From Clostridiales bacterium (GTDB lineage Bacteria; Bacillota; Clostridia; Christensenellales; UBA1242): a DNA stretch of 64,000 bases. The translations under genes and the position numbers were made by a program. The stretch is taken from the NCBI GenBank assembly GCA_015055605.1, contig SVHV01000002.1, forward strand, positions 288,220-352,219. The letters run 5' to 3'. The notes under the pieces are model-generated. The model did not search any database, was not told where the DNA came from, and saw nothing but the letters and a program-made list of their open reading frames with translations. Within the stretch, counting starts at the first letter, position 1. The number at the start of each line of letters is the position of its first letter. This document shows positions 1-64,000 of this stretch, piece by piece.

Positions 1-634
1 TCACACTGTTCTGTTCTTTGTTCTCTGTTTGTATAGGCCAGTCAAAAGTATTTGCAAGGCTTATATAAATAGTGTTGGATATATTTGTGTGTGGTTGTAG
101 GTTTTGTATGTTTAGATTTGTACTAAATATTTGGTTTATTTTATCTATTATCTTTTGGTTTAATGTATTTTTTGCATCTTTATCATTAGCCTCATTCCAC
201 AGCCTAAATTCGATACAGGTTCTACTATTGTCCGAAATCTCTTTACAAGACGATAGTGCATTTTCTAGATACTCTTCTAGAGAATATGTACTATTATTTG
301 CTTCGAAACTATGCAAACTCACCGAAATCCTCTTTGCACAACCAGATTTTAATAAGTCCAAATTTTGCCTAAGAAGTGTTCCGTTGGTGGTGAGATAAAC
401 ATTTAGATTTTTCTTAGTACAAATATCAAATATTTCTTTTATATTTGGGTGTAATAAAGGTTCTCCCATTAGATGTAAACAAATAGTATTTGTTAGGGGA
501 GATATCTCGTCTGTAATCTTATCAAACTCTTCTACCGTCATAAACTTTTTAGGACGATTGTTTTTCGGACAAAATGAACAATTCAGATTACATATATTTG
601 TTATTTCTACATAAATTTGCTTAAACTTTCTCAT
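1..634 (-). CDS. radical SAM protein, N-terminal ~211 aa (gene continues past the left edge)
   Basis: Absent from the ORF track because it is open at the window edge. My translation from the ATG (reverse complement of 632-634) reads MRKFKQIYVEITNICNLNCSFCPKNNRPKKFMTVEEF..HLMGEPLLHP..YLTTNGTLL. The CNLNCSFC CxxxCxxC cluster is the radical-SAM 4Fe-4S motif. The frame stays open down to base 1. Confidence 0.8.
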   Translation of the reverse strand, partial: MRKFKQIYVEITNICNLNCSFCPKNNRPKKFMTVEEFDKITDEISPLTNTICLHLMGEPLLHPNIKEIFDICTKKNLNVYLTTNGTLLRQNLDLLKSGCAKRISVSLHSFEANNSTYSLEEYLENALSSCKEISDNSRTCIEFRLWNEANDKDAKNTLNQKIIDKINQIFSTNLNIQNLQPHTNISNTIYISLANTFDWPIQTENKEQNSV

Positions 635-740
635 GCTTATATATTAACAAATTTCATAAAAATAAAAAACTAAAACTTTATTATAAAAACAAAAAACTAA
701 TCCGTTTTTAGATTGGTTTTTGTCTGTATTTATGTAACTA

Positions 741-792
741 AAAGTTCATATAGCCACCACTACTCATTCCAAAAGTTCATATAGCCACCACT
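741..792. repeat. two exact 21-bp direct repeats (AAAGTTCATATAGCCACCACT) spaced 10 bp apart
   Basis: Read directly at 741-761 and 772-792. They lie in the divergent intergenic region between the radical SAM gene and the lipoprotein gene. Confidence 0.9.
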
Positions 793-905
793 TGAATTAA
801 ACAAAGTCATTTTTTCAAAATGTTTCGTTTTTTATTAGTACCTTTTAAAACAATTTGTGCTATACTAAAAATATCAAATACAATAAATATGTATTAGGAG
901 GTTTT

Positions 906-1646
906 ATGAAAAAGAAATTTTTAAGTTTTGTTTTAGCAATATGCTTGATTATTCCTTGTATGTTTATGATGTCTGCTTGTGGAAAGGACGAGCCTAAGTC
1001 GTTAGCTGGCAAGACTATTCGCTGTTCAGACTTTTATACAGAAATTTTTGACAGTCATTCAATTGACCTAAATTATGTTCAAGAGGGTGGTAATGGCAAT
1101 AAATTCTATACTACAAATGTCACTCTTGGTGAAATATTGGAGATGACTCTAGGAACTAATGCCTTCACATACCTAAACAACGCAATACCTACTACAATTG
1201 ATGAGGCAAAAGAATTATTCGTTCAAAAACTAAAAAGCGAGCTTTGCACAATATCTGTAAATCCTTATATTCATTTTTCAGAAGATTTAACTAAAGCTGA
1301 GCTGTATTATACTGCCGACACAGTTGCAAGGACTTATGATGTTGAATATGTAAGCAATTTGGGGTATGGAACATACACATTAAAACTAGATGGTAAAGAT
1401 TGTGTTGAGCTTTATGCACAGGATAGCAACCATGACAAATTCCGTATTGTTGAAATCGGTATAGACGGCTACACGGGTGTTGAGGGCTACCACTTTCTAA
1501 AAGAAGCTTGTGAGATTGGATTAGAAGGTGAATGTGCTACACCAATTACTCTGACTGCAGATGATGGTTCTACAATACAAAAAAGACTTGATGAAGTTTT
1601 TGATAACATAACAATTCTGGCTACACTACTATACACAGTTATATAA
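906..1646 (+). CDS. lipoprotein of unknown function
   Basis: ORF track 855-1646. I prefer the ATG at 906, which has AGGAGG just upstream. MKKKFLSFVLAICLIIPCMFMMSAC-GK is a signal peptide with a lipobox Cys. Confidence 0.75.
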   Translation: MKKKFLSFVLAICLIIPCMFMMSACGKDEPKSLAGKTIRCSDFYTEIFDSHSIDLNYVQEGGNGNKFYTTNVTLGEILEMTLGTNAFTYLNNAIPTTIDEAKELFVQKLKSELCTISVNPYIHFSEDLTKAELYYTADTVARTYDVEYVSNLGYGTYTLKLDGKDCVELYAQDSNHDKFRIVEIGIDGYTGVEGYHFLKEACEIGLEGECATPITLTADDGSTIQKRLDEVFDNITILATLLYTVI

Positions 1647-1655
1647 TAAATAATT

Positions 1656-1694
1656 AAAAACCTATTAGAGAAATCTAGTAGGTTTTTTGTTTTT
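1656..1694 (+). terminator. intrinsic terminator hairpin plus T-run
   Basis: AAAAACCTATTAGAGAAATCTAGTAGGTTTTTTGTTTTT directly follows the stop codon. The same 32-nt hairpin recurs at 2288-2319. Confidence 0.8.
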
Positions 1695-1792
1695 AAGACA
1701 TTTATTATATTTTTGAAAAATATTGAAAATAGTTATACAAATTTCTCTATAAAGTGTTATACTTAAAGTAGTTTATTGTATGAGGAACTTAT

Positions 1793-2284
1793 ATGAAAAT
1801 ATTATCTTGGATTTTTAGTTTTTTAAGTAGATATACGGAATTTGAAGAAAGCTATGAAAAAAGCCGTAATCCATTTTTTAGATTTGTATTATTAATTGCA
1901 ACAGCAGCAGCTCCCATTTTACTTTTTTGGGGTGCTTCTGCAATTGAAATAAATAGTTTTGGGGCAATTCTAGGATTTTTATTAGTGTTAGTATTAGCTA
2001 TTTTACTTTTAATAAAAACTCCAAAAGATTTGTTTCTATTGTCATTAGTTGCCATTAATCATGGAATTTGGATTTTAGCTGAAAGAAAAAAAGAAAAAAC
2101 AACAAATGAAGAAAATTTAGAAGAAACCAATCCTAAAAAGAAAAAAAGAGTGGTTAAATGGCAAAAGGTAAACTCTAATCCTGCATGGGATTTTATTCTA
2201 GGTGTTTTAGGTATAGTGTTAGCTGTTGCATCAATTGTATTGGTATTTGTATGGTTTGTTATTCCTTTATTATTTATTAGATGA
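1793..2284 (+). CDS. small membrane protein, unknown function
   Basis: 163-aa ORF with hydrophobic segments at both ends and a Lys/Glu-rich linker. It ends in TGA, followed by a terminator. Confidence 0.6.
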   Translation: MKILSWIFSFLSRYTEFEESYEKSRNPFFRFVLLIATAAAPILLFWGASAIEINSFGAILGFLLVLVLAILLLIKTPKDLFLLSLVAINHGIWILAERKKEKTTNEENLEETNPKKKKRVVKWQKVNSNPAWDFILGVLGIVLAVASIVLVFVWFVIPLLFIR

Positions 2285-2287
2285 AAT

Positions 2288-2322
2288 AAAACCTATTAGA
2301 GAAATCTAGTAGGTTTTTTATT
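2288..2322 (+). terminator. intrinsic terminator (copy of the 1656 hairpin)
   Basis: AAAACCTATTAGAGAAATCTAGTAGGTTTTTT is identical to the hairpin after the preceding gene. Confidence 0.8.
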
Positions 2323-2539
2323 TTAATTCAAATCATCCCTCCTAGAAGTTTTTACTATGGAGTGGTGGCAAGAGTGTGTGTCTTAAAATGTTAATTTGGC
2401 GTAAAGACATTTGTTTTAAGTTCTGTTGTAAGGGTAAAGAAAACCCCAAACCCTTAAACATGCCTATTATCCTAAAGGTTTGGGAAATAAAAAAGTGTTC
2501 AAACTAAACTCTCAAAAAGAGACATTTTTGAACACTATG

Positions 2540-2573
2540 TTGGCGGAGCGAAAGAGTTGTTGAAACGTACCGC
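2540..2573 (-). repeat. degenerate tRNA-Ser 3'-half-like remnant
   Basis: TTGGCGGAGCGAAAGAGTTGTTGAAACGTACCGC compared with the genuine tRNA-Ser 3' end TTGGCGGAGAAGGAGGGATTTGAACCCTCGCGGC at 6572. It is followed on the minus strand by the hairpin AGTGTTCAAA..TTTGAACACT and a T-run. Confidence 0.5.
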
Positions 2574-2684
2574 ATTTATGTATCATTTTTATTCAGAAAA
2601 AACCTCTCAGGTCATAATAGTACGGATGAAAAATATTTTCAAAGTAAAACATATAAAAATTATTTTATTTAATATATTTATCTA

Positions 2685-3344
2685 TTAATTATTACTTTTA
2701 TTGTCTGTTTTTATCTCTGTAAGCCTTTTTATCTTTGCAGGTATAATATATAGGTAATTTATAATGCTGTCCAAGAATTCAATTAATGTTTTTAGTTCGG
2801 ATTTTGGGATAGATAAATGGTCATCATGGGCGCCTTCATTGCCTATAAGTCTGATATGCTTACAAGCATCATCAAATGTTACTGGTAAGATATTTTTTGT
2901 TACTAAGTCTTCAATTTGTTTTTCCAATTTGCTTCCTTTAGCTTTTTTATCTTTACAAATCAACTCTAAAACTTTTCGTAATGATAACGCACAAATTGAG
3001 GAGTCAATTTTTTCAACCTTTTTTGCAGATTCAAATGCAGAAACTATGTTTTTAGGAACATCTCTTTTGTTTGTTGAAATATCTGGATATAATATTTTAC
3101 GTTCAAAGTCATAAGAACCATCTCTATTTTGCATTGTTTGATCCGTACTTCGTTTTAGAAGAGTGACACCATGACATACTGGACAATGTAAAACATGGTA
3201 GTAATCCTCGTACCATAAAATTGGTACATCTTCATCATAATCATAGTATTTATCTAAATATAAACTTTCTTCAATTAAAAGCCCCTTATTTCCACAATGA
3301 TAACATGTTTCTAAAATATGGTTTCTTGTAAGGCTGTTTTTCAT
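2685..3344 (-). CDS. zinc-ribbon plus DUF4145-like protein
   Basis: The N-terminus has CYHCG..CPVCHG (four Cys). The C-terminal half has ALSLRKVLELI..LEKQIEDL..HIRLIGNEGAHD, the (I/L)R..GN..AH pattern I associate with DUF4145. Confidence 0.6.
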   Translation of the reverse strand: MKNSLTRNHILETCYHCGNKGLLIEESLYLDKYYDYDEDVPILWYEDYYHVLHCPVCHGVTLLKRSTDQTMQNRDGSYDFERKILYPDISTNKRDVPKNIVSAFESAKKVEKIDSSICALSLRKVLELICKDKKAKGSKLEKQIEDLVTKNILPVTFDDACKHIRLIGNEGAHDDHLSIPKSELKTLIEFLDSIINYLYIIPAKIKRLTEIKTDNKSNN

Positions 3345-3443
3345 ATATTTTTCTCCTTTGTATTTTATACATTATAACATATTTTATTTAAAATTTATAA
3401 TAAAAAATCCACCCGAACCATAATGGTACGGATGGACAAGTTC

Positions 3444-3483
3444 TTGGCGGGACGGTAGTGATTCTAATCTAACACTATTGCGC
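3444..3483 (-). repeat. degenerate tRNA 3'-half-like remnant
   Basis: TTGGCGGGACGGTAGTGATTCTAATCTAAC... has a CCA-proximal GCGG plus a T-loop-like GATTCTAATC. The adjacent hairpin is TCCACCCG..CGGATGGA with an A/T run. Confidence 0.45.
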
Positions 3484-3522
3484 AAAAAACCTACTAGGAT
3501 TTTTCCTAATAGGTTTTATTTT

Positions 3523-4779
3523 TTATTCTTGTGTAGTGACTGTTATAGCTCCACTACCGTTTATCTTTACTGTTGCATATTCAAAATTGGTTGAATTATA
3601 AATGGTTGGATCATTATGTGCATTAATTACATTTACTAAATTGCCAAGCCCATCTGTAACGCCAGGATTTGTAATAATTACATTATCAGAATTTGTTAGC
3701 CCAATATCAGTCAAGAAATTAGTACCTCTATTATCAGAAAGTCTGATAGCATCTCTACCAGTAGCAGGTTCATATCCTGTAATAAGAACATCTACATTAT
3801 AATCATAATCTGCATTTGCATAGTTATCAATATTTTTGTTAGTAGCATCACCAGTAAATAGTATAACTTTTTCTTGATAAGTAATTGCAATAAATATACT
3901 TGCATCAAATTCAGTTTCGCAGTCGCTAGGGGCAACTGGTGCTATAAAGTCGATTGTATATGAATATTCTTGTTGGTTATAGCTGAAATTACTTGTTACA
4001 TCATAACTATCTTCATTGGTTGGGTTAAGTTTAATAACATTGCAAGTGTTAATGGTGTTAGCATAGTTAACTGCATTTCTAAAGCCATCTGAGATATCAT
4101 AAGTAACTCCAGTGGTATCAGGAATGTATAAATTTTTCACATTGTTAGTAAATATAGCCTCTGCTCCTCCTGTTCTCTTAGCAAAAGTATTAGTTAACAC
4201 CATATAATCTATTGTAGTAAAACCTGCATCAATAACTATTCTTCTAAATGTACGGATATCTATAGCCTGTGTTCCGCCTGCATCAATAAGCATATTTTTA
4301 CCATCTGGCAATTTAACTAATGTATATACACCATTGCCATCTGTTTGGTAAGTGATTATTTCTAAATCTCTTATTGAAGCAACTTCGGGATTTAGACTAC
4401 TATCAATATGACCACAAACTATACAAGTATCACCAGACATTTCGTGTGGTTCTTGAGCAGAAGTTCCGTCACAAGTTGTACAATCTTGCCAGTGATATTC
4501 ATCATTTTTCTCATATTGTCCTGGTATAAATGTGTGTTGATGATTCTTTATCCAACCACAAACAGAACATACATCATCAATATATGTGTGAGTTCCTTCA
4601 TCTTTCTTTTCACTGCAGCCATCACAAGTAAGCCAGTGGGTTGAGCCATTGCTAGAAAACATGCTTGACCAGTTGTGAGTATGTTGTGGGGCATTTGGTG
4701 GATTTTTGCCACAAGCAGTTAGCAAAAATACGCAAGGCAATACTAAAAGTGCAAGCATAAATATTAATAACTTTTTCAT
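3523..4779 (-). CDS. lipoprotein with Cys/His-rich modules and a degenerate ComEC-type metallo-beta-lactamase-like domain
   Basis: MKKLLIFMLALLVLPCVFLLTAC-GK lipobox. HWLTCDGC..CSVCG and HWQDCTTCDG..CIVCGH modules. LPDGKNMLIDAGG and ILFTGDA match the ComEC MBL core, but the HxHxDH position reads TNTFAKRTGG. Confidence 0.7.
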   Translation of the reverse strand: MKKLLIFMLALLVLPCVFLLTACGKNPPNAPQHTHNWSSMFSSNGSTHWLTCDGCSEKKDEGTHTYIDDVCSVCGWIKNHQHTFIPGQYEKNDEYHWQDCTTCDGTSAQEPHEMSGDTCIVCGHIDSSLNPEVASIRDLEIITYQTDGNGVYTLVKLPDGKNMLIDAGGTQAIDIRTFRRIVIDAGFTTIDYMVLTNTFAKRTGGAEAIFTNNVKNLYIPDTTGVTYDISDGFRNAVNYANTINTCNVIKLNPTNEDSYDVTSNFSYNQQEYSYTIDFIAPVAPSDCETEFDASIFIAITYQEKVILFTGDATNKNIDNYANADYDYNVDVLITGYEPATGRDAIRLSDNRGTNFLTDIGLTNSDNVIITNPGVTDGLGNLVNVINAHNDPTIYNSTNFEYATVKINGSGAITVTTQE

Positions 4780-5068
4780 AAATTACTCCTTTATTTTTTT
4801 AGTATATCATAGTTATTTGAAATTTGTATTGCTTTTTCAAAAATGTTTTAAAAAAGCCCACAAGTTAATGTGAGCTTAAAATATAAATCATAAAATATAT
4901 CAAATTTTGTAATCATTTACAAAAATACCCGAATTCATTTCGTTTTTGATTTAAGTAATGAGTTTGAGTATATTCTATCTTTTGAGTAGGTACAACAAAG
5001 CCTGCAACACCTTTAATGCAGAAATAGAAAAATCGCACTCCAACAATACTGTTAGAATGCGATTGCTC

Positions 5069-5101
5069 TTGGCGGGGCGCGAGGGATTGTGTACGCACGC
5101 C
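5069..5101 (-). repeat. degenerate tRNA-Ser 3'-half-like remnant
   Basis: TTGGCGGGGCGCGAGGGATTGTGTACGCACGCC. The flanking 150 bp is also colinear with the sequence downstream of the true tRNA-Ser (hairpin, then ..CCTTTAATGCAGAAATAG.. versus ..CCTTTTAGACAAAAATAA..). Confidence 0.55.
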
Positions 5102-5151
5102 AAATTTATAAAATAAAACCTACTAGGATTTTTCCTAATAGGCTTTGTTTT

Positions 5152-6318
5152 TTATTCAGCTGTTACTGTTATTTGTCCACTGCTATTGATTTTTACATAG
5201 GCAGTATCTAAATTATTTACACCTGTTATCATGTAAACTTTATCCCAACCACAAATCTCAGCCGCAGTGCGTTTTAATACATCACAACGAGCATCTGACG
5301 AAATCGGTGTAATAATAGCATAATCGCCAGCCTCTAGCGAAATACATTCAAAATAATCTTTACCAGCAAATGATGGTGCATTTGTTATCGCATAAGGGTC
5401 ACTGGCTTCAAAAGATGTAATTAAAACATCAACATCTTTTTCTCCATCGTAGTTGTTTATATATCCTTGAGTATTTCTTTGTCTAACATCTCCTGTAATT
5501 AGAATCGTTTTGTCTTGATATTCTATTGATGTTACTATGGTTGTATCACACATAGCATCAGAGTGCCAAGTATTGTTTTGACAAATTTCTGTTGATACTG
5601 GTAACATAAAATCTATTTCATAAGAATATTCGTTACCACTATTATCTTTAAATGATTGAACTATATCGCAGTTATTTTCTGCTACTTCTACTACATTGCA
5701 ACTATTTGGAACATATTGCAAAGCGTCTAAATAACAATCTAAAACATATGAATCATCATATTGTTGACCTTCAATACGTATCACTCTTGGTGTAAATAGA
5801 TTGATGACGTTAAAATTTTGAAGAATATAAGCCATTTGTCCTGTTCTTAAAACGTGCACATTTGTCAAAACAAAATAATCTATTTTTTCGATATTATAAA
5901 CATATCTAAATGTATCTTCTATGAGGATTTGAGTTTTAAGCCCAGTTGTGCCACTATCTATAACCATATTTTTGCCATCAGGAAGTCTTGCTAATGTAAA
6001 CATACCTTCTCCTGTATCAAAGGTAATAACTTCTAAATCTCTAACACTAGAAACCGTTGGAACACTTGGATTTGGGGTTAAGCCTTTTTCATACCCACAA
6101 ACGGAACAAACATCACCATCGTGATTTCCCTTATCTTTCTTTTCATCACAACCATCACAAGTTAGCCAGTGTTCAGTTTCATTTTTAGACCAATTTGTTG
6201 CCCAGTTATGAGTATGTGTAGGGTCTTCTGGTGGATTGTTTCCACAAGCACTTAAAAACAATGCACAAGGCATTATTAAACAAATTGCAAGTATAAATGA
6301 CAATAATTTCTTTTTCAT
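5152..6318 (-). CDS. lipoprotein, paralog of 3523-4779 (degenerate MBL-like domain)
   Basis: ORF track 5152-6351. I place the start at the ATG at 6318, behind AGGAGA. MKKKLLSFILAICLIMPCALFLSAC-GN, HWLTCDGCDEKKD..CSVCG, LPDGKNMVIDSG and ILITGD are present. The HxHxDH position reads TNVHVLRTGQ. Confidence 0.7.
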   Translation of the reverse strand: MKKKLLSFILAICLIMPCALFLSACGNNPPEDPTHTHNWATNWSKNETEHWLTCDGCDEKKDKGNHDGDVCSVCGYEKGLTPNPSVPTVSSVRDLEVITFDTGEGMFTLARLPDGKNMVIDSGTTGLKTQILIEDTFRYVYNIEKIDYFVLTNVHVLRTGQMAYILQNFNVINLFTPRVIRIEGQQYDDSYVLDCYLDALQYVPNSCNVVEVAENNCDIVQSFKDNSGNEYSYEIDFMLPVSTEICQNNTWHSDAMCDTTIVTSIEYQDKTILITGDVRQRNTQGYINNYDGEKDVDVLITSFEASDPYAITNAPSFAGKDYFECISLEAGDYAIITPISSDARCDVLKRTAAEICGWDKVYMITGVNNLDTAYVKINSSGQITVTAE

Positions 6319-6572
6319 ACTTTTATCTCCTATAAATAGAGTATAGCACACTTATTAAAAATCTGTATTGATTTTTTAAAAATGTTTTAAAAAAGCCCAC
6401 AAATTAATGTGAGCCAGTAAAAAATTATTTAATCCAGTTTCCGTGTTCATCTCTTTTTAAGTTTAAGTAGTGAAAAGATTGTTTAGGCACAAACTTGATT
6501 GTAGGAATAATGATAGCAGGAATACCTTTTAGACAAAAATAAAAGAACTGCGTGTGCGAACGCAGTTCCGAT

Positions 6573-6663
6573 TGGCGGAGAAGGAGGGATTTGAACCCTC
6601 GCGGCAGTCTCCCGCCCTACACCCTTAGCAGGGGCGCCTCTTCGGCCTCTTGAGTACTTCTCC
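6573..6663 (-). tRNA. tRNA-Ser (anticodon GCU)
   Basis: The reverse complement is GGAGAAGTACTCAAGAGGCCGAAGAGGCGCCCCTGCTAAGGGTGTAGGGCGGGAGACTGCCGCGAGGGTTCAAATCCCTCCTTCTCCGCCA. It has a 7-bp acceptor stem, anticodon loop CTGCTAA, a long variable arm, a GGTTCAAATCC T-loop and an encoded CCA. Confidence 0.93.
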
Positions 6664-6915
6664 ATATCCGGTATTAAAATTTATTAAATTCGTCTTTCAA
6701 AGACAAGAGTATTTTAGCAAATATAAATGGGCTTTGTCAATAGTTTTTTATGTTACTTTGCAGGAATTTTTATTATGAGGTGGTTTTTTTGTGGCTAGTC
6801 TTGTCGAAGAGATTTTTGCGAGTGAAGGGGAGTGAGTATGGTGATTAGTTATTTTGGTTTGCTTTTTTATTAGATATAGCATATACTCTTGCTTAGATAT
6901 TGTAGAGGTGAGGAA

Positions 6916-7440
6916 ATGGAATTTAGAAGAATAGAAGATTTGAGCAAGGTAAAAGATATTTATGAACTATATTTAGCGTCATTTCCACCAGAGGAAAGAG
7001 TGCCTTTTGATAGTTTGTTTTCTGGAGTGTTTGAAGGGTTTGAGTTGTATGCTCTTTATGATAACGAACATTTAGTTGCTATGGCGCATTTGAATAATAC
7101 AGAGAACTTTGTGCATGTGAATTATCTTGCTGTTGTAAAAGAGTATCAGTGTCAAGGAAATGGCTCTGATGTTTTAAGCAGGGTAAAAGATATGTTTAAA
7201 GGTAAAGCAGTTGTGCTAGACATAGAAGAACTAGATGAAGAGGCGGAAAACAATCATCTTCGTATCAGAAGAAAGAAATTTTATGGAAAGAATGGTTTTG
7301 TGCAAGGCGAACATGTGTTTAACTGGGAAGGTGTGTTTATGACCTATATGCACTGCGGGGAATTAGATGGTGAAGAGTTTATGGAGTATATCCAAATCAT
7401 CTTCCCAACAATTATTAATGTTAGAAAAAGAGATGTGTAA
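6916..7440 (+). CDS. GNAT family N-acetyltransferase
   Basis: YLAVVKEYQCQGNGSDVL matches the Q/RxxGxG/A acetyl-CoA motif. Size is about 175 aa. Start placed at the ATG behind GAGGTGAGG. Confidence 0.7.
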   Translation: MEFRRIEDLSKVKDIYELYLASFPPEERVPFDSLFSGVFEGFELYALYDNEHLVAMAHLNNTENFVHVNYLAVVKEYQCQGNGSDVLSRVKDMFKGKAVVLDIEELDEEAENNHLRIRRKKFYGKNGFVQGEHVFNWEGVFMTYMHCGELDGEEFMEYIQIIFPTIINVRKRDV

Positions 7441-7485
7441 ATAAAAAAGATAAGGATTGATATTGTCCTTATCTTTTTTTATTTT

Positions 7486-9237
7486 TTAATATTCAAATTC
7501 TTCTACTCTAGATGCGATCTTATCTTGTAAGATTTCTTGAACTCTAGTGTTGTTTTCTATTGTACTTTTTAAGAATCTTGGTAGGTTGTCTCCTATAATT
7601 TCTTTGATTGTAGAGTCATTATAGAAGTCTCTCATAATGTTGTATGTTAAACGAACAACGGCCTTAAATGTTGATTCATTAGAGATTTTTTCGTCACACA
7701 TGTTGATGAATTCCTCAGATAAGAAATTGTCGTTAGTGCTTGAGTATAGTTTTTGTAATACATTAAAGAAGACATTGGTTATAAATAAAATAGATGTGGA
7801 CCACTTGTCTTTATCAATGATTTTGTTTTCTGGTAGTTTGTATACTTTTTTCAAGTAATACCATACGCCATAAGGTAGTAAGTAGTATCTAGGGTCGGTT
7901 GGTGTTTTATCGTTAAATACTGTTTCGTATTTTTCACAACCAGGCATAAACTGACCGATATTTTTAGCTTTGGCTGGCATACCTAATAATGATGCTATAT
8001 ATATTTGGGTGATTTCTTTGGCAAGAAGTACATTGTTTTTATTGAATTTTGCGTCAAATAAATGTTTATATTTTGTATTACCCGAGTATTTTATTGTTAG
8101 TGCTTTTGAACTATTGGCTTGTGTTTCATAGAAGTAGCCGAGGTCTTTAAATTCCTTTTGTAACTGTGTGTGGAATGAGTCTAGAGCAAAGAAGTCTTTG
8201 CCAGTAACAGCTGTTTGGCTATTTGTAAATTTAGTAATGTTTTTTCTTTTTTCAGATTTTGCATCTTGAATTATTTTAACTAAGATTGTTCCGTCAATAT
8301 TTTCCTGTTCTATTTTACTAGAAGTGCTCCAACAGTTATATATGGTTGTTGCTGTTTGACAACCATTTACTATTTGAGGTGCTTTGATTTGAATAAAACT
8401 ATTTGGTAAAATTTCATAGCTAGAACACACGATTGTAATGCCGTTATTGTAAAACCAAAAGTTCTTAGGGTGATTTTCATAGGACTCTTTGATTCCTTTG
8501 TTAATACTATTTAGTCCTTTGTAGTTTCTTATATTAGAGAAGAATATGTGATTTTTATGCTCAGCAACCATTCTTGCTAGTGCTTTAAGAGGCACTTCGG
8601 CAACCACTGTAGTTTTGTCTCTATTCTCAAAGTATTTGGCAAGGTCTAATTTCGAAGAGGCGTTTTTTACTTCTTTTGGTAATTCAAGCAAAATTCCTGT
8701 ATGAATAGTATTGTAATTTTCGTAGCCAACGATATGGAAAGAAACATTTTTCTCAAATTTCTTTGAGCAAGTTTTTGATAGTTCTTGAGTCTTTTCTGAG
8801 TAGTCATACTTTTCGCTCTCCATGGCGATATTATTGTTGGTAATATAGTAGACTTTAATTTCGTTAATTGTATCACTATGTAGGGCATTGTATACATCAA
8901 CTAGTTGTTTTCTGATGTTTTTGCCATCTTCTAGTTTCATAAAGTCTTCTATTTGACCTAAGAAGTGGTATACATTTGAATAAGAATGCTCTCCTCTATA
9001 CTTGCCTTGTATAATGTATAAGATATCTCCATCAACAAATGAACAGTCTATTCCATAATCTCCTGAACCATCAGTAAATAGAACACCCTCGTATAGGTCG
9101 TTGTTCTCTAGGTCTGTTTCTGTTCTATCAAAGAGTTTTAGAAGAATTGCGTCTAAAAATCTTTTTCCTTGTTCAACTGCAGTAATCGGGCCTGCTTCTT
9201 GCATATAATCATTAATAATTTTTTCGTAATTTATCAT
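7486..9237 (-). CDS. AIPR-family abortive-infection (phage resistance) protein
   Basis: The N-terminal DGSGDYGIDCSF..LYIIQGKY block and the central PQIVNGCQT block are what I recall as typical of AIPR (PF10592) proteins. Start moved to the ATG at 9237 behind GGAGGG. Confidence 0.7.
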   Translation of the reverse strand: MINYEKIINDYMQEAGPITAVEQGKRFLDAILLKLFDRTETDLENNDLYEGVLFTDGSGDYGIDCSFVDGDILYIIQGKYRGEHSYSNVYHFLGQIEDFMKLEDGKNIRKQLVDVYNALHSDTINEIKVYYITNNNIAMESEKYDYSEKTQELSKTCSKKFEKNVSFHIVGYENYNTIHTGILLELPKEVKNASSKLDLAKYFENRDKTTVVAEVPLKALARMVAEHKNHIFFSNIRNYKGLNSINKGIKESYENHPKNFWFYNNGITIVCSSYEILPNSFIQIKAPQIVNGCQTATTIYNCWSTSSKIEQENIDGTILVKIIQDAKSEKRKNITKFTNSQTAVTGKDFFALDSFHTQLQKEFKDLGYFYETQANSSKALTIKYSGNTKYKHLFDAKFNKNNVLLAKEITQIYIASLLGMPAKAKNIGQFMPGCEKYETVFNDKTPTDPRYYLLPYGVWYYLKKVYKLPENKIIDKDKWSTSILFITNVFFNVLQKLYSSTNDNFLSEEFINMCDEKISNESTFKAVVRLTYNIMRDFYNDSTIKEIIGDNLPRFLKSTIENNTRVQEILQDKIASRVEEFEY

Positions 9238-9414
9238 AGGAAAACCCTCCATTATAAACTCATTGTATCATAATAATTTTAATTATTCAATGCTATATAG
9301 TCATGAATGTGTATTTTTTATTTTTTAATATATCCATATTTTCTTGCGTTTGCCTATTGAAATGTGGTTTGGATTATGGTAAAATTACTACGCTTAGAAA
9401 CAAAGGGGAATATT

Positions 9415-10038
9415 ATGGCAGAGAGAAAAGATTATTCACAAGAATTATATAGAGAGTTTTTAGATTCAGTAGATACTGAATTTATGGCAGATACACAATC
9501 TCAGTTTTTGTTGAATTATTTTAGTGCAAATAGGTTATATATCAAGGGTGTAATTGCTGATGGGGCAATGCTTTTTACGAACGACCAGAATATTTACAAT
9601 AAGGTTATGTGGAGTGAAAAGCAAAGATGCGCTATGGCTAATGAGTCTGATGATTATATGGACCCTGATGCGTGTGTTGGTAGTGTGCTTGATTATGGTG
9701 TTATTGCTCAGAGAGGTTTTTCTTTACCTGCTGAATTGCCTATGCCTTTTGATAATGTTTTGCTTATCTCTGAGGCTGATGTTAGGGGTAGTGATGGTAG
9801 AATGAGTAGGGGCAGAAAGACAATGGTTTTCTCTCACGATACTGCTAGGCTAAAAGATTTTACTCATATACTATCTCAAACAATGTCTGAGTCTAACAGG
9901 GGTGAAAGAGCAATAGATATTAGTGCTAGTTTTGAGAATAATAGGGTTGAGGTGCAGGGAGATAATCTATCTCAAGTAGGATACCTTGATAGTGTTATTA
10001 ATGAATGGATAAAAGCTAATCCAGATTTGGTTAAATAA
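9415..10038 (+). CDS. hypothetical protein
   Basis: ORF track 9364-10038. The ATG at 9415 follows AAAGGGG. I recognised no motif. Confidence 0.5.
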   Translation: MAERKDYSQELYREFLDSVDTEFMADTQSQFLLNYFSANRLYIKGVIADGAMLFTNDQNIYNKVMWSEKQRCAMANESDDYMDPDACVGSVLDYGVIAQRGFSLPAELPMPFDNVLLISEADVRGSDGRMSRGRKTMVFSHDTARLKDFTHILSQTMSESNRGERAIDISASFENNRVEVQGDNLSQVGYLDSVINEWIKANPDLVK

Positions 10039-10072
10039 AACAAAAGAGTTGTCTAAAATTTGACAACTCTTT

Positions 10073-10684
10073 TTATTTAAGTATTGCTAATATTTCATCT
10101 TTGGCAACCTTGCCTTCTCGTAATATTTTGACATCATTATCTACTACAGAGATTATTGTAGAAGACTGATTTTCGTGTGGGAGTCCTGAGTCTATAATGT
10201 ATGGAATTTTCCCTCTAAACTTCTCTAAAATCTCTGTTGGCGAATTAAGTGCAGGCTCGCCAGTGAGGTTTGCTGATGTAGACACTAGAGGTTTTCCTAT
10301 TTGAGATAAGATTTGTTCACACAATGTGTCATCTGGTACTCTAATAGCTATTGTCCTGCCTCCTCTAGTAATGGTGTCGCAGAATGGGTATCTGAGTGGG
10401 AATATTATGGTGATGGGACCTGGCCAAAAGTGAGAAATGATTTTCTTTGCCTCAGGGGAAATGTCTCCTATATAATGAGAAAGGTCAGTATCTTTGCTCA
10501 TAAGGAGAATGAGGGGTTTGTCCTCTCTGCCTTTGATTTTGGCTAAGTTCTCACAGGCCTCTGAGTCTGTTGCTATACAGGATAGTCCGTATATGGTATC
10601 TGTTTTAAATGCTATTGTTTGACCATTGTTTAGAGATTCTATAGCAAGGTCAATATTATTTGTTGTGATTATTTTTGTTTCCAT
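10073..10684 (-). CDS. tsaC: L-threonylcarbamoyladenylate synthase (YrdC/YwlC/Sua5 family)
   Basis: AFKTDTIYGLSC..IKGREDKPLILLM..STSANLTGEP are the conserved blocks of the family. Confidence 0.8.
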   Translation of the reverse strand: METKIITTNNIDLAIESLNNGQTIAFKTDTIYGLSCIATDSEACENLAKIKGREDKPLILLMSKDTDLSHYIGDISPEAKKIISHFWPGPITIIFPLRYPFCDTITRGGRTIAIRVPDDTLCEQILSQIGKPLVSTSANLTGEPALNSPTEILEKFRGKIPYIIDSGLPHENQSSTIISVVDNDVKILREGKVAKDEILAILK

Positions 10685-10811
10685 ATAGATATATTAGCAT
10701 ACGAGTAGACATTTGAAAAATAAATGTTGATATTTAATAAAATTAAAAAAGACCTAAGGACTAGTTTTTTCCTTATGGTCTTTTGTTTCTATTGAGTTTA
10801 GTTGTGTATAA

Positions 10812-11294
10812 TTAACAATCTCTAGAAGTGATTAGTTGGAAGTCAAAGTCTTCGTTAATTAGTTTTTCTTTGATTGCATTTGGTCTAAAGTCCATTGACT
10901 TTAGTTCTTCTGGAGTAACCCACTTGAATTCTTGTTTCACAAGGTAGCCCTTGTCGTTTTCTATTAGTTCAAAGTCTTTTGCCTTGTCGTCTAGATTCTT
11001 TGGATTGAGTAGGTAATAAAAACTTAGTTCGTGAAAGTTTTGACCTGTTGTTGTCTTAAAGAAATTTTCCATAAGTGCGATAGGCTTCTCGATATCTGTG
11101 TCTATACCAGACTCTTCTTTCATTTCTCTAACAACGGCAGTTGCAGAGTCTTCGCCGAGTTCTATGTGACCACCTGGACAGCAGAAGAATTTGTTGTGAC
11201 CCATTCTAACGATTAGGTATCTTTCTCCGTCTGTGATAACACCACAGGCTCTTACTTTAAATTTGTCTTTATCTGTGTCTATTCTAATATCCAT
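10812..11294 (-). CDS. NUDIX hydrolase
   Basis: GGHIELGEDSATAVVREMKEESGI fits the Nudix box GX5EX7REUXEEXGU exactly. Confidence 0.85.
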   Translation of the reverse strand: MDIRIDTDKDKFKVRACGVITDGERYLIVRMGHNKFFCCPGGHIELGEDSATAVVREMKEESGIDTDIEKPIALMENFFKTTTGQNFHELSFYYLLNPKNLDDKAKDFELIENDKGYLVKQEFKWVTPEELKSMDFRPNAIKEKLINEDFDFQLITSRDC

Positions 11295-11468
11295 AAAATA
11301 CCCCCATAAATTTAGTTTAGCAAAAAGTTATAAATAGTGTCAAATATCTAGTAGGTCAGTGTAGTGATTTTATTGTTTACATTATTATATTTCAACCTCC
11401 TTATTTGTATTAGTGCTGAGAAATAGAAAAACCAACTAAGCAATCGAACTTAGTTGGTTTGTTGATTA

Positions 11469-13226
11469 TTATGCTACTTCTTTTTGAGAATTAAGGTATA
11501 GGTTGTGATATACCTCGTTATTCTTTAGTAAGTCATCATGTTTGCCTTGTGCAACTATCTTTCCACTCTCTAGCATAAAGATTTGGTCTGCATAAGTAAT
11601 GGTGGATAGTCTATGTGCGATAATGATAACGGTGATTTTGTCTTTTAGTTTTTCGATAACTCTCATGATTTCTTTTTGGTTAGTATTGTCTAGTGCACTA
11701 GTTGCCTCGTCAAAGATTAGTATTTTTACATCTCTAGCGAGGGCTCTAGCTATACATAGTTTTTGCTTTTGACCACCAGAGAATTGACATGCATTTTCGC
11801 CTATTACTGAGTCTAAGCCATTAGGTAGTTTTTTGATATGGTTTAGAATATTGGTTTGTTTGCATAGAGCAAAGATTTCTTCGTCTGTGATATCTGGATT
11901 GATTATCTTGAAGTTATCCCTAATGGACATATTGAATATGTATGGGAATTGGTTAACTACTGCGATATTATTCTTTACGAAGTCTCTGCTGAGGTCTTCG
12001 ATTTTTGTGTCGTCAAAGTAGATATTGCCTGATGTTTTGTAGTATAAATGTGAGATAAGATTGATGATAGTTGACTTGCCTGAGCCACTTTCTCCAACAA
12101 ACGCAACTGTCTGTTTTGGGAGTATTTCAAAGGACGCATTGTCAAGAACTAGTGAGTTTTTGTCATAACCGAAGCAAACATCACTAAATTTGATTTTGCC
12201 TGAGTAGTCTGAAATAGTAGTTTCTCCGAATGTGTCTTTGTCGTAGAAGTCGCTATCTGTTAGATTAAAAATCCTATTTGCATATACTGCTACACTACCA
12301 ACATTTAGTCTTAGGTCCTCAAGGATTTGTGCGAAGTCTAAGATGTGGTCTTTGTACAAGAAACATGTATAGAATATAAGTGGTGTGAGAGCGTTCCATT
12401 TAAGGAAGTGTATACATAATACTATAAAGAAGAAATTGCAAATGTACTTAAGGATATTTGTTGCTTGGCAGAGAGATACTCCTACATACCATTCTTTATT
12501 GTCTTTTTTGCAGTAGTCTTTTTGGTCTTCTTTTAGAAGTGCGAGAGTAGAGTCTGCACAGTTAAGAGTCTTAATATCTTTAACTCCTCTAACTACCTCA
12601 ATGATTTTAGAATTAACTTTTTCTGCAGATGTTCTAACTAGTGGCTTTAGTTTACGGAAGTAGTGAACTCTAAGCCAACTAAGTAGGATAGTTAGAGTGA
12701 CAGTTCCCACTAGGAATAGTCCTAACCATACATTGAGGGCGAAGATATATATTAGGTATGATGCTCTCTTGAGTAGGTTGATGATATTGCTAGTGATAGA
12801 TTTGAATTCGGTTGATAGGCAGTCAATATCTGCAGTTAGTCTAGTAACGATTATTCCACTGCCCATAGTGTCATAAGTCTTCATTTGGATATCTAGAGAA
12901 CTCTTAAGTACATTCTGTTGAATGTCTATCTTTGTTCTATTCTCTAGTTGTTTAAAGAAGAATGTGTTGCAGATGGAGAGTGTTGCATTCAATACTGTTA
13001 GTCCGAGATAAATACCGGCTTGGACAAGTGCTCCTCTGTAGTTGCCAGAGTCCATAATGCAAGCGATACAGTTGGCAACTGTCATTGCCTCAAAGAAATT
13101 AATTGTTGCTTGGATAGTAAGGATTACTATGTAGCCTATAAAAAAGCCTAAGTGCCTCTTGTAATACTTAAAGAGTGTACTCATGCCGTAGTTATTTTTC
13201 TTAGTCATTGTTCCATTTTTTTTCAT
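11469..13226 (-). CDS. ABC exporter, fused permease and ATPase (MsbA-like type I)
   Basis: Six-TM N-terminal half. Walker A GESGSGKST, signature FSGGQKQK, Walker B ILIFDEATSALD, H-loop IAHRL. Confidence 0.9.
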   Translation of the reverse strand: MKKNGTMTKKNNYGMSTLFKYYKRHLGFFIGYIVILTIQATINFFEAMTVANCIACIMDSGNYRGALVQAGIYLGLTVLNATLSICNTFFFKQLENRTKIDIQQNVLKSSLDIQMKTYDTMGSGIIVTRLTADIDCLSTEFKSITSNIINLLKRASYLIYIFALNVWLGLFLVGTVTLTILLSWLRVHYFRKLKPLVRTSAEKVNSKIIEVVRGVKDIKTLNCADSTLALLKEDQKDYCKKDNKEWYVGVSLCQATNILKYICNFFFIVLCIHFLKWNALTPLIFYTCFLYKDHILDFAQILEDLRLNVGSVAVYANRIFNLTDSDFYDKDTFGETTISDYSGKIKFSDVCFGYDKNSLVLDNASFEILPKQTVAFVGESGSGKSTIINLISHLYYKTSGNIYFDDTKIEDLSRDFVKNNIAVVNQFPYIFNMSIRDNFKIINPDITDEEIFALCKQTNILNHIKKLPNGLDSVIGENACQFSGGQKQKLCIARALARDVKILIFDEATSALDNTNQKEIMRVIEKLKDKITVIIIAHRLSTITYADQIFMLESGKIVAQGKHDDLLKNNEVYHNLYLNSQKEVA

Positions 13227-13413
13227 TTCCCATATACCCCATAAAATAAATTAAGTTAGTATAATAGAAAGTTCGACAAAATACAATAGTTTTTTAAAAA
13301 GTTTTTTAAAATTTTTCATTAGTTGAATTTTGTCTATAAAACCATTTGAAAAGTAGGCGATATTGTGGTGTTTTGCAACAAAAATACACCTAGAAATACT
13401 CTAGGTGTATATA

Positions 13414-14331
13414 TTACATAGTGTGCGTGCTTAGGTAGCCAGAAATATTCTCTGGGCTAGTAAACTCATATAGGCTAAATCCGGAATCTGCGCATTGAGG
13501 GTTAGATTGATCTCTGAAATAATCCGCAATATCTTCTGGAAGGATACCTATCTTATTTGCCGCTGCAGATAGTTTTTCAAATGTTAGGCACATACTAGTT
13601 TTAATATGCTCTGCTTCTTCTGGAGCGTACAGCGGTGTTCCTGTGTTATAGTCTTCAAGTGGGAATTCTTTTATCATAGCAAAGGCTGTATGAAGGAATG
13701 GTCTGTGTGTTTGATTGCACTCTATATCTGCAACATCAAATAGTTTTTCTTGTGTTCTAAAGTTTAGGTCAATAAACGAAAAACCTTTTTCTGGGTCATA
13801 GAAGAAGTTTGTGAGTTTAGATGGGTCAACCATTATTTTTCTATCTGTGATTTTTCTTAGATCAGACATAAACTTGTCAAAATGCTCTTGAGGTGCTTCT
13901 CTAAGCATTGTGCAGTAGTCTAATACATATTGCCTATTCTCAGGATTGTTTCTCGCTGGGTCAAAAGAAACTGGTACTTTGTGTGGGTCCAGTAGTTCTC
14001 TACCTGGTGCTTTTTCTTGGACGATAAAGCCAGAGTCATACCTATGACCATTGTAGTATGGTTTGCCGTACTCTGTGATTGCATATCCTAGTATTCTAAC
14101 AACATTAACACCATTATTAGATAGGTCGTTTAGGTCTTCTATGATTTCGTCAAAGTTATGAGTGTGTCCCTCTATATTGCTTGTTTTTAGAACGGCGTAA
14201 TCACCAGAGATGAAGCATTTACTATTGCTACCAGATGCTGTAAATACTGGTGTTCCTGTTGCTATTGATAATAGTTCGTCCATTTTTTCACTAGCTATAT
14301 GAGGTGTGTGTATTTCTGGATAATATGTCAT
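13414..14331 (-). CDS. hypothetical protein, possibly protein-kinase/APH-like fold
   Basis: YAVLK, FIVQEKAPGREL, VDPSKLTNFFYD and FSFIDLN weakly resemble kinase beta3-Lys, hinge, catalytic-loop and DFG-like positions. Judged by eye only. Confidence 0.4.
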   Translation of the reverse strand: MTYYPEIHTPHIASEKMDELLSIATGTPVFTASGSNSKCFISGDYAVLKTSNIEGHTHNFDEIIEDLNDLSNNGVNVVRILGYAITEYGKPYYNGHRYDSGFIVQEKAPGRELLDPHKVPVSFDPARNNPENRQYVLDYCTMLREAPQEHFDKFMSDLRKITDRKIMVDPSKLTNFFYDPEKGFSFIDLNFRTQEKLFDVADIECNQTHRPFLHTAFAMIKEFPLEDYNTGTPLYAPEEAEHIKTSMCLTFEKLSAAANKIGILPEDIADYFRDQSNPQCADSGFSLYEFTSPENISGYLSTHTM

Positions 14332-14351
14332 AATAATTTTTCTCCTAATAT

Positions 14352-14813
14352 TTAGTTTTTTGCATTAGTTGGTTGATTTTCTCTAGCATCATAAATATTC
14401 GTAACGAAACTATTTAGGCTAGAGTCTTCTATATAGTCTTCTACTTCTAAACCTTTGTTGATAAGAGATATGCTGATTAGGTGAGAAAATTTCAGTAAAT
14501 CTTCTGGTATAGCATATTCTCCTACTAACTGTAGGTTTCTAAAGAAGAAATAGTCTAGATATTTACCTTGTCCCATGCTTCCTTCCAGTATTTCTTGTGG
14601 AAAGTCGTAGGTACAAATATATTTGCCTGTATCAGGGTATAAATAAAATATGCTGCCGAGGTCTTTGAAAAAGTGTAAGTATCTCCTATTGTCCTCGTAT
14701 TTGTGATTATTGAGTTTTGGGTTCTGTTCAAATGGTTTACCCAGTCCCTCAAAGCTATGGCTGTCTAGTATTGATTTTACTTCAGCCTCGTCACATAGTC
14801 TAAATGCATTCAT
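14352..14813 (-). CDS. hypothetical protein
   Basis: 153-aa ORF lying 20 bp upstream, on its own strand, of the next gene. No motif recognised. Confidence 0.5.
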   Translation of the reverse strand: MNAFRLCDEAEVKSILDSHSFEGLGKPFEQNPKLNNHKYEDNRRYLHFFKDLGSIFYLYPDTGKYICTYDFPQEILEGSMGQGKYLDYFFFRNLQLVGEYAIPEDLLKFSHLISISLINKGLEVEDYIEDSSLNSFVTNIYDARENQPTNAKN

Positions 14814-14958
14814 ATTTATCTCCTTGATAGTAGAGGTAATATCTTTTTGCTCATTTATTATTATATCATATCTTTATCCGAATTTAAAGGGGTAAATGAA
14901 AAGTTTTTGGTCACAAAAAAGGCACTATTGCTTTCTGCAGATAGTGTCTTTTTTTATC

Positions 14959-15849
14959 TTATTTAAGCATTCCTGCAATTACGAAGGTTGTTTTCTTTGT
15001 GCCTTCATAAGCTTTTAGGAATTTGTCTAAATATTCTTTTGCAACAGGGGTTTCTCTAAGGTCGGTTGCGATATCTGGGTGGTTTACAATAGCTGACTGA
15101 ACTTCTTTGATATCTTTAGTTCTCATATATTCCTCGCCCTTAACCTTGATAACGAATAATCCATCAAGGGTAACGATATCGAAATTTGATTTCATAGGTT
15201 GAGGATTGTTGCTATTGTCTTTGTTTGTGAAACTATATGATGCTCTTACAGATACGGGCTCTTTGGCTGGGTCGAATGTTTTGCAGTATTTCTTGTAATA
15301 ATCTAGCATATATGATCCAACTGCTCCGTCTACTGGGAATGTATTTGCCTCAGGGAAGTTTTCCATAGTGTGAGGAACTTCTTCAAGTATTGTGATACTA
15401 TATTCGCCTCTTTTTGAGATAGAGTATTGAATAGTTGCATCATAGTCATCTGGTCTTTCTTTTTCGTTAGGGGTTATATCTAACATTGATGTTAGGCCTG
15501 TTTTTTTGTCGAAACCTAATTCTTCAATATTTTTAATAGGGCTAGTGACGATAGAGAAACTATTGTCTGTAACTACTGCCTGAAATATCTCGCCTAGGGG
15601 TTCGCTAGAGCCACTAATCACCATTGGTTTATTGCCTTTTTTAGTAACTCTCATATCTGTAGCCCAACCACTATATGCAGATACTGTTAAGAATGATTTA
15701 AACCAGTAGAATAGTTCTTCGTTTGACTTAAACTCGTCTGAAAGTATCTCTGTAACTTTAGGTAGGATAACTTTGTCGTCTCCGTTAATTGCAGGGATTT
15801 CACCTGGTTTTAGTGGTGGTCTTTTAAATTTTAAATCGATTGTTTCCAT
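14959..15849 (-). CDS. hypothetical protein
   Basis: 296-aa ORF with GGAGCAAAAAATG-type RBS context. No motif recognised. Confidence 0.55.
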   Translation of the reverse strand: METIDLKFKRPPLKPGEIPAINGDDKVILPKVTEILSDEFKSNEELFYWFKSFLTVSAYSGWATDMRVTKKGNKPMVISGSSEPLGEIFQAVVTDNSFSIVTSPIKNIEELGFDKKTGLTSMLDITPNEKERPDDYDATIQYSISKRGEYSITILEEVPHTMENFPEANTFPVDGAVGSYMLDYYKKYCKTFDPAKEPVSVRASYSFTNKDNSNNPQPMKSNFDIVTLDGLFVIKVKGEEYMRTKDIKEVQSAIVNHPDIATDLRETPVAKEYLDKFLKAYEGTKKTTFVIAGMLK

Positions 15850-16017
15850 TTTTTGCTCCTGTCTATATCGCTTAACTATTTTAGTGTAAAGTAAATGTGT
15901 TTATAAGTCAAATAAAATGAATAAAGAAGGTAAACTTGTGGCTAAGTGAATAAAAAAGAAAGACGAAAATATGGTGAGAAATACCGAAATTTTGTCTTTC
16001 TAATGAAATAGTTTATT

Positions 16018-16725
16018 CTATAGTGAGAGTATATAGTTTTTTAAGTCTGAAAAAGAACCTTGAGGAATGTTTGTGGTGTCTATGTTTTCGCTATTTAGTA
16101 TATGGTCGGTTAGTAAAAATACTTTCATTCCTATTTTACTGGCCACCATATCTTCTGTGACATCGTTGCCAACCATAAGACATTCTGTTGGGTCTACAGA
16201 TAGTTTTTCTGTGATATTTAAGTAGTAGTTTAGGTTTGGTTTGCAATATCTACTATTTTCGTATGTTGTTATTAACTGAAAGTCGCTAGGGTTCAGGCCT
16301 GCCCACTGTGTTCTTTTGTGAGTGGCTATTGTTGGGAAGAGAGGGTTTGTTGCTAGTGCTAGAGTATAGCCTCTTTCTTTAAGGAATTTAATCAAATTTG
16401 CAGATTCTGGGTTTTGACCACATACTGCTTGGATTTTATCAAATTCTTCTTTGTAAAATTTATCGAATTTAGATATATCTTCTTCGGTTTTTTTACCCAA
16501 AATACTAGTAAAGGTATCCCAAAACATCTCTTCATTTGTTTTGTTTCCGTTATTTTTCATCATTGCAATAGTGCCTGTCCATACTGCCTCTATAAGTGAG
16601 TTTGGCTCATATCCGTATTGTGTGAGACTTATTGCTAATGATTTTAAGTATGTTTTTGTAAAGAGTTCTTGGTCCATTGGTAGTAGTGTTCCGTCTAAGT
16701 CAAATAAAATTGCTTTGATACTCAT
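16018..16725 (-). CDS. HAD-superfamily hydrolase
   Basis: ILFDLDGTLL (motif I, DxDGT) and MVGNDVTEDM (motif IV-like). Confidence 0.8.
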   Translation of the reverse strand: MSIKAILFDLDGTLLPMDQELFTKTYLKSLAISLTQYGYEPNSLIEAVWTGTIAMMKNNGNKTNEEMFWDTFTSILGKKTEEDISKFDKFYKEEFDKIQAVCGQNPESANLIKFLKERGYTLALATNPLFPTIATHKRTQWAGLNPSDFQLITTYENSRYCKPNLNYYLNITEKLSVDPTECLMVGNDVTEDMVASKIGMKVFLLTDHILNSENIDTTNIPQGSFSDLKNYILSL

Positions 16726-16755
16726 TGTTTTCTCCAGATGATTGATAAATGGTTT

Positions 16756-17328
16756 TTATATTCCGTAAAATATTATTCCTAAAATACCTGCTGTAATGAT
16801 TAAATAAATTGAGGATATTGGTTTCTTTTTTAATTTGTAGTATGTAAAAGAAATGGTTGCTATTATTGCAATAATTACTAGTGCCCAAAAGTCGAATTTG
16901 AATGAGTCGCCAAACTCAGAAAAATTGCATACAACAGACATAAACATTGTGATTGATGCTGCAATAATTAATCCTATTACTGAAGGCTTGATGCCTCCGA
17001 TTACTGCTTGGATAGGTTTCTTTGAAAGTATGTTTTTGGCAAAGATTGATATGAGTAAAATAATAAAATATGCTGGGAGTATAATTCCTAAAGTGGCAAG
17101 GAATGCTCCTAAGAGTCCTCCCTGACTAGAACCTACGAATGTTGCTATATTGACTGCTATTGGTCCTGGTGTACTTTCAGATATTGCAATATAGTTGAGT
17201 AATTCTTCGCTAGTGAGCCAGCCATATTGTGTGACAGTTTCTTCAACTAGTGGAATCATAGCATATCCTCCACCAAATGCAACTGCACCTATCTTTAAAA
17301 AAGCAAGGAAAAGTTGTAAGTAAATCAT
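16756..17328 (-). CDS. chromate transporter (CHR) family protein, second half-size subunit
   Basis: FGGGYAMIPL and SESTPGPIAVN are CHR-family signatures. It overlaps the upstream partner by 4 nt (ATGA). Confidence 0.8.
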   Translation of the reverse strand: MIYLQLFLAFLKIGAVAFGGGYAMIPLVEETVTQYGWLTSEELLNYIAISESTPGPIAVNIATFVGSSQGGLLGAFLATLGIILPAYFIILLISIFAKNILSKKPIQAVIGGIKPSVIGLIIAASITMFMSVVCNFSEFGDSFKFDFWALVIIAIIATISFTYYKLKKKPISSIYLIITAGILGIIFYGI

Positions 17329-18089
17329 AACCTACCCTCCTTATTCTTTGCTCTAGCTCTTTGAATGAGATAAACCATTAGTCCAACTATAGCAAAAATG
17401 ATAATGTAGAAGATTGTTGAGAATGACACTGCAAATATTGAACATAGTATTACAGACACTGCGGTAACACCACACACTATGTAGTTAAATATGTTTTTCT
17501 CTGCTTTTTTTAGCATTTTGATTCCTGCTAAGAATATTAAGAATATAACAGCAATTTGTATGCCTCTAAATGCGGATTGTACAACTTTGTATTCAAGCAG
17601 GTTATCAAAGAATAACGATAAGATAAATATGATAATAAGTGATGGTAGAACAACGCCTATTGTTGCAACGATTGAACCCCATAGTTTTTTGACCTTGTAG
17701 CCTATGTAGGTTGCAAAGTTTATAGCGATAGGTCCGGGTGTACTTTCGCTAAGAACTAAGATATTCATAAAGTCATTTTGGCTAAGCCATTTTCTTTTTG
17801 AAACAAATTCATTTTCTAGTAGAGGAATCATTGCGTATCCTCCACCAAAAGTAAATAATCCCATTTTGAAAAATAATCCTAAGATTAATAAGAATGCTTT
17901 TATTTTATTCTTAGGTAAGTAAAATTCAGCATTGTAATCTGTGGTGGCTTGGGTTGTGTTTGTTTCGGTTTGCCCTGTGTCTTGTTCTGACGGGGTTGTT
18001 TGTTTGTTAGACTCTGCTATCTTGTCGGAGCCTTGGCTTTCATTTTTTATATCAATCTTTTTGTCTTTAAGTTCTTTAGATTCTTTCAT
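17325..18089 (-). CDS. chromate transporter (CHR) family protein, first half-size subunit with polar N-terminal extension
   Basis: FGGGYAMIPLLE and SESTPGPIAINF. About 60 aa of Thr/Gln/Glu-rich N-terminus. Confidence 0.8.
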   Translation of the reverse strand: MKESKELKDKKIDIKNESQGSDKIAESNKQTTPSEQDTGQTETNTTQATTDYNAEFYLPKNKIKAFLLILGLFFKMGLFTFGGGYAMIPLLENEFVSKRKWLSQNDFMNILVLSESTPGPIAINFATYIGYKVKKLWGSIVATIGVVLPSLIIIFILSLFFDNLLEYKVVQSAFRGIQIAVIFLIFLAGIKMLKKAEKNIFNYIVCGVTAVSVILCSIFAVSFSTIFYIIIFAIVGLMVYLIQRARAKNKEGRL

Positions 18090-18247
18090 TTTTTATAGTC
18101 TCTTCTTTATTAATTCATATTAGTTATTTTAGCATATAGAGGGGGAACATTCCAAATAAATAACCATATTCGATTTACTTCATATTTCTTTTATATGTGT
18201 GTTTGGGGCTTAGTAACAAAGGGAATATTGTTAGCATATATTGATAT

Positions 18248-19186
18248 ATGGATATGCTTGGCTTGAATGATTTGTGGAGTAATTCTCCACTAATTGAAAT
18301 TAAATATAAATATAATGACAATAAATATAGTGTTTTTGTCAAATGTGAGTGGTTTTCTCTGACTGGTAGTATTAAGGATAAGGTGGCTTATGCTTTACTT
18401 TGGTCGGCTAAGAGAGATGGTTTGTTAAGGCCTCAACAAAAGGTTGTTGAGGTGTCCAGTGGGAATATGGGTATATCGTTAGGGGCTATAGGAAGGTTGC
18501 TTGGACATAGTGTTACAATCCTTATTCCTAAATTTGTGAGTGATGAACGAAAGCTGCTACTTAGACTATATGGAGCAGAAGTTATAGAGACGGATAGCTT
18601 TGCTGAGGCTTTTGATTTGTGTGATGAGTATGTTGCAAGAGGGTATTTTTGTCCTAAACAATTTGAGAATCAAAACAATGTGCTGGTACATTCAGAAATC
18701 ACTGCAAGTGAGATATATTCTAAAGTGCAAAATAAGGTGTGTGAGACTTTTGTCTGTGGTATCGGCACTAGTGGAACTTTAGTTGGTGTTGGTAGTGTTT
18801 TGAAGGAAAAGATGGGCATTAGCATTGTTGCAATCGAGCCAGATAGGGCTAGAGTGATAACGGGTAATCCACCTTTTGCTAAACACTCTCTACAGGGTTT
18901 GAGTGATGAAGTATTGCCTAAATTATATAACGAGGCTTTGGTTGATAAGGTTATTCAGATAACTGATGACGATGCTATTGCAATGAGTAGAAAACTTTGT
19001 AAAGAGTTGGGGCTAGGTGTTGGTGTTTCTAGTGGAGCAAACTTTTTAGGCGCAGTCCTATCTCAGAGTAATGCTATCACGATATTCCCTGATGACAATA
19101 AAAAGTATCTCTCTACAGCTTTAGTAGAAGAAAAAAATACACCACTAGTAGATAGTATTGAGTTGCTATCTTTAAGTGTGGTGTAG
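18248..19186 (+). CDS. PLP-dependent cysteine synthase family protein
   Basis: SLTGSIKDKVA (PLP lysine block), SSGNMGISLG, GIGTSGTLVG and SSGANFLGA correspond to CysK/CysM conserved blocks. Confidence 0.75.
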   Translation: MDMLGLNDLWSNSPLIEIKYKYNDNKYSVFVKCEWFSLTGSIKDKVAYALLWSAKRDGLLRPQQKVVEVSSGNMGISLGAIGRLLGHSVTILIPKFVSDERKLLLRLYGAEVIETDSFAEAFDLCDEYVARGYFCPKQFENQNNVLVHSEITASEIYSKVQNKVCETFVCGIGTSGTLVGVGSVLKEKMGISIVAIEPDRARVITGNPPFAKHSLQGLSDEVLPKLYNEALVDKVIQITDDDAIAMSRKLCKELGLGVGVSSGANFLGAVLSQSNAITIFPDDNKKYLSTALVEEKNTPLVDSIELLSLSVV

Positions 19187-19191
19187 TGATT

Positions 19192-19632
19192 TTATATTCT
19201 ATTAAATTTAGTAAGTATTGCTACTCTATGCTTTTCTGTTTCAGCTTGAATAGTTTTTAGAGTTGTGTTGGTTCTGGTTAGGCTCTGTAATGCATCTTGA
19301 AATTCGACAGACTCTCTAAAGTATGGGTCATAACAAAAGTCCATACAGCATTGATGACAATAGAAGTTTCTCTGCCTTGCTAGTTTGTTAAGTAGTGCGT
19401 ATGTTTCTCTAGAAAAATATGGATTGCCATCACAGTTGTCCAGTTCTTCTAATGCTAGAATGACTTGCCCTAAACCTTTGAATGTGCTCCTAACATGTTC
19501 AATATTTTTTGAGTAATCGCCACTAAGCATGCCTGCATATATTAGTTTTAGGTCGTTCTCCATAAATTGGTATAGCATAATTGTTTCGCCGAGTGTGTGT
19601 TTGAATCTATCGAAGTCATCTAGTATTTCCAT
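19192..19632 (-). CDS. small helical protein with a HEPN-like RNxxxH motif
   Basis: ALLNKLARQRNFYCHQ contains R-N-x3-H in a helical context. About 146 aa. Start placed at the ATG behind AAGGAA. Confidence 0.4.
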   Translation of the reverse strand: MEILDDFDRFKHTLGETIMLYQFMENDLKLIYAGMLSGDYSKNIEHVRSTFKGLGQVILALEELDNCDGNPYFSRETYALLNKLARQRNFYCHQCCMDFCYDPYFRESVEFQDALQSLTRTNTTLKTIQAETEKHRVAILTKFNRI

Positions 19633-19778
19633 TTTTTTATTTCCTTTAAGCACAAAGTGTATTTTATATTATCCTAACATATTAAGAGTATTTTACCAAA
19701 TGTAAAAAAATAAAAACATGAAAATTTTGATAGAAAAAAGACCTAAATATAACACTGGTCATTTTAGGTCTTTTGTTT

Positions 19779-21014
19779 TTATTTAACCGTTGCTGACGGC
19801 TTTCTTTTTCTCTTTCTCTTTTTTGCAATTTTTACCTGGTCTAGGTAACTAATAACTAAGTCATTAGTGTCTTTTTCGTGTTTATCTATCATAAAGCCAA
19901 CAGCCACTGTTCCTATTCCACATAGTGCAAAACTAGGAATAAGTGTGCCAGCAATACCAGTGAGTACACAGATAGATGTGGTTACCCAGAAACTATTAGT
20001 ATAGTAGAATAGAGCAGAATTGCTAACGCCTAATACTCTGGTTTTTTGAATCATATTGTCTGATAAGTATACAATAAGTAATGGTTCAAGGATTGATAGT
20101 ACGCATACGACTAACATAAGTACGATTTGGTTGTCCATAAATGGGATAAATACTATTGCGATTCCACAGATGAATGCAGAAATTTTTGTATATAACGAAA
20201 TATCTTTTTTCTCATGCCATTTGCCTACGAATAGACTAGATATACCATATAGTAGGTCACTCATACCGTAGATAACGGCTGAGATGGTGAATAGGTCAAA
20301 CTTAGTATAAACTAGCAATGATACTAGTGCATAACAAGCATCTATGCAGAATGTTAGTCCTAATATAATGCTATATTTTTTAATTAGTGCTTTTCTGGTT
20401 GATTCTTTTACTTTTTCATTTTTGTCTTGTTCTACTGCGTTGGTTGTGAGTTCTTGATTAAATGTTGCTTTGTTTTTGTTTTTGCTGTAGAAGATAATGA
20501 GTGGCACTAAACTAATTGCATATAGGGTGGCACTGATTATTGTTAATACCACACTATTGATATTATCAAGGATATATCCACCAGCTACAACTGATAAACA
20601 TGCAAATAGATATGTAAGGAAGTCGGATATGCCTAAATGCTCAGAGTAATTTTCTTCACTGGAGTAGTTGAGAATGATTTCCTCAGGAGGTGCGCTCATT
20701 GCTACATTAAGTGAGTAGAATATACATAGAGGTACAGCAAAGACAAATACATTGATTTCTAGCAATAGTATACAGATGGAGTATAGTACAAAAGGAATTA
20801 TTCTATAAAGCAATAAAAGTTGTGGTTTAGAGTATATTAGTTTCTTAAGCAGTACACTAAAGAGTATATTTAGTAGATATTGACTAACATAAAATAGTAT
20901 TGCTAGATAAAATAGTCCTGTATGCTCATAAACTAGTAGGGGGAGGAATATTCCTATTAGGTTGGTTGCAAAGTTAGATATTGATTTGTAAAATGAAAAA
21001 TATTTAAATTCCAT
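19779..21014 (-). CDS. polytopic membrane transporter (MFS-like) with a basic C-terminal tail
   Basis: About 12 hydrophobic segments and a KKRKRKRKPS tail. The ATG at 21014 is preferred over the TTG at 21056. Confidence 0.55.
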   Translation of the reverse strand: MEFKYFSFYKSISNFATNLIGIFLPLLVYEHTGLFYLAILFYVSQYLLNILFSVLLKKLIYSKPQLLLLYRIIPFVLYSICILLLEINVFVFAVPLCIFYSLNVAMSAPPEEIILNYSSEENYSEHLGISDFLTYLFACLSVVAGGYILDNINSVVLTIISATLYAISLVPLIIFYSKNKNKATFNQELTTNAVEQDKNEKVKESTRKALIKKYSIILGLTFCIDACYALVSLLVYTKFDLFTISAVIYGMSDLLYGISSLFVGKWHEKKDISLYTKISAFICGIAIVFIPFMDNQIVLMLVVCVLSILEPLLIVYLSDNMIQKTRVLGVSNSALFYYTNSFWVTTSICVLTGIAGTLIPSFALCGIGTVAVGFMIDKHEKDTNDLVISYLDQVKIAKKRKRKRKPSATVK

Positions 21015-21097
21015 ATTTGTCCTAATGTTTTTTAATGATAATAGTGTATCATACAACTAAGATAATTTAAAAATAAAAACTTTGATTTTTTGAAATT

Positions 21098-22108
21098 TTA
21101 GTCACTCTTTAAAGTATTAGATAGAAACTCTCTATATTTGACTTCGCTATCTACAATTTTTGAAAGAGGAGTATCTAAGTGTAGAGAATATGTGTTGTGT
21201 AGTTTCTGTGGAGATAGTAGGGAAATAGATGCTTCCTCGGGATTTTTAGATGTAAATGTATAATCTATGTCGAGCTTGAGATTGTCTTTAACGGCTTGTA
21301 AGATTTGTAATACAGAGAAACCCTCGCCTCTAGAAACATTGAGAATTTCTGCTTTCTTTTCGTTAAATCTCTCTAGCACTTCTGTTACTGTATGAGCTAA
21401 GTCGCACACATATATATAGTCTCTAATAGCAGTGCCGTCAGGTGTGTCGTGATTGTTACCTTTAAAGACCATCTGACTGTGGTTTTTAGCAGAATTGATT
21501 ATGTAAGGTAGTAGATTAGAAAACCCTTTTTTGCTATCGTCACCTAACATATATGTAGGCTCGGCGCCGATGGGGTTAGAGAATCTAAAAATGATTGCAC
21601 TTTTTTGATTAAGTTGTGCCCATTTAAGCACTTCTTCTTCGCCTAAGCTTTTGGTCTTTGCATAAGGGCTAAGTGGAGATGTTTGACAATCTTCATCAGA
21701 TGGACAAAGCTCTGCATTTCCATATACAACTGCGCTTGATGAAAAGGCAAATTTTTCGGTATTGTATCTATTGCAATAGTCAAGTATTATTCTTAGGCTA
21801 TCCATATTATTAGACATATACATATCGGGAGAGTGTATACTTTCGCCAACATATTTATATGCTGCTAAGTGAATAACATAATCTATAGAATGACTACTGA
21901 AGATATTATCTAGTATTTGTGTATCTTGAACTCTACCAGTGTATATAGTGAGCCTGTCTGGATAGTCGTGCTTTATTCTCTCTATATGACAACGATGTGC
22001 ATTCTGAAAGTCGTCTAATACTATTACATTGTTGCCTTTTTTTAGTTCGGCTAGAGTGATATTTGTTCCCAAATATCCAGCGCCTCCTGTGATAAATATT
22101 GTCCTCAT
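21098..22108 (-). CDS. NAD-dependent epimerase/dehydratase (GalE-like)
   Basis: ITGGAGYLGTN Rossmann motif and SPYAKTK (YxxxK). The ATG at 22108 lies behind GGAGG. Confidence 0.75.
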   Translation of the reverse strand: MRTIFITGGAGYLGTNITLAELKKGNNVIVLDDFQNAHRCHIERIKHDYPDRLTIYTGRVQDTQILDNIFSSHSIDYVIHLAAYKYVGESIHSPDMYMSNNMDSLRIILDYCNRYNTEKFAFSSSAVVYGNAELCPSDEDCQTSPLSPYAKTKSLGEEEVLKWAQLNQKSAIIFRFSNPIGAEPTYMLGDDSKKGFSNLLPYIINSAKNHSQMVFKGNNHDTPDGTAIRDYIYVCDLAHTVTEVLERFNEKKAEILNVSRGEGFSVLQILQAVKDNLKLDIDYTFTSKNPEEASISLLSPQKLHNTYSLHLDTPLSKIVDSEVKYREFLSNTLKSD

Positions 22109-22208
22109 TATGGCCTCCATTTTTGGATATTATAACTGAATAATTATTTTTTTCAAAGTAATAGCGAAATAAAAAAGAGTTGGATTTCTCGTTCCAACTC
22201 ATTTTTTA

Positions 22209-23390
22209 TTATCTATCTATACTTCTGCCTTTCATATCAAACTTTTGTTGAATGTATCTTCTAGCAGTAGATTCACTAACTGCGATATTACCATATTTAC
22301 TATTAGGCTCAGAAAATGGTGGTATCCTTTTTGCATATCCTATAGCGTTGTCTACATTGTCAAAGAATCTACCTGCTCTGTCTATGGTTTTCTCCGAAAA
22401 ATCAAAGAAAGCATCTGAGTCATAAGATAGGGCATAAGGACTAGGGGTTTCCCATGGGTTTGTAATTAGTTTGCCGGAGTTATTCATGTATGCTCTGGAG
22501 ATTGCATTGTCTATATTAGTTCTAGAGCAGAGGGCCTTTGCAATGCTCGTAAATCCTGCGAATAAATCCCAGTCAATTTTTATATCTCTATGTTTAATGG
22601 TAGATAGGAATAACTCTTGCTCTTCGTTAGGTCCGAATATTCCTTTAGGTATTTGTTTTTTGCCTGACCTCTGTCTAAATGCATCATTTAGATATGTATT
22701 AGCCTCAGCATCAATTCTAGTTACAATATCGTATAGTCCAGACTCGGGGTCTTTAAAGAGAATTATGTTTCTAGAGTTTGCGTCTGTTTCGCCTATTGCG
22801 TTAGGTATAAAAATGCTACTTAGTCCTAATTGTACTATTGCTCTAGGAGAAAGCACTGCAGATAGTTTGCCACTCTCTAGCATTTTTTGGAAAGAATAAA
22901 AACTATCAATTTCGTGATGTAAACCTAATGAGTGTAGTAGAAAGTCTAGTCTAATACTCTCAACATGTTCTCCAGTTTCACTGTCGTTTAGGTGATTAAG
23001 GTCAACAGTTCCCACTCCTATTTTAGTAGAAGCTACCCCTTCGTATACTGCACCGTAGGTGTGTAGAGGTGTAGGGTATATTTCTAGTGCTGAGTTTACG
23101 ATTATTTTGCCCAAAGCTCCTAGCATAGACTCTTGAAAATATCTAAGGTATAGAGGAGAAAATTCGTCAACATCGACTGAGTTTCTTAGTCCTAATCTTT
23201 TAGGAGTGCATTTCTCATGTAGATACATTGCAGTAGAGTCCTTTAGTTCGCTACTCCATTCTATTGAATTTGTATGATTAAGTGTATGAAGTCCTATTCG
23301 ATTGAGTTTGAAATGAGCAATCTGAGAAGGTGGCAGTCTGTCTGTCATTATTTGCTTCATGTATGATTTGATATCAGAAGTGTATTTCAT
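22209..23390 (-). CDS. hypothetical protein
   Basis: 393-aa ORF with no motif recognised. Confidence 0.5.
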   Translation of the reverse strand: MKYTSDIKSYMKQIMTDRLPPSQIAHFKLNRIGLHTLNHTNSIEWSSELKDSTAMYLHEKCTPKRLGLRNSVDVDEFSPLYLRYFQESMLGALGKIIVNSALEIYPTPLHTYGAVYEGVASTKIGVGTVDLNHLNDSETGEHVESIRLDFLLHSLGLHHEIDSFYSFQKMLESGKLSAVLSPRAIVQLGLSSIFIPNAIGETDANSRNIILFKDPESGLYDIVTRIDAEANTYLNDAFRQRSGKKQIPKGIFGPNEEQELFLSTIKHRDIKIDWDLFAGFTSIAKALCSRTNIDNAISRAYMNNSGKLITNPWETPSPYALSYDSDAFFDFSEKTIDRAGRFFDNVDNAIGYAKRIPPFSEPNSKYGNIAVSESTARRYIQQKFDMKGRSIDR

Positions 23391-23572
23391 AATTCACCCC
23401 ACATTTTTCATTATATATATTATACCATAAGGTACGAGTAATTTCAATATGTGTAGGGATTTTTTAGGAGTGGTAAATCTTGTAGTTGTATAAGAAAAAA
23501 AGAACCGTAATCAGTCCTTGTATGTTTGAATATAAAATACATACATTCTGGCTACAATTCTTTTTTTATTGT

Positions 23573-24148
23573 TTACATTTCCCCCATGCCGTCAGACTCT
23601 AATTCAGCATTGCGTCTGGCTCTTTCTGCTGTAACTTCTGCAAGAATATTTCTAACTTCGTTTATTCCGAAAGACAATCTATTGATTGCTGGTTGTGTTA
23701 GTTGAAAACCTTGATTTTCTGTAGGTACAACATAATTATTGACTGCTTGTGTAAATACCTCAAATTGGTCCTCTGGTAGGGATATCATGGTGTTTCGGAT
23801 ATAAGTGGTGATATCGCTCGCGCTTTGGCTCTGACCTAAGCCATTCTGAATCATACTATATCTTCTCTGGGCAGAATCACTGAGTCTGTCTACTAGTATA
23901 TCGCAAAAGATTTCCCTAATGACGCCATAACCAGTGTGGGTTTGAGGAGGTTGTCCGTTGACTGCTATCGAACTTTCTCTTAGGTTATGAGTAAACATAT
24001 CTTGTTCTTCTGGAGATAGGCTTTTTAGGTCGTTTGTAATTTCTCCTCTGATGGTAGAGAGTTCGTCTGTTAACTCTGGGCTAATGATTTGCATAGATTG
24101 GTATCTTTTAGCTAGTCCTCTGATTTTGTCGTTTAGTTCTTGCTCCAT
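23573..24148 (-). CDS. hypothetical protein
   Basis: ORF track 23573-24214. The ATG at 24148 lies behind GGAGG. No motif recognised. Confidence 0.5.
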   Translation of the reverse strand: MEQELNDKIRGLAKRYQSMQIISPELTDELSTIRGEITNDLKSLSPEEQDMFTHNLRESSIAVNGQPPQTHTGYGVIREIFCDILVDRLSDSAQRRYSMIQNGLGQSQSASDITTYIRNTMISLPEDQFEVFTQAVNNYVVPTENQGFQLTQPAINRLSFGINEVRNILAEVTAERARRNAELESDGMGEM

Positions 24149-24285
24149 AATAAACCTCCAAACATAGTGTTTATACTTTAATTGTAGGTAAAAGTATTGA
24201 TTTTTGTCAAGCAAGTTGAGATAAATGGGTAATAATACACTAAAAAAGCGAGTTTGACTATGTAAACTCGCTGGTATTTATTTGA

Positions 24286-25584
24286 TTATTTACTGAGCAA
24301 TCTTGCTCTAATTTGATTAGAGTTTTTGTAGATTTGCTCAATGTCTTCGCCGATATTGTATTGACCATTTTCGTAAACAATCTTGCCATCTATCATTGTT
24401 AGACACACATCACTAGACTTGCCTGAGTAGACTAAGTGGGATAGTAGGTTGTCATGAGGATAGTAGTGTGGCTGGTGTATATCTATGAGTATAATATCTG
24501 CATTTTTACCTGTCTTGATTTCTCCCGAATTGATACCTAGTGCTTTTGCGCCATTGATTGTTGCCATTCTGAGAATATCTATTACAGGAAGAATTCCTGT
24601 GCCATTAGGACATACTTTGCATAGTGTAGCAACTAAGAACATTTCTTTGAACATGTCTAGACTATTATTAGATGCCACACCGTCTGTGCCTATAGATATA
24701 TTTATGCCTTTATGAAACATTTTTACGATAGGTGCTATGCCACTGCCTAGTTTTAGGTTAGATGATGGGCAGGTGGCGACTGAGGATTTATTGTTCCTTA
24801 GGATATCAATATCGTTGTCGGTCATGTCTACACAATGATAACATAAGCAACGGTGTTTAAAGAATCCTAATTTTTCTAGATACTGTGTTGGTGTGAGTCC
24901 GGTCTTTGCTAAATGTTCTGAGTTTTCCTTTTCCGTTTCGGATAAGTGTATGCTAAGGGCGATATTATTCTTGTCTGCAAATTCAATACTCTCTCTAATG
25001 GCTTTTTCACTAGTTGTGTATACTGCATGGATAAAGCAGGAAGTTTGAACTTTGTCTGAATTATTAATATCTTTTGCACATTGTTCGAGGTATTCTACAT
25101 TAGACATACCTATATCTCTCATGGCAGGGCCTATACCTATTCTTCCCCTCATACCACTTTTTTTAAGAACTTCACTTACTCTGCTGTTGTGGAAGTATCC
25201 TTCTTCTATAGCAGTGATTCCTCCTCTTACGCTCTCTGCTATGCCCAAATATTCGCCCCAGTATACATCTTCTGGAGTGATTTTTGCCTCTGTTGGTAGT
25301 ACATTATCAAAGAGCCACTCATTTAGTGGTGCATCGTCTTTTAGGCTTCTAAGTAGTGTCATTGGGGTATGACAGTGAGTGTTTACAAAACCTGGCATAA
25401 GGATATTACCTTTGCAGTCGATTATTCTATCATATTCACCTGTGTTAGTGTTGTTGCCAACATTTGTGATAGTTCCGTCTGTTACTTCGACCGAGCCTAA
25501 TACCAACTTTCCTTTCTCTATATCTAAAATATTTGCATTTGTAAATAATGTTTTCATACTATACCTTACTGGAATAAATTTCAT
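24286..25584 (-). CDS. mtaD: amidohydrolase, 5-methylthioadenosine/S-adenosylhomocysteine deaminase-like
   Basis: PGFVNTHCHTPMTLLRSLKDD..WL matches the HxH metal site and MtaD/SsnA-type blocks. The true start may be the ATG at 25557. Confidence 0.7.
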   Translation of the reverse strand: MKFIPVRYSMKTLFTNANILDIEKGKLVLGSVEVTDGTITNVGNNTNTGEYDRIIDCKGNILMPGFVNTHCHTPMTLLRSLKDDAPLNEWLFDNVLPTEAKITPEDVYWGEYLGIAESVRGGITAIEEGYFHNSRVSEVLKKSGMRGRIGIGPAMRDIGMSNVEYLEQCAKDINNSDKVQTSCFIHAVYTTSEKAIRESIEFADKNNIALSIHLSETEKENSEHLAKTGLTPTQYLEKLGFFKHRCLCYHCVDMTDNDIDILRNNKSSVATCPSSNLKLGSGIAPIVKMFHKGINISIGTDGVASNNSLDMFKEMFLVATLCKVCPNGTGILPVIDILRMATINGAKALGINSGEIKTGKNADIILIDIHQPHYYPHDNLLSHLVYSGKSSDVCLTMIDGKIVYENGQYNIGEDIEQIYKNSNQIRARLLSK

Positions 25585-25819
25585 AGATAGTTATAGCACA
25601 AAAACTAAATCCTGTAAATGTATTGATATTATGGCTGATTAAAATTATATTTTATTAATAGATTAAATGCTACAAAAAAATTCTACAATAAAGAGTGTTT
25701 GTTTCTTAATGTATTTGGCTGTAAGGAAAAATTATGTTAAAATAGAAAATGTAAATTTTTATTAATTAATTATATCTTATTTGTTTTTTAAATATAATTT
25801 TTCAGTAGGAGTTTTGCTT

Positions 25820-27304
25820 ATGAATAAGACCGATTGGGATTTTACACTTGCTAACTATGATGCCGTATGGCTTTTTGTTGTGCAAATAGGGCTATTGTTG
25901 CTATGTCTAATGTTAGGTAATGTTCTTCGTAGGAAAATACCACTATTTAGAAATTGTTTAGTACCATCTGCATTATTAGGTGGTGTTATACTACTCGTAG
26001 TTGATGTTATTTGCTCACAGTTTGGTGTTGAGATTGTAAACAACCGTATTATGCAGGTAGTGACATATCATTGTTTGGCAATAGGCTTTGCCGCCATGAC
26101 TCTCAAGACTGAGAAGAGTGCTCACAAGACAAAGAAGAGTCAAGTGCTAGAGTTTGGTGCTTTGCAGGGTGGTACATATATGTTACAAGCTTTTGTAGGA
26201 CTAGGTATTACCATTATATTCTTCTTGCTCACACAGTATGGAGATAATATAATCTCATATATTTGTGGTTTGATTTTACCATTAGCGTTTGGTCAAGGTC
26301 CTGGTAATGCTCTTAGTTGGGATATTAACTTTACTAATACTCCTGCTACCATGTTTGCTGGAAACGGAAGTTTTGGCTTGTCACTAGCATCTATTGGATT
26401 TATTGTCGCATCAGTGTTTGGTGTTGTGTATATCAATATTCACAAGAAAAAGGGAACATTGTTTGTTAGAGATTCAAAGATGTCGTCACAGTTTGTTGAC
26501 CAGACTAATCCAACTGGTACAGAGATTCCAGATAATGAGTCTATAGACAAGTTCACTATTCAAGTTGGCTTTGTTGCACTTGCTTATGCACTATCTTTTG
26601 GCTTTATGTGTTTGCTGGGCGTAATCTCAGATTTTACTAATAGTATTGCATGGGGATTTAACTTCCTTTGGGCGTCTCTCGCTGCAATGTTAATTAAATT
26701 CTGTGTAACAAAATTAAGAAAAAAGAAAATAATGAATCGTAAGTATATCAATAACTATCAGATGGATAGGATATCAGGCTTTGCCTTTGACCTAATGATA
26801 GTTGCAGGTGTAGCAGCAATTGAGATTAATGATATTAAGAGATATTTGCTTCCTATTATAATTCTTAGCCTAGTTGGAGCATTGATTACTTATGTTTATA
26901 TTCGTTTGGTGGCTAAACATTGTTTCAAGGGTTTTGAGCATGAGTTCTTCCTTATGAGCTTTGGAACTCTTACAGGTACTGCATCTAATGGAATGATACT
27001 TATGAAAGAGGTAGACCCTAGCCTTAGAACTCCAACTTCTAGTTTGTATATCCTTTCTAATTTTCCGGCAATGATTATGATAGCACCATTGTTATTGCTT
27101 TTGGGCTTTGCTGGTAAATCTCTAACTAGTGCAATTATAGCTTGTGCAATATTCTTTGTGTTGTGGCTGGTGTATACTATGTTCCTCTTCCGTAGGAAGG
27201 TATTTAAGAAACATTACAAAGATAGTCCAGCACCAGTTTGGACAGATGAAGAGATAGATGACTCAAATCCAACAGAAATAGTTGAAACTGTAGAAGAAGA
27301 GTAA
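25820..27304 (+). CDS. sodium/glutamate symporter family (GltS-like) membrane protein
   Basis: The N-terminus (LLLLCLMLGNVLRRKIPLFRNCLVPSALLGGVILL) and SFGTLTGTASNGMILMK resemble GltS blocks. The ATG at 25820 lies behind TAGGAG. Confidence 0.55.
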   Translation: MNKTDWDFTLANYDAVWLFVVQIGLLLLCLMLGNVLRRKIPLFRNCLVPSALLGGVILLVVDVICSQFGVEIVNNRIMQVVTYHCLAIGFAAMTLKTEKSAHKTKKSQVLEFGALQGGTYMLQAFVGLGITIIFFLLTQYGDNIISYICGLILPLAFGQGPGNALSWDINFTNTPATMFAGNGSFGLSLASIGFIVASVFGVVYINIHKKKGTLFVRDSKMSSQFVDQTNPTGTEIPDNESIDKFTIQVGFVALAYALSFGFMCLLGVISDFTNSIAWGFNFLWASLAAMLIKFCVTKLRKKKIMNRKYINNYQMDRISGFAFDLMIVAGVAAIEINDIKRYLLPIIILSLVGALITYVYIRLVAKHCFKGFEHEFFLMSFGTLTGTASNGMILMKEVDPSLRTPTSSLYILSNFPAMIMIAPLLLLLGFAGKSLTSAIIACAIFFVLWLVYTMFLFRRKVFKKHYKDSPAPVWTDEEIDDSNPTEIVETVEEE

Positions 27305-27356
27305 AACTGAATTAAAAAAAGATTGTGTATATGAGCACAATCTTTTTTTTAAGGAA

Positions 27357-28295
27357 TTATTTGTTTTTTATTGATTTTTCTTCTCTTAGTCTTTGAGAAA
27401 TCTCTACTTGTGTACTAGAAAAACGACATTTTTCAATAGTTTTATATTCCCGATCGTATGAATGATATTTTTTCCAGAATAAAATACCTGTTGTATAATA
27501 AGCTTCTTTTGTTTTTGTTACTTCCTTATCTCGATAAACTTCAACATTTATCAATAATGCTAATTGATTATTTTCATACATGTCATTACTAGTAAAGGTA
27601 ATATCAAAATTCTCATACTTGCTATTTTTTAAAGAGAATCGTTTGTTTAATAGTTCTTTTTTGCTTTTCTTAGAACATATTGTTAATTTTAAATCATCAT
27701 CTGATTTAGATTCCCAGTCAACAGCCAAACTAACCACAGCTTGTTTTGCATATTTATCAAAAGTAAAAAATGGGGACAATCTAAATTGAAGCTTATTTCC
27801 AGAGAAATCTCCATATTTAACACTTTTCTTTTCTGCAAAAATATTTTTATTCTGGTTTGTTTTATAGATTTTAATATCTGTAATTTGGTCTAATTGTTTG
27901 TATTTTTGGGCAATTTTATCTAAGAGGGTGTTATATTGGTGAATGCATTCGTCGAGATTCATTTCTTCGTTTTTATCTAAAGTGTGTTTGTTTTTATTTC
28001 CATTCTCATTTATACTTGTTGCTCTTAAAAATTTTATACGGGCAGGGTCTTCTATAACTTTTTTACATAAAAAATCTATGCTACCTAAGAAGGTTTGGCT
28101 GGTTATTTTATCTTTTGTAGACAATTTGGATACCAGTAAGCCAACCTTAGTAATAAGTGTCTGCATGTCGTTTGAAAATCTTGTAGTGTACTTTTTTTTA
28201 TATGAATCACAAGCAGAAAGAAATGCTGCTTTCATTTCTTTTTGTGATAGTAGTTTATTTAATTCTTGTTTTGCATTGTGTGCCAAATTAATCAT
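27357..28295 (-). CDS. hypothetical Lys-rich protein
   Basis: 312-aa ORF, very AT-rich, adjacent to the tRNA-Gln remnant region. No secure motif. Confidence 0.5.
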   Translation of the reverse strand: MINLAHNAKQELNKLLSQKEMKAAFLSACDSYKKKYTTRFSNDMQTLITKVGLLVSKLSTKDKITSQTFLGSIDFLCKKVIEDPARIKFLRATSINENGNKNKHTLDKNEEMNLDECIHQYNTLLDKIAQKYKQLDQITDIKIYKTNQNKNIFAEKKSVKYGDFSGNKLQFRLSPFFTFDKYAKQAVVSLAVDWESKSDDDLKLTICSKKSKKELLNKRFSLKNSKYENFDITFTSNDMYENNQLALLINVEVYRDKEVTKTKEAYYTTGILFWKKYHSYDREYKTIEKCRFSSTQVEISQRLREEKSIKNK

Positions 28296-28457
28296 AACTC
28301 ACCTCTCATGTTTGCATTGTAACATAAGATGGTGAAAAAATCAACAATCAGCATAGTGTTTGTCTATTTGGTAAATGAAGTGTATGTGTATGTAAATGTC
28401 TAGTTGCTCTGCTGGGTGCATATTAATATATAAAAAAGCACCTATTTCAGGTGCAAG

Positions 28458-28482
28458 ATTTTGGCTGGGGTAGTAGGATTTG
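28458..28482 (-). repeat. 25-nt duplicate of the tRNA-Gln 3' end
   Basis: ATTTTGGCTGGGGTAGTAGGATTTG at 28458-28482 is identical to 28641-28665, which is the tRNA-Gln 3' end plus 4 nt. It is followed by the hairpin GCACCTGAAATAGGTGC and a T-run on the minus strand. Confidence 0.85.
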
Positions 28483-28644
28483 TCTATATGAGCGATAGCG
28501 AATATATTTCGTTTGGTGGAGAACTGGTGCTCCAAAAACCAAACGAATACAGTTCAAATGCAACTGCTAACTAGCAGTTGGTGTGCTGTGCACACGGCTA
28601 CTACCTGAGCACAAAAAATGCACTGATTACTCAGTGCATAAATT

Positions 28645-28720
28645 TGGCTGGGGTAGTAGGATTTGAACCCACGAAATGACGGAGTCAGAGTCCGTTGCCT
28701 TACCGCTTGGCGATACCCCA
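28645..28720 (-). tRNA. tRNA-Gln (anticodon CUG)
   Basis: The reverse complement is TGGGGTATCGCCAAGCGGTAAGGCAACGGACTCTGACTCCGTCATTTCGTGGGTTCAAATCCTACTACCCCAGCCA. Anticodon loop CTCTGAC, with an encoded CCA. Confidence 0.92.
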
Positions 28721-28893
28721 ATATATGAAACTAGGTATATTTTAGCAAAGTAATCTAAAAAAAGCAATAATTTTAGAAAGATTAACGAGATTTTTTGCAT
28801 GGTAGTATTGTGTGGATTTGGTGTAGAATGGCTTTGAGTGAGGGGAATGGTGTGTTATACTAGGAGTGAAATATATAGTGGGGTAGGTAGACA

Positions 28894-29427
28894 ATGAAAA
28901 TATTAATCGGAACAAAGAATCCTGGTAAAATTGAGGGCGCTAAGAGAGCTTTTGAAAAATTCTTTGATAATGTAGAAGTGGTGGGAGTATCTGTTAGTTC
29001 CGATGTTCCTGAACAGCCAGTGAATAAAGAAATATATATGGGTGCTAAGAATAGGGTAGACAATCTTATTAGATATGCTAGTGCAGAAGAATTAGATGCT
29101 GATTATTTCGTGGCAATAGAGTCTGGAATAACTGAAGAGTTGGGTAAATGGTCTATAGTTAATATGGCAGTTATTAAGGATAAATATGGGTATGAGAGTT
29201 GGGGTAATAGTGCTGGATTTCCTGTGCCTGATAGACTAGTTGATGATATTATTTCTAGGAGCTTAGGTGAGGTTATTGACGAGATTTTTGAGAAAAATGA
29301 CCTTAGGAGTTCTATAGGTGGCATTAGTTATCTAACTCATGGGGTTATGGATAGGATAGCTCTTACAGAAATGGCTTTTGTAATGGCATTGACACAGTTT
29401 GTTAATGGGGATATTTGGAGAGATTAG
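28894..29427 (+). CDS. yjjX: inosine/xanthosine triphosphatase (YjjX/DUF84 family)
   Basis: GTKNPGKIEGAKRAF..VSSDVPEQP..GAKNRV..YFVAIESGI parallels E. coli YjjX blocks. Confidence 0.8.
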   Translation: MKILIGTKNPGKIEGAKRAFEKFFDNVEVVGVSVSSDVPEQPVNKEIYMGAKNRVDNLIRYASAEELDADYFVAIESGITEELGKWSIVNMAVIKDKYGYESWGNSAGFPVPDRLVDDIISRSLGEVIDEIFEKNDLRSSIGGISYLTHGVMDRIALTEMAFVMALTQFVNGDIWRD

Positions 29428-29628
29428 TTGGTATTAAAATTATTTCGTCTAATATGATTATTTTGTAATATAAGTGAAACAATAAAATTGTCTTGAAATA
29501 TGTTTTTATTTGGCATATAATCTATAAGACTAAAAAAGATAAAATTATATATGGTAGGCTAGAGTATAATCTCTAGTCTATTTTACTAAAGAGAAGGTCG
29601 AAAAAAGTCGAATTTTTTTGGAGGGATT

Positions 29629-32600
29629 ATGTTGAAGAAAATTATTCTTTCTGTGATTTTGGTACTGGCGTCAATGTTGGTACTGGATACTAATATTGAT
29701 AGGTATGAGACTAAGGCTAGTTCCTCTAATATTATTACTTCTGATACCACACTAAATAGTGATATTGTGATTACTGAAGATAATGTTTCGGGAGATTATT
29801 TTACTATTACGGCTGGTGCAACTCTGAGTGTTGGTTCTATTACCATTTCTGGTCAAGCGAATTTGGGATCTTTGTTTAGGGTTGAGAATGGTGGAAGTTT
29901 AGTAATAAATGATTTGACTGTGTCTAGTGGCTTGAACATTACTACAATTGTTGTAAATTTTGGCGATGTTCATATTAAAAAATTAAGAGTAAACTGTAAT
30001 GCTATGGGTGATATTTACAATGACTCTGATAATTGTATTATAGAAGATGTGAATATTAGTCGTATTACACTGGTTTCTGGATATTTGACTGTTAATGAAA
30101 ATACAAAACTGGAAAAACAGATTAGTGTGGATTGTTTGGAGTCAAAACAATCTGTTCCTAGCCTTGTTGTAAAGGGTGATGGTGTGTATGCTAGTTATTT
30201 CATGGACAAGTTTGCTTATTATGGTTCTTATAAATATGTGAATACCAGTAACCCACTTGATACAACGCAATACCCTGCATACTTTGATTATGTTGGTTCT
30301 ATTGATAAGGTGAAGTCAAATAAGATTGATACTCTAAGCGCTGTTGGTTTGTCTACGGGAGATATTATTCTTACTGCGAAGACTGGTACTTATACAGATG
30401 CTGATAGCAATATTATATCTTTAGCTGGTAGATATACTACAATGAATGATTATTTAAGTAGTGGCGACTATACTGGTGGAACATATATGTTTAGGAGTGG
30501 ACTATATGATACTAATGTTAAGGTTGCCATGGATAATTACCATATAGCAGTTAGTACAGGTGCAGTATCATCTTTTGAAGAAGTAATTGATAGCAACTTA
30601 GAGCTAACTGTAGACTCTTATCTGAATAGTACAAAAGTAAATACATCGGTATATGACAAAGTTGGTTTGGGTGGTAGTTGGTTAGTCTTTGTAGACAAGG
30701 TAACTCCTGATTATACTATTAATAAAACAGAAAATATTGCATATACTACACTGTATGATTGTGCTTCACATATTGCCTTGTTAGTTTCTCATTCTGGTAC
30801 AGGAGTGACTGCAACATTAGGTGTGTCCTTTGTGGAAGATGTTACAATTAGCGTGTCTGCTCAATTAAGAGTTGATTCGTTTGAGTATAATGGTCGTAAC
30901 AGATGTGATGATATCGAGGCATTCTTTGTGCATGGAGGAGTTGAATATCCTTTGCGTGTAAATGGTGCTTCAATGATATCTGTCGGTCAGTATAGTGTAG
31001 AACTTTACCATACAGACCCTCAATATGTTGTTAACAATTCTATTCTTACAGTGTATATTACTGCTAAAGAAATTTCTCTTGATTACTCACAAACAAGTAG
31101 TGTGTATACGGGTGAGAGTATCGTTGTTTCTGCTACTTCTAATGGAGTAATTACAGGAGATGATTTGGGTCTTTCTCTTACAAACAATAGACAGGTCTCA
31201 GCGGGCACCTATACTGTAAATGCAAGTATTACTAATGGTAATTATGTGCTCGCAGATGAGTCTAAAACATACAATTTTGTAATAGATAAAGCAACTATTG
31301 ATGAGAGTTTGATTGCTTTTGAGGGTGTAGTTGAAGAGTATTCTGGAATCGGCGTTTTACCGAATCTTTCTGGTGTAGATAATAGGATTGTTGAAGTACA
31401 TTATGACTATGATGATATAGATATTGTCAGTGTGGGTACACATATTGTCAAAGTCTACCTATCTGTGATAAATGCAAATTACTACAACCTTCACACTACA
31501 GAGTATCAGGCAACGGTAACTATTTTACCTAAAGAGGTGATTCCGTCACTAGTAGAGGTGGAGATAGAATATTCGGGAGACCAGCCTGCTCTAGAGTTTA
31601 ATTTTGATGGTTTAGTAGGGGAAGAGTGGATATATTTAGATTATGATATGCCTACAGAATTTAGTGTTGGTGATTATTCTATAGATGTGTCTATAGATGT
31701 CACAGATGGCTATGGTGCTAATTACAAAATCAAAGACGGTTATGAAACTTTGTCATACAGTATAGTTAAGGCTACTGTGGATATGTCGGGTATTAGTTAT
31801 GATGACTGCACTATTCCTTATACAGGTATTGCTTATATGCCAGAGGTTGTAGGAGTTCCTGATTGTGTTAAGGTTGATTATGAATCAGAGAATGATATAT
31901 TTAAATTAGGCACACATACTATTACTGCTAGATTTAGCTTGTATGATACATATAATTATAATCCTCTCAGTGTCACATCTATTTCAATGACTCTAACAGT
32001 CGTTCCAGCAGAGATAGATGTTGAAGAAGTGGTTATGGATAATATTGCAGTAGACTATGATGGTGAGGCTCATGGTTTAATTGTAGAAAATCTACCTGAG
32101 AATGTTTCTGTGTCTCCTGTAATGCCAACATATACAAATGTTGGAACATATAATATAACAGTTACACTTGTTCCTGTTAGTAGTAATTATGTTTTGGTTG
32201 GTAGAGATAGTATGACACTAACAGCAACACTTACTATTAATGCGATTGACTATGACTTATCTGGGGTGGTTTGTGAGGACACAACTGTTACTTATGATGG
32301 CGAAGAACATACAATTTTATTTACAGGAACACTTCCTGATGGACTTACTGCAAATACACTTGTAAAGAAAGTTAATGTTGGTAGTTATGATATAGAACTT
32401 TCTTTTGTTAGTGCTAATGATAATTACAATCTTCCTAGTCCTATCACAAAGAAATTAACTATCTTGCCAAAGGTGATTACTATATCCCTTGTGAGAGATT
32501 GTTTTACATACACAGGCGAAGAGTTTACTGTAGAGTATACATTAGAGGATGTTTGTGATGGTGATACAGTAGAGGTCGTTCTGCTTAATAACAAAAATTC

Positions 32601-33627
32601 ACAAGCATCTAATTATGTTGCAACAGTAGACAGTATTTCTAATAGTAATTATACTTTGGATAAAAACTCTCTACCTTATACTATTGCAAAAGCAAATATT
32701 AATATGTCAGGCATTTCGTTGCCAAATAAAGAGATAGAGTATTTTGGTGCTGTTTATACTCCTGCTATTACTGGTACACTTCCTACAGGAGTAACTTGTA
32801 GTATTACTCACTCTGAAATTAAAAATGTTGGAACATATAATATTGTAGCGTCATTTACAGTTGGGGATAATTACAATAAACCTAGTGACCTGACTGCAGT
32901 GATTACCGTACTACCTAAGCCTGTTGTAGTACAATTTAGCAATCATCTAAACCTTATGTATACTGGAGAGACTCAGTATATTAGTGTTAGTGTTGTTGGA
33001 ATGATAGTAGAAGAGGAATATACTGTTGTTTATTCTGCTGAGCCTAGGGAAGTGGGCGAGTATATGTGTGAAGTAATCCTTGCTGCAGATTCAAATTATA
33101 CCATTCCTGGTGATACTAGATGTTACTTTGATATTCATACGGACCACAAGACATTCTCTGATGACGATTATGTATTAAATGTTACAAATGGTATGTTTAA
33201 GGCTAGTAATGAAGTTTATGTAGATAAAATAACTTTGGATACATCTGTGTTTGGTAGAATAAATGCCTTACATACAGATATAGCATTTGTGGATAGTCTT
33301 AAGATTATGTCTGACCATGGTGAAAGTGCTGTGAGTGTTTCACTAGAACTAAAAGACTTAAATCTAAAGAATGCAAAGCATATAACAGTGTACTCATTAA
33401 ATACAGAGGGCCAGTTGATAAAAGTAAATTATCAAGTGGTTGGCAATGCTCTCCAGTTCTCTGCTCTGCCTAATAGCAGTTTCGTTATTGTTCAAGATAG
33501 AGTGGATAATTCTATAATGAGATTAGTGGTTATAGTTTTGGCCTTATTTGTGGTTGTGCTTGCATTTAGTCTAGTTATGGCGATTAGAAACGGTAGACAA
33601 AAGAAACTTAAGTCACAGATTAAGTAG
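29629..33627 (+). CDS. giant cell-surface protein: signal peptide, beta-helix-like N-domain, about 10 MBG/YGX-type Ig-like repeats, C-terminal TM anchor
   Basis: N-terminal signal sequence. Recurrent ~80-aa units share the pattern Y(T/S)G....(V/I)G(T/S)Y.(I/V)......NY.L......(L/I)(T/V)I.(P/K). The hydrophobic LVVIVLALFVVVLAFSLVMAI is followed by RNGRQKK. Confidence 0.8.
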   Translation: MLKKIILSVILVLASMLVLDTNIDRYETKASSSNIITSDTTLNSDIVITEDNVSGDYFTITAGATLSVGSITISGQANLGSLFRVENGGSLVINDLTVSSGLNITTIVVNFGDVHIKKLRVNCNAMGDIYNDSDNCIIEDVNISRITLVSGYLTVNENTKLEKQISVDCLESKQSVPSLVVKGDGVYASYFMDKFAYYGSYKYVNTSNPLDTTQYPAYFDYVGSIDKVKSNKIDTLSAVGLSTGDIILTAKTGTYTDADSNIISLAGRYTTMNDYLSSGDYTGGTYMFRSGLYDTNVKVAMDNYHIAVSTGAVSSFEEVIDSNLELTVDSYLNSTKVNTSVYDKVGLGGSWLVFVDKVTPDYTINKTENIAYTTLYDCASHIALLVSHSGTGVTATLGVSFVEDVTISVSAQLRVDSFEYNGRNRCDDIEAFFVHGGVEYPLRVNGASMISVGQYSVELYHTDPQYVVNNSILTVYITAKEISLDYSQTSSVYTGESIVVSATSNGVITGDDLGLSLTNNRQVSAGTYTVNASITNGNYVLADESKTYNFVIDKATIDESLIAFEGVVEEYSGIGVLPNLSGVDNRIVEVHYDYDDIDIVSVGTHIVKVYLSVINANYYNLHTTEYQATVTILPKEVIPSLVEVEIEYSGDQPALEFNFDGLVGEEWIYLDYDMPTEFSVGDYSIDVSIDVTDGYGANYKIKDGYETLSYSIVKATVDMSGISYDDCTIPYTGIAYMPEVVGVPDCVKVDYESENDIFKLGTHTITARFSLYDTYNYNPLSVTSISMTLTVVPAEIDVEEVVMDNIAVDYDGEAHGLIVENLPENVSVSPVMPTYTNVGTYNITVTLVPVSSNYVLVGRDSMTLTATLTINAIDYDLSGVVCEDTTVTYDGEEHTILFTGTLPDGLTANTLVKKVNVGSYDIELSFVSANDNYNLPSPITKKLTILPKVITISLVRDCFTYTGEEFTVEYTLEDVCDGDTVEVVLLNNKNSQASNYVATVDSISNSNYTLDKNSLPYTIAKANINMSGISLPNKEIEYFGAVYTPAITGTLPTGVTCSITHSEIKNVGTYNIVASFTVGDNYNKPSDLTAVITVLPKPVVVQFSNHLNLMYTGETQYISVSVVGMIVEEEYTVVYSAEPREVGEYMCEVILAADSNYTIPGDTRCYFDIHTDHKTFSDDDYVLNVTNGMFKASNEVYVDKITLDTSVFGRINALHTDIAFVDSLKIMSDHGESAVSVSLELKDLNLKNAKHITVYSLNTEGQLIKVNYQVVGNALQFSALPNSSFVIVQDRVDNSIMRLVVIVLALFVVVLAFSLVMAIRNGRQKKLKSQIK

Positions 33628-33699
33628 TGTGTAATATCGATTAAAATGATAAAAAATAAATAATGTGTAAAAAAAATAAAAGGCAGTTTGTACTGTCTT

Positions 33700-34413
33700 T
33701 TATTTTCTTTTGAATTGTAGTAGATAGGATTTATCTTCTTCGCTGATTCTATAACTATCTCTGCATTTGGATATAGATTTGTTGATTATGAAACTATTAG
33801 TTGTATTTTCTTTGTAATATTCTATTGTTGTATCTCGAAATTTTGTCATACATTCTGCTAGTAGCCATGCTCCAGCCATATTCACATAATATTCATTTTC
33901 ATTTGCTAATGAGTTTAGAATGTCGAATATTACAGCTGTGCAGTCATGTACACTAGTGAGTTTGAGTAGTATTATGAGAGCAAGTCTACGAGAAAATGTG
34001 TATTTTGATTTGATTAATTGTATGGATAGTGTGATAAATTTTGGTATATTGTCTGTGGTGAAGTGGAATTTTAGACAGTCAATTGTTGACCAGTTGTCTG
34101 CTCGTTCTGAGTATGGTATGAGGTATTTAACGAGTGTGTTGTAGTCCTTGATTTTATTTAGAATTTTGCCAAAGACTAATGTTGCAGAGTGGTTTTCCCA
34201 TATCCATAAGTTTAGAAAAGACTGGTAGTTTCCTCTGTAAATACTCCTTGCAATTCTATCTATTTCGATAGATGGTACTGCTAAACAGGGAAGGTTGGTG
34301 TTTACAATTCTTTGCTCCCACACACCCTTTTCTTGCCCTTTGCTAAATGATGAAAGGTATGTAAGGAAGTGTTCTTTATCTTCTGCTGACCATTGTGTTT
34401 TTGTTAAATCCAT
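33700..34413 (-). CDS. DNA alkylation repair protein (AlkD-like HEAT-repeat family)
   Basis: Size (237 aa) and blocks such as WIWENHSATLVFGKIL, RRLALIILLKL and NMAGAWLLAE resemble the PF08713 family. Confidence 0.6.
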   Translation of the reverse strand: MDLTKTQWSAEDKEHFLTYLSSFSKGQEKGVWEQRIVNTNLPCLAVPSIEIDRIARSIYRGNYQSFLNLWIWENHSATLVFGKILNKIKDYNTLVKYLIPYSERADNWSTIDCLKFHFTTDNIPKFITLSIQLIKSKYTFSRRLALIILLKLTSVHDCTAVIFDILNSLANENEYYVNMAGAWLLAECMTKFRDTTIEYYKENTTNSFIINKSISKCRDSYRISEEDKSYLLQFKRK

Positions 34414-34948
34414 TGTACTATCCTCTGCATAAAAATATATGTTAATTATATGTTTTAGTATTTAAGAAAGTCAAGTGATTGGGTAGATGCTGAGAGGTGG
34501 TGGGTGTGATTTGTGAAGAGGACTATATAAAAAGTCTTTACAAAACATTGTTTTTGTATTAATATAAAGGTATCAATTTCGTTTGAAATTGTTCCCATAT
34601 TGTACAAAAACTTTATGTATCATTGAAAAAAGGTTATAGCCTTTTGATAATGAAAATTTTTAAAAGTATACAAAAGGGTCTGATACTTCATAATTATTTC
34701 TCCTTTCAATTTATTTGTAAAAGTAAATTGATGGAGAGTTATGAAAGATTGACCTCTATGGATGAGAATGCCTCGTGCTTAATGCACAAAAGATTGTACA
34801 GATGTATAGGCTCTGAGACTGCTATAATGGCACCTCCAAAAATTATTGTGTACAAAACAATTCATTGTGGGTCTAAGATTATCATGTTATTTACCTCCTT
34901 TTTGTAAAAACTAAGGATACATTGTTGAATGTGGATTTAAGTGTAATA

Positions 34949-35051
34949 GTTTTTGTATCTTATAATTTCTAGTGGGTCTATAACTAACCATAAAACACCT
35001 CACTTAAATTTTTCAGTTTTTGTATCTTATAATTCCTAGTGGGGCTATAAC
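34949..35051 (-). CRISPR. minimal CRISPR array: two 36-nt repeats and one 31-nt spacer
   Basis: Repeat 1 at 34949-34984 is GTTTTTGTATCTTATAATTTCTAGTGGGTCTATAAC. Repeat 2 at 35016-35051 is GTTTTTGTATCTTATAATTCCTAGTGGGGCTATAAC. Identity is 34/36 and the period is 67 nt. The reverse complement of repeat 2, GTTATAGCCCCACTAGGAATTATAAGATACAAAAAC, ends in AAAAC as Cas13a/d repeats do, hence the minus-strand call. The array lies 255 bp upstream of the cas13d-like ORF. Confidence 0.7.
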
Positions 35052-35180
35052 TAAGACAGATGAGATAACTGAGTGAAAAAGTATATGATTGCCCGATATG
35101 TATTAAGAGCAGAGCGTTCTGGTCTTATTTTTTTTACAATAGAAAAAGACAGGTGTACGCTCCTGCCTTTTTATAAATAT

Positions 35181-35209
35181 TTGACATGGGGTCTGAATTA
35201 CAATATAAT
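35181..35209 (+). promoter_or_regulatory. consensus sigma-70/SigA promoter for the cas13d-like gene
   Basis: TTGACA (35181-35186), a 17-nt spacer, then TATAAT (35204-35209), about 100 nt upstream of the start codon. Confidence 0.7.
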
Positions 35210-35306
35210 CAAATTATCAGGTTAAAGGAAATTTAGGCTGTTTCTCTTTGTGAGATAATAATTACAAAGGTTGTGCTTTTAATGATAAGGTTGCAATCAA
35301 CAAGGA

Positions 35307-38153
35307 ATGTTTATGAAGAAATTTTCTAATATTAAAAGGCTCGGAGTAAAGTCTGTGCACTATGCTAATAATACTGTTATAGTAGAGGACCATTTTTCTA
35401 AAAATACGAACATACTCTTTACTGCAGAGTATGAGAATATTGATGACTTAAAGTCTTGTACTAATATTGATAAAACTGCTGAGAACAAAGGTGTAAGATT
35501 TACAGACCTAAAGAACAAGAATGGATTTGAACTTAGTGCCATGGCTCAGAAACAAATCCTAAAATCGAGAGTGAATAGGGTAAAAAAAGTATCTTATACT
35601 CAAGAGTTATTTGACATTACTACCGATAATAATATTGAGGTGCAGATATTTAGTAACTTAGAAGATGTAAAGAAAGTTATTGCACCATACTATAATAATG
35701 TTGCTTATGCGATTAATTCGCTTTATAGAGATATATCTAATGACGATAGTTATGGTTTTGATAAAATTGGCTCTATTCCAGTAGATGCTGATTGGTATAA
35801 TTTTTTAAAAGATGCACCAGATAAGAAAGAAAAGTGGACAACATATATTATTCCGAGTTACAAAAAAGTTATTGCTAGATTTGGTATCCAGATGGAAAAA
35901 AATCAGCAGGTTAATTTTTGCAAATGTTTAGAATATGTGGCTATTAGAAATGGTCTTTTTGTTAAGTTTAAAGACGAAAAAGTTGACCCTGATAAGTTGC
36001 TAAATAAAAAGATTCAAGAAAAACTAGACAAACTAATTAGTGATAAGGAAGTTAATGACAAACTTTTTGAATTGGCAAAAACTCCAGTGTCTGAGTTTTG
36101 TGCAGAGGCAAATGCTATACCTCTATATAGATATGCCTTTATTGGACAAAAAGGTAAGAGGATAGAAAAGATTGTTCTAGACAAATTAGAAGAAAATGAA
36201 ATTCTTAGTTCTTTGGTTAGGAAGATCGATGAAAATGAGACGACATACAATTATCTAAGATTGCTAAGTGCTATCAGACAATATGTTGTGCATAATTCTA
36301 GAAAAGTTAGAATAGATAAGAATGTGTTTATCAATGATACGGCTAAGAGAGATGTTGAAGAATTTGCTAAACAATTCCAAAAGAACAACTACAAGTATTT
36401 CTGTATCCTAAAGGAACTATATTCGGATAGCGATATTTTGGAGCAGTTCTTTGACTATACTGTCTTTGATGAGGCTAGAAATTTAAAAATTTCTATAGAT
36501 AAGATTAAAAAGGGTATTACAGCTAATATTGATATTTCTGCTGATGTTGAGCCAGATAAATTATCTGAATATGCCAACAAATTTAGAACAGTAACAATGT
36601 TTGCGCTCACTAAATACCTAAAGGAAAATGTTGGAGAGATAGAAGACTTTCTTGCGAATATCAAGGTGTGTTCTAGTGATGAAGAAAAGGCTGGGGTTTA
36701 TGAGCAAAAGGCTAAAGAATTTATAACTAAATTCGATAGTTTTAAGGATATTAGGTCAGTAGTAAAGAAACATTTGGGAACTCAGAAAGTGAATGAGAAA
36801 TTTGACTTTTATCCATCAGATATTAATTTTGGTAGGGATAGTAATGTGTTCTTCAATATGTTATATGTTATGAGTAAATTCCTAACAGTTAATGAGGCTC
36901 GTATTATGTTCCAAAAAATCAAAAGCAAGTATGATAGTGTAAAGTCTTTGCTTAAGATTGCTGAATTAACAGGTGTTACCCTTAGTGATAATTTATTCGA
37001 TAGATTCCGTATGATATTTGATAAAGAAAGGGTTGACGAGTATCAAAAACAACTCATTGTTTTGCAAAGTATTAGGACTAGAAATGGTGTTAGTCAAGAA
37101 GGCTTTGCTAAAGAACTAAAGAGAATCTTTGACATGTTCAAAAAAGACGATATTTCTTATGAGGAGTTTGAAAAAGAACTAAGTTTGGACGAAAATCAAA
37201 ATGAGATTAAGAATAAGTCGTTTAAACTAAAGCCCCTTAAGAGTTATCTTAGAAATGATGTCTATAAATCTAAACAATATCAGTACATTTCTTCTTTTGC
37301 TTCTGCAGGAATCTGTCAGAAAATTATGGAGAATAAAGATATTGTTGCCTTTGTATTAAATGGTATGTTGTATCAAGAAGGCAAACTCAGTATGCCTATG
37401 CATAAATATGTTGCTAAGGTATATCATGACTTTAGAAGAGAAAAGATTGATGAGAATAGTGCTAATTATTTATTAGACCAAAACCAAATATCTTCTTTGG
37501 TAAATAGTCTGTGTGACCTAAAACTGGAGAATATTATTGAGGCTATTTTTAAAGAGTCAAGAGTGAATTATAAGGCACTAGTTAGACTCTATCTTAATAT
37601 TTGTTATTTGTTTGTTAAGAATATTATTTCGCTTAATTCTACCTATTTGATTCAGTTTCAGGATTATGAGAATATTTATAAGCAACTTCATCTAGAAGAT
37701 TTGATGGATATAACTTATGATTTTGGTGTATTAAATAACTTTGTAGAGAATGCTCCAAACAAAAAATGTAGATCATATATGCAACTACAAACATTGCTCG
37801 AAAAAGATTATATAAAGGATTATATTTATACTCCTGAATATCAAGTATTGCAAGATAGATATAGAAATCTAGTTGTTCATTCTTCTTTATTATTTGGTCT
37901 TGATAAGATTGATTTTGATTTTGGCGAGGTGCAGAATATTTCTTCTTATTTCGCTATTTATCAGACTCTTGTCCAGAGACTTGTGGAGCAAGATGCTAGA
38001 GAGGTGTGGGGTGAGAAGTTTGATGAGTATTTTGCTCTAAATAATGGTAAGACTTATTCAACTAAACTATGTATTGCTCTTAATATGCCTTATGCATATA
38101 ATATTTCTAGATTCAATAATAATACCATTGAAAAATATTCAAACAAAAGGTAA
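35307..38153 (+). CDS. cas13d: Cas13d-like type VI-D CRISPR effector (dual-HEPN RNA-guided RNase)
   Basis: 948 aa; the likelier start is the ATG at 35313, 6 nt after AAGGA. HEPN motifs are SAIRQYVVHNS (R324/H329) and RYRNLVVHSS (R853/H858). Blocks resemble Eubacterium siraeum Cas13d as I recall it: GVKSVHYANNTVIV, VQIFSNLEDVKKVIAPYYNNVAYAINSL, LVRLYLNICYLFVKNIISLNSTYLIQF, SSYFAIYQTLVQRL and MPYAYNISRFNNNTIE. It sits next to the repeats. Confidence 0.88.
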   Translation: MFMKKFSNIKRLGVKSVHYANNTVIVEDHFSKNTNILFTAEYENIDDLKSCTNIDKTAENKGVRFTDLKNKNGFELSAMAQKQILKSRVNRVKKVSYTQELFDITTDNNIEVQIFSNLEDVKKVIAPYYNNVAYAINSLYRDISNDDSYGFDKIGSIPVDADWYNFLKDAPDKKEKWTTYIIPSYKKVIARFGIQMEKNQQVNFCKCLEYVAIRNGLFVKFKDEKVDPDKLLNKKIQEKLDKLISDKEVNDKLFELAKTPVSEFCAEANAIPLYRYAFIGQKGKRIEKIVLDKLEENEILSSLVRKIDENETTYNYLRLLSAIRQYVVHNSRKVRIDKNVFINDTAKRDVEEFAKQFQKNNYKYFCILKELYSDSDILEQFFDYTVFDEARNLKISIDKIKKGITANIDISADVEPDKLSEYANKFRTVTMFALTKYLKENVGEIEDFLANIKVCSSDEEKAGVYEQKAKEFITKFDSFKDIRSVVKKHLGTQKVNEKFDFYPSDINFGRDSNVFFNMLYVMSKFLTVNEARIMFQKIKSKYDSVKSLLKIAELTGVTLSDNLFDRFRMIFDKERVDEYQKQLIVLQSIRTRNGVSQEGFAKELKRIFDMFKKDDISYEEFEKELSLDENQNEIKNKSFKLKPLKSYLRNDVYKSKQYQYISSFASAGICQKIMENKDIVAFVLNGMLYQEGKLSMPMHKYVAKVYHDFRREKIDENSANYLLDQNQISSLVNSLCDLKLENIIEAIFKESRVNYKALVRLYLNICYLFVKNIISLNSTYLIQFQDYENIYKQLHLEDLMDITYDFGVLNNFVENAPNKKCRSYMQLQTLLEKDYIKDYIYTPEYQVLQDRYRNLVVHSSLLFGLDKIDFDFGEVQNISSYFAIYQTLVQRLVEQDAREVWGEKFDEYFALNNGKTYSTKLCIALNMPYAYNISRFNNNTIEKYSNKR

Positions 38154-38186
38154 ACCCATATAGAAATGTTGTTGGATTTAAGGTAA

Positions 38187-38226
38187 CAAAAAAGCGAAGG
38201 TGAATTGTTTCACTTTCGCTTTTTGT
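38187..38226. terminator. bidirectional intrinsic terminator between convergent genes
   Basis: AAAAAAGCGAAGGTGAATTGTTTCACTTTCGCTTTTTG is a stem flanked by an A-run and a T-run. Confidence 0.8.
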
Positions 38227-38245
38227 TTAATACCTAGTTGAAATA

Positions 38246-38932
38246 TTAGCAAGAGGTCTTATCATTACTAAAGTCGTCTGGTAATAAGTGGTCTCTTCTT
38301 ATATTTTTGTAGATGGTTTCAATATCTTGCTTAGTAATACCAGCTGTAAACCAGTCAAAATATCTATCATGCAAATCTGTTTTTTTGAATAGTTTAAAAT
38401 CCCCACCAACAGTAAATAGGTCGGTGACACCCTCAATTGCCTCACAAACAGGAATTGAATCTGTTCTGATTTTGCGGAAAGGTAGATAGTCAGACACTGT
38501 GTGGTAGTGTCCTTTTTCCTTGCTTTCTACTCTTTCAAAACCATACTGACTTAAGATATTGCTAACCATAGCAACACTTTGTTCACTGGCTGGCTCTATA
38601 TCGTTATTTTGCTCTACCTGTTCAGAGAGATAAGATACCACTTTACAAGCATCTTCTATGCTCATTTCGGTAGGTAGTCTAAATGGACTAGAAATACCAA
38701 AAGTTTGTCCTACTTTTGGCTCTTCTGTGCCGTATCTATTAAATCTTTCAAGGGCAGTATAATATAGTCTAATGGTTGGGATTCTTTTTGTGTAGTCTGC
38801 TTTCGCTAAGATGCTTACATCTCCCAGTTGACTATTTTCTTCTCTTTGCCTTTGAAGTTCTGCAAGGTCTACTCTAGCAATTAGTGGTAGTTTTTCTTTT
38901 TTCTTTTGTCTTAAATAATTTATTATTCCCAT
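38246..38932 (-). CDS. hypothetical protein
   Basis: ORF track 38246-38965. The ATG at 38932 lies behind AAAGGGG. No motif recognised and no WYL-like signature. Confidence 0.5.
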   Translation of the reverse strand: MGIINYLRQKKKEKLPLIARVDLAELQRQREENSQLGDVSILAKADYTKRIPTIRLYYTALERFNRYGTEEPKVGQTFGISSPFRLPTEMSIEDACKVVSYLSEQVEQNNDIEPASEQSVAMVSNILSQYGFERVESKEKGHYHTVSDYLPFRKIRTDSIPVCEAIEGVTDLFTVGGDFKLFKKTDLHDRYFDWFTAGITKQDIETIYKNIRRDHLLPDDFSNDKTSC

Positions 38933-39098
38933 ATTTACCCCTTTAACATATTGAAAGTATAACATATATCATATTGTTTTTCAATACCCTATAATGAAGA
39001 TGTATTGTGGGGTGATAGGTGTGATGAATGATTTTGTTAAGAAAAAAGAGACGAGGTCTCTTTTTTTGTTTGAGATGTTAATTTAGACTCAGGATAAA

Positions 39099-39719
39099 TT
39101 AGCGAGGTTGATTTTTGATGATGAACTCTCTTAATGAATTTAGTCTTTGTTCAAATTCAAATCTAGTTAGTACTGTTTCGCTTTGATTTTCTCTGCCTAT
39201 GTGGTGTAGGAGATATTTATCTTCCGTAGAGAGTAAACATTTTTTATAGAGTGGATTTTTAATTGCAGACAAATATAATTCGTCTAGAAATGTCTGGTAT
39301 TCTTCACTATCTCTTTTCATGGGTTTGCCTTGCCAATAGAGTGTTTGTGTTTCTCCCCAAAAGTCTAAAGTATTGGAGCCTCTTGTGTGATATGCATCTA
39401 GCCCAGAGTATTTAAAGATTAGGTTCTGAGTCTTTTTGTCTTTGTGTTTTATTCCTTGTAATACTCCCTCAATGCTGTTTACCCATTTACCTCTAAATCT
39501 AAAACGAATAGGATATAGATTTGATAAAGTTCTAGATAAACTATTTTTAAAGTTGTAGCCGATATTGATAAATGTATCGCTGTCAGAATATTTTTTCTCT
39601 TCATCTTCTACAAGTTCACCATTGTAGTATATCTTGTCCTCTATGGTTTCCAGTGGGATATAGTTAAATGTGTAATTTTTCCTAAATTCCGTGTATTTTT
39701 TTATACTCGTTTTATTCAT
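39099..39719 (-). CDS. hypothetical protein, possible NADAR (YbiA/DUF1768)-like domain
   Basis: LSNLYPIRFRFRGKWVNSIEGVLQGIKH versus E. coli YbiA FSNFAAWPIKVDGKTWPTSEHYFQAQKF. LLSTEDKYLLHH versus LLATAPAKLVEH. Resemblance judged by eye only. Confidence 0.4.
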   Translation of the reverse strand: MNKTSIKKYTEFRKNYTFNYIPLETIEDKIYYNGELVEDEEKKYSDSDTFINIGYNFKNSLSRTLSNLYPIRFRFRGKWVNSIEGVLQGIKHKDKKTQNLIFKYSGLDAYHTRGSNTLDFWGETQTLYWQGKPMKRDSEEYQTFLDELYLSAIKNPLYKKCLLSTEDKYLLHHIGRENQSETVLTRFEFEQRLNSLREFIIKNQPR

Positions 39720-39816
39720 AATTTTAGTACCCCTTATTATAAAATAAGTGTATCATAATCGTCATTGTTTAGCAATCAATCTTATAGGTAAAAAAAAGAG
39801 GCTATTGCCTCTAATT

Positions 39817-39898
39817 TGGTGCAGATAACTGGATTTGCATTAAGGCGAAGCCGTTAATTCTCGGGTGTCGACACTGGTTGGCGGGGTCCCGAGCACAC
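39817..39898 (-). repeat. 82-bp direct repeat, copy A (starts with the last 20 nt of tRNA-Leu)
   Basis: TGGTGCAGATAACTGGATTTGCATTAAGGCGAAGCCGTTAATTCTCGGGTGTCGACACTGGTTGGCGGGGTCCCGAGCACAC. Identity to copy B is 81/82. The first 20 nt equal tRNA-Leu 41013-41032. It is preceded by the terminator hairpin AGAGGCTATTGCCTCT. Confidence 0.9.
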
Positions 39899-40006
39899 GC
39901 CACGGTGTCAAAAAGTATTATTAATTATCTAATGCTATTTGAAATATTTATGAAATATGGTATAATTATCTCACCGATAAATAAGAATTTGACAAGGAAT
40001 CATAAA

Positions 40007-40687
40007 ATGATTGCAAAATATATTACAAACACATACAAAGTAACAGATCCGTATAAGGAAATACTACTCTATGCCAAGGATGCTAAAGTGAAGATAGAAC
40101 CCGCGGATGACAATAACACAATGGTCGTTTTTTTCGAAAAGAAAAAGCGTCCGTACGATTTTTTTGTTGAGGACGGCGTTCTTACAATCCAATCAACAAG
40201 TGCAAAATGGTACAATTTTTTAAAGATAGGTGTCGATCGTTCGGAAATCAAGCTATACATTCCTAAATCAATGCTTGAAAAGATATCTGTAGTGTCAAAC
40301 ATGGGATGCGTCGACGTATCGTCGATAATTTGCAGCGGAATGATAGATATTAAAATAAACACAGGAACGATAAATTTAGAGCATATTTCTTGCATGAATT
40401 TTATATCAAAAGGAAATACAGGCTCTGTTTCGTTAAACAATTGTATCGTTAGTGAAAGCATTGCGATCAAAAGCAACACCGCAAAGGTTTCATTAAACGA
40501 TTGCTCTGCTCCCGATGTTTTCGTGCGAACCAATACGGGCTCTGTTAGTGGCAGACTGCCGTCTAATACGGCGTTTACAGTCAGCACAAAAACCGGCAAA
40601 ATCGAAATACCTAAAATTCCAATCGGAGAAGCGGTATGCGGAAGATGCGAAATAAAAACAAACACGGGAAGTATTAAATTCGAATAA
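40007..40687 (+). CDS. DUF4097-like beta-helical repeat protein (putative adhesin family)
   Basis: ORF track 39878-40687. The ATG at 40007 lies behind AAGGAA and a TTGAAA-16-TATAAT promoter. Repeated NTG(T/S)(I/V)(N/S)L..(I/C) units are present. The segment is conspicuously CpG-rich relative to the rest of the window. Confidence 0.65.
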   Translation: MIAKYITNTYKVTDPYKEILLYAKDAKVKIEPADDNNTMVVFFEKKKRPYDFFVEDGVLTIQSTSAKWYNFLKIGVDRSEIKLYIPKSMLEKISVVSNMGCVDVSSIICSGMIDIKINTGTINLEHISCMNFISKGNTGSVSLNNCIVSESIAIKSNTAKVSLNDCSAPDVFVRTNTGSVSGRLPSNTAFTVSTKTGKIEIPKIPIGEAVCGRCEIKTNTGSIKFE

Positions 40688-40832
40688 AGCGTGTCAAATT
40701 TCAATTTGTCAGGTGGGTTAAAAGCATTGTGAATACAAATGAAATTAGGGTGGGATTTTGTGTCCCACCCTTTAACTTGTATATTGGAATAAAAAAAGAG
40801 TCTAAGCTGAATGGTTCAACTTAGACTCATAG

Positions 40833-40914
40833 TGGTGCAGATAACTGGATTTGCATTAAGGCGAAGCCGTTAATTCTCGGGTGTCGACACTGGTTGACGG
40901 GGTCCCGAGCACAC
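40833..40914 (-). repeat. 82-bp direct repeat, copy B
   Basis: Same sequence as 39817-39898 with one G/A difference. It is preceded by the hairpin GAGTCTAAGCTGAATGGTTCAACTTAGACTC. Confidence 0.9.
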
Positions 40915-41012
40915 AGCACTAGTGCTGGTTTGAGAACTTATAATGTTCTCGCTAGTTGTTAAACTAGCACAAATCCAGTAAAAATAAAAAAGAGGCGAAA
41001 AGCCTCTGTGGT

Positions 41013-41097
41013 TGGTGCAGATAACTGGATTTGAACCAGCACGGGATACTCCCACAAGTCCCTCAAACTTGCGTGTCTGCCATTCCACCATATCTGC
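41013..41097 (-). tRNA. tRNA-Leu (anticodon GAG)
   Basis: The reverse complement is GCAGATATGGTGGAATGGCAGACACGCAAGTTTGAGGGACTTGTGGGAGTATCCCGTGCTGGTTCAAATCCAGTTATCTGCACCA. Anticodon stem CAAGT/ACTTG, loop TTGAGGG, long variable arm, encoded CCA. Confidence 0.9.
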
Positions 41098-41354
41098 ATC
41101 TGGTGTTTATAATATCGTTATTGCGATTTAACTCTAATATAATATCACAATGTTTACAAAATAAAAAGTATTTTTCGTAAAATTGTTATGTAATTTTAGT
41201 AAATTTGTTGTGTTTGTGTGGAGTGTAAAAATGCTTAAAAAAATAGTGTTAACAAAATATTATATTTGACATAAAAATTTTTTTTTGATATATTCTAAAT
41301 ATTATTTTTTTATTAAGCAACTTAAGTTGAAAATAAATACAAAGAAGGGCAAGT

Positions 41355-41954
41355 ATGCATATAGATACTAATGAAGAAATTGATATTGATGAAGTATTAG
41401 CATTTGCCACAGAGAGGCATAAAGGACAGGTTCGTGCAGATGGTAGTGATTACATTACTCACCCTATTAGAGTGAGTAAGCTTGTTTCTGAGTTTAAACC
41501 ATCTAGGAATGGAAATATTCTAGCAGCAGGGGCACTTCTTCATGATGTGCTAGAGGATACATATACTTCTTATAAGGAGCTTTGTGATAGGTTTGGAATA
41601 GTTGTTGCTAGTCTAGTTATGGAGGTTACTTCTTCTGGTTTTATGCCAAAGCTTGTAGGTAAAAGATTTTATCTAGCACACAAGATGCAGTATATGTCTA
41701 GTTATGCACTAGTTATTAAACTTGCAGACAGGCTAGATAACCTAACTGATATGAGGGCAGTGGCTCTTGAGAAAATTAAGAGGACATATTTTGATACAAT
41801 TTATATGATTAATTACCTAGAAAGTAAGAGAAATTTGACTGAGCCTCAGAAGAACTTAATTGTTGCAATTAGGGGTAAGCTTGAGGAGATTAATAAGGAG
41901 TATCAGTTATCTGCTGATGGACTTATTGTTGACACAGATTTAGATCAAGACTAA
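41355..41954 (+). CDS. HD-domain protein, RelA/SpoT-type (p)ppGpp hydrolase-like
   Basis: HKGQVRADGSDYITHPIRV..ALLHDVLEDT..KLADRLDNL are the hydrolase-domain blocks of RSH proteins. At 199 aa there is no synthetase domain. Confidence 0.75.
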   Translation: MHIDTNEEIDIDEVLAFATERHKGQVRADGSDYITHPIRVSKLVSEFKPSRNGNILAAGALLHDVLEDTYTSYKELCDRFGIVVASLVMEVTSSGFMPKLVGKRFYLAHKMQYMSSYALVIKLADRLDNLTDMRAVALEKIKRTYFDTIYMINYLESKRNLTEPQKNLIVAIRGKLEEINKEYQLSADGLIVDTDLDQD

Positions 41955-42111
41955 GAAAAAGTTTTTGTGTAAAAGCAAGGACTTTTTGTTTTTTTATAAA
42001 CGATATTTAAATATTGTCTAAATAAAGGATTTTTTTGTGTGTTTAGTGATTTGCTGAAAATTTGCTCGAATTTTGTTGATTGAGATTTTTAATTGACAAC
42101 AACTGTAAAAT

Positions 42112-42576
42112 GTGGCACAATCTAGGTATAATTTTAAAAAGTATACTGAGATTTGCGAGGAAATGATGAGGTCGTTGTCTAAAAAATCGGCAATTAAACC
42201 TATGAATAAGAAGAGAATCTTTTTGTCTCAATTCGCACTACTACTAGTAGTGGTACTTTTTCTTGCAGACAGGAGTATGCTTGTTAGTTGGGCTAGAAAT
42301 TTTCTAAATATGATTAATGCTGGAGAAACTGAGTGGATACTATCTCAGATTATTGCTCCAGGAAAGGCTATATTTGAGTTGTCTCAAGCAATAGGCTTGA
42401 TATATTTTTTTAGACTTGTTGTTGTAGTGTCTACTATTACAATGTTATTGCTTGTATTCTTTATGTATGTTGATAGATGTACAGAAGATATTACATCTGC
42501 TCAAACTATCAAGGTTAGCGAAGTTGCTGAGAATAATCAGTTAATATATAAAGAGCAACAGAGATTCCTCTGTTAA
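42112..42576 (+). CDS. hypothetical membrane protein (start uncertain)
   Basis: GTG-initiated ORF. Internal ATGs at 42163/42166 follow GAGGAA. Two hydrophobic segments. Confidence 0.4.
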   Translation: MAQSRYNFKKYTEICEEMMRSLSKKSAIKPMNKKRIFLSQFALLLVVVLFLADRSMLVSWARNFLNMINAGETEWILSQIIAPGKAIFELSQAIGLIYFFRLVVVVSTITMLLLVFFMYVDRCTEDITSAQTIKVSEVAENNQLIYKEQQRFLC

Positions 42577-42843
42577 ACAATTTTTTTGGACGATTATGCT
42601 AGAAGAGTGTCTTGCATAAGTGTTTTTTTGTGACTTGTTGTGGATATTTACTTTTGTTATTGTGTAAGGGTATAATAATTCATGTGAGTTTTACAAAAAA
42701 TATAATATGAAAAAATGCTGTTTGGTAAAACATGTAGCATATCGTTTTTTTGTCATATATATTCCGGATAGATATTGTGTTTTTCGCAATATTTGTAGTT
42801 TGAGAATATATTTATAAAAATTGTTATTTTAGAGGAGAGAACT

Positions 42844-45189
42844 ATGTTTGCAATTCAGATTGCGACTATGCTTCTTACATTAGTTGGAATAATATTACCC
42901 TTCCTACTTCACAAAAAGAAAACAGGTGGGGTTGTTGGTACAAAATTATATAAATTTATTGCGTCAATACTAGCACTAGTATTCTTTTTCCGTTACATGA
43001 TGGGAAATGAACCTGTTAGATATATATTTGCATTAGAAGGTGATACAGTAGTAATTAATGGGTTTTGGTCTGTGGTATCAATCATTCTTATTTGGTTCCA
43101 AATCGCTGCTGAATTAGGTTTGATATTATATCCATTCTTTAAGACGCCTAAATATACTGTTGTAATTAAATACTTCTGTTTGCCAGTAATGATACTCTGT
43201 ATGTTGGGGTTCTATCCGTTGACATTAGGCGCTGTATTCGATCCTTATATAGGATTTAATGTGAGAACACTTTTACTGGGTCTTGAAATAGGCGTTGCTA
43301 TCGGTATGGCTTTTATGGTATTTGCTGATGAGGGCTGGTTTAAGTGCAACAAGTCAGACCTAAGAGGTCTATGGTATATCGTTGGAATGTTGTTAGCAAC
43401 TATGCCATCATATATACTAGAGGCAGTGTTTGGACTAGCTAACTATGTTGTAAAAATCAAGAGCTTTAAACAACCTCATAGAATTATTTTATATCTAATG
43501 TTCTTGATACCTATCGCTATTTATCTATTACTTAAAAAGAAAGATAGCAAGGTTATTAAACTTTGTTTACTTTATATTAGTTTGGGCACATTAATAACTT
43601 TCAGTATTCATAATAAGTTTGAGACTTTTACTAATCCTTTGGGTTGGCCTCTACACTTGTGTAATACTGCAATGTACATTATTCCACTATGTTTGATATT
43701 TAACTGGAAAAAATTATTCTACTTCACATATTTTATCAATGTTCTGGGAGCATTCCTAGCAATGGTAATGCCTAATTATGACGATGCATTAAATATCTTT
43801 AGTGAGAGAATTGTTGCATTCTATGTTAATCACTATATAGCATTCTTCTTACCGATTCTGATGGTTGCATTGAATGTATATAAAAGACCAAAACTTAAAG
43901 AATTTAAGTATTCAATGATAGGTTTTGGAATATACTTCGTTATTGCGTTGGTATGTAATGTGTGGTTTAGTAACTATGGAACGGTCGACTATTTCTACAT
44001 TAACAGTGACTTCGTTGCAGAAAAGCTGGGTTTGGAAAGGTTACTTGATGTTACATGGTCATTTAATATAAACGACTTAACATTTATGTTTTATCCTTTA
44101 TATCAGGCGATATTCTTTGTATGCTATGTGTTCCTGGGAGCAGGAGTATGGTTTATATATGAAGCAATGTACTCGACCATAGATACGGTACATGATATTG
44201 TTGAAAAAAAGAAAAAAATAAAAGCAGATATTCTAGCATTGCAAGTTGCAATGGACGGAAGGGGGTTGGAAGAACCTATGAATAAAGATGGTGTAAATAA
44301 GATTATCTTGAAAGATTTTTCAAAAAGATATTCTACTAGTTCAGTTTATGCTGTAAAATCAGCAAATCTTGAGATTTGTGGTGGCGAAATATTTGGCTTC
44401 TTAGGGCACAACGGTGCAGGTAAGAGTACAATTATCAAGTCAATAGTTGGTATCCTACCGGTAACAGAGGGCTCTATAGAGGTGTGTGGCTATGATGTAG
44501 AGAAACAAGCCACAATGGCAAAGAAAAATATAGGCTATGTTCCTGACCATTATGCTTTGTATGAGAGGTTGTCAGGTAGAGAATATATCAATTATATTGC
44601 TGACCTCTATGGTGTTAGCAAAGAGGATAGGACAGCTGCAATAAATAAATATGTGGATCTTTTTGAATTAAGAGATGCTTTTGATAATCAAATCAAAACA
44701 TATTCACATGGTATGAAACAAAAAATAACTATTATCTCAGCACTAGTGCATAATCCAAAGGTTTGGATTCTAGACGAGCCTCTTACTGGACTAGACCCAA
44801 CAAGTATATTCCAGGTAAAAGAGTGTATGAGAGAACATGCTAAACAGGGAAATATTGTATTCTTTAGTTCACACCTTATTGATATAGTTGAGTCACTCTG
44901 TGATAGAATTGCTGTTATTAAGAAAGGTAATATCTTAGTTTGTGAAGATGTTAAGAATATAGAGAAAGATAGTTCTTTAGAAGATTATTATCTTGAGATA
45001 ACAAGTAGAGATGTTAGGGCTGTGAAATACAAAGATAAAGATGTGCAAAAAGAAGAGTCTGGCATGGAAGAACTAGCTCGTCTTAAGGCTGAGAAAAAAC
45101 AGAAAAAAGAAGAAAAGGCAAAGCTCAAAGCTGAAAAGAAATTATTAAAAGAGCAAAAGAAAAAAGGACAACAAATAGAAAATATTTAA
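42844..45189 (+). CDS. ABC transporter ATPase fused to a ~450-aa N-terminal polytopic membrane domain
   Basis: RBS GAGGAGAG. About 10 or more hydrophobic helices, then Walker A GHNGAGKST, signature YSHGMKQK, Walker B VWILDEPLTGLD, H-loop SSHL and a Lys/Glu-rich tail. Confidence 0.85.
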   Translation: MFAIQIATMLLTLVGIILPFLLHKKKTGGVVGTKLYKFIASILALVFFFRYMMGNEPVRYIFALEGDTVVINGFWSVVSIILIWFQIAAELGLILYPFFKTPKYTVVIKYFCLPVMILCMLGFYPLTLGAVFDPYIGFNVRTLLLGLEIGVAIGMAFMVFADEGWFKCNKSDLRGLWYIVGMLLATMPSYILEAVFGLANYVVKIKSFKQPHRIILYLMFLIPIAIYLLLKKKDSKVIKLCLLYISLGTLITFSIHNKFETFTNPLGWPLHLCNTAMYIIPLCLIFNWKKLFYFTYFINVLGAFLAMVMPNYDDALNIFSERIVAFYVNHYIAFFLPILMVALNVYKRPKLKEFKYSMIGFGIYFVIALVCNVWFSNYGTVDYFYINSDFVAEKLGLERLLDVTWSFNINDLTFMFYPLYQAIFFVCYVFLGAGVWFIYEAMYSTIDTVHDIVEKKKKIKADILALQVAMDGRGLEEPMNKDGVNKIILKDFSKRYSTSSVYAVKSANLEICGGEIFGFLGHNGAGKSTIIKSIVGILPVTEGSIEVCGYDVEKQATMAKKNIGYVPDHYALYERLSGREYINYIADLYGVSKEDRTAAINKYVDLFELRDAFDNQIKTYSHGMKQKITIISALVHNPKVWILDEPLTGLDPTSIFQVKECMREHAKQGNIVFFSSHLIDIVESLCDRIAVIKKGNILVCEDVKNIEKDSSLEDYYLEITSRDVRAVKYKDKDVQKEESGMEELARLKAEKKQKKEEKAKLKAEKKLLKEQKKKGQQIENI

Positions 45190-45202
45190 AAGGAGGAGAA
45201 CA

Positions 45203-46849
45203 ATGTCGGGTTTAAAAGCTTTGACAATGATGCAGTTGAAAGACAAGATAGATATGTCTTTCTTAGGTAGCACAAAGAAGACGATTTTTAAAGTTGTTTT
45301 GTCGTTACTTAAGTTTATCATTATTACTGCTCTAATCTGGGTTGGATTCTTCCTCCTAGATTATCTCAACTTAGTGTCATTACTTCCTGGTATTCCTCAA
45401 GAGGTTTTTGCAATAGTTTTTACACTTATGTTTGTTTTGTCTATAGTGGTTTGTGTTTATGGATTGATGAAAACCTTATACTTTGGTAAGGACAATCAGT
45501 TACTCCTAACACTTCCTGCTAAAAAGTCAGTAGTGTTTACATCAAAACTTCTTGTATATTATTTTTATGAATTAATCAGAAATCTATATTATATGTTGCC
45601 AATCATAGTAGCGTATGGTGTTATTAACGGAGTTTCTATATCTTTCTGGTTGTGGCTCATTCCTGCTTACTGTGTGGTTACAGCAGTGCCTGTAGTTGCA
45701 GGTGCATTGCTCTCTATACCTGCTATGCTTGTTGCAATTATTTTAAAGAACAACAAATGGCTACAATATCCTGTAGTTGCTGTGTGTGTTGCAGGTATTG
45801 TACTAGCATTACTTTCTGTCATTTCTATTATTCCAGCAAATTTTGATTTGTTGGGTACATGGGGAACGACATTTTGGGAGATTCAGGATTTTATCATTGA
45901 GTTCTGTTCATCATTTAAACCATTTGTTTGGGTCGCTACATTTATTGTTGGCGAAAGATATGGTATTAGAAACAAATTCTTTACTAAAACACAATTGTTT
46001 ACAGGTGCTGGTTTAGTTGCTGGAATTGTGGTTGTAATGATCGTAACATTCCTAATTGTAAGGCCGATATATTTCAAGATGGCGAGTGTTCCTTTTGAAT
46101 TTAAAAAGATAAAGGTTAATAAAATATTTGCTAATCAGAAGAAATCGCCTGTTAGAGCGATTGTGAAAAAAGATGGCAAGATGTTACTTAGAGATAGCGA
46201 AAAGCTATTCTCATTAGTGGCTATTGCAATAGCATTACCTATTTCAATATTGTTACTCAATAAAATATATGCCGCTATGGATACTGGGCTTACAGGTATG
46301 CAGATGGCTGTTGCATTTAATGTACTACTTATTTTGCTTGTTGCGCTGTCTTCTAATGCAAGACTTGCACATATATACTCAGAAGAGGGTGCTTCTAGTT
46401 ATTTAAATAAGACTAGTCCTCAAACTTATCTCAAATTATTGTTTAGTAAACTTATTATAAATATGGTTACAATTACTATATCTATACTAGCTACTGTTAT
46501 TATATTAGCACAATTTCAGGCATACACATTTTGGCAAGGATTGCAAGTGTTTATACTTCTAGAACTAATTTATTTGTCGCACTTGCTCATGTCTGCAGAA
46601 TTAGATATTATGAATCCTCAGACAGAGCAGTACCAGACAACGGGTGGACATACTAATAATCCAAATGAAACTAAAGCTACTATTATAGGATTTTTAATGT
46701 CGGCTCTGTTTGCTTTCCTTACATATTTCTTTATTGCAGAAAATCGTACAGTTGTATGGATAAAATTAATAGTATTTGCAGGTATACTATTTGCAATTAG
46801 AGTATGGTTCTATGTAAATAAAATAAAGATTTACTATAAGGAGAAGTAG
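45203..46849 (+). CDS. polytopic membrane protein, putative ABC-2-type permease partner
   Basis: RBS AAGGAGGAG. 548 aa with many TM helices. Starts 13 nt after the ATPase gene. Confidence 0.65.
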   Translation: MSGLKALTMMQLKDKIDMSFLGSTKKTIFKVVLSLLKFIIITALIWVGFFLLDYLNLVSLLPGIPQEVFAIVFTLMFVLSIVVCVYGLMKTLYFGKDNQLLLTLPAKKSVVFTSKLLVYYFYELIRNLYYMLPIIVAYGVINGVSISFWLWLIPAYCVVTAVPVVAGALLSIPAMLVAIILKNNKWLQYPVVAVCVAGIVLALLSVISIIPANFDLLGTWGTTFWEIQDFIIEFCSSFKPFVWVATFIVGERYGIRNKFFTKTQLFTGAGLVAGIVVVMIVTFLIVRPIYFKMASVPFEFKKIKVNKIFANQKKSPVRAIVKKDGKMLLRDSEKLFSLVAIAIALPISILLLNKIYAAMDTGLTGMQMAVAFNVLLILLVALSSNARLAHIYSEEGASSYLNKTSPQTYLKLLFSKLIINMVTITISILATVIILAQFQAYTFWQGLQVFILLELIYLSHLLMSAELDIMNPQTEQYQTTGGHTNNPNETKATIIGFLMSALFAFLTYFFIAENRTVVWIKLIVFAGILFAIRVWFYVNKIKIYYKEK

Positions 46850-46852
46850 AGA

Positions 46853-47305
46853 ATGAAAAAATCAACAATTATTCTTATAGCAATCGTTTACATTGCTTCT
46901 ATAGTGGTAATCTCAGTGTTTGGCTTAAAGGCTAAGATATTTGGTGAGGTAATACCTGTAACTGCTGTAGAGTGCTTAAATAAAACAGATAGGGACGCTT
47001 TTGTAGAAAAACTTGATGACATAACTACGATAAATCTTCAGTACAAAGGTCCTGGTAGTATTGAGAATCCAAACGAGGGAACAATGCTTCAGTTGGTATA
47101 CAGGGTGCTACCTGACAATGCTACTAATAAAAAGGTAAAATTTGAATATAATGAGTCGCTTACCAGACTACAGTTTGTTAAAGATGACAAGGGTAATGAC
47201 TTAGGTTTAATATTGTTTAGTGGAACGGGTATTTTCCATGTACAGATTATGGCAACTGATGGTAGTCAAAAAGTTGCAGATGTGTATATAAATGTTTACC
47301 CATAA
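46853..47305 (+). CDS. membrane-anchored small protein
   Basis: N-terminal TM segment (IILIAIVYIASIVVISVF). It starts 3 nt after the previous stop, suggesting translational coupling. Confidence 0.6.
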   Translation: MKKSTIILIAIVYIASIVVISVFGLKAKIFGEVIPVTAVECLNKTDRDAFVEKLDDITTINLQYKGPGSIENPNEGTMLQLVYRVLPDNATNKKVKFEYNESLTRLQFVKDDKGNDLGLILFSGTGIFHVQIMATDGSQKVADVYINVYP

Positions 47306-47369
47306 AAAAATTTTTGGTATAATGTAGATATATAGTTCTACTTTATATAGTATAAAAAGGAGAAAAGGT

Positions 47370-49874
47370 ATGAAAAAAATTCAAAAAATGTTAGTTGCAT
47401 TAGTAATTGCATTTGCATCTTTTCTATCTCTTGCTGCCTGTGGTGATGGAGATAAGATTATAGGTGCACAAGTTATGACAGGTACAATGGCAACTACAGT
47501 TGCTAAAGGTGGCATTATTGATACCTCTAAGGCAAAAGTACAAGTGGAATATAAAGATTCTTTCAAGACAGTTGATGCTAGTGAATTAGAGTTTGGTGCT
47601 GTCGACACTTCAGTTGTTGGTAATACCAAAATGAAAATTAAATATGGCGACTATGAGTTTGAAGTAACAATCAAGGTCGTTGCTACTGAGGCTGATGTTA
47701 GTAGTATCTCACTTCTAGAGAGTGGTGTTTGGGAGAGATATAAAGCTAATAAGAAAGAACAGACTAACAAACAAGATGAGTTTGTGGATAGGACAGCTCC
47801 TCTATATGTTGGTGACGACAACAAATTCAATTTCAGAATAAGTGCTTCTGGTAGAGATGGTGCTAATAGAGCAGTTATTGGAATTGAGAAAGTAAGAACA
47901 AATATAACCGTTGAGAAGAAGAATGGTACAGATTATGACACTCTAGATGCAGCAACTCTTGCATCATTTGTAGAAATTGACACAGAGAATACAACTCTTG
48001 ACTTTACATCAGATGCAGTCGGTGAAGAGTTTAGAGTAACTGTAGAGGCTGTAAATAAAGATGTAACAGCAGAGGAATCTGCAACTAAATTTACTGTTGA
48101 ATTTACAGTAGTTGATGGTTATAATGTTTATAATGCTACAGACTTATCTGTTTACGACAACACTAATAGAGGTGGTGTTTGGACAGAGAAAAAAGCTGCA
48201 ACAGGTATGACAAATGTTACAGCAGATGCTATTATTCTTCAAGATGATATTGTTATTCATAAAGAAGATGTTCCAGCAGCTTTCTTCTGGAATAAGGCTA
48301 CTGAAGGTACTACTAGTGAGTATCAAAGTAGACAAGTGTTGCTAGGTTCAGATACTGAACTAAACGGTACAGTTAAAGACTATAGTGATACAGGTCTTTA
48401 CAGAAGAACTTTAACTGATGGTGATGTATTCACAATTCATGGTAATTATTTCAGAATTGACCTATCTGACTTCCCTAAGGCAGTTACTGGTGGTGTTGAG
48501 GGTGCAGGAGATGATTTTATAGATCAGGCAGAAGGCGAGATGATGACTTCACACTTCTCAGTATTCTTCAATGTAGTAGAAGATGCTACAACACTTCATT
48601 CTAAAACATCTGTAGATATTGATGGTGTTAGATTCTACGGTAATGGTGGTTTAAATACAGAAGTTGAAAACTCTGGTGCTATTATCCTTATGAAAAACCA
48701 CTGGGTAGACCTTAATGCTTACAATACTCTACAAAAGAACTTCTATATCGGTTACTTTGTAGAGAATGGTCTTAGAGATGATGTTGCTGAAAACGGTAAA
48801 TATTCTGGTAATTTCTTAGTAGATAGTTGTAAAGGATATGACTCATATCAATGTCTATTCTACTGTTGGGGTGCAGAAAAATTAATTATCAAAAATAGTG
48901 AATTTATGAATGCAGGTGGTCCTGCAATCATTGGTTCTCATGGTGGTATTGTTGATAATGATCCTGAGACTGGTGCTCCTACAAATGTAGACATTATTGC
49001 TTCAACTGTTTCTTCTGAAGTAGTTGGTACAGAGCCATGGTTTGTAAAATATGGTTCTGCTGCTGTTGTTCAACAATTACCTCTACTAGAGGGTTTACTT
49101 GCTGGTCAAACAGCTATCCCTGCTACAGATAAGAGTATTTATGTAAGAACTGAGCAAGTACAAGGTACTACTGTAAATAAATTAAACTTAGTAGCATGTT
49201 TGCTTTCAGGTTCTGCTGAAGGAATTTCTGGACAATCTATTAGAGGTCATGTAAGAATCTTCGATACTCAAGCAGAGTATGATGCTTACTATGCTGCTAG
49301 TCCAGAGAAAACAACTTATGGCTTAGAGATGGGTAGTGAATTAGATGCTCGTTCTAAAGCAAACCATGGTATCTATATTGAGGCTAATGGTAATGGTGGA
49401 TACATCAATAGTGGTGTTCAAACTAACTGGGATACTAGTTATTTAGGATTCCTTCAGATGACATTCTTAGAGACAGTTCTTGCTGATGCTATTCCTCTTG
49501 TAGAACAACAAATGGGCGTATCTTATAGTTCTCTTTCTTTCGAGCAAAAGAAAACTGCTCTTCAAGGAGCTATTAGTGCGATTGCTGAAATGTCAGATGG
49601 CTTAAGTTTATTACAACAACTTTATGGTGGTGGATTGGTTAAGAATGCTCAAGTAGTTGAGGGAGAGTATATCGGTGTAGGTAAAGATATGTGGCCAGAA
49701 CTTACTGGTGCTGATCAGGCTAAATTAGCAAATGCTGCACAATTAGCGCAATATCTATGTGGTTATGTTGCTCAAATACAAGCACCTGTATCATTCACAG
49801 AGGGTTCTCATCTAAATCTTTACTTAGGTGACTATGGTGTTGGTCTTGTTTTAGGAACAAAGACAAAAAATTAA
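47370..49874 (+). CDS. large lipoprotein (Ig-like N-terminal domains, beta-helix-like C-terminal region)
   Basis: MKKIQKMLVALVIAFASFLSLAAC-GDG lipobox and RBS AAGGAGAA. 834 aa. Confidence 0.75.
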   Translation: MKKIQKMLVALVIAFASFLSLAACGDGDKIIGAQVMTGTMATTVAKGGIIDTSKAKVQVEYKDSFKTVDASELEFGAVDTSVVGNTKMKIKYGDYEFEVTIKVVATEADVSSISLLESGVWERYKANKKEQTNKQDEFVDRTAPLYVGDDNKFNFRISASGRDGANRAVIGIEKVRTNITVEKKNGTDYDTLDAATLASFVEIDTENTTLDFTSDAVGEEFRVTVEAVNKDVTAEESATKFTVEFTVVDGYNVYNATDLSVYDNTNRGGVWTEKKAATGMTNVTADAIILQDDIVIHKEDVPAAFFWNKATEGTTSEYQSRQVLLGSDTELNGTVKDYSDTGLYRRTLTDGDVFTIHGNYFRIDLSDFPKAVTGGVEGAGDDFIDQAEGEMMTSHFSVFFNVVEDATTLHSKTSVDIDGVRFYGNGGLNTEVENSGAIILMKNHWVDLNAYNTLQKNFYIGYFVENGLRDDVAENGKYSGNFLVDSCKGYDSYQCLFYCWGAEKLIIKNSEFMNAGGPAIIGSHGGIVDNDPETGAPTNVDIIASTVSSEVVGTEPWFVKYGSAAVVQQLPLLEGLLAGQTAIPATDKSIYVRTEQVQGTTVNKLNLVACLLSGSAEGISGQSIRGHVRIFDTQAEYDAYYAASPEKTTYGLEMGSELDARSKANHGIYIEANGNGGYINSGVQTNWDTSYLGFLQMTFLETVLADAIPLVEQQMGVSYSSLSFEQKKTALQGAISAIAEMSDGLSLLQQLYGGGLVKNAQVVEGEYIGVGKDMWPELTGADQAKLANAAQLAQYLCGYVAQIQAPVSFTEGSHLNLYLGDYGVGLVLGTKTKN

Positions 49875-50033
49875 TTTAATTTTAAAATAAAAAGGTTTTG
49901 CTTGAGAAAGCAGGACCTTTTTGTTTTTCTAAATATTGGGTTTGCGATTAATATGGGTATTGCATTTGGGTATAATTCATGCTAAAATGTTAGTACAAAA
50001 TTATAATGGGGAATATGGGTTGTTAAGATTAGT

Positions 50034-50840
50034 ATGATGAAGGATCGCACCAAAGAAATCATTCTAAATGAATTAAAAAATCATCAGTACTCTGCCGACT
50101 TTATGGCTGAGTATAATTTAGACAAACTCTTTAATATATACTGCACTAATGAAATAGAGACTTATGCTGATTTGATTAAGAATCATGGTGAGTTTGTGAG
50201 GGTTGTGATTGCAAATATGGACCTAATGGACCTTAGTTTTTTAGACGGTGAAACCATGTATGATAAGTCTTATCACCTCAGAAGTTTACTGTGGAGTAGA
50301 ATGCAGGGCTTTAGTGTAGTAAATCCTGTGTGTTATAGGGGGCTCAAGAAAGAGCAAGATGCTTATGTGTCTTTTGTTAATTATATTACTAGCAAAAGAG
50401 ACAGGGTGCTAGATGTGGGTCCTGGCAGAGTGCCATTATCCTCTATTATGATCGCTAGTGATAGAGAGGATGGTGTTGTTGGGGCTATGGACTGGCTTGC
50501 TTTGCCTGATGATGTGCTTAAGAGGTTTAAGGTAAAAGGCTATAGACAACAATTTAGATTTGACACCAAGACTGATGATTGTGATATAGTGGTGGCAAAT
50601 AAGGCTTGTGATGCATTCCCTGCGATTGTTTCTAATTGTTCTAGGTCTAATAAGGCATATTTTATGAAACTTTGTGATTGCTTTGCGCCTGGTGGAGAGA
50701 TTAAGGGTTGGCATGATTGTTTGAGGGAGTTTGATAGCAGAATTAAGTTTGATGGCTCAGGATACTTTGCTACTAATCTTGATATGACTCCTAATCAGTT
50801 TGATAAAGCGCTTAAAGAAAATGGCTGTATGGGTGGCTAA
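50034..50840 (+). CDS. hypothetical protein
   Basis: 268-aa ORF. VLDVGPG resembles SAM-binding motif I, but nothing else supports a methyltransferase call. Confidence 0.45.
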   Translation: MMKDRTKEIILNELKNHQYSADFMAEYNLDKLFNIYCTNEIETYADLIKNHGEFVRVVIANMDLMDLSFLDGETMYDKSYHLRSLLWSRMQGFSVVNPVCYRGLKKEQDAYVSFVNYITSKRDRVLDVGPGRVPLSSIMIASDREDGVVGAMDWLALPDDVLKRFKVKGYRQQFRFDTKTDDCDIVVANKACDAFPAIVSNCSRSNKAYFMKLCDCFAPGGEIKGWHDCLREFDSRIKFDGSGYFATNLDMTPNQFDKALKENGCMGG

Positions 50841-51005
50841 AAATATATGATTTACTCTTCTTGTTTGTGTGACAAGGAGAGTTTTTTCTTAAAAAGTAGA
50901 TATTTACCCCTCTTTTAGTAGTTGCCAAAGTGTATTGAAAATGTTAAACTATTTCTAGGTGCATAAGCATTGAGTATATTTTGGTATAAGGAGAGTTTGG
51001 TTTTT

Positions 51006-51566
51006 ATGAATATTAGTGATGTAAAAGCAAATTCAACTATCGAGTATGATGGTAAACTATGGTTGGTGGTTGAGTATCAGAAGGTTAGTCGTCCTAGACT
51101 AGCAGCACTTTTTAGAACTAAACTTAAAAATATCGAAACTGGTCAAGTGGTAGAAAAGAATTTTTTGCCTAGTGAAACTGTTGGAGAGGTGTCTTTGACT
51201 GTAAAAGAAATGCAATATTCTTATGATGATGGGGATATTGTATACTTTATGGATTTAGAATCTTATGATCAAGTGCCTTTTGATAGGGTTATAGTAGATC
51301 CTGTAAGAAAGTATATCAAAGATGATACAGTGTGTATGGTTAAATATGCTAATGACAAGCTTATTAGTATTGACCCTCCTACATTTATGGAGATGGATAT
51401 AGTGGCTTGCGAGCCTGCTGTGGCTGGTAATACCAGTGGTACTGCTTATAAACCTGCTACCCTTGAGACTGGACTAGTTGTTAAAGTGCCTCTATTTGTA
51501 AATAATGGCGACAGAATCAGAGTTGACACTAGAACTGGTGAATATATGGAGAGGGTAAAAAACTAA
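51006..51566 (+). CDS. efp: elongation factor P
   Basis: The ATG at 51006 lies behind AAGGAGAG. IEYDGKLWLVVEYQKV....FRTKLKNIETG, EPAVAGNTSG..KPATLETGLVVKVPLF and RIRVDTRTGEYMERV are EF-P blocks. The loop is atypical (SRPRLAA). Confidence 0.9.
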   Translation: MNISDVKANSTIEYDGKLWLVVEYQKVSRPRLAALFRTKLKNIETGQVVEKNFLPSETVGEVSLTVKEMQYSYDDGDIVYFMDLESYDQVPFDRVIVDPVRKYIKDDTVCMVKYANDKLISIDPPTFMEMDIVACEPAVAGNTSGTAYKPATLETGLVVKVPLFVNNGDRIRVDTRTGEYMERVKN

Positions 51567-51580
51567 AAAGTTAGGTATTT

Positions 51581-52171
51581 ATGTCAATTTTAAGAAATAG
51601 AATCAAAAGAGTAAGAAAAAGAATTAATAGTGATCCATGGGAGTATGATAAGAAGGGTAGGGCAATAGTTGAGATTAATGTGTCTGATGCTGATAGTCTG
51701 ATGTCTGTATATGACTCTGATGGAAAGGAAGTTTTGTCTAACGAAACTGCAAACTTTATTGATAATGCAATCAAGGGTATTCCTCCTAAAAAAGAATTGC
51801 ATTTGTATGTTGCTTGTGAGAGTTATACAAAGGATAAAGAACAGTTATATAGAAATGCTATTATTAATTACTATGTAAACGAGTTTGCAGATAAAGATGA
51901 GAAGATGAAGAGTAATTGGATATGGTCTTCTATTCTTCTAATCGTTGCTTTCTTAGGTTTCGGTATATTGTATGCATTAGACTTAGGTGGTGTGATGTAT
52001 ACTGTGAGTTATCTTTTGGATATAGGTTTTTGGGTTCTGGCGTGGGAGGCTGTAGATATTATGGTGCTACAACAAAGGGAACTCCGTCATGAACAGAAGA
52101 AAGATTTAAAAATTATTTTCTCGACCATTACCTTTAATAGGTTGGAGATTCCTGAAGAGGACGAAGAGTAA
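51581..52171 (+). CDS. hypothetical membrane protein
   Basis: 196-aa ORF with two TM helices in the C-terminal half. The terminator AAAAAGACTAGTGTTTTTACTAGTCTTTTTT follows at 52173-52210. Confidence 0.55.
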   Translation: MSILRNRIKRVRKRINSDPWEYDKKGRAIVEINVSDADSLMSVYDSDGKEVLSNETANFIDNAIKGIPPKKELHLYVACESYTKDKEQLYRNAIINYYVNEFADKDEKMKSNWIWSSILLIVAFLGFGILYALDLGGVMYTVSYLLDIGFWVLAWEAVDIMVLQQRELRHEQKKDLKIIFSTITFNRLEIPEEDEE

Positions 52172-52352
52172 TAAAAAGACTAGTGTTTTTACTAGTCTTT
52201 TTTGTTTTTTGTACACAAATTTATATCTATGATTAGGGGTTAAATCTAAGGTGTGTATAAACCAATAAATCACACCAAAACACCTCAAGAGTAATTATAC
52301 ATCTGTTATTTTGGTTGTGTAAAATAAAGGGCTATTAATGAGGGTTTTCTAG

Positions 52353-52785
52353 TTATCCACATTTACACACAATAATATTTATAAATTTTTATGTATAATT
52401 ATGTATATAAGCATAATTTTACGGTAAAATGTATAAATTCTCACACTTTTCCACTATAGTTATCCACATTTCCACACAAAAACTGACAGTTATTCACAAT
52501 TAAAGTTTGATAAAGTTTCGATTTTTCATTAAAAAATGGCTATAATTGTGAAAACACCTAAGTTATCCACATACTTTTTGTGATTTTCAGAGGGGATAGT
52601 TATGAAATAATCAGATGAATATTTGTCATAATTTATACATTTTGTATAGTATTAGTGTATATTGTATATAAAAAAAGACCTATTACTATGTAATAGGTCT
52701 TTCTGGTTGCTACTTTTATAAATTAGAGTTGTATCTGATTATTTGATAATGTGTACACCTTATACAATATTATTGATGTGGATAA
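52353..52785. promoter_or_regulatory. DnaA-box cluster (four perfect TTATCCACA boxes and one TTATTCACA box)
   Basis: TTATCCACA at 52353-52361, 52460-52468 and 52563-52571. TTATTCACA at 52490-52498. An inverted TGTGGATAA at 52777-52785. Three boxes carry the extended context AGTTATCCACAT. Confidence 0.75.
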
Positions 52786-52794
52786 CTCTATATT

Positions 52795-53502
52795 TTAGTA
52801 GTGTGTGCCACAGTATGGACAGTTTGACTCGTTAGATACTCTTGTACTACCACAGCCTGGGCAGGTTGATGATTGTGTGCTAGTAGATGTGTTAGATGGG
52901 GTGTTAACTCTTGTATTTGCAGATGAGCCACTTCTGTCATAGTCTACTTCTTGTTGAAGATATTCACGATGTCTTTTTTTTCTAACAACTGCAACAATTA
53001 TTAAGACAGTCCCTACTGTTAAAAATATTCCACCGATAACGAATAGTGCTGTACCAGTTGAATCTTTTAGGTGTGTAATTTCGTTAGGGTTTTCTGGGTT
53101 ATATAAGATTAGGTTTCTTGAGCCTATATCTGGAATAAAGCCACTGCCGATATTGTCTTCTACAACATATTTTGTACCATCTACCTCAAATGTATATATA
53201 GGATAGTAGGTATACTCATATTCACCGTCTTCATCATCCCAAGTTCTTGTTTCGTGATAATCGGTAATGATTGCGTTGATAGACTGATAAGTTTCTAGCT
53301 TTTGTTGATGGCTGATGTGGCTATATATACCACCTATAATTATAAGAATTGCTACGATTATACATATAACGCCAGCTACAATATTGCCTTTTGGGCTTGA
53401 ATGAGAGTCGCTGTAGTGAACTGTAGTGCTACTCCTTGAATGTCTATGATGTCTGTGATGGTGACTTCCACCTGTTGAGAATGAAAATCTAATGCTTGCC
53501 AT
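52795..53502 (-). CDS. DUF3592-like membrane protein with His-rich N-terminus and C-terminal zinc ribbon
   Basis: GGSHHHRHHRHSRSS, two TM helices flanking YPIYTFEVDGTKYVVEDNIGSG, and CPGCGS..CPYCG at the C-terminus. The terminator is at 52670-52702. Confidence 0.6.
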   Translation of the reverse strand: MASIRFSFSTGGSHHHRHHRHSRSSTTVHYSDSHSSPKGNIVAGVICIIVAILIIIGGIYSHISHQQKLETYQSINAIITDYHETRTWDDEDGEYEYTYYPIYTFEVDGTKYVVEDNIGSGFIPDIGSRNLILYNPENPNEITHLKDSTGTALFVIGGIFLTVGTVLIIVAVVRKKRHREYLQQEVDYDRSGSSANTRVNTPSNTSTSTQSSTCPGCGSTRVSNESNCPYCGTHY

Positions 53503-53604
53503 ACGTTTTCCTCTTTTTCATTTTTTTTAAATTTTATCAAAAAAGACAAAATCGGTCAAACTATATGACATATATATACTTTTATATTGTTAAATTATAT
53601 TGCT

Positions 53605-55065
53605 CTAGTTGTAAATGACTACGCCTGTGTCTATAGGAGATACTCCTGTAGGTAATTCTTCTACACCCTCATAAACAATCCCTTTCTGTGGTTGGTATAT
53701 TTCGTGTCTAATTTCTTTTTCTTCTATAAGGGTGTCTTTTAGGTATTTTTGTAAATATGCTTTTGCCTCATGTCCGGCTTTTGGATATGATTTTCTATAA
53801 TATTCACCTTTAAATAATATGTGTTTTGCATATTTGCCCTCTGTGTCAGGAATGATTTTATCGCCGGGGCTATCTATGGTTTCTAGTATTTCACTTCTAG
53901 TCTTGTAGGTATACTCGCTAGGACATGAATATATATCAACCGTTACTGATTGGCTATCACTATAGGTGTGGATATATATAGGATATTCGGTATTATTAGT
54001 GAATTTTAGGTCACTGGTATATTCTGCGACCATAGCATCTAATGCAGGTGGTACATATTTAACGGGTAGGGTATGTTTGTGAACTTCATTGATTTCTATT
54101 CCACTAAGTAGCAGAGCATTGTATAGAGTGGTACTTGCTTGACAAACGCCTCCTCCGATACCATCTGTAAATTCTCCGTTATATATAATGGTTGCAGATT
54201 GATATCCTCTCTCTAGTGTTTGTTCTCCAACAATATTGTTAAACGAGACACATTCTCCGGGGTTTATTATCATTCCATCAAAAGACTTTAGTGCTAGTTT
54301 TACATTGTGCTTTCTACCACCAGTGCTATCTGCAACATTTGTAGAGAATGAGGAGATTAGGTGAGTCAGTCCTTCGTTATATTCTTTGGTAATACTAGCA
54401 ATCTCGTCTATATATTCTATTTCTACTGATATGTTGTCGTTAGACAAAAATTGTTCGTTTATATCTCTATACAGTTTCTCTTTATTGACTCTTTTACCAT
54501 TTGTGGAGTCTGTAATTAAGAAGAGTTCTTTTTTGTTGGTGTCAAAAGTAATTGTGCTATCTACTGGTTCAATCTCCACGCTTGCTATTATTTCTTCAAT
54601 TTTTTCATCTAAACCAACATATATATAATTAAAAGCCATAGACACATTTCCACCTATTTTGTCAAACTGGCTAATGAGAGTTTTTTCTCCTACCTCGCCG
54701 AGTAGAGCCTCTCTATCCTGACTCATATCTAGCACTGTGTGGATATTAGTGTTTACAGAGAAATCATCTTTGTCCATAGTCCATACTTTGTCGGACATGC
54801 TATCAGATATGGTAAGATTAAAGTCTTCGGCTCTTTCTTTAAACTTGTTTATGAGCACTACATTTGCTTCTGACTTTGACATGCCTGATAGATTATAGCC
54901 ATTGATTATAGTGCCGTCTTCGAGAAGTTTGTTGGTTTGTATATCTAGAAACATAAACTGAGTAATAATGACTATTGTTATTAAGATGGTAAGTATTGTG
55001 AGTAAAGATAAGATTCTATTGGTTTTTTGTTTAGATGATAATGTGTGGCTTTGTGAATTTTTCAT
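53605..55065 (-). CDS. VanW family protein
   Basis: N-terminal TM helix. GGGVCQASTTLYNALLLSG is the VanW core motif. Confidence 0.8.
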   Translation of the reverse strand: MKNSQSHTLSSKQKTNRILSLLTILTILITIVIITQFMFLDIQTNKLLEDGTIINGYNLSGMSKSEANVVLINKFKERAEDFNLTISDSMSDKVWTMDKDDFSVNTNIHTVLDMSQDREALLGEVGEKTLISQFDKIGGNVSMAFNYIYVGLDEKIEEIIASVEIEPVDSTITFDTNKKELFLITDSTNGKRVNKEKLYRDINEQFLSNDNISVEIEYIDEIASITKEYNEGLTHLISSFSTNVADSTGGRKHNVKLALKSFDGMIINPGECVSFNNIVGEQTLERGYQSATIIYNGEFTDGIGGGVCQASTTLYNALLLSGIEINEVHKHTLPVKYVPPALDAMVAEYTSDLKFTNNTEYPIYIHTYSDSQSVTVDIYSCPSEYTYKTRSEILETIDSPGDKIIPDTEGKYAKHILFKGEYYRKSYPKAGHEAKAYLQKYLKDTLIEEKEIRHEIYQPQKGIVYEGVEELPTGVSPIDTGVVIYN

Positions 55066-55171
55066 ATTAGACCTCTAGAGTATATATAGTTTTAGTTTGT
55101 TTTAAAAGTAGATATTTATACTATTATTTACTCAAAAGTATCTTATCTATATAATAAAAAAGATACCAGAG

Positions 55172-56479
55172 TTATTTACTGGTATCTTCTTTATTTTCTT
55201 TGCTTAGGCTTAAAAAAGTCTCATTGATTTCTTTTGCCCTTGTGATTAAGTCTTCTTTGCTATTCTTGACGGTCATGCTTAGGACTTGATTGTATAGTGA
55301 AGAAAGTATCTTTCCTATATACTTATTATCTATACCTGCGTCAATTAAGTCATTTGCTTTAATGGGTAGTTCGTGTACTGATAGTGGTAAGTTATTGCGT
55401 TTAATTGCTGAGATATTGTCAGAAAGTGCCACTTTATGTTTTTTATGTAGATGTAGGTCTATAATTTCTCTTTCTGCATTTGATAGTGTTAGGTAATTAA
55501 TTGTTGCTGTAATTGGGTCCATCTCATAAGTAAGATTTTGGTATATTCTATATAGTTTCTCTGTGATTGCTATATTTGTTTTACTTTCTTTCATTCCGTC
55601 TAATCCAAATAGCATGTTGCACGAAAACATTAGATGCTGGTCTCTAGTGTAAACCTTGAGATACTTCTTTAAGATTAGGAAGTATAGGCCTATTAGTCTA
55701 GAGTCGCTAGATAGTGTATAGAAGTCTTTGATATCTTTGCGTGTAATTTTTTTCATACTCTTTAGTCTGGAATTGAAGATGTATGGAAGCATACCATATT
55801 TGCATATTAGACTAAGGCCTAATGTGTTTGCTCTATTGTATTTCTGGTCAGCAATCACTATCTGTGATATTTCTTTTTGGATTCGCTCTTTTGATATAAA
55901 GTTTAGGTTAACCTTGTTTTTATATAAGGATTTGGCTGTCTTGCTTTCTAGTTTAAAGTTTAGAGTTGAGGCGAATCTTATTACCCTTAAGATTCTTAGC
56001 CCGTCATCTCTAAGTGTGACACTAGGGATATTGACTGTACGAATGATTCCTTGTTTTATATCACTCATGCCATAACCCAAGTCTATCACTTTGTCTGAGA
56101 GTATATCATAGTATAGAGCATTGATAGTGAGGTCTCGTCTTTTATGGTCAGTCTGGATATCATCAACGAATTCTATATGGTCTGGGGTATGACAGGCAGG
56201 TGTAGAGTAACTTTCTTTTCGGAATTGTGTATACTCTAGTTTTAGACCATTCTTGATAATTTGTAATGTGCCTAAGTTTTTATTGATAGTTTTAGCTGTG
56301 AACCCATTGTCTTTACAGACTTTCTCTACTTGTTTATGTGGCATGCTAGACGAAATATCTATATCGTCAGTCTTGAGTCCTAAAATAGAGTCTCTGACAA
56401 ACCCTCCTACGATATATAGAGTGTGTCCACTTTTCTTTATTAAGTTTGCTAATTCTTTTAGTTCTTCTCTGATTTCCAT
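55172..56479 (-). CDS. cca: CCA-adding enzyme / tRNA nucleotidyltransferase
   Basis: LYIVGGFVRDSILGLKTDDIDI and RRDLTINALYYD are the polymerase-beta nucleotidyltransferase head-domain motifs. Confidence 0.85.
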   Translation of the reverse strand: MEIREELKELANLIKKSGHTLYIVGGFVRDSILGLKTDDIDISSSMPHKQVEKVCKDNGFTAKTINKNLGTLQIIKNGLKLEYTQFRKESYSTPACHTPDHIEFVDDIQTDHKRRDLTINALYYDILSDKVIDLGYGMSDIKQGIIRTVNIPSVTLRDDGLRILRVIRFASTLNFKLESKTAKSLYKNKVNLNFISKERIQKEISQIVIADQKYNRANTLGLSLICKYGMLPYIFNSRLKSMKKITRKDIKDFYTLSSDSRLIGLYFLILKKYLKVYTRDQHLMFSCNMLFGLDGMKESKTNIAITEKLYRIYQNLTYEMDPITATINYLTLSNAEREIIDLHLHKKHKVALSDNISAIKRNNLPLSVHELPIKANDLIDAGIDNKYIGKILSSLYNQVLSMTVKNSKEDLITRAKEINETFLSLSKENKEDTSK

Positions 56480-56700
56480 ACTAAGAGTATAGCACTTAAA
56501 TTGTTTTTCGCAAAGAGTATTAAAATTATTTTTGAGTTAAGTTTGGGCATAATATAGAATATTAATTATATTATATTTTTAAGATATTCTATTGTGAAAT
56601 TCTATATTAGGTGTTATACTTATATGTAAGTTGTGGGAGTATCTCCTAAATAACTCCTCTATACAACGGTAAAATGAAAAATGATAATGGATTGTAAAAT

Positions 56701-57189
56701 ATGGTAATTGCAAAAAAAGTTTTATATTTATTAGCAGGAATATTAAAGTGTGCGATAGGTGGTCTTGTTTTTTTGATTGCTGCACTTCTTGTGCTACTTA
56801 GGGGATTGTTTGAGACAATTCTTAGAACTGACCCGTCTGTTGTAGAAGATATGGTGGGAGGCTTAATTGAGAGCTCGGAGTCTTATGCATACCTTAGCAC
56901 ATATTCACAAGAGCAGTGCATAGATTTTGTGTTAGACACTGCAGGAAGATTCGGTATAGTGTTTGTACTAATCTCTCTAATATGGATTGCAATAGCTGTA
57001 TTTAACTTTATTCTTTGCAAAAAGATTAGTAAATCTGATACTAAGAAAAAGTTTACATTGATACTCACTGTTGTTAGTTGGGTTGCTTCACCATTATTTA
57101 TATCTACAATCTTAACTACTGTGGGTGCTTGTCTTAGAAAGAGAAAGAAATCTGAAGACAAAATTGTGATTGAATCATATCAAGAATAA
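56701..57189 (+). CDS. hypothetical membrane protein
   Basis: 162 aa with four hydrophobic segments. Confidence 0.5.
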   Translation: MVIAKKVLYLLAGILKCAIGGLVFLIAALLVLLRGLFETILRTDPSVVEDMVGGLIESSESYAYLSTYSQEQCIDFVLDTAGRFGIVFVLISLIWIAIAVFNFILCKKISKSDTKKKFTLILTVVSWVASPLFISTILTTVGACLRKRKKSEDKIVIESYQE

Positions 57190-57231
57190 TTATCACACAA
57201 ACCTAAAACTAATTACAAAAAGGAAATTATT

Positions 57232-57780
57232 ATGAAAAGAAAAAGAAGTGTTACTCTGTTGCTTGCTAGTATTGTGTCTTATGCATTTGGAGGCTTGTCA
57301 TTATTCTGTGCAATAATGATGGGATTTAATATCTTAGGAGTGGCTGACTATTATGGACAGTTATTAACTACAGTTGTAAACGGTATGGTGGATATAGAGT
57401 CACAGATATTTATGGTGACACTAGAGCTTGCTGTATCAGGACTAGTTAGTTTCTATTTTGGAAAATTTTATCTAAGGGCAGAGAGATTGCCTGTTAAACA
57501 CCCACAGATGGGTAAGTCAATTATATTTATGGCTGTTATGCAGATGTTGTTCTGCTCATTTATTCCAGCAATATTTGGTTTAATTGCAGGTATTGTTCTT
57601 AAATGTAGTAAGCCTCAGGTTGTTATGATGGAGGCTAGGACAAAGACTGAGAGTGGTGTTAGTGATGTTAAACTAACCCAGATGACAGAGTCTGTTACTA
57701 GACTAAATGAACTTAGAAGTAGTGGTGCTATTAGTGAAGAAGATTATTACAAGGCACTAAATAGAGTTTTAGAAGGATAA
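57232..57780 (+). CDS. membrane protein with C-terminal SHOCT-like domain
   Basis: LNELRSSGAISEEDYYKALNRVL resembles the SHOCT short C-terminal domain. Four TM helices. Confidence 0.55.
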   Translation: MKRKRSVTLLLASIVSYAFGGLSLFCAIMMGFNILGVADYYGQLLTTVVNGMVDIESQIFMVTLELAVSGLVSFYFGKFYLRAERLPVKHPQMGKSIIFMAVMQMLFCSFIPAIFGLIAGIVLKCSKPQVVMMEARTKTESGVSDVKLTQMTESVTRLNELRSSGAISEEDYYKALNRVLEG

Positions 57781-57831
57781 GTGCATATATAATTCTACAA
57801 GAAATTTATTAAACAAAAGGAAAAAGTGTTT

Positions 57832-58887
57832 ATGAAGGAAAATTTATCAGGAAAATGTGAATCTTGTGGTTCAGAATTGTATTTCAATCCAGAGGATAGA
57901 GGTTTAAAATGTAAGGCCTGTGGTCGAGTTGATTTTTTTGATGTTGAAGACGAATATTCAAAGAAAACAATTGAACTTGAAACTTTGACTGTAATTAGTA
58001 AGGACGAGATTGCTAAAAAATCTGTAACTCGTTGTGATAGTTGTGGCGCATCTTTTACAGGTCAATATGTAACCCTTGCTACTAAATGTGAGTATTGCGG
58101 TGGTAATATGGTTGTTGATGATGCTGCTAGTCATCCAGATGCTTGTGTGCCTTTTTCATTTAATAAAGAAGCTGCATCTATTAAATTTGCAGAAGGAGTT
58201 AAAAAGAAATTTTTAGCACCTAGAGCATTTAAGAAGAATCCTAAGCCTGAGAGTATTGAGAGTATATATGTTCCTGCATTCTCTTTTTCTACTCAAGTAG
58301 ACGCTGCATTCTCTGGTGAACTTTACGAAAACGAAACCGATAGCGATGGCGACACATATAAGAGAAGGTTTAGGATCAATGGAACAGAGTATGCTACTAT
58401 AAATAATGTTTTGGTTGAGTGCAGTGATTATCTAACACAAACAGAGCTCAAACAAATCGAGCCTTATTATATGAATGAAACAAAGAAATTTAATCAGGCA
58501 TTTGTATATGGTTATTCTGTAGAGTATTATAATAGGACAGTGGAAGAGTCTGCTAAAATTGCTAGAGAGATTGTTCAAGAGAGAGTGAAGAAAAAGATTC
58601 TTTCTAGATATGATTATGATGGAGTAAATTCTTTAAATGTTGATTACAACTATCATGATTCTACATATTCATATTTATTGCTCCCAACATATAGGGTGAA
58701 CTATAAATACAAAAACAAAGAATATTCTACTGTTATGAATGGACAGACTGGTAAGATTGGTGGAAATACTCCTACCAGTAAGTGGAAAATATTCTGGATA
58801 GTTCTAGGAATTCTTGCTGTTTTTGGTGGAGTTGTGGCACTTTTTTCAGATGAATTATTTAGAGAAATAATGAGATTTGTTAGATAA
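57832..58887 (+). CDS. zinc-ribbon protein with C-terminal TM anchor
   Basis: CESCGS..CKACG and CDSCGA..CEYCGG motifs. The C-terminal segment is WKIFWIVLGILAVFGGVVALF. The ATG at 57832 is preferred over the GTG at 57826. Confidence 0.6.
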   Translation: MKENLSGKCESCGSELYFNPEDRGLKCKACGRVDFFDVEDEYSKKTIELETLTVISKDEIAKKSVTRCDSCGASFTGQYVTLATKCEYCGGNMVVDDAASHPDACVPFSFNKEAASIKFAEGVKKKFLAPRAFKKNPKPESIESIYVPAFSFSTQVDAAFSGELYENETDSDGDTYKRRFRINGTEYATINNVLVECSDYLTQTELKQIEPYYMNETKKFNQAFVYGYSVEYYNRTVEESAKIAREIVQERVKKKILSRYDYDGVNSLNVDYNYHDSTYSYLLLPTYRVNYKYKNKEYSTVMNGQTGKIGGNTPTSKWKIFWIVLGILAVFGGVVALFSDELFREIMRFVR

Positions 58888-58906
58888 TTTAAGGGGATAA
58901 AATATT

Positions 58907-60241
58907 ATGGATAAGATTAAAAATACAATTTTAAAGAAAAAACTAATTACAAAGGGGGAAACAATAGCAGTTGCTTGTTCCGGTGGACAGGACAGCATGG
59001 CACTTCTTCATTACTTATGGAATAATAGAGAAGAATTAGGTTGTAATGTTGTGGCTGTGAATGTTGACCATACAATCAGAGAGAATAGTGACAATGATAG
59101 CCAGTTTGTAATTAATTATTGTAATAAGCATGGTATCAAGGTTTACTCTTTTAAAGTAGATGCAAAGAAATTTTCAGAGGATAAGAAACTCACTCTAGAG
59201 CAGGGTGCTAGAGAGTGTAGATATAGGGTATTTAAAAATCTTGTAACAAAGAAGATTGCTACAAAGGTTGCTCTAGCACACCATAAACAAGACCAGGCAG
59301 AAACAATCCTTCTAAATATCTTTAGAGGTACAGGAATCGCTGGTGCTAGTGGAATGGACTATACTAGAGATAATATTTATATTAGACCATTACTTCCTGT
59401 TACAAAGGCAGAAATTAGTGCTTATATTATGGCTAATGATATTCCTTTTGTTGAGGACGAGACTAATAATGATAGTGAGTATAACAGAAACTACATTAGA
59501 AATAAAATTATGCCACTAATTAGACTTAGATGGCCTAATGCTGATAATGCTATCTCAGAATTTGGTGCTAATTGTAGAGCAGACGAGGAGTTTATTAGGT
59601 CACAAATTAACGAAGACTCTCTTGTTGTAGAAGATGGTTTAGTTAGAGTATATTCCACATACTTTGTATATCCAGATAGTTACATCTTTAGACTAATTCT
59701 TAAGGCCCTTAAGACTATAGGTATCAGTCAAAATATTGAGAAAAAACACCTAAAGATGATTAAAGAAATGGCTATTGAGTCAGAGAATGGTACAAAGATT
59801 AGTTTGCCTAATGGCTTGACTGTAATCAAAGAGTATAACTATATTACATTTACTAATAGAGTTGCTAAGAGAAGTAAAAAAACTTATCCTTTCACTAGAG
59901 GAAAATTAGATATTTCTAATTTTGGTGTAATTGATACTAACATTACTAGAAAGTTTAATATAGAAGAATATTCTCATCTAATAGATGCTAGTAAACTTCC
60001 TAAGAATGCCGAGTGGAGATTTAGAAAAGATGGCGACTTCTTTGAAAAATTCGGTGGTGGAACTAAGTCCCTTAGTGATTATCTAATTGATAAAAAAGTT
60101 CCTGTAAGGCTTAGAAATACTACTCCAGTTCTTGCTGTAGGAGATGAGGTTTATATCATTGCTGGTGTTGAGATTTCTGAGAAATTAAAAATTGATAAAA
60201 ACACAAAAACAGCTTATGGTATAAATGTAAAAAGATTTTAA
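58907..60241 (+). CDS. tilS: tRNA(Ile)-lysidine synthetase
   Basis: PP-loop VACSGGQDSMALL. LAHHKQDQAETILLNIFRG matches the TilS block. Confidence 0.9.
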   Translation: MDKIKNTILKKKLITKGETIAVACSGGQDSMALLHYLWNNREELGCNVVAVNVDHTIRENSDNDSQFVINYCNKHGIKVYSFKVDAKKFSEDKKLTLEQGARECRYRVFKNLVTKKIATKVALAHHKQDQAETILLNIFRGTGIAGASGMDYTRDNIYIRPLLPVTKAEISAYIMANDIPFVEDETNNDSEYNRNYIRNKIMPLIRLRWPNADNAISEFGANCRADEEFIRSQINEDSLVVEDGLVRVYSTYFVYPDSYIFRLILKALKTIGISQNIEKKHLKMIKEMAIESENGTKISLPNGLTVIKEYNYITFTNRVAKRSKKTYPFTRGKLDISNFGVIDTNITRKFNIEEYSHLIDASKLPKNAEWRFRKDGDFFEKFGGGTKSLSDYLIDKKVPVRLRNTTPVLAVGDEVYIIAGVEISEKLKIDKNTKTAYGINVKRF

Positions 60242-60317
60242 AAAAAGACCTATAAAAGGTCTTTTTCTTTTTGTGATAAAAGAAGACTTAGGATGTAACC
60301 TAAGTCTTCTTTGTTTT

Positions 60318-61691
60318 TTAGTTAAATTGAATTCTCTCTTCGATATATTTTTCTAACTCGTCTACATGGATTCTGATTTGTTCCATAGTATCTCTGTCTC
60401 TAACTGTTACAGTGTTATCTTCTAATGTATCAAAGTCGATTGTTACTGAGAATGGTACGCCGATTTCGTCTTGTCTACGGTATCTCTTACCGATTGAACC
60501 AGCCTCATCATATATACAAGGGAACTTTTTGCAAAGTTTTTGATATAGTTCGATTGCTTTTTCGTTGATGTTCTTTTGTAATGGAAGAACTGCTACTTTG
60601 TATGGAGCGATAGCAGGGTGGAATTTCATAACAACTCTGCTTTCACCGTTTTCTAGAGTTTCTTCGTGGTATGCTTCAGTTAGAACTGCTAACATTAATC
60701 TATCTGCTCCGATAGAATACTCGATAACTGTTGGGATATATTTCTCATTAGTTACAGGGTCTAGGTATGCCATAGACTTGCCACTAAATTCTTGGTGACG
60801 AGATAGGTCGTGTGTTGACCTATGGTGGATACCATTTAATTCACTCCAGCCCATAGGGAATAGGTAGAAGATATCACAAGCAGCTTTTGCATAGAATGCT
60901 AGTTTGTCGTGGTCGTGGAATTTTAGGTGATCTTCACTAAAGTTGATGTCTAGCAAGAATTGTCTTGCTCTTTCTTTGTAACTATCATAAATATTGAAGC
61001 CGTCTCCCTCTTTACAGAACATTTGAAGTTCCATTTGTTCAAACTCGATTGTTCTGAAAATGAAGTTTCCTGGAGTGATTTCGTTTCTGAATGATTTACC
61101 GATTTGTGCGATTGCAAAAGGAACTTTTGCTCTCATACTTCTTTGAACATTAAGGAAGTTTACATATTCACCTTGACAAGTTTCTGGTCTTAGGTATACA
61201 ACATCTTTTTCACCGTCAAGTGTGCCTCTGCTGGTCTCAAACATTAATTTAAATTGTCTAATATTTGTCCAGTTGAAATTACCACAGTGAGGACATTTAA
61301 CTTTGTTCTCGTTGATATACTCTTCCATCTGTTCATTTGTCATTGCCTCAGCAGAAACTTTACCCTTGCTGTGGTCTTCGATTAGGTTGTCTGCTCTAAA
61401 TCTTTGTTTACAAGATTTACAGTCCATCTTTGGGTCAGAGAAGTTCTGTGTGTGACCACTTGCGTCCCAAACTCTAGGGTTCATAAGGATAGCCGCATCT
61501 ACGCCATAAGTATTAGGGTCTTCTTGAACAAATCTCTTCCACCATGCTCTTTTGATGTTGTTCTTGATTTCAACACCAACTGGACCATAGTCCCATGTAT
61601 TACCCATTCCACCGTAGATTTCGCTACCTTGGAATATAATACCTCTCTGTTTACATAGGTTAACTATTTTGTCCATTGTTACATTGCTCAT
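60318..61691 (-). CDS. glyQS: glycine--tRNA ligase (homodimeric class II type)
   Basis: QGSEIYGGMGNTWDYGPVGVEIKNNIKRAWW, FRNEITPGNFIFRTIEFEQMELQMF and YIPTVIEYSIGADR. A T-box leader lies upstream. Confidence 0.93.
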   Translation of the reverse strand: MSNVTMDKIVNLCKQRGIIFQGSEIYGGMGNTWDYGPVGVEIKNNIKRAWWKRFVQEDPNTYGVDAAILMNPRVWDASGHTQNFSDPKMDCKSCKQRFRADNLIEDHSKGKVSAEAMTNEQMEEYINENKVKCPHCGNFNWTNIRQFKLMFETSRGTLDGEKDVVYLRPETCQGEYVNFLNVQRSMRAKVPFAIAQIGKSFRNEITPGNFIFRTIEFEQMELQMFCKEGDGFNIYDSYKERARQFLLDINFSEDHLKFHDHDKLAFYAKAACDIFYLFPMGWSELNGIHHRSTHDLSRHQEFSGKSMAYLDPVTNEKYIPTVIEYSIGADRLMLAVLTEAYHEETLENGESRVVMKFHPAIAPYKVAVLPLQKNINEKAIELYQKLCKKFPCIYDEAGSIGKRYRRQDEIGVPFSVTIDFDTLEDNTVTVRDRDTMEQIRIHVDELEKYIEERIQFN

Positions 61692-61721
61692 AAAATTTTA
61701 TCTCCTTCTATTTTTATTTGC

Positions 61722-61936
61722 GTACAAAAAATCCCTTATCAAATACTTGCTTTGTTAAAGGTCTTTGATAAAAAGACTTCTGTACAAATATTGATAAGGG
61801 ACGATAAATATTACCGCGGTTCCACCCTAATTGATAGTTAGACTATCCACTCTTCAAATATTTGGATTGTACCAAATATGATATTTAGTTTTTGTTTATC
61901 CTCGTGCAAGTTGCCAGTTTGCCCTAATAACGGATA
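61722..61936 (-). promoter_or_regulatory. T-box riboswitch leader (glycine-specific) of glyQS
   Basis: The minus strand contains AATTAGGGTGGAACCGCGG, the T-box motif (plus-strand 61813-61832). The Stem I region ..AGGGCAAACTGGCAACTTGCACGAGG.. carries GGC triplets (for example 61913-61915). The terminator is TCCCTTATCAA..TTGATAAGGGATTTTTT. Confidence 0.85.
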
Positions 61937-61941
61937 TTTGT

Positions 61942-61970
61942 ATTGTAGCAAAAACAAAAATGTTTTGCAA
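61942..61970 (-). promoter_or_regulatory. promoter of the glyQS T-box leader
   Basis: Minus strand reads TTGCAA, 17 nt, TACAAT, with TG at the extended -10 position. Confidence 0.65.
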
Positions 61971-62200
61971 GTCAAAACCTTGATTTTGGTGTAATATTTT
62001 AATTACTTTTTGTAATTATTTTCTGTAGACTATAATATATCTATATTATATTAATATTCGTTAAATATAAATTATAAAAACATTTGAATAAAATTCGACC
62101 TTGTGTTATTATTTATGTAGTAGAGGGTGTTTCTCTACTATATTTTAAAATTTTCTGTATGAGCTTATATGCTCTGCATAATATATTAAAAGGACATAAT

Positions 62201-64000
62201 ATGGAAGAAAAAGAAAAAAAAGATGTGGCTACAGAAGACACAAAAAGTGTTGCACCTAATGAAAAAAGGGAAGAAACATCTGTAGAAGAAAAAACAGAAA
62301 AAACCACAAAGAATTCTGCTTCAAAGAAGTCTAGTGCGAAGACTACAAAGAAGAGCTCTAGTTCTAAAACTTCTAAGTCAAAGACTGATAAAAAGCCAGA
62401 GGCTAAGGAGAAAGTTGAGGGTAAAACTGAAGCAGAGGTTAAGGTTGAGAAAGAGCCTAAAGAGACTGAGCAAAAAGATAAAAATATAATTAAAGCTCCT
62501 AGAATCATTTCTCCAGATGAGGCAGAGAAATCAAAGTGGCCATTTGCTAAGAAAAAGAAAGTAGAGAATGTTGAGGTGGAGAGATTTCATCCATCAGCAA
62601 AAGAGGGTTTGACTTCTGCTCAAGTTGAAAAGAGAATTGAGGCAGGCAAGATAAATTTTGTTGATACTAAAAATACAAAGACATACAAGAGTATTGTGCT
62701 CGGCAATATCTTTACATTCTTCAATATTCTATGTATGTTGGTTGCTGTTGCACTTATTAGTGTTGGTGCATGGGGCGATTGTTTCTTTATGATTATTGTT
62801 CTTGCAAATACTGCTATTGGTATTGTGCAAGAGATTAAGGCAAAGAAGACTATCGAAAAGATTAGTTTGGTTTCATCTCCAACTGCAATTGTTATTAGAG
62901 ATAAGTTTGAGGCAAAGATTCCTGTAAGTGAAGTTGTTTTAGATGATATTATTATGTTCCAGACAGGTAAACAAATCTGTGCTGACTGTATCGTAGTAGA
63001 TGGCTCTGTAGAGGTAAATGAGAGTTTGCTTACTGGTGAGAGCGTTTCTATTAAGAAAAACAAAGGTGATATCCTTTATAGTGGTAGCTTTGTTGTTGGT
63101 GGCAAGTGTTATGCTAGAGTTGATAAGGTTGGTAATGATACATATACTTCAAAACTAGCAATGCAGGCTAAACAATACAAAAAACCTAAGAGTGAACTTA
63201 TGGGAACTCTTAACTTGATTATTAAAATAATCGGTGTAATTATTATTCCTTTAGCATACCTAAGCTTTAGATCTAACTATATAGGTAGTGGTGATATGGT
63301 AGATACTATCAGAAGAACTGCCGTATCTGCTATAGGTATGATTCCATCTGGTATGTTCTTGCTTACATCTATGGCTCTTGCTGTTGGTGTTATCAAACTT
63401 ATTAAGAGAAGAACTTTAGTTCAAGACCTTTATTCTATAGAGATGCTTGCTAGAACTGATGTTCTCTGTTTAGATAAGACTGGTACTATCACAGATGGTA
63501 CAATGAAAGTAAATAATGTTATTCAATTAAAATTAGACTTTAAATATACTATGGAGCAATTAGTTGGCTCAATGCTAACAGCTCTTGATGATAATAACCA
63601 AACAAGTAGGGCACTGATTACTCACTTTGGTTATAGTAAAGAATTAGTTGCTCAGACAATCTTGCCTTTTAATAGTACAAGAAAACTAAGCGGTGTAACA
63701 TTTACAACAGGTGAATCTTTTGTATTTGGTGCTCCAGAATATGTATTGAAAACTAAGAACAAAGAAATAGAGGGCTTAGTTAAAACATATACAACTAAAG
63801 GTTTCAGAGTATTACTTCTTGCTCAATGTAATGGTGCAATTAAGGATGATAAAATCCCACAAGAGAGAACTCCTGTTGCAGTCATTGTTATTGAAGACCA
63901 TATCAGAGAGGATGCTGCTGAAACAATTAAATGGTTCAGAGAAAACAATGTAGAGATTAAGATTATATCTGGTGACAACCCAATAACTGTTAGTGAAGTT
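62201..64000 (+). CDS. cation-transporting P-type ATPase, N-terminal 600 aa (runs off the right edge)
   Basis: Absent from the ORF track because it is open-ended. My translation from the ATG at 62201 (RBS AAAAGGA) reads MEEKEKKDVATED..., includes LTGESVS (TGES) and CLDKTGTITDGT (phosphorylation motif), and stays in frame to 64000. Confidence 0.9.
   Translation, partial: MEEKEKKDVATEDTKSVAPNEKREETSVEEKTEKTTKNSASKKSSAKTTKKSSSSKTSKSKTDKKPEAKEKVEGKTEAEVKVEKEPKETEQKDKNIIKAPRIISPDEAEKSKWPFAKKKKVENVEVERFHPSAKEGLTSAQVEKRIEAGKINFVDTKNTKTYKSIVLGNIFTFFNILCMLVAVALISVGAWGDCFFMIIVLANTAIGIVQEIKAKKTIEKISLVSSPTAIVIRDKFEAKIPVSEVVLDDIIMFQTGKQICADCIVVDGSVEVNESLLTGESVSIKKNKGDILYSGSFVVGGKCYARVDKVGNDTYTSKLAMQAKQYKKPKSELMGTLNLIIKIIGVIIIPLAYLSFRSNYIGSGDMVDTIRRTAVSAIGMIPSGMFLLTSMALAVGVIKLIKRRTLVQDLYSIEMLARTDVLCLDKTGTITDGTMKVNNVIQLKLDFKYTMEQLVGSMLTALDDNNQTSRALITHFGYSKELVAQTILPFNSTRKLSGVTFTTGESFVFGAPEYVLKTKNKEIEGLVKTYTTKGFRVLLLAQCNGAIKDDKIPQERTPVAVIVIEDHIREDAAETIKWFRENNVEIKIISGDNPITVSEV

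Follow-up and report, generated by a model that had tools for sequence, protein, structure and literature searches.

A highly divergent Cas13d locus carries conserved spacer-like sequences complementary to a ribosome-binding site

Type VI-D effectors such as the Es, Ur, Rfx and Dj Cas13d proteins are ~950 aa long, carry two HEPN R-x4-H motifs, one about one third into the protein and one near the C-terminus, and are found with 36-nt repeats that lie 5' of the spacer and end in GGGTCTA(A/T)AAC (Es repeat, GGGGTCTAAAAC). These loci occur in gut and rumen Firmicutes-type MAGs and usually lack cas1 and cas2; an adaptation module is present in just 19% of Cas13d loci and absent from ~81% (Yan et al. 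2018). Mature Cas13d spacers are ~23 nt (PMC5935466). Regulators resembling crRNAs are known from other CRISPR types. CreTA (types I-B and I-F) combines a degenerate repeat and a conserved spacer-like sequence inside a cas locus with CreT, whose hallmarks are a strong Shine-Dalgarno sequence (SD), an efficient AUG, a mini-ORF and a stem-loop (PMC8501985; PMC10097628), and known CreA guides repress the toxin promoter by partial pairing. CreR mini-arrays (types I and V-A; Shmakov et al. 2023; Liu et al. 2023) are degenerate mini-CRISPRs with their own promoter beside a cas gene, and conservation of their spacer between relatives implies a regulatory target. A 2025 review assigns CreR to types I and V-A and treats CreTA in connection with Cascade; in the literature that we searched, CreTA/CreR-type regulators were described for types I and V-A only, and no description for type VI was found.

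Here, we compare with these systems a type VI-D locus in the window, i.e., the whole stretch of 64,000 nucleotides of Clostridiales DNA that was analysed. The effector gene and its signals are as follows:

35181 to 35209, + strand: cas13d promoter, TTGACA-17-TATAAT (12/12 consensus), with GGGGTCTGAATTAC in its spacer
35307 to 38153, + strand: cas13d CDS, 948 aa as called; probable start at 35313, giving 946 aa
36276 to 36293, + strand: HEPN1 catalytic motif R324-x4-H329, aligned to the HEPN1 motif of 6iv8
37863 to 37880, + strand: HEPN2 catalytic motif R853-N-x3-H858, aligned to the HEPN2 motif of 6iv8
38184 to 38229, bidirectional: terminator common to cas13d and a convergent 239-aa gene (−26 kcal/mol, z −7.2)

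A sequence-only reading of this DNA had proposed a 948-aa, Cas13d-like ORF with its own consensus promoter and terminator, and the ORF and both signals are indeed present. The first ATG (35307) directly abuts the AAGGA SD, while the second (35313) is the start used by gene callers on 23 public contigs and in all relatives and gives a protein beginning with MKK. The cas13d promoter has the same arrangement in the related locus L011. The cas13d product scored 184.9 bits against the NCBIfam Cas13d equivalog NF038189 (cut-off, 150 bits), matched PADLOC Cas13d models at 4.8e-70 and 1.4e-69, the second one over its full length, and had phmmer matches confined to Cas13d chains (Ur, Rfx, Es and Dj). 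Like the sequence, its AF2 model (pLDDT 85.9, pTM 0.81) matches all solved Cas13d structures: Cas13d entries fill the first 20 places in the PDB comparison (E 5e-24 to 8e-13; TMt 0.56 to 0.71), and the first match after these has an E of 5e-3. The two R-x4-H motifs noted previously are the only ones in the protein; both are invariant in an alignment of 6 clade sequences and in an extended alignment of 15 sequences, as are the R, N and H of HEPN2. Profiles, predicted fold and HEPN residues all support the type VI-D assignment, and we conclude that cas13d encodes a real but very divergent Cas13d. The protein is predicted to be intact and catalytically competent, with RNase activity expected from family membership and the invariant HEPN residues. 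The suggestion that this is the most compact type of programmable RNA-guided RNase does not hold, because Cas13bt/X/Y are smaller than Cas13d.

The window Cas13d is one of seven metagenomic proteins that make up a small isolated clade with at least 47% identity. The nearest proteins outside the clade are of the Es type (22 to 23% identity by BLASTP), and an exhaustive HMMER search returned a few intermediates. Identity to characterised Cas13d is 16 to 18% by structural alignment and 22 to 23% by BLASTP. Nevertheless, the protein shares with the Es, Ur, Rfx and Dj enzymes its length, the placement of its two HEPN motifs and its overall fold (TM 0.56 to 0.71), and it likewise occurs in Firmicutes-type MAGs from gut and rumen. 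We therefore regard the effector as a new, very divergent, compact Cas13d lineage that is 16 to 23% identical to the tool enzymes. In agreement with the earlier reading of the neighbourhood, no Pfam match to Cas1, Cas2 or WYL was obtained among 40 ORFs at ~10 to 60 kb of the window, and PADLOC on 10 neighbours gave no match except generic ABC-ATPase similarity. The Es-type control loci have no adaptation module within 6 kb either; having no other cas genes is typical of Cas13d and not remarkable, while the lack of a WYL accessory gene sets this locus apart from known Cas13d.

Upstream of cas13d lies a separate array region with these features:

34537 to 34565, + strand: leader promoter of the array unit, TTTACA-17-TAATAT, from a consensus scan
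34568 to 34612, + strand: 5' end of the leader RNA, with TATCAA, the 7-bp hairpin CAATTTC/GAAATTG, TTGTTCCC, then ..GTACAAAAAC
34674 to 34710, + strand: pseudo-unit a, with repeat 3' end AAGGGTCTGATAC (34674-34686) and pseudo-spacer TTCATAATTATTTCTCCTTTCAAT (34687-34710)
34706 down to a 23-codon ORF, − strand: antisense of unit a, with SD AAAGGAG (34706-34700), 8 nt and the ATG of the ORF (34691)
34844 to 34903, + strand: pseudo-unit b, with a decayed repeat (34844-34879) ending in GGGTCTAAGAT and pseudo-spacer TATCATGTTATTTACCTCCTTTTT (34880-34903)
34862 to 34901, − strand: candidate minigene antisense to unit b, with AAAGGAGG (34901-34894), 8 nt, ATG (34885), then ATA ATC TTA GAC CCA CAA TGA
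34949 to 34984, + strand: repeat R1, GTTTTTGTATCTTATAATTTCTAGTGGGTCTATAAC, whose 3' end matches the canonical Cas13d repeat end GGGGTCTAAAAC
34985 to 35015, + strand: spacer S1, TAACCATAAAACACCTCACTTAAATTTTTCA, anti-RBS-like, with CAT at nt 5-7 and CACCTCAC at nt 13-20
35016 to 35051, + strand: repeat R2, the last copy, differing at 2 positions, one of which turns GGGTCTA into GGGGCTA
35143 to 35173, + strand: terminator of the array transcript (−9.4 kcal/mol, z −2.75, then UUUUU), homologous to the L011 terminator

The two 36-nt repeats lie where they had been noticed, with R2 ending 255 bp before the ATG, but the array region begins ~410 bp further upstream, at the leader promoter. R1 and R2 are identical at 34 of 36 positions with a period of 67 nt, and their similarity reaches 51 nt at 86%; by length and identity within 6 kb, this match is far beyond chance. 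On the same strand as cas13d, they end in GGGTCTATAAC and GGGGCTATAAC, respectively, and have the conserved Cas13d repeat 3' end ..GGGTCTAAAAC. A homologous leader promoter (TTGACA-17/18-TAnnAT) is present in five related loci (L011, L012, L013, L015, and L017). The leader hairpin (−7.6 kcal/mol, z −2.3) has compensatory changes in its stem between loci (UUUC/GAAA, CUU/AAG, CC/GG, and UCC/GGA), and TATCAA and TTGTTCC are invariant; over 73 nt, the window leader is 88% identical to that of L011. The same layout of hairpin and GTTCC also precedes repeat 1 of genuine arrays, i.e., in L018 and in both L019 arrays.

R1 and R2 have no stable stem-loop; they fold at −2.6 and −4.7 kcal/mol, respectively (z −0.24 and −0.47), about as shuffled sequence does, compared with −12.8 kcal/mol (z −3.8) for the Es control repeat and −6.9 kcal/mol (z −3.4) for that of L018. 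Loss of the repeat hairpin, also seen in L011, is a difference from known Cas13d and, since the hairpin is an RNA feature, lowers confidence in the function of the array and not in the membership of the protein. Arrays in this clade have 0 to 3 repeats, in contrast to the 10 to 16 structured repeats of canonical control loci, in which spacers differ from contig to contig. Ten contigs with an identical Cas13d protein are clonal and therefore uninformative on spacer turnover. S1 has no exact match in viral contigs. The mini-array of the earlier reading is no ordinary array: its repeats have no Cas13d-type hairpin, two further decayed units lie upstream of it, and its spacer-like parts are conserved anti-RBS sequences and not derived from phages. 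With its unusual, unstructured AT-rich repeats, this divergent effector could find practical use in RNA targeting and help to define which repeat features Cas13d requires.

In each pseudo-unit, GGGTCTA, as at the 3' end of a repeat, leads into a spacer with CAT at nt 3-5 and CCTCCTTT at nt 14-21, a core that is the complement of AAAGGAGG-N8-AUG. Eight units in five diverged loci, a small sample with three loci from one sub-branch, share GGGTCT..TCAT..CCTCCTTT; the register of the core to the repeat end is fixed in all of them, and the flanks and the 5' parts of the pseudo-repeats are unconserved. All positions of the repeat part of unit a (13/13) agree with the 3' terminus of a genuine L019 repeat, the decayed repeat of unit b is 70% identical to R1 over 30 nt, and the pseudo-spacer of unit b matches that of L015 at 19 of 20 positions. 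Between the window and its relatives, only the leader, pseudo-spacer and repeat end are alignable. Three loci (L012, L013, and L015) have the leader and units, an intact cas13d and no genuine repeats anywhere on their contigs. That the core persists in five loci whose Cas13d proteins are just 47 to 60% identical and whose other intergenic DNA is beyond alignment indicates that it is maintained by selection. A conserved leader and conserved anti-RBS pseudo-units distinguish this clade from known Cas13d, and the anti-RBS complementarity of the spacers suggests a role in self-regulation or addiction rather than phage memory. No viral match was found for the spacers. Allowing up to 6 mismatches in 24 nt within the own locus, pseudo-spacers matched only their own antisense strand, except for the sister unit (L013/L015) and two generic gene starts (unit a), and no complementarity to the cas13d promoter, 5'UTR or RBS was found, with specific pairing to the RBS judged by eye. 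The only perfect target found is the opposite strand of the units, which has a strong SD, an ATG and an ORF of 2 to 23 codons.

In lambda bar-type toxic minigenes, a strong SD and AUG are followed by one or two codons and a stop. Similar mini-ORFs, SD-N8(6)-ATG with 2 to 23 codons and peptides that are not conserved, are present in all five loci; L012, L013 and L015 have MK-stop, MKQ-stop and MT-stop, and the second codon in the window is AUA. Unlike for the bar minigenes, transcription and toxicity are putative here. In both strands of the window (128 kb), AAAGGAGG-N6-9-ATG occurs just twice, in the antisense of unit b and at a real gene starting at 45203. A consensus scan gave no promoter for an antisense RNA in the window and no conserved minus-strand promoter across loci, and minus-strand transcription of the minigenes is therefore putative; such a scan is crude in AT-rich DNA, which makes this negative weak. 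In L012, a minus-strand terminator lies immediately upstream of the mini-ORF. The L011 pseudo-repeat has kept a good hairpin (−9.3 kcal/mol), which, read on the minus strand, scores as a terminator just behind the SD-ATG; stem-loops downstream of the mini-ORF in the other loci are weak and mostly nonsignificant. Regarding minor codons after the start, ATA, AAA, CAA and ACA are common in the codon usage of the window, and the L011 ORF alone is rich in the rare codons CGA, CGT, CCC and CGG, as scored against the usage of the window and not that of L011.

In its architecture, this chromosomal type VI-D module consists of two transcription units, and we propose, with about even confidence for and against, that the pseudo-units act as crRNA-like guides at one RBS. 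One transcription unit is cas13d with its own consensus promoter and strong terminator; the other is predicted to yield a leader-driven RNA comprising the 5' hairpin-GTTCCC, two decayed units, R1-S1-R2 and the terminator. Cas13d would recognise GGGTCTA and 4 further nt at each repeat 3' end and process the transcript into crRNA-like RNAs with spacers of ~22 nt. With CAU at nt 3-5 and CCUCCUUU at nt 14-21 in every unit, such a mature guide would match AAAGGAGG-N8-AUG precisely, an ideal start site for translation. By analogy to CreA/CreR, these type VI guides would most likely lead Cas13d to block or cleave a single RBS, for which the candidate target is the minigene antisense to the units. Identity, architecture, conservation and register are observed, whereas it is a proposal that the units are loaded into Cas13d, and both the target and the effect of targeting it are putative; binding is uncertain because the pseudo-repeat 5' parts are unconserved and the window repeats lack a hairpin. 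A fully complementary target is expected to elicit collateral RNase activity unless tag:anti-tag pairing blocks the nuclease, a block documented in the literature found for Cas13a and Cas13h only. Taken further, the module might be a type VI counterpart of CreTA/CreR, a domesticated self-targeting Cas13d that is programmed by pseudo-crRNAs as a translational repressor or addiction module on the RBS of an antisense minigene and does not serve adaptive immunity, with the whole array replaced by pseudo-guides in some relatives; this stronger version we consider unlikely. If pseudo-guides load into Cas13d, crRNA-like self-regulation or addiction would extend to an RNA-targeting CRISPR type, an RBS-masking guide would be a natural CRISPR-based translational repressor, and the persistence of near-spacerless, effector-only type VI loci would be easier to explain. 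The likeness to CreR lies in the degenerate mini-array with its own promoter beside a cas gene and in the spacer conserved between relatives; here, however, action would be on RNA at an RBS.

Simple decay of an immune locus, in which the effector is an ordinary antiviral RNase, the array shrank without an adaptation module and the core is an old trailer-end spacer or unrelated to Cas13d, is possible but rather improbable. It would fit the general scarcity of cas1/cas2 in Cas13d loci, the formally normal repeat-spacer-repeat of R1-S1-R2, the intact HEPN residues, the spacers of L014 and L011 that have no anti-RBS features, and the drift suggested by the apparently duplicated L011 spacers S1 and S3. 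However, neutral trailer spacers would not outlast divergence to 47 to 60% protein identity while their flanks randomise, and conservation centres on the complements of SD and AUG, held in register with the repeat end; in addition, three loci keep only units and yet an intact cas13d, and no spacer has a viral match. Retention of cas13d in array-less loci would instead be accounted for by CreTA-like addiction, in which a toxic minus-strand small RNA (SD, AUG, minigene and hairpin) sequesters ribosomes or tRNA as CreT or the lambda bar minigenes do, pseudo-crRNA and Cas13d bind its RBS with the nuclease restrained by tag:anti-tag pairing, and loss of cas13d would kill or arrest the cell. The locus resembles CreTA in its degenerate repeat and conserved spacer-like sequence inside a cas locus and in the adjoining strong SD, AUG and mini-ORF with an unconserved peptide, present in 5/5 loci with N8 spacing. 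For L011, the terminator hairpin directly after the start and the rare CGA/CGT/CCC/CGG codons would also fit. We nevertheless regard this scenario as distinctly unlikely: the search for a toxin promoter was negative, the arrangement in L012 speaks against one, consecutive minor codons are absent with L011 as the possible exception, downstream stem-loops are weak or nonsignificant in most loci, and anti-tag inhibition is not established for Cas13d. Moreover, the effector here targets RNA, and the candidate toxin lies perfectly antisense to the guide and overlaps it, whereas a CreTA guide pairs partially with the toxin promoter.

The core CAT..CCTCCTTT might also be independent of Cas13d, as an anti-SD sRNA, a plus-strand terminator hairpin (CCUUU/AAAGG) or real small ORFs, with only a historical adjacency to GGGTCTA. 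Firmicute sRNAs often carry CU-rich anti-SD motifs, and a downstream AAAGG(A) with a U-rich stretch behind it offers a pairing partner for CCUCCUUU in both L012 and the window. This explanation is very improbable: these hairpins are weak (z −0.6 to −0.7), a hairpin arm would covary and not stay invariant, the peptides are unconserved, and all units keep a constant register to the repeat 3' end, which favours a crRNA-like unit.

The effector gene and its expression signals were mapped as follows.

35181-35209: cas13d promoter, 12/12 match to consensus
35307-38153 (+): cas13d ORF, 948 aa
38184-38229: cas13d terminator hairpin, -26 kcal/mol, z -7.2

The sequence-only reading had placed a 948-aa ORF here with its own consensus promoter and terminator, two R-x4-H motifs and two 36-nt repeats 255 bp upstream, and all of these elements were confirmed, although the gene calls on 23 public contigs and in all relatives start at the second ATG (35313; 946 aa, MKK...), from which an AAGGA Shine-Dalgarno (SD) sequence is properly spaced. 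R-x4-H occurs at exactly two places in the protein (residues 324-329, nt 36276-36293, and residues 853-858, nt 37863-37880), and neither the R/H residues of HEPN1 nor the R/N/H residues of HEPN2 vary in the clade alignment or in an extended alignment reaching down to 25% identity. Pfam, which has no Cas13d model, gave no match with the effector. The NCBIfam Cas13d equivalog scored 184.9 bits (cut-off, 150), and two PADLOC Cas13d models matched at 4.8e-70 and 1.4e-69, the latter spanning the full length. The only solved structures with significant matches were UrCas13d, RfxCas13d/CasRx, EsCas13d and DjCas13d, with both HEPN motifs aligned. An AlphaFold2 model built from a 15-sequence alignment (pLDDT, 85.9; pTM, 0.81) had Cas13d structures as its top 20 matches in the PDB (E from 5e-24 to 8e-13; target-normalised TM, 0.56-0.71), and the first match below these had an E of 5e-3. 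Based on the agreement of family profiles, structure matches, fold and HEPN residues, membership in Cas13d (type VI-D), as first read from the sequence, is established. Within this family the effector is new and very divergent, and its sequence looks like that of a catalytically intact enzyme.

In word-indexed searches, only seven proteins had at least 47% identity to the effector, an isolated clade, and the next were Es-type Cas13d proteins at 22-23%. Among 1.84 billion representatives, exhaustive HMMER searching identified 358 relatives, of which a handful were intermediate. Relatives at 29-36% identity are encoded in four GTDB genomes, MAGs of Clostridia, uncultured Bacilli and Acholeplasmatales recovered from habitats such as roe-deer cecum and sheep rumen. 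A genome locus scan with the single protein and a viral locus scan found nothing. At least 23 contigs, drawn from several JGI, ENA and SRA samples, encode the identical protein. They agree at 99.98-100% over 8-23 kb and so represent one strain, and their identical arrays are uninformative on spacer turnover; ten of them, considered as evidence on turnover, were set aside as clonal.

The window has a GC content of 33.5%, and the surroundings of cas13d are ordinary chromosome (Sua5, NUDIX, ABC transporters, a chromate transporter, EF-P, CCA-adding enzyme, TilS and three tRNAs). Among 40 ORFs examined at ~10-60 kb of the window, none encoded Cas1, Cas2 or a WYL domain, and to this extent the earlier claim that the effector stands without other cas genes holds. 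No cas1 or cas2 was seen at the relatives' loci. Missing adaptation genes are not unusual, since adaptation modules accompany just 19% of cas13d genes, while arrays adjoin 77% (Yan et al. 2018; PMC5935466); the lack of other cas genes is therefore ordinary for cas13d. PADLOC identified no defense system among the neighbors, and a defense-island setting was rejected. Just downstream of cas13d are genes for a 239-aa protein without a family (38246-38965, -) and a T4 gp30.3-like protein (PF08010, 1.4e-34; 39099-39719, -), neither with a PADLOC match. Upstream, 29629-33627 (+) encodes a 1332-aa surface protein with a signal peptide, a membrane anchor and MBG-type repeats; a similar MBG protein is also encoded near cas13d in L012, the locus of a relative.

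Repeats R1 (34949-34984) and R2 (35016-35051) are identical at 34/36 positions, have a 67-nt period and end 255 bp before the ORF. Arrays at the loci of relatives (L011-L020) are similarly small or missing, and the arrays of two Es-type control loci count 16 and 10 repeats, their spacers varying from contig to contig.

Repeats per array and predicted repeat folds
Window: 2 repeats; -2.6 and -4.7 kcal/mol, z about 0
L011: 3 repeats; -1.5 kcal/mol
L014: at least 2 repeats and a decayed third, at the contig end; -5.1 kcal/mol
L018: 2 repeats and a truncated third; -6.9 kcal/mol
L019: 3 + 3 repeats; -8.5 kcal/mol
L020: 3 repeats
L012, L013 and L015/16: no repeats anywhere on the contigs
Es repeat: -12.8 kcal/mol, z -3.8

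Hairpin stability of the repeats declines along this series, and the likeness of the clade repeats to the canonical Cas13d repeat is limited to the 3' end, GGGTCTA(A/T)AAC. Spacers S1 (9537-9558) and S3 (9655-9676) of L011 are 73% alike, which suggests that this mini-array grew through duplication rather than acquisition. In L014 (103-160), the decayed third repeat is followed by GTTATTTCATTAGCCTTTG, and the two together look like a degraded version of the units described below, beside ordinary spacers. The terminal repeat of Es-type arrays (L142:9439-9471 and 10170-10236; L143:7774-7818) is altered from GGGGTCTAAAAC to GGGGTGTAGTTTTTT, so that the whole repeat can pair (GAACTACACCC / GGGGTGTAGTT) next to a U-run; it looks like a built-in array terminator. 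Directly downstream of the Es-type array in L143 (8252-8800) are six tandem SD+ATG units encoding near-identical 28-aa hydrophobic peptides (MTKQVLTSVIAAALTGAIGVITALGKGD).

Upstream of the array, a leader element and two further, decayed repeat-spacer units (units a and b) occupy the interval before R1.

34537-34565 (+): sigma-70 leader promoter, ~410 bp upstream of the locus start in the sequence-only reading
34674-34686: repeat end of unit a
34844-34879: repeat of unit b

After the leader promoter come TATCAA, a 7-bp hairpin and TTGTTCCC. The element is kept in L011, L012, L013, L015 and L017; its stem shows compensatory changes (UUUC/GAAA, CUU/AAG, CC/GG and UCC/GGA) between invariant flanks. 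Genuine arrays in L018 and L019 (both arrays) begin with repeat 1 after the same layout of promoter, hairpin, GTTCC and 15-20 nt. Based on this placement, the element is predicted to serve as leader of the array and to form the pre-crRNA 5' end, and the region would thus be transcribed on the plus strand, as is cas13d. No Rfam family matched the leader or the intergenic region when E values up to 5 were admitted. The leader is complementary in its 3' part, ..GTACAAAAAC (34597-34612), to the repeat 5' end, GTTTTTGTA.. (34949-34958), as is ..TTTATACAAAAC (9396-9411) to GTTTTGTATAAA (9620-9634) in L011. This complementarity is anti-repeat-like; a tracrRNA-like role was set aside, as no tracrRNA is required by Cas13d and the element also stands before genuine arrays (L018, L019). 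In array-less L012 (2392-2408), L013 (~2962-2990) and L015 (1634-1655), cas13d lies directly behind an intrinsic terminator and has no recognizable promoter of its own, so that its expression would rely on read-through from the leader promoter. In L013 (1786-2636) and L015 (386-1236), the leader-units-cas13d module is adjoined by a zeta-toxin gene (PF06414) and a gene for a 77-aa protein, probably a toxin-antitoxin pair.

The repeat end of unit a, AAGGGTCTGATAC, matches the 3' terminus of the genuine repeat in L019 at 13/13 positions; the unit b repeat shares 70% identity with R1 over 30 nt and has GGGTCTAAGAT at its end. A core, GGGTCTatTatT-TCATATTAaTTACCTCCTTT, is common to eight units in five diverged loci (two each in the window, L013 and L015; one each in L011 and L012), while the flanks are unconserved. 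With the repeat end taken as GGGTCT plus 5 nt, CAT falls at nt 3-5 of the spacer-like parts (pseudo-spacers) and CCTCCTTT at nt 14-21; the exceptions are unit b, with both 1 nt further on, and L011, whose CAT occupies nt 5-7 or 9-11. Mature Cas13d spacers are ~23 nt (PMC5935466), and with these fixed positions a guide would be anti-RBS, covering exactly AAAGGAGG-N8-AUG(+2), a translation start region. S1 between R1 and R2, the single bona fide spacer of the window, has the same layout (CAT at nt 5-7; CACCTCAC at nt 13-20). In local alignments of the 893-nt upstream region of the window with those of relatives, only the leader (88% over 73 nt, L011), the pseudo-spacer (19/20, L015), the unit a repeat end and small promoter/terminator matches aligned. 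This pattern argues that selection maintains the core in lineages with just 47-60% identity between their Cas13d proteins. A 94-aa ORF with a TTG start (34623-34907) was rejected as a gene, as it is uncalled on every public contig and overlaps the units.

On the minus strand, every unit reads as a perfect SD (AAAGGAGG; AAAGGAG in unit a), 8 nt (6 in L011) and ATG, followed by a very short ORF.

Window unit a (-): 23 aa
Window unit b (-): MIILDPQ*
L011 (-): MRHRRPGRW..., 20 aa
L012 and L015a (-): MKQ*
L013a (-): MT*
L013b and L015b (-): MK*

AAAGGAGG-N6-9-ATG occurs twice in the 128 kb of window strands, in the unit b minus strand and at one real gene, and among 22 real genes of the window just 1 has an SD of this strength. 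Across the window and the loci, the pseudo-spacers closely matched their antisense strand alone; other matches, with 5 mismatches in 24 nt each, were two generic gene starts (unit a) and the sister units of L013/L015. An exact search of viral contigs with S1, the sequence after R2 and three pseudo-spacer targets found nothing except a generic phage gene start, where similarity ends at the 23-mer. Scanning metagenomes for the unit motif gave at least 120 loci, with no Cas13d relative among the matches listed; these were rejected as ordinary gene starts.

We consider the chances evenly balanced that the units are functional crRNA-like regulatory guides. Binding of the pseudo-repeats by Cas13d is something we infer, because their 5' halves are not conserved. 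In CreTA modules, a small RNA toxin is kept silent by CreA, a guide with degenerate repeats; such toxins characteristically combine a strong SD and an efficient AUG with a mini-ORF and a stem-loop (PMC8501985; PMC10097628). The units resemble this arrangement in that crRNA-like guides lie opposite a strong SD, ATG and mini-ORF, which could suggest an addiction pair with an antisense minigene. L011 is the closest parallel: its pseudo-repeat hairpin (-9.3 kcal/mol) scores on the minus strand as an intrinsic terminator directly after SD-ATG, so that a small RNA of ~50 nt would result, and its first codons (CGA, CGT, CCC and CGG) are very rare by the codon usage of the window, taken as a proxy for its own. 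Outside L011, however, mini-ORF codons are common ones and downstream structures are not significant. No minus-strand promoter is conserved at a fixed distance across the loci, and L012 has no room for one, as a minus-strand terminator directly adjoins the mini-ORF on its upstream side. Moreover, a perfect antisense target should trigger collateral cleavage unless tag:anti-tag pairing blocks it, a block that we found documented for Cas13a and Cas13h only. The binding of decayed repeats that an addiction pair presupposes is open to the same reservation as above, and three of the five loci sampled are from one sub-branch. Because of these points, an addiction pair is a hypothesis that we consider improbable. 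A further reading, that the locus is simply an immune module in decay, seems to us possible but rather doubtful. The conserved anti-RBS units make the locus of more interest than a plain orphan effector.

The architecture is unusual in three parts: a conserved leader; arrays that have shrunk to, or given way to, conserved crRNA-like units; and spacers that would pair with a canonical translation-initiation region. No description of this combination was found in the literature searched, nor any primary report linking Cas13 or Cas13d with CreTA, mini-arrays or crRNA-like RNAs. A 2025 review of CreTA, CreR and CrePA places CreR in types I and V-A and has CreTA acting through Cascade, and the terms "type VI" and "Cas13" are absent from the text of a survey of repeat-like regulatory RNAs (Shmakov et al. 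2023).

A second conserved pseudo-crRNA-like unit, Element C, G(G)TCTAyTAnnATAnTTTTAAATGGTAATTCAAC, was observed at three loci of relatives.

L011:9933-9965: Element C, in the cas13d 5'UTR
L014:~337-370: Element C, in the cas13d 5'UTR
L017:1187-1219: Element C, after the leader

No complementary target for Element C was found, and the element itself is not present in the window. There, a repeat-end-like GGGGTCTGAATTAC (35188-35201) lies between the -35 and -10 boxes of the cas13d promoter and may be a remnant of it. Element C may itself be a putative autoregulatory binding site for Cas13d.
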